This document shows positions 1-8,763 of a stretch of DNA of 8,763 nt, in pieces. Within the stretch, counting starts at the first letter, position 1; each line of letters starts with the position of its first letter. The stretch lies in IMG/VR virus record IMGVR_UViG_2737471850_000007. One strand, 5' to 3'. A program made the position numbers and the translations under genes. The notes below the pieces were generated by a model. That model was given only the letters and a program-made list of their open reading frames with translations. It was not told the DNA's origin and did not search any database. The stretch comes from a virus (lineage: Duplodnaviria > Heunggongvirae > Uroviricota > Caudoviricetes).

Positions 1-213
1 ATGTCTAACAAAATGACTGGTTTAGTGAAATGGTTTAACCCTGAAAAAGGTTTTGGTTTCATCACGCCGAAAGATGGCAGCAAAGATGTGTTTGTCCATT
101 TCTCAGCAATTCAGAGCAACGATTTCAAAACATTAACTGAGAATCAGGAAGTTGAATTTGGTATTGAGAACGGACCTAAAGGTCCTGCCGCTGTTCATGT
201 AGTGGCGCTTTGA
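1..213 (+). CDS. cspI: CspA-family cold-shock protein, 70 aa
   Basis: ATG at 1, TGA at 211-213. Protein [21 protein letters not shown]...[13 protein letters not shown] has the cold-shock domain RNP motifs (KGFGFI, VFVHF) and, from memory, the CspI-type sequence. Confidence 0.85.
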
Positions 214-223
214 GGTAGACAAT

Positions 224-412
224 ATTACAAACCATATTCACTTTAGATGCCCGTGTTGTCATGGTTCCCAGTATAGAACATCATCTTTTGATGTTTCTGA
301 CATGAATCCTTTCGGGGCAAAATGTATCTTTTGTAAATCAATGATGATTACATTTGATAATATTTCACAATACTTAAATGCCAGCCGTCTGTCGTTGGAT
401 TTAAAAAAGTGA
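224..412 (+). CDS. Candidate Ogr/Delta-like zinc-ribbon small protein. The frame is open from 203 to 412 with no ATG, GTG or TTG before the internal ATG at 302; a possible AUU start lies at 224. May be a pseudogene.
   Basis: Translation ...HIHFRCPCCHGSQYRTSSFDVSDMNPFGAKCIFCKSMMITFDNISQYLNASRLSLDLKK gives C-x2-C-x21-C-x2-C. Flanking residues (F-x-C-P, R-T-S after the first Cys pair, I-T-F-D-x-I-x-Q-Y-L after the second) resemble P2 Ogr as I remember it. GAGGT at 212-216 lies 7 nt before ATT 224 and overlaps the cspI stop. An intrinsic terminator follows at 418-441. Confidence 0.4.
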   Translation: MTNHIHFRCPCCHGSQYRTSSFDVSDMNPFGAKCIFCKSMMITFDNISQYLNASRLSLDLKK

Positions 413-417
413 AAATG

Positions 418-441
418 AAGGCTCCTTCGGGAGCTTTTTTG
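418..441 (+). terminator. Rho-independent terminator: GC-rich stem with UUCG tetraloop, then T6
   Basis: AAGGCTCC-TTCG-GGAGCTTT followed by TTTTTT (435-440), 6 nt after the stop of the zinc-ribbon frame. Confidence 0.7.
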
Positions 442-484
442 CTTGGTGTCTATTCGATGGATACTCACATACTACGGTAACATC

Positions 485-715
485 ATGAAAAAAATCATAG
501 TTTTTTTTAACTCTGAACCAGCAGTGGTAGTGCCAGCGATGACTGGAGTTAACACCATCATGCGTGAATATCCAAATGGCGAAAAAACACACCTTACTGT
601 AATGGCCGCAGGGTTTCCATCTCTGACCGGAGATCATAAAGTCATTTATGTAGCCGCGGATCGACATGTTACTTCAGAAGAAATTCTGGAAGCAGCAATA
701 AGGCTCTTGAGTTGA
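485..715 (+). CDS. ynfN: Small hypothetical protein, YnfN-like. 76 aa from ATG 485; 51 aa from ATG 560, which matches the K-12 YnfN length I recall.
   Basis: ORF in the six-frame track (443..715). Internal ATG at 560 is preceded by GGAG (545-548). Position between cspI and gnsB matches Qin gene order. Function unknown. Confidence 0.5.
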   Translation: MKKIIVFFNSEPAVVVPAMTGVNTIMREYPNGEKTHLTVMAAGFPSLTGDHKVIYVAADRHVTSEEILEAAIRLLS

Positions 716-804
716 TTTGATGCTATTGCATTGATAATTCAGGAAAATTCTCTTTGTCTGTTTGTGTAAAATTTAGACTATCGTATGTTGATTATTGCGA
801 TGTT

Positions 805-845
805 TCATCTTATCTTTTATACGTTTGCACCATATAATCGACTTA
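805..845 (+). promoter_or_regulatory. Candidate sigma70 promoter for gnsB: perfect -10 TATAAT at 833-838, weak -35
   Basis: TATAAT at 833-838 with only a 3/6 -35 match (ttatct) 17 bp upstream. It would give a leader of about 40 nt before the gnsB RBS AAGAGGAAA. Confidence 0.25.
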
Positions 846-886
846 CTGTGTAACTGGAAAGTCATAACAGACTAAAAGAGGAAATG

Positions 887-1060
887 ATGAATATTGAAAA
901 CTTAAAAACAAAAGCAGAAGCAGATATTTCTGAATATATAACAAAAAAAATTATTGAACTTAAGAAAAAGACCGGGAAAGAAGTTACCAGTATTCAGTTT
1001 ACCGCACGGGAAAAAATGACGGGTCTTGAAAGCTATGATGTCAAGATTAATTTAATCTGA
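887..1060 (+). CDS. gnsB: GnsB-type small protein, 57 aa (Gns family)
   Basis: Not in the ORF track because it is under 60 aa. ATGATG at 884-889 with RBS AGAGGA at 876-881; TGA at 1058-1060. Protein MNIENLKTKAEADISEYITKKIIELKKKTGKEVTSIQFTAREKMTGLESYDVKINLI resembles GnsA/GnsB from memory. Confidence 0.7.
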   Translation: MNIENLKTKAEADISEYITKKIIELKKKTGKEVTSIQFTAREKMTGLESYDVKINLI

Positions 1061-1086
1061 TGTATTCAATAATAAAATTTATCCAT

Positions 1087-1115
1087 AAACCTCGTTTTTA
1101 CGGGGTTTTGTTATA
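1087..1115 (+). terminator. Rho-independent terminator downstream of gnsB
   Basis: AAACCTCG-TTTTTA-CGGGGTTT stem-loop (one G.U pair) followed by a T-rich tract TTTTGTTATATTT. Confidence 0.55.
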
Positions 1116-1174
1116 TTTGAATGGTTCCGAATATCTAAATCACAATTGTTGATGGTTTTTATTAAACCAATGCA

Positions 1175-1203
1175 GTCCGGCTCAGGAGTGAGAGAAGCCG
1201 GAC
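1175..1203. repeat. Perfect 8-bp inverted repeat with 13-nt loop between the convergent genes gnsB and ydfO
   Basis: GTCCGGCT (1175-1182) and AGCCGGAC (1196-1203) around loop CAGGAGTGAGAGA. It sits just 3' of the ydfO stop on the minus strand, but no clean U-tract follows on either strand. Confidence 0.35.
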
Positions 1204-1211
1204 GTTATGGT

Positions 1212-1622
1212 TTAGCGTGGTAAGATCTGTGTAGTTTTCTGGATGCTTTCAGTAAATAGTAATGAATTATCAAAGGTATAGTAATATCTTTTTTGTTCGT
1301 GGATATTTGTAACCCACCGAAAAACTCCTGCTTTAGCAAGGTTTCTTCTGTATTCCTGAAATGTGATCTCTCTGGATTTCAGCTTATTAGAGGTCGTTTC
1401 TATAAGATGCCTATCCTTTGAAAATTTGACAGACACAATGTTTTTTAGGCCCTTTAATAACACTGTATTATCATTTTTTAATACAATATGAACATTCTCT
1501 GTGGCTAAATAGTAAATGTAATGTGAGACATTGTGACGTTTTAGCTCAGAATAAAACCATTGATAGTTTAAATCGTTTCGAACTTTATCAAATATTTGTT
1601 TAAAAATGACTACCTGATCCAT
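1212..1622 (-). CDS. ydfO: Prophage hypothetical protein, YdfO-like (DUF1398-type from memory). 136 aa from the second ATG; the ORF track starts 5 codons earlier at 1637.
   Basis: Minus-strand ORF 1212..1637. The ATG at 1620-1622 is preceded by GAAGG at good spacing, whereas the ATG at 1635-1637 has a C-rich upstream region without an SD. Confidence 0.55.
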
Positions 1623-1674
1623 AGATAAACCTTCCATGTGATATGAGGGGGCGTAGTCTGCACGATTATCTAAA

Positions 1675-2229
1675 TTGCTTCAATCTGGTCTGACCTGTTT
1701 TCTGAGCAATTCAGTAATGTCACTCTTTTCTTTGTTTGCTTCAGAAGTAACTCTTTTTTCTGAGCACAGTCTCCGGCGGCAGGCTTCAATGACCCAGGCT
1801 GAGAAATTCCCGGACCCTTTTTGCTCAAGAGCGATGTTAATTTGTTCAATCATTTGGTTAGGAAAGCTGCGCCGGGAAGTTGAAGAACTGCGGCAGGCCA
1901 GCGAGACAGATCTCCAGCCAGGGACTATTGAGTACGAACGCCATCGACTTACGCGTGCGCAGGCCGACGCACAGGAGCTGAAAAATGCCAGAGACTCCGC
2001 TGAAGTGGTGGAAACCGCATTCTGTACTTTCGTGCTGTCGCGGATCGCAGGTGAAATTGCCAGTATTCTCGACGGGATCCCCCTGTCGGTGCAGCGGCGT
2101 TTTCCGGAACTGGAAAACCGACATGTTGATTTCCTGAAACGGGATATCATCAAAGCCATGAACAAAGCAGCCGCGCTGGATGAACTGATACCGGGGTTGC
2201 TGAGTGAATATATCGAACAGTCAGGTTAA
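1675..2229 (+). CDS. nohA: Terminase small subunit (lambda Nu1) homolog, chimeric. The C-terminal ~120 aa are Nu1-like; the N-terminal ~63 codons are unrelated and the true start is uncertain (TTG 1675, ATG 1717, 1789 or 1834).
   Basis: From [50 protein letters not shown]... to the end ...LSEYIEQSG the protein matches the lambda Nu1 C-terminal region from memory. Upstream of about 1864 it does not. The 3' end overlaps the start of the next gene by 26 nt, as in lambda. Confidence 0.6.
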
Positions 2230-3178
2230 CAGGCTGCGGCATTTTGTCCGCGCCGGGCTTCGCTCACTGTTCAGGCCGGAGCCACAGACCGCCGTTGAAT
2301 GGGCGGATGCCAATTACTATCTCCCGAAAGAATCCGCATACCAGGAAGGGCGCTGGGAAACACTGCCCTTTCAGCGGGCCATCATGAATGCGATGGGCAG
2401 CGACTACATCCGCGAGGTGAATGTGGTGAAGTCTGCCCGTGTTGGTTATTCCAAAATGCTGTTGGGTGTTTATGCCTACTTCATAGAGCATAAGCAGCGC
2501 AACACACTTATCTGGTTGCCGACGGATGGTGATGCCGAGAACTTTATGAAAACCCACGTTGAGCCGACCATCCGTGATATTCCTTCGCTGCTGGCGCTGG
2601 CCCCGTGGTATGGCAAAAAGCACCGGGATAACACGCTCACCATGAAGCGTTTCACCAATGGGCGTGGCTTCTGGTGCCTGGGCGGTAAAGCGGCAAAAAA
2701 CTACCGTGAAAAGTCAGTGGATGTGGCGGGTTATGATGAACTTGCTGCCTTTGATGAGGATATTGAACAGGAAGGCTCTCCGACGTTCCTGGGCGATAAG
2801 CGTATTGAAGGCTCTGTCTGGCCAAAATCCATCCGTGGCTCCACGCCCAAAGTGAGAGGCACCTGCCAGATTGAGCGTGCAGCCAGTGAATCCCCGCATT
2901 TTATGCGTTTTCATGTTGCCTGCCCGCACTGCGGGAAGGAGCAGTACCTTAAATTTGGCGACAAAGAGACGCCGTTTGGCCTCAAATGGATGCCGGATGA
3001 TCCCTCCAGCGTGTTTTATCTCTGTGAGCATAATGCCTGCGTCATCCGTCAGCAGGACGGAACGTTTAAGCCAGCATACAGCAACAACATGGCCTGGTGT
3101 CTGTGGGATATGCTGACCCAGAGGATATTGCATCCGCCGTGGCGCTTGAGGATGCAAGTACGACGAAAAAGGGGATAG
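2204..3178 (+). pseudogene. Terminase large subunit (lambda gpA) N-terminal fragment of about 284 aa, followed by 41 codons of out-of-frame junction sequence
   Basis: GTG start at 2204. [59 protein letters not shown]...CVIRQQ matches lambda gpA from memory, including the Walker A-like KSARVGYSK. Homology ends at about 3055; stop at 3176-3178. The C-terminal two-thirds of gpA are absent. Confidence 0.8.
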
Positions 3179-4881
3179 TACAGCTCAGCAGTGCGACCAA
3201 CAGCACATCTGAAACGCTTGCCGCGACACCGAAGGCAGTTAAAGCAGCGAATGACAATGCGAATGGCAGGGTACCATCTAACCGAAAAGTTAACGGGAAA
3301 GCACTGACTGCGGATATAACATTAACACCGAAAGATATTGGCACTTTAAATTCAGTAACGATCTCTTTCTCTGGCGGGGCAGGGTGGTTCAAACTGGCAA
3401 CGGTTACCATGCCACAAGCGAGTTCCATCGTTTACATCGCATTGATTGGTGGCGCTGGTTACAACGTCGGCTCCCCACAGCAGGCAGGCATTTCAGAACT
3501 GGTTCTACGAGCAGGCAATGGAAACCCCAAAGGGATTACCGGAGCTTTGTGGAAGCGTACAGCCGTCGGATTAACGAATTTCGCCTGGATCAACACATCC
3601 GGCGATACATATGATATTTACGTTGAGATTGGCAATTATGCGACGAGTGTAAATATCCATTGGGATTGTACTACAAATGCGTCAGTTTCTATTTATACCT
3701 CGCCAACATATTCAGCGAGTAAGCCTTCCAGCGTTACCGGTGGTGTTGTTTATACGATGTATAGCTCACATCAGAAACCTACACCATCAGATATTGGAGC
3801 GCTGCCAACGACTGGAGGGACTATTTCAGGTCCGTTGTCTGTTACTGATGGGATCACCGGGGCACTGAAGGGGAACGCCGATACCGCGACGAAACTTGCG
3901 GCAGCCCCAAAAATTAACGGTGTTAAGTTTGATGGCTCGGCGGATATTAACCTCACGCCGGAAAATATTGGTGCATTTGCCCGACGTTCGACGGGGGCTT
4001 ATGCGGATTCGGATGGAGCCGTTCCCTGGAATGCCGAATCAGGCGCTTACAATGTCACCCGCTCTGGCAACAGCTATATTCTGGTTAACTTCTATACCGG
4101 AGTCGGAAGTTGCCGGACCTTGCAGATGAAGGCACATTACAGAAATGGAGGTCTGTTCTACCGTTCCTCAAGAGATGGCTATGGTTTTGAGGAAGACTGG
4201 GCAGAAGTTTATACCTCGAAAAATCTTCCACCAGAAAGCTACCCAGTCGGCGCACCAATCCCGTGGCCATCAGATACCGTTCCGTCTGGTTATGCCCTGA
4301 TGCAGGGGCAGACTTTTGACAAATCTGCTTACCCGAAACTTGCAGCCGCTTATCCGTCAGGTGTGATCCCTGATATGCGTGGCTGGACGATTAAGGGCAA
4401 ACCTGCCAGTGGTCGGGCCGTATTGTCTCAGGAACAGGACGGCATTAAATCGCACACCCACAGCGCCAGCGTATCCAGTACGGATTTGGGGACGAAAACC
4501 ACATCGTCGTTTGATTACGGCACTAAATCCACGAATAACACTGGTGCGCATACCCATAGTGTTAGCGGTACGGCTGCTTCAGCCGGTGCACATACCCATT
4601 CGATGACATTTGTTTCAGGTGGTTCCAGTGGTGCTCCGGGAAGTGGATCACCTGATTATTCTAAATACAGTGTTAACACTTCTTCTGCAGGCGCTCATAC
4701 GCACTCTGTATCGGGTACTGCTGCAAGCGCAGGTGCACACGCACATACTGTCGGTATTGGTGCTCATACGCACTCCGTTGCGATTGGTTCACATGGACAT
4801 ACCATCACCGTTAACGCTGCTGGTAACGCGGAAAACACCGTCAAAAACATCGCATTTAACTATATTGTGAGGCTTGCGTAA
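3097..4881 (+). CDS. stfQ: Side tail fibre protein, C-terminal portion (lambda Stf-like). It has no canonical ATG start and is probably a truncated remnant.
   Basis: Frame open from 3070; Stf homology starts near 3121 ([41 protein letters not shown]). The C-terminal region [74 protein letters not shown], the GAHTHS/GAHAHT His-x-His repeats and ...[18 protein letters not shown] match lambda Stf from memory. TAA at 4879-4881 overlaps the tfa ATG. Confidence 0.7.
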
Positions 4882-5456
4882 TGGCATTCAGAATGAGTGA
4901 ACAACCACGGACCATAAAAATTTATAATCTGCTGGCCGGAACTAATGAATTTATTGGTGAAGGTGACGCATATATTCCGCCTCATACAGGTCTGCCAGCA
5001 AACAGTACCGATATTGCACCGCCAGATATTCCGGCAGGCTTCGTGGCTGTTTTCAACAGTGATGAGGCATCGTGGCATCTCGTTGAAGATCATCGGGGTA
5101 AAACGGTTTATGACGTGGCTTCCGGCGACGCGTTATTTATTTCTGAACTCGGTCCGTTACCGGAAAATGTTACCTGGTTATCGCCGGGAGGGGAATATCA
5201 GAAGTGGAACGGCACAGCCTGGGTGAAGGATACGGAAGCAGAAAAACTGTTCCGGATCCGGGAGGCGGAAGAAACAAAAAACAGCCTGATGCAGATAGCC
5301 AGTGAGCATATAGCGCCGCTTCAGGATGCTGTGGATCTGGAGATCGCAACGGAGGAAGAAACCTTGTTGCTGGAAGCCTGGAAAAAGTATCGGGTGTTGC
5401 TGAACCGTGTTGATACATCAACTGCACCGGATATTGAATGGCCAGCACTGCCGTAG
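4881..5456 (+). CDS. tfaQ: Tail fibre assembly protein (lambda Tfa-like), 191 aa
   Basis: ATG at 4881 overlaps the stf stop (TAATG), with SD GAGG 8 nt upstream. Protein [51 protein letters not shown]... is near-identical to lambda Tfa from memory. Confidence 0.85.
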
Positions 5457-5532
5457 GGTAAAACATATAAATTCTATAATTAGATGTATCTCTCCATTTA
5501 CGGCAAGGAAGGGGGCTTGGAAGACGTAAAGC

Positions 5533-5557
5533 ATCTCACACCGAGATTATTTTTTAT
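5533..5557 (+). terminator. Weak candidate terminator after tfa
   Basis: ATCTC-ACACC-GAGAT 5-bp stem followed by TATTTTTTAT; it overlaps the pin stop codon. The stem is short and AT-rich. Confidence 0.2.
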
Positions 5558-6144
5558 ATGTCAGGTGTCTGAAGTTTTGCTTTGGCTCTTAAAATGGTTT
5601 GCCGCGAGGTTTTGAATTCCCGGGCAATGGCACTTATACTTACACCTGACTTAATTCGTTCGAATACCACCTGTTTCTGTTCTTCATTTAACACAGGTGG
5701 TCGACCAAAACGTTTCCCTGCGCCGCGGGCTCTTACTATCCCGGAATGAGTGCGTTCAAGTAAAAGGTCTCGTTCAAATTCAGCGACTGCTGAAATTACG
5801 TGCATCATCATTTTTCCTGTTGGACTGGTCAGGTCAATGCCCCCCAATGCTAAGCAATGCACTCTGATACCTGTTTCGGTCAGTTGTTCCACTGTTTTCC
5901 TGATATCCATTGCATTACAACCAAGGCGATCCAGTTTTGTCACAATCAATTGATCACCACATTTCAGGCGAGCAAGCAACCGGTTAAAACCAGGACGCTC
6001 ACTGGTTGCTGCTGAGCCGCTAATGTGTTCTTCGATTATTTGCTGAGGTTTGATTTTAAAACCTGCACTTTCGATTTCCCGGCGTTGATTTTCGGTGGTC
6101 TGATCCAGCGTTGATATCCGACAGTAAGCAAAAATTCGAGACAT
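5554..6144 (-). CDS. pinQ: Site-specific DNA invertase, serine recombinase of the Hin/Gin/Cin/Pin family, 196 aa
   Basis: [20 protein letters not shown]... has the resolvase-type catalytic motif (Ser11 in R-I-S-T-x-D-Q) and a C-terminal HTH ([20 protein letters not shown]). It is convergent with tfa, separated by 97 bp. The Q versus R paralog assignment rests on the neighbours ydfK, ydfJ, cspI and gnsB. Confidence 0.85.
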
Positions 6145-6281
6145 AGTGAGACTCTATACGAAATTGGTGTTCATATCATAATGCATCTCAGAAAATAATT
6201 TTGATTATTTTTGTGCATATTTGTATGTACACGTTCGAAAATAAACGAATGCGTATGCAACCCCGTAACTTTGGTGAGACC

Positions 6282-6295
6282 CAAAATCGATTTTG
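6282..6295. repeat. 14-bp perfect palindrome CAAAATCGATTTTG, 138-153 bp upstream of the pin start codon
   Basis: Exactly self-complementary and centred on TCGA, with a second inverted repeat AACTCG-N10-CGAGTT at 6310-6331. Candidate protein-binding site. Confidence 0.3.
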
Positions 6296-6460
6296 TGAAA
6301 AATGGCTTTAACTCGGTTTGTTTTTCGAGTTCCGGGCGGACTCAAGGAAGAAGAATAGTGTTGCGTGTTATTTTAACCAGATTTCAAGTTGTTTGGTCGT
6401 GGAAAAGTGGAGCAAAATGTTGTTAAAGTGGAAAAATGATAAAAAAGTAAGTTTATTATA

Positions 6461-6694
6461 TTACATTTTACCATTTAAATTTTGGTTGTCTTTAAGAACT
6501 GATATCGCTGTTTGTAATAATTCTTTGTTATCCAGCCATGATTTTTTCTTTATGTTTCCTTCAATGTAATCAAGCAATGTTCTGGTATTGATAGGTCTTC
6601 CCTGTTTTGCTACTTCCACTACAGCATCCCCTAGGATAATTCTGACTTCAGGAAGCTGCGCAGGGAACCACTTTAGGGTGTCTTTTGATTTCAT
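6461..6694 (-). CDS. ydfK: Small prophage protein of the YdfK/YnaE family (cold-shock induced in K-12, from memory), 77 aa
   Basis: Minus-strand ORF 6461..6727. The internal ATG at 6692-6694 has SD AAGGA 8 nt upstream and gives MKSKDTLKWFPAQLPEVRIILGDAVVEVAKQGRPINTRTLLDYIEGNIKKKSWLDNKELLQTAISVLKDNQNLNGKM. The upstream ATG at 6725 has no SD. Confidence 0.7.
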   Translation of the reverse strand: MKSKDTLKWFPAQLPEVRIILGDAVVEVAKQGRPINTRTLLDYIEGNIKKKSWLDNKELLQTAISVLKDNQNLNGKM

Positions 6695-7479
6695 GAATAT
6701 ATTCCTTAAAATATTATTGATTTTCATTGCGATATTGTATGTCTGATTCAGGATATGTTGACTTATACATCGGTTTTGTCTGGGTTATTGGATATGCCAA
6801 TCCCTAATTTTATTAGAGCATGACTAAAAATGCTGAATATGATAAGGAGCGAAGTGATTATCAGTATGCTGTTCATATAGCCTCGAATTAGTAATGTGTT
6901 ATATATGATATAGTTGACAATTTTTATCCTGGGTGTTCTTAAAGTTCGTAGATAAACATTGTCGTTTCAGGTATACAGGAATGCTAACAGATGGCGGCAA
7001 AAATCAGGCGGTTTATGGCGCAAGCTGAAGTGGCAACTGCAAACTATCTTATGCAGAGACTCTACACGGATTGGGTTTAAAAGTATACATAGATAACAGT
7101 TTTTATCTGAAGAAGAAAAATATCAAGGTGATATAGCCTATATGCCTTTGATGTGGAGGAATGAATGTGATGGGAGTGATGTATCTGAATAGTTGAAAAA
7201 CCGCAGACACGCCTTATGCAAGAACGTGCTGCGGTTGGCTGGTAAATTTTTCGATAGTGCGAGTATTGAATGATTTCCAGCCGTTATTGATTTTACGCGT
7301 AACTCCATGAAAAAACTACTTATCTGTTGAGGAGTTTTTTTGGGGCATATATGGGACAGAAATGGGCCCCAGATAGACACTGAGATCGAACTTAGGATGC
7401 TTTTTAAAAAATGCAACTATCTGAAAAAACCTAGAAAACGTCAAGGAAACCACAGGATGGGAAAAAACACCTGTGAATT

Positions 7480-8763
7480 ATGGATTTCCAGTTATATTCG
7501 CTCGGCGCAGCGTTAGTGTTTCATGAAATATTTTTTCCTGAATCATCAACGGCAATGGCGTTAATTCTGGCAATGGGAACCTACGGTGCAGGTTATGTGG
7601 CGCGTATTGTCGGAGCATTTATTTTCGGCAAAATGGGCGACAGAATAGGGCGTAAAAAAGTGCTCTTTATTACCATCACCATGATGGGGATCTGTACCAC
7701 CTTAATTGGTGTGTTACCGACCTATGCACAGATTGGTGTTTTTGCACCCATCTTGCTGGTGACGTTGCGTATTATTCAGGGGTTGGGTGCAGGTGCGGAA
7801 ATTTCCGGTGCCGGTACGATGCTGGCGGAATATGCGCCAAAAGGTAAGCGCGGAATTATCTCCTCATTTGTGGCTATGGGAACTAACTGCGGAACCTTGA
7901 GCGCAACGGCAATCTGGGCCTTTATGTTCTTCATTCTCAGTAAAGAGGAACTGCTGGCGTGGGGATGGCGTATACCGTTCCTGGCGAGTGTTGTCGTGAT
8001 GGTCTTTGCTATCTGGTTGCGTATGAATCTGAAAGAAAGCCCGGTCTTTGAGAAGGTTAACGACAGTAACCAACCGACAGCAAAACCTGCACCTGCTGGT
8101 AGCATGTTCCAGAGCAAATCCTTCTGGCTGGCAACAGGGCTGCGTTTTGGTCAGGCGGGTAACTCCGGGTTAATTCAGACTTTCCTTGCAGGCTATTTAG
8201 TGCAGACGTTATTGTTTAACAAAGCAATTCCAACAGATGCATTGATGATCAGTTCGATTCTCGGCTTTATGACCATTCCGTTCCTTGGTTGGTTATCCGA
8301 TAAAATTGGTCGCCGGATCCCGTATATTATTATGAATACCTCCGCGATTGTGCTGGCATGGCCAATGCTTTCTATCATTGTAGATAAAAGCTATGCCCCG
8401 AGCACCATTATGGTTGCACTGATTGTGATTCATAACTGTGCGGTGCTGGGATTATTTGCTCTGGAAAACATTACCATGGCAGAAATGTTCGGCTGTAAAA
8501 ACCGCTTTACCCGGATGGCTATTTCTAAAGAAATTGGTGGTCTTATCGCTTCCGGTTTTGGTCCTATCCTGGCGGGTATTTTCTGCACCATGACGGAATC
8601 CTGGTATCCGATCGCCATTATGATCATGGCATATTCAGTGATTGGTTTAATCTCTGCGCTGAAAATGCCAGAGGTGAAAGACCGTGATTTAAGTGCGCTG
8701 GAAGACGCTGCGGAAGATCAACCGCGTGTTGTAAGAGCTGCGCAACCTTCCAGAAGTCTGTAA
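7480..8763 (+). CDS. ydfJ: MFS transporter of the metabolite:H+ symporter type (ProP/KgtP-like), 427 aa. It appears N-terminally truncated at the prophage junction.
   Basis: Hydrophobic multi-span protein with the MFS loop motif GKMGDRIGRKKVL and GWRIPF. The first residues MDFQLYSLGAALVFHEIFFP align to the conserved (E-W-F/Y)-D-F...FFP block that in ProP and KgtP follows a 25-35 aa cytoplasmic N-terminus, which is missing here. TAA at 8761-8763. Confidence 0.85.
   Translation: MDFQLYSLGAALVFHEIFFPESSTAMALILAMGTYGAGYVARIVGAFIFGKMGDRIGRKKVLFITITMMGICTTLIGVLPTYAQIGVFAPILLVTLRIIQGLGAGAEISGAGTMLAEYAPKGKRGIISSFVAMGTNCGTLSATAIWAFMFFILSKEELLAWGWRIPFLASVVVMVFAIWLRMNLKESPVFEKVNDSNQPTAKPAPAGSMFQSKSFWLATGLRFGQAGNSGLIQTFLAGYLVQTLLFNKAIPTDALMISSILGFMTIPFLGWLSDKIGRRIPYIIMNTSAIVLAWPMLSIIVDKSYAPSTIMVALIVIHNCAVLGLFALENITMAEMFGCKNRFTRMAISKEIGGLIASGFGPILAGIFCTMTESWYPIAIMIMAYSVIGLISALKMPEVKDRDLSALEDAAEDQPRVVRAAQPSRSL

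Follow-up and report, generated by a model that had tools for sequence, protein, structure and literature searches.

The Qin prophage of Escherichia coli K-12 (reference NZ_CP064680, locus L001) is annotated with ydfO and ynfO (77 aa, "YlcI/YnfO family protein"), in this order, on the minus strand and then, beyond an intergenic region, with nohA on the plus strand ("DNA-packaging protein"). The order ydfO–ynfO–cos–nohA is common to K-12, lambda, and thousands of E. coli genomes. The lambda cosN 12-mer GGGCGGCGACCT, annotated as a "cos site" in phage DE3, lies at position 3014 of L001, and the R and I elements of lambda cosB sit between cosN and nu1, the lambda counterpart of nohA. The N-terminal domain of Nu1 is a winged-helix domain, which we take to be the one that binds cosB, and the region of residues 61–181 serves self-assembly and binding to gpA. 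The solved structures of the N-terminal domain span residues 1–55 (PDB 7LW0) and 1–68 (PDB 1J9I), and the nearest relatives used for comparison were nohA (Qin) and nohD (DLP12) of K-12, together with lambda gpNu1 (PDB 1J9I).

For ynfO (Qin) or ylcI (DLP12), no function was found in the searchable literature, and the YlcI/YnfO family was found mentioned only three times: in a convergent ybcW–ylcI transcript overlap seen by RNA-seq in K-12 (PMC12288877), among the cargo of phage satellites (PMC13612085), and as PHROG 949, "unknown function". A profile search of 1.84 billion representatives shows the family to be small, at 184 representatives. A 64-aa homologue is also present in lambda (DE3) itself, where its minus-strand gene lies about 200 bp from cos (L004 1280–1474, equal to EU078592.1 19687–19881). 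The first 49 residues of this homologue are identical to K-12 YnfO; it is unannotated in the DE3 record, and J02459 also has no feature under the match.

The window, by which we mean the whole stretch of 8,763 nucleotides that was analyzed, corresponds to the right-hand portion of an E. coli cryptic prophage of the lambdoid Qin type, as evidenced by its open reading frames, Pfam matches, and comparison with K-12, and is identical to the E. coli draft assembly GCA_012072605.1, contig AAROEY010000003.1. Its genes are, in order, cspI, (ynfN), gnsB, ydfO, the pair of remnants ynfO' and nohA', the terminase gene remnant A', stf', and what we take to be tfaQ, pinQ, a ydfK-like gene, and ydfJ', the last four names being in part our assumption from the K-12 map. 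The ydfO gene (1212..1637, minus strand) is intact, matches Pfam DUF1398 with an E-value of 1.7e-46, is annotated as the same gene in K-12, and is the downstream neighbor of ynfO, with which it shares its orientation. Elsewhere in the window, position 501 (within 443–715) has one T more than K-12 strain CETR1G40; ynfN is labeled "frameshifted" in K-12, and its frame is open both in the window and in strain MSB1_9I. Rfam placed an IS009 sRNA inside tfaQ (5224–5422, plus strand; 221 bits, above the gathering score) and the 3' part of a cspA-type thermoregulator leader over cspI (1–244, plus strand; above the gathering score), the latter truncated at the left edge of the window. In the focal region, Rfam and repeat scans gave nothing relevant.

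Comparison with K-12 by BLAST aligned window 1–1867 to L001 903–2768 (ydfO/ynfO) with 99.8% identity and window 1863–2212 to L001 3382–3731 (nohA) with 100% identity. The two alignments overlap at the deletion junction (1863..1867) in AAAGC, a 5-bp microhomology that is found at both K-12 breakpoints (AAAGCG on the left, AAAGCT on the right) and once in the window. Coordinate offsets and a base-by-base comparison show that 618 bp of K-12 (L001 2769–3386, equivalently 2764–3381) are absent from the window and that nothing has been added. An earlier reading of the window, made from the sequence only, had observed that homology to Nu1 begins abruptly at about 1864, and the K-12 alignment confirms this by placing the breakpoint at 1863–1867.

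The removed DNA, over which K-12 Qin and lambda are 98% identical, held the ynfO start codon and codons 1–16 (MSTKNRTRRTTTRNIR), the whole ynfO–cos–nohA intergenic region with cosN, and, as seen from the alignment to K-12 and lambda, the nohA start and codons 1–60. The cosN 12-mer was searched for on both strands of the window and is absent; cosB is counted among the losses given the position of the R and I elements between cosN and nu1 in lambda. We consider it highly probable (about 93%) that an internal 618-bp deletion in a Qin-type lambdoid cryptic prophage left the odd segment as its scar, a case of ordinary stepwise decay. The ancestral layout would have been that of K-12 and lambda, with ydfO and ynfO pointing away from cos on one side and nohA (nu1) and A on the other, and the deletion, with its ends in AAAGC, could be a single event or the sum of two, of 593 bp and then of 25 bp. 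In the two-step route, a 593-bp allele would lose 25 bp between AAAG repeats. Either way, the outcome is two 3' gene remnants joined in opposite orientation, each without its own start codon and upstream DNA. We infer that the mechanism was microhomology-mediated, through slippage or illegitimate recombination.

On the minus strand, the junction leaves a remnant of ynfO (ynfO', 1680..1867) that comprises codons 17–77 and the stop codon of this YlcI/YnfO gene and is 99.8% identical to K-12 up to 1867. The 57-aa minus-strand peptide (MIEQ...RPD) that the sequence-only reading had reported at 1680–1853 is indeed there: it corresponds to residues 21–77 of K-12 YnfO except for S55T, has more than 1000 homologues, and matches Pfam DUF3950 (PF13132) over model positions 1–30 of 30 with an E-value of 1.4e-21, far beyond chance. 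The minus-strand frame had been judged the better-looking of the two, and it does carry real coding information, but not an intact gene, being a truncated remnant without a start codon and 16 codons. The remnant starts at F17 and lacks, besides the start codon, the basic tail and residues I15 and R16 of the I-R-F strand. As its N-terminus is missing, ynfO' falls below the cut-off of the NCBIfam model YlcI_YnfO_N (NF041551), with 21.1 bits against a required 30, whereas the full-length protein reaches 36.6. Compared with ynfO of Qin and ylcI of DLP12, the window keeps, within 1680–1865 (YnfO residues 17–77), the complete DUF3950 core (helix, G-x-NFSAWV loop, helix). The segment had also been taken for the 3' part of an unrelated minus-strand gene, foreign to the locus and recombined into nu1; the DUF3950 match upholds the first half of this proposal, and the second half fails on the collinearity with K-12. 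The small gene expected between nohA and ydfO, which could not be placed at the time, is the segment itself: it is ynfO, the natural neighbor.

On the plus strand, the nohA remnant (nohA', 1863..2229) comprises codons 61–181 and the stop codon of a Nu1-type small terminase subunit and is 100% identical to K-12 nohA over 1863–2212. It begins at K61 and has neither the N-terminal domain nor a start codon; the central and C-terminal region (residues 61–181) is present. Set against the residues spanned by the solved structures, nohA' is without most of the solved N-terminal domain. The loss of the cos-binding domain had been foreseen, and the forecast was if anything too modest, as cos itself is also gone. 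With respect to membership in the lambda-type small terminase subunits, the N-terminal domain, the upstream cos, and an intact A are all missing. In relation to its two closest relatives, nohA' is identical at the DNA level to K-12 nohA from codon 61 to about codon 176 and ends in the authentic C-terminus of lambda Nu1 (...SEYIEQSG); K-12 nohA is complete at the N-terminus and altered at the C-terminus, whereas the remnant in the window is the reverse. None of the five assemblies with the junction (see below) shows a stop codon or frameshift gained in nohA', the divergence there being too low for this to carry weight.

The frame of nohA' extends upstream to give a plus-strand open reading frame of 184 aa (1675–2229) with a TTG start immediately after a TAA stop codon. 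Its residues 63–167 match Pfam Phage_Nu1 (PF07471) at model positions 60–164 of 164 with an E-value of 1.6e-58, and its residues 1–62 matched no Pfam family. The 5' extension (1675..1862, plus strand) is spurious and is the antisense of ynfO'; the long open reading frame exists only since the ynfO antisense happens to be open and in frame. The suspicion that the roughly 63 plus-strand codons before the Nu1 homology are antisense translation therefore holds, because they lie opposite a real minus-strand gene and have no Pfam match. It had been proposed beforehand to decide between the strands by whether the plus-strand N-terminus matches a conserved domain and whether the minus-strand peptide has homologues; with no Pfam family for the former and homologues for the latter, the minus-strand reading wins.

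A 32-mer across the junction was found in five assemblies, namely the source of the window, GCA_039509045.1, and three Logan runs. These two NCBI drafts and three Logan runs stem from separate projects and pipelines and show two different downstream structures. The junction was not found in one piece in any of 5,426 complete E. coli genomes, nor was it found in the GTDB species representatives. The complete genome of MSB1_9I carries a sister deletion of 593 bp, whose left breakpoint lies at most one base away from that of the window and which keeps 25 more bases of nohA (GGATGCTGAAATTGAGAACGAAAAG) than the window. As 25 is not a multiple of three, the ynfO-antisense frame of MSB1_9I must be out of phase with nohA', and the chimeric open reading frame is thus not conserved there. 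Both remnants in MSB1_9I are labeled "incomplete; missing N-terminus" (pseudogenes) by PGAP. The junction in the window lies 25 bp further into nohA, leaving the antisense frame in phase, with the result that a complete "gene" rather than pseudogenes is called by annotation pipelines. This is reflected in the exact-sequence look-up at NCBI, where the 184-aa chimera is EEW1605860.1, "terminase small subunit", and the 57-aa peptide is EMY6677225.1, "YlcI/YnfO family protein", in another assembly than EEW1605860.1. The two entries are two readings of the same scar, and both should be pseudogenes, as in the PGAP annotation of MSB1_9I. The deletion in MSB1_9I and the nohA'::stfQ' junction of K-12 are events of the same kind as that in the window, short-homology deletions that strip packaging and head genes.

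Downstream of nohA', the remnant of the terminase large subunit gene (A', 2204..3057, plus strand) comprises codons 1 to about 285 and matches Pfam GpA_ATPase with an E-value of 3.7e-51. Matches of phage DNA to A end at 3057, where a second deletion scar follows. In three Logan contigs (L006–L008) A runs past 3057 and is fused to a C-terminal fragment of gpJ, with lom and a full stf behind it; in the window, a further deletion leads from about codon 285 of A into stf. Since the same junction precedes different downstream structures in the Logan contigs and in the window, the ynfO–nohA deletion came before one or more others; the decay was stepwise, and the junction is not an assembly artifact. 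The second scar of the window is itself composite (3040–3130), with about 21 in-frame codons that resemble a fragment of gpJ, followed by the interior of stf.

The A' sequence of the window (2284–3049) differs from the allele of L006–L008 at 25 positions (about 3%), 11 of which are also variant in MSB1_9I, and the 2,283 bp to the left of this patch hold only two to three differences. The sequence pattern suggests that A' may be a recombination patch derived from another lambdoid prophage after the ynfO–nohA deletion. MSB1_9I and the Logan contigs have the terminase A remnant allele in common, yet 77 positions distinguish them within about 4 kb.

A consensus scan of window 1500–2400 revealed no sigma-70-like promoter and no terminator; it should be noted that the consensus promoter scan also found none upstream of the intact K-12 ynfO, making this a weak, non-discriminating test. 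No convincing Shine–Dalgarno sequence was seen at TTG 1675 or at ATG 1717, 1789, and 1834 on the plus strand, nor at the minus-strand ATG 1853; the strongest start signal is a weak AAGAG 3 nt before ATG 1834. Late transcription in lambdoid phages is Q-dependent, and read-through of the plus strand is plausible. We infer that both remnants are non-functional pseudogenes.

The abrupt break in homology, and the fact that the gene family upstream of it is unrelated to Nu1, would also be expected if recombination had put DNA from an unrelated locus in place of the 5' part of nu1. The upstream sequence is, however, the normal neighbor in normal order and orientation in K-12, lambda, and thousands of genomes, and both flanks are 99.8–100% identical to K-12 Qin, with 618 bp missing and none added, which leaves a foreign origin scarcely credible. 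The absence of the exact junction from the complete E. coli genomes and from the GTDB representatives might instead point to a cos region collapsed by a short-read assembler. Against this stand the identical junction in five assemblies that differ in project and pipeline, the downstream differences of three of these assemblies, whose A remnant allele is about 3% divergent from that of the window, and the near-identical 593-bp deletion in the complete genome of MSB1_9I; such a collapse is exceedingly improbable. An engineered sequence or artifact, considered because of the same absence from complete genomes, was rejected in view of the presence of the junction in five assemblies.

A different question is whether the scar has made a working gene, either a truncated Nu1 (from ATG 1834, or as the 184-aa chimera) or a 57-aa YnfO fragment, with a putative role in interference, aimed for instance at the terminase of lambdoid phages entering the cell or at full-length YlcI paralogues. 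The frame of nohA' is intact to the authentic Nu1 stop codon, 63 codons are open upstream of it, ATG 1834 is preceded by the weak AAGAG, an antiterminator gene is kept upstream (Antiterm in L003), by which late read-through as in lambdoid phages is plausible, and the junction persists in lineages whose downstream structure has diverged. But the scans found neither a promoter-like site nor a convincing ribosome-binding site, the neighboring A is truncated and fused to fragments of J and stf in a manner typical of unselected decay, the allele is rare, being absent from the complete genomes searched, and the chimeric open reading frame is not conserved in MSB1_9I, where the 25 extra bases must break the phase; a gained function is very unlikely on this balance. 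The Nu1 fragment in the scar presumably keeps the regions for self-assembly and gpA binding, as far as lambda terminase can be taken as a guide. By analogy, the fragments of Nu1 (61–181) and gpA (1–285) could act as dominant-negative decoys that poison the assembly of superinfecting lambdoid terminase, a notion we regard as highly doubtful; if late read-through expressed the fragments, the dead prophage would be a packaging-interference defence.

The sequence-only reading had also noted that the minus-strand peptide resembles ribbon-helix-helix (RHH) proteins, and for the DUF3950 family as a whole this is probably right, since several weak signals agree. In a curated, diverse alignment of the family (A4), residues R16, F37, and V41 are invariant and I15, F17, S38, and A44 nearly so, and the consensus begins TxKNIRFPxxLIExI. 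I15 and R16, conserved in DUF3950, sit in the deleted part, leaving ynfO' without the invariant Arg16 of the family. Aligned with hhalign to P22 Arc (query sequence identical to PDB 1ARQ), YnfO residues 12–33 fall on Arc residues 9–30 (QFNLRWPREVLDLV...) with a pairwise E-value of 0.0057, below significance; the DUF3950 motif TKNIRFPxxLIExI is thereby set against the Arc segment QFNLRWPREVLDLV in the register of the strand and helix A. With hmmsearch against the 177,635 sequences of the PDB, A4 matched best to 9KKD, an RHH protein of the CopG family, the alignment spanning helix A, loop, and helix B with a non-significant E-value of 0.078. YnfO as a single sequence or as a low-diversity profile gave only a chance match in the PDB, to ribosomal protein uL16; the relevant match appeared only with the more diverse profile. 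Pfam RHH_6 is matched by one of 38 DUF3950 members, not significantly (E-value 0.092).

AlphaFold2 monomer models of the protein have a pLDDT of 70–72, with helices at 19–32 and 37–73 and no strand; a monomer model cannot form the intersubunit beta-ribbon by which RHH homodimers bind the major groove of DNA. Foldseek returned 49 matches for the monomer model, all with E-values above 2.7, of which about 44 are RHH proteins judging by their entry names (among them MazE9, NikR, Arc, ParD, KacA, VapB, NikA, ORF56, and a TCP domain). The RHH systems used for comparison were P22 Arc and Mnt, CopG, ParD, and the N-domain of NikR. Taken together, sequence profiles and models make it likely that DUF3950 is an RHH family; we stop short of calling this proven, since the signals are consistent but none is significant alone, and the monomer model lacks the intersubunit ribbon. 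N14 and R16 of YnfO, which lie in the deleted residues 1–16, align with N11 and R13 of Arc. In Arc, these two residues contact the bases. By this analogy, the 57-aa fragment would lack the DNA-reading element, as the basic tail and the greater part of the strand are among the deleted residues. In contrast to RHH repressors and antitoxins, no DNA target or partner gene is known for DUF3950, the binding of DNA being a prediction.

More distant family members are found in other settings. The DUF3950 genes at around 3000–3200 of loci L090–L105 are 57–72% identical to family member P0224 and often overlap a long open reading frame on the opposite strand; the elements resemble P4- or PICI-type satellites, with an AlpA-like regulator and a P4-type integrase as neighbors, the open reading frames being judged by eye. 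In another distant member (P0265, 120 aa), the N-terminal DUF3950 is fused to a Terminase_2 segment (Pfam E-value 1.6e-11), which could reflect either a genuine connection to packaging or a fusion produced by gene calling. The combination of ynfO and ydfO was considered as a toxin–antitoxin or defence pair (RHH with DUF1398) and rejected, given that there was no PADLOC match and no functional literature; the pairing also does not look conserved, with no obvious DUF1398-like or toxin-like neighbor seen by eye next to the distant members.

For biology, the deletion matters little: the erosion of Qin is well known, and this adds a further step to it, one that ends any remaining chance of cos-dependent packaging of the prophage. 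For the family, YlcI/YnfO, which is also found beside cos in lambda, is probably a small Arc/CopG-like RHH protein with predicted DNA-binding activity, providing a testable handle on a y-gene family.

Follow-up and report, generated by a model that had tools for sequence, protein, structure and literature searches.

A phage pinQ gene is very probably the resolvase gene of a transposase-less Tn3-family mini-element rather than an invertase stripped of its cassette

The classic examples of transposons built from divergent tnpA and tnpR genes and a res site are Tn3 and gamma-delta. Resolvase-type enzymes such as theirs normally act on res sites in direct repeat and need accessory sites as well, and the TnpR proteins of these elements are natural autorepressors at res. 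Derivatives that lack a transposase gene have also been described. TIME-RES belongs to the Tn3 family, is non-autonomous, and has nothing but a resolvase gene and its res between 38-bp terminal inverted repeats (IRs) (Szuplewska et al. 2014, PLoS One, PMC4133298), and IS101 of pSC101 is a 209-bp miniature element derived from gamma-delta, with a weak res (PMC4133298). The pinQ and pinR genes of Escherichia coli K-12 were named by analogy with the invertase of the e14 prophage, and the "recombinase-activated phage defence" put forward in a 2025 paper assumes that PinQ is an invertase (PMC12529663).

The pinQ gene analyzed here lies in an 8,763-nucleotide stretch of a Caudoviricetes genome (IMG/VR virus record IMGVR_UViG_2737471850_000007), the whole of which is referred to as the window. 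It occupies positions 5554 to 6144 on the minus strand, and its intact ORF encodes a 196-amino-acid TnpR-type small serine recombinase with a Pfam Resolvase domain (PF00239, residues 4 to 144; E = 4e-36), an HTH_7 domain (PF02796, residues 147 to 190; E = 4e-11), and the nucleophile Ser11 within the motif YCRIS near the N terminus. The gene is convergent with tfa (4881 to 5456, plus strand; Caudo_TAP domain, E = 2e-43), and the intergenic gap, 5457 to 5553, measures exactly 97 bp. No second copy or remnant of stf or tfa with an E value below 0.2 was found when both proteins were searched against the window by tblastn. The first-pass annotation had described an intact recombinase gene, convergent with tfa at a distance of 97 bp, and a single stf-tfa pair, and all of this is borne out.

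The same annotation had reported no pair of inverted gix- or hix-like sites, which a matrix scan of the window confirms. The crossover matrix was built from eight sites, namely, cixL/R, two gix sites, and pixL/R (from P1, D108, and K-12 e14) together with hixL/R. The best 26-bp match in the window scores 6.2, against 18.8 to 32.4 for the true sites and a mean of 4.9 ± 3.6 for the best score in shuffled sequence, and this position-weight matrix reveals no hix-, gix-, cix-, or pix-type site anywhere in the window. Two inverted 26-bp sites of the TTATCNAAACC type, with 12-bp half-sites and a 2-bp core, were likewise not found in the window, and the motif AAACCNNGGTTT gives seven matches with at most two mismatches, versus 5.4 expected, none of them near pin. 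The lone half-site noticed earlier inside pin, GAGGTTTTG, is indeed a single occurrence in the window (5606 to 5614, within the HTH-coding part of pinQ), but as a crossover half-site it scores 6.1, approximately rank 19 among half-sites, which is at chance level. Among the 113 pairs of inverted repeats detected window-wide, none meaningfully flanks pin or part of stf-tfa, and the longest (23 to 27 nt, with 70 to 83% complementarity) lie between unrelated genes. The palindrome CAAAATCGATTTTG (6282 to 6295) was considered as a gix core and rejected; it misfits the crossover matrix, and nothing corresponds to it where a related plasmid element (L010, described below) aligns.

The order tfa-pin-ydfK is collinear, on one strand and in one place, in 2,674 of 5,426 complete E. 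coli genomes (about half), and Kirigo et al. saw inversions in e14 only and none in Qin or rac (PMC12529663). In P1, cixL overlaps the 3' end of cin, i.e., an invertase gene can point at its own segment, so the convergent orientation of pinQ and tfa would in itself suit an invertase; the P1 record also annotates a recombinational enhancer, of the Fis-bound type, at nucleotides 19 to 90 of cin. An invertible cassette and a Din-type crossover site are absent here, and pinQ is an orphan in the sense of having no usable partner site in cis. The earlier proposal of an orphan acting in trans stands in its first half; the action in trans has been claimed in print (PMC12529663).

The identity of PinQ is 38.6% to PinE, 36.0% to Cin, 36.4% to Gin, and 34.6% to Hin. 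These four proteins are 65 to 82% identical to one another, and gamma-delta resolvase shares 36% with them. PinQ is thus as distant from the Din proteins as a resolvase is, and the "Pin-family" label of the first-pass annotation does not fit. Its identity to TnpR proteins is 82.7% (L010), 78.5% (L012), and 76.6% (L022). The recognition helix reads TSRQTILRA, versus TTRQTILRV in the TnpR relatives, and is not of the V-x-x-STLY(K/R) type found in PinE, Cin, Gin, and Hin; PinQ also has three insertions relative to the Din proteins. Two results lean toward an invertase: in a sequence comparison with solved structures, Gin ranks first (109 bits), ahead of gamma-delta resolvase (82 bits), and the PHROGs label for the family is "DNA invertase," with nothing finer. 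NCBIfam holds no specific model for PinQ, every match falling far under the cut-off. On the basis of these comparisons, PinQ is predicted to be a TnpR-type resolvase and not a member of the Din (Hin/Gin/Cin/Pin) family.

The L012 and L022 homologs, 77 to 79% identical to PinQ, each have a full Tn3-family tnpA gene, divergent and about 160 bp upstream. These two full elements are bounded by 38-bp IRs of the form GGGGTCCGCTTGGAAAACGGAAAATATCC-ACGCTAAG, outside which lie 5-bp target duplications without a mismatch (AATAT in L012 and TAGAT in L022). Remnants of tnpA are present in L011 and L024, and the divergent tnpA of L025 is less closely related (21% identity). A plasmid mini-element (L010/L039) with the order IR-res-tnpR-IR has no target duplication.

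The window contains an element that aligns end to end with L010. The terminal IR at its tnpR end, GGGGGCTTGGAAGACGTAAAGCATCTCACACCGAG (5511 to 5545, plus strand), begins 8 bp past the pinQ stop codon, as in L010, and is degenerate, with a 3-nt deletion and 27 of 38 columns identical to the L010 IR. The IR at the res/tnpA end, TGAGTCCGCCCGGAACTCGAAAAACAAACCGAGTTAAA (6307 to 6344, minus strand), is also degenerate and matches the corresponding L010 IR at 26 of 38 positions; against the consensus, the two IRs reach 27/38 and 24/38. The latter IR is the sole match in the window to GGGG-N7-GGAA-N2-CG-N-AAA-N11-TAAG with at most three mismatches (0.01 expected). The two best local alignments of the IR queries in the window fall at 5515 to 5539 (plus strand) and 6308 to 6341 (minus strand), the former being the top match of the L010 IR across the window, and megablast homology with the plasmid copies begins at 5515, i.e., at the IR (H229); each IR alignment score taken singly is only about 2 standard deviations over the best shuffled-sequence score. 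The outer IR ends abut two copies of AGGAA (5506 to 5510 and 6345 to 6349), a putative 5-bp target-site duplication; agreement at 5/5 positions has a chance probability of about 0.001, which rises to about 0.009 with a leeway of ±1 bp per boundary. Between the res region and the right IR, a spacer (6263 to 6306, minus strand) contains the 14-bp palindrome at 6282 to 6295 and, judging from the whole-element alignment with L010, a short piece of tnpA from its 3' end.

No tnpA-like coding sequence was found in the window by tblastn with a 994-amino-acid Tn3-family TnpA. A synthetic empty-site query gave no spanning match in 5,426 E. coli genomes and 50,697 phage records, and the exact empty-site 22-mer is absent from the viral contigs. 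Because no empty site was found, the case for transposition is the one made by the IRs and the 5-bp repeat. The clade, the context, the IRs, and the AGGAA repeats therefore point to a TIME-RES-like non-autonomous Tn3 derivative.

The region upstream of pinQ (6145 to 6262, minus strand) aligns in register with the res regions of L010 and L024 and probably represents a decayed res together with the pinQ promoter. In the relatives, res uses the unit TGT(C/A)CGAAA and has three parts, namely, a 12+2+12-bp dyad (site A), a dyad with the spacing 12+8+12 (site B), and a proximal site C; this A/B/C architecture is kept in a fixed register in eight of them. The dyads resemble the site I arm of gamma-delta, CGTCCGAAA. 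Site A no longer forms an intact dyad in the window, with one arm at a score of 6.9 and the other unrecognizable, and site B has two mismatches in each arm. The sole well-preserved half-site is the site C arm, TATACGAAATTG (6155 to 6166, plus strand), which scores 13.8 with the res half-site matrix (training median, 14.4) and sits 11 to 22 bp upstream of the pinQ start codon, in the same register as in the relatives. The TATGAT at 6180 to 6175 is homologous to the TATAAT of the relatives. In Erwinia phage LS-2018a, which encodes a 59% identical homolog, the res spacing is kept, and the half-site GTACTAAA co-varies with an altered recognition helix; no flanking inverted repeats, cassette, or Tn3 IRs were found there. 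The half-site of pix, TTCTCCCAAACC, bears no relation to TGT(C/A)CGAAA, the half-site of this clade. The alternative offered by the first-pass annotation, that crossover sites are present and too diverged to spot, does not hold, since the sites that the clade reads are res half-sites, which are decayed here, lie upstream of the gene, and are not gix-like.

Compared with L040, the window is a recombination mosaic, with approximately 90% identity over 5457 to 6144 and 97 to 100% identity from 6145 on, and for this reason the divergence between the two is unusable as a test of constraint on res.

The same insertion junctions occur in Rac, Qin, the phages mEp460_ev081 and Tritos, and others. Viable phages, including mEp460_ev081, Tritos, 2H10, and Turner, carry pin genes that are 98.5 to 99.5% identical, and in Tritos identical junctions are combined with unrelated tail-fiber genes. 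All copies probably descend from one ancestral insertion, in an ancestor of the Rac/Qin-type lambdoid phages. The idea that a cassette was lost runs counter to these observations, since the gene appears to have come as the tnpR of a mini-transposon with its own IRs and 5-bp duplication and since viable phages with unrelated tail-fiber genes share the identical insertion.

The catalytic domain is altered at one important position. Codon TGT at 5917 to 5919 (minus strand) places Cys76 where other serine recombinases have a catalytic Arg (R71 of Tn3 and gamma-delta), a change of CGT to TGT. The motif is LDRLGC in PinQ and LDRLGR in 112 of 120 relatives, and the Cys is confined to the Rac/Qin lineage. 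The equivalents of Tn3 Y6, R8, S10, and R68 are all present (Y7, R9, S11, and R73), and the Tn3 D36 position is Glu throughout the PinQ clade, so PinQ lacks the full catalytic set of Tn3 resolvase (Y6, R8, S10, D36, R68, and R71). In Tn3 resolvase, R71A and R71K changes abolish in vivo resolution and lower the cleavage rate about 1,000-fold, although the mutants are described as "not inert" (PMC2794168). The earlier impression that the enzyme looks functional agrees with Ser11, the full-length ORF, and the HTH but not with Cys76.

Selection on pinQ is relaxed, with a dN/dS of 0.37 within the phage pin lineage versus 0.05 among transposon-borne TnpRs, about a sevenfold difference. The phage-lineage value is nevertheless significantly below 1 (P = 6e-4), and the protein is for this reason not simply dead. 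Two phage pin alleles, 10% apart in DNA, both have an intact ORF, as do thousands of sequences; their recognition helix is invariant, and 30 other residues differ, 10 of them in the HTH region. The window pinQ differs from that of K-12 by three nonsynonymous and no synonymous changes, and frameshifted pin copies occur in Shigella and E. coli (L032 and L033).

In all likelihood, then, pinQ is the tnpR gene of an 834-bp non-autonomous Tn3-family element spanning 5511 to 6344 and not an invertase stripped of its cassette. The element would have the order terminal IR, tnpR, res, scrap of the tnpA 3' end, terminal IR, without a transposase, and would be of the TIME-RES kind. It probably entered an ancestor of the Rac/Qin-type lambdoid phages in a single transposition into the b-region, with transposase presumably supplied in trans, landing 50 bp downstream of tfa and duplicating the target AGGAA. 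Insertion by transposition would account for pinQ and tfa being convergent, for the 97 bp between them, and for the missing gix-like sites. After insertion, the module seems to have decayed: site A, which would be the crossover dyad, is broken, an accessory site is mutated, and Cys76 would be expected to reduce catalysis roughly a thousandfold, so that PinQ should invert or resolve nothing within the window. What is left is most likely the binding of PinQ to the half-site that survives at the pinQ promoter, i.e., autoregulation, with at most a weak recombinase activity in trans.

What PinQ does at present admits several readings. A possible one, although we consider it somewhat unlikely, is a domestication of PinQ into a DNA-binding regulator, a disabled TnpR that represses either its own promoter or b-region genes close by, ydfK for instance, or that modulates a second recombinase, for instance PinE. 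Autorepression at res is what TnpR does in the textbook systems, the best-kept half-site is the promoter-proximal one, the helix is invariant between the alleles, and a dN/dS of 0.37 implies moderate constraint. The dependence of P-segment inversion on PinE would also fit a modulating role: deletion of pinE alone locks the P segment of e14, with chromosomal pinQ present (PMC12529663). Against this reading, one good half-site is left, whereas stable dimer binding needs dyads, and a third of the allele differences fall within the HTH region.

That PinQ, whatever its origin, is a working recombinase in trans that directly synapses and exchanges the e14 pix sites, leading to phage defense, is rather doubtful. 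Its support is experimental: the inverted share of the e14 P segment was about 30% in the wild type and about 88% when PinQ was overproduced, and the overproduction phenotype depends on stfP, stfE, and e14 (PMC12529663). The residual activity of the Tn3 R71 mutants, a dN/dS below 1, and the ORF being intact in thousands of genomes agree with it. However, the cells were under phage selection, and enrichment of one orientation could be indirect; the segment is locked by the pinE deletion despite chromosomal pinQ; and the study reports no catalytic mutant and no in vitro assay (PMC12529663). Direct action on the P segment is not expected and is hard to square with a crippled catalytic center and a different DNA specificity, given the unrelated pix half-site, the lost R71 equivalent, and the usual need of resolvases for accessory sites and for res sites in direct repeat.

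Equally doubtful is that PinQ is a functionless, slowly decaying relic, kept because it lies in a dispensable region, the b-region, and because its insertion is recent when set against the mutation rate. The lost catalytic Arg, the decayed res, the degenerate IRs, the elevated dN/dS, the frameshifted copies, and the purely nonsynonymous differences from K-12 pinQ would suit a relic; the dN/dS significantly below 1, the ORF intact in both alleles and in thousands of sequences, and the published phenotypes of a pinQ deletion, which lowered P-segment inversion and T2 resistance (PMC12529663), speak against one. Considerably less probable is that the disabled TnpR was co-opted as a directionality or regulatory factor that biases PinE-catalyzed P inversion to one orientation without strand exchange of its own, for example, through mixed complexes or binding of PinQ near pix. 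Such a co-option would reconcile Cys76 and TnpR-type DNA binding with the shift from 30% to 88% and the locking by pinE deletion, and if true, a fossil resolvase in one prophage would tune the invertase switch of another prophage for anti-phage defense. Finally, an orphan Din-type invertase whose own tail-fiber cassette was deleted and which is maintained through its action in trans on gix/pix-type sites elsewhere, such as those of e14 P, is the least probable reading: the conventional name, the PHROGs label, the Gin structural match, the direction of P1 cin, and the overproduction and deletion phenotypes speak for it, and against it stand the 35 to 39% identity to the Din proteins, the unlike recognition helix, the missing Din-type site and second stf/tfa remnant, the Tn3-type IRs and target duplication around the gene, the identical module in viable phages with other fiber genes, the collinearity of the 2,674 genomes with no inversions found in Qin or rac, and the locking of the P segment by a pinE deletion in a study that reports neither a catalytic mutant nor an in vitro assay.

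The result for pinQ is a re-annotation and not a new mechanism. A resolvase origin, a decayed res, a missing Arg, and a DNA-binding helix expected to read neither pix nor gix sites change which experiments on PinQ make sense, and the puzzle of the missing cassette would have a simple answer, namely, that the element had no tail-fiber cassette to flip. Viable lambdoid phages in which such a TIME-RES-type element has become fixed would also illustrate a route for transposon recombination modules into phages.

Compared with known systems, PinQ shares with the Din invertases (Pin of e14, Gin of Mu/D108, Cin of P1, and Hin of Salmonella) the small serine recombinase fold, the Ser nucleophile, the C-terminal HTH, a location in a phage or prophage by tail-fiber genes, and the published claim of PinQ-promoted P-segment inversion in e14. 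It differs from them in that pinQ is bounded by transposon ends and lacks 26-bp crossover sites, an invertible segment, and alternative stf/tfa genes. The full transposons L012 (6.7 kb, plasmid pAA-ST131) and L022 (9.4 kb, Shewanella glacialipiscicola) resemble the window element in IR family, recognition helix, a res of TGT(C/A)CGAAA dyads, and 5-bp target duplications, whereas the window element has no tnpA or passenger genes, a broken site A dyad, and Cys at the R71 position. TIME-RES is similar in having no transposase gene, Tn3-family IRs, and res and tnpR as the sole cargo (PMC4133298), but its TnpR has 309 amino acids, versus 196 in the window element. The progenitors also differ, being Tn5563 of Pseudomonas for TIME-RES and, for the window element, probably an enterobacterial Tn3-family transposon with an IR beginning GGGGTCCGCTTGGAAAACGG. 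Tn5403 was considered as that progenitor and is not claimed as such. In addition, the window element is located in a phage genome, and its decayed IRs, res, and active site suggest a fossil rather than a captured active element. IS101 is likewise a transposase-less Tn3-family derivative that keeps its IRs and a resolution site and needs a helper transposon; it has no resolvase gene, whereas the window element keeps the gene and has a degraded res.

The gene at 5554 to 6144 (minus strand) was assigned to the Pin family of invertases in the first-pass annotation, an assignment that the sequence comparisons do not uphold. Its product, PinQ, carries Resolvase and HTH_7 domains, with the N terminus as that annotation described, and shares 38.6% identity with PinE, 36.0% with Cin, 36.4% with Gin, and 34.6% with Hin, whereas these four proteins are mutually 65 to 82% identical and γδ resolvase is 36% identical to them. 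By sequence, a textbook resolvase is at least as close to Pin as PinQ is. Thousands of PinQ relatives at 60 to 84% identity were identified by protein search, with matches in 1,858 plasmid records at an E value of ≤1e-40. The genomic surroundings of these relatives indicate Tn3-family transposons. In plasmid pAA-ST131 (L012) and Shewanella glacialipiscicola (L022), homologs with 78.5% and 76.6% identity, respectively, are divergent from a full-length Tn3-family transposase located about 160 bp away, and a divergent tnpA-res-tnpR arrangement is the classic layout. The two full elements have 38-bp inverted repeats (IRs) of the form GGGGTCCGCTTGGAAAACGGAAAATATCC-ACGCTAAG at their ends and are surrounded by perfect 5-bp target duplications (AATAT in the plasmid and TAGAT in Shewanella). 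At two further loci (L011 and L024), PinQ homologs have truncated tnpA copies beside them, and the homolog in L025 has a distant tnpA (21% identity) upstream. The recognition helix of PinQ also matches those of the TnpR proteins of the pAA-ST131 and Shewanella type (TTRQTILRV) and not those of Din invertases (STLYK/R).

In eight relatives, the res sub-sites keep a fixed register in the 110-bp segment that precedes the start codon. They comprise two dyads, the distal one of 12+2+12 bp (for example, TGACCGAAACCG-GT-CGGTTTCGTACA) and the second of 12+8+12 bp, together with a proximal site over the promoter, and TGT(C/A)CGAAA is the building unit of all of them. The homolog in Erwinia phage LS-2018a (59%; L008:7880-8606) keeps the res-like spacing, with all arms now GTACTAAA and the recognition helix changed to VTRQSVMRV. 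Because half-site and recognition helix covary, the sub-sites are predicted to be the binding sites of this protein, for which the covariation is good evidence. This Erwinia phage gene directly follows an apparent terminase gene, and Tn3 terminal repeats were not found at its locus. In an Erwinia oleae contig (L026:1299-2633), two recombinase genes of the PinQ clade lie head to head (566-nt arms, 74% complementary) with two res-like regions inverted between them (67-nt arms, 79%), an arrangement that could in principle support inversion.

The stretch at 5511 to 6344 (834 bp) is best read from its sequence as a transposase-less Tn3-family derivative whose only cargo is res and tnpR, because it aligns over its whole length with a plasmid mini-element of 852 bp (IR, res, tnpR, IR; L010), has terminal IRs, is bordered by a short direct repeat, contains a res homolog, and has no tnpA left in the window. 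The left IR, GGGGGCTTGGAAGACGTAAAGCATCTCACACCGAG (5511 to 5545), lies 8 bp past the pinQ stop codon and matches 27 of the 38 IR positions with a 3-nt deletion; DNA homology with plasmid copies begins at 5515. The right IR, TGAGTCCGCCCGGAACTCGAAAAACAAACCGAGTTAAA (6307 to 6344, minus strand), fits a generic Tn3-family IR pattern as no other site in the window does, with 0.01 matches expected by chance, and when IR queries were aligned to the whole window, the two best local alignments fell at these two places, inverted as expected. AGGAA is found immediately outside both ends (5506 to 5510 and 6345 to 6349), a pair with a chance probability of about 0.001, or about 0.009 with a one-base slip allowed per boundary. 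The res homolog between the right IR and pinQ is decayed. Its only near-consensus half-site is the promoter-proximal TATACGAAATTG (6155 to 6166; score of 13.8), while the distal dyad is a single arm (score of 6.9) with no recognizable partner and the middle dyad has two mismatches in each arm. A perfect 14-bp palindrome, CAAAATCGATTTTG (6282 to 6295), separates the res remnant from the terminal repeat. All Rac/Qin copies examined share this palindrome, and nothing equivalent stands at the aligned position of L010. The mini-element appears intact in two E. coli plasmids of the IncI/ColV type (L010:4786-5637 and L039:3994-4845), where it retains the Arg discussed below and all five half-sites and adjoins sitABCD-like iron/manganese ABC transporter genes; a target-site duplication was not found around it.

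The window belongs to a defective lambdoid prophage of E. coli, of the Qin type, and covers its ydfJ-proximal end, in the order cspI, ynfN, gnsB, ydfO, ynfO, nohA, an N-terminal fragment of terminase gpA, a 66-bp J fragment, the 3' part of stf, tfaQ, pinQ, ydfK, the prophage end near 7491, and a truncated ydfJ. Outside a different deletion, the window matches strain 52F4 at 99.9% identity, and it is not K-12 itself, because the nohA-stfQ deletion is larger in K-12. The nohA-tfa interval (2204 to 4881) is a deletion patchwork, in which the gpA ATPase fragment extends to about 3055, the J piece (3055 to 3120) is 94 to 100% identical to J of phages mEp460_ev081 and Tritos, and the stf part starts at 3119; different deletions occupy the same place in K-12 and 52F4. 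In the C-terminal part of the tail fiber (4540 to 4800), the motif G-A-H-T-H-S-(V/M) recurs, with some occurrences matching Pfam Phage_fiber repeats, and DNA in this region is unmatched in K-12 and mEp460_ev081 (4575 to 4692 and 4565 to 4728). The ydfK frame (6461 to 6727, minus strand) is open for 88 amino acids from the ATG at 6727, and the RefSeq protein has 77 amino acids (234 nt); the shorter start is favored because the PHROG match is limited to residues 12 to 88.

Both element junctions are identical to the base in K-12 Qin, Shigella, the viable phages mEp460_ev081 and Tritos, and further chromosomal copies from E. coli and E. ruysiae. One old insertion is behind all of these copies. 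A protein 98.5 to 99.5% identical to PinQ is encoded in 11 phage records (nine different phages), and tfa, pin, and ydfK are collinear in 2,674 of 5,426 complete E. coli genomes. An empty target site (tfa-[AGGAA]-ydfK around CATTTACGGCAAGGAAGAAGAATAGTG) was not found in E. coli genomes, phage records, or viral contigs, and this absence is the main gap in the argument for transposition.

Two explanations had been offered for an invertase with no cassette beside it. The sites might simply have diverged too far to be recognized by eye; however, with a half-site matrix built from cixL/R (P1), two gix sites (D108), pixL/R (K-12 e14), and hixL/R, the best 26-bp candidate in the window scored 6.2, compared with 18.8 to 32.4 for real sites and a shuffled-sequence maximum averaging 4.9 ± 3.6. 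Din-type crossover sites, diverged ones included, are absent from the window, as the failure to see an inverted gix/hix-like pair had suggested. The one GAGGTTTTG match is indeed a lone half-site inside pin (5606 to 5614), where it encodes part of the helix-turn-helix; its score of 6.1 ranks about 19th among window half-sites. Alternatively, a tail-fiber cassette might have been lost. There is a single stf-tfa pair, as reported, with no second copy or remnant detected by tblastn of both proteins against the window, and tfa (4881 to 5456, plus strand) and pinQ do converge across a 97-bp gap. In mEp460_ev081, J, lom, stf, and tfa are followed by convergent pin and ydfK and then by attP, int, and xis. 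In Tritos, the tail-fiber genes are unrelated and homology to the window is limited to 5346 to 7491; the pin module is therefore b-region cargo, independent of whichever fiber genes lie upstream, and no cassette was lost.

The view that the enzyme looks functional holds for most active-site residues, which are present, but not for residue 76, which is Cys (motif LDRLGC). LDRLGR occurs in 112 of 120 relatives, Cys is confined to the Rac/Qin lineage, and the change is a CGT-to-TGT transition. This position corresponds to R71 of Tn3 and γδ resolvase, at which R71A and R71K abolish in vivo resolution and lower cleavage about 1,000-fold, yet are "not inert" (PMC2794168). The dN/dS ratio is 0.046 to 0.055 among transposon-borne TnpRs and 0.37 between the window allele and a 10%-diverged allele that shares its phage context and Cys76, a value that remains under the neutral level (P = 6e-4); these two alleles have the same recognition helix. 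Frameshifted pin copies with 93 to 95% DNA identity on the chromosomes of Shigella flexneri (L032:6001-6590) and E. coli (L033:6001-6583) contain 10 to 11 in-frame stop codons, so pin is already a pseudogene in some lineages. Constraint on pinQ appears to be relaxed, yet not absent. The window offers neither a site nor a segment for inversion. PinQ would be unable to recombine in cis within it. TnpR proteins bind res over their own promoter, and DNA binding at the res remnant over the pinQ promoter is the most plausible leftover activity, with catalysis probably weak at most.

The suggestion that the orphan acts in trans has experimental support. With PinQ overproduced, Kirigo et al. (NAR 2025, PMC12529663) reported e14 P-segment inversion of about 88%, up from about 30%, together with protection against phage T2. 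In that study, invertase status was assumed from 38% identity to PinE, and neither a catalytic mutant nor an in vitro test was reported. It would be surprising if PinQ exchanged strands directly at pix, because the pix half-site (TTCTCCCAAACC) bears no relation to the TGT(C/A)CGAAA motif and the Arg71 equivalent is lost. Deletion of pinE alone locks the P segment though pinQ is present (PMC12529663), and an indirect or modulating role in inversion is at least as likely as direct exchange.

pinQ is already known and named, and the current view is that of an "orphan invertase"; no literature linking pinQ or pinR to TnpR or Tn3 was found. Although no new mechanism is revealed, the long-standing name is corrected, the puzzle of the missing cassette is resolved in an ordinary way, and the recent functional claim gains concrete tests. 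Tn3-family elements without a transposase that carry only res and a resolvase gene have been described as TIME-RES by Szuplewska et al. in 2014 (PMC4133298). The window element likewise lacks a transposase and carries only res and tnpR, and it would represent a Tn3 derivative that resembles TIME-RES and has become fixed in lambdoid phages.
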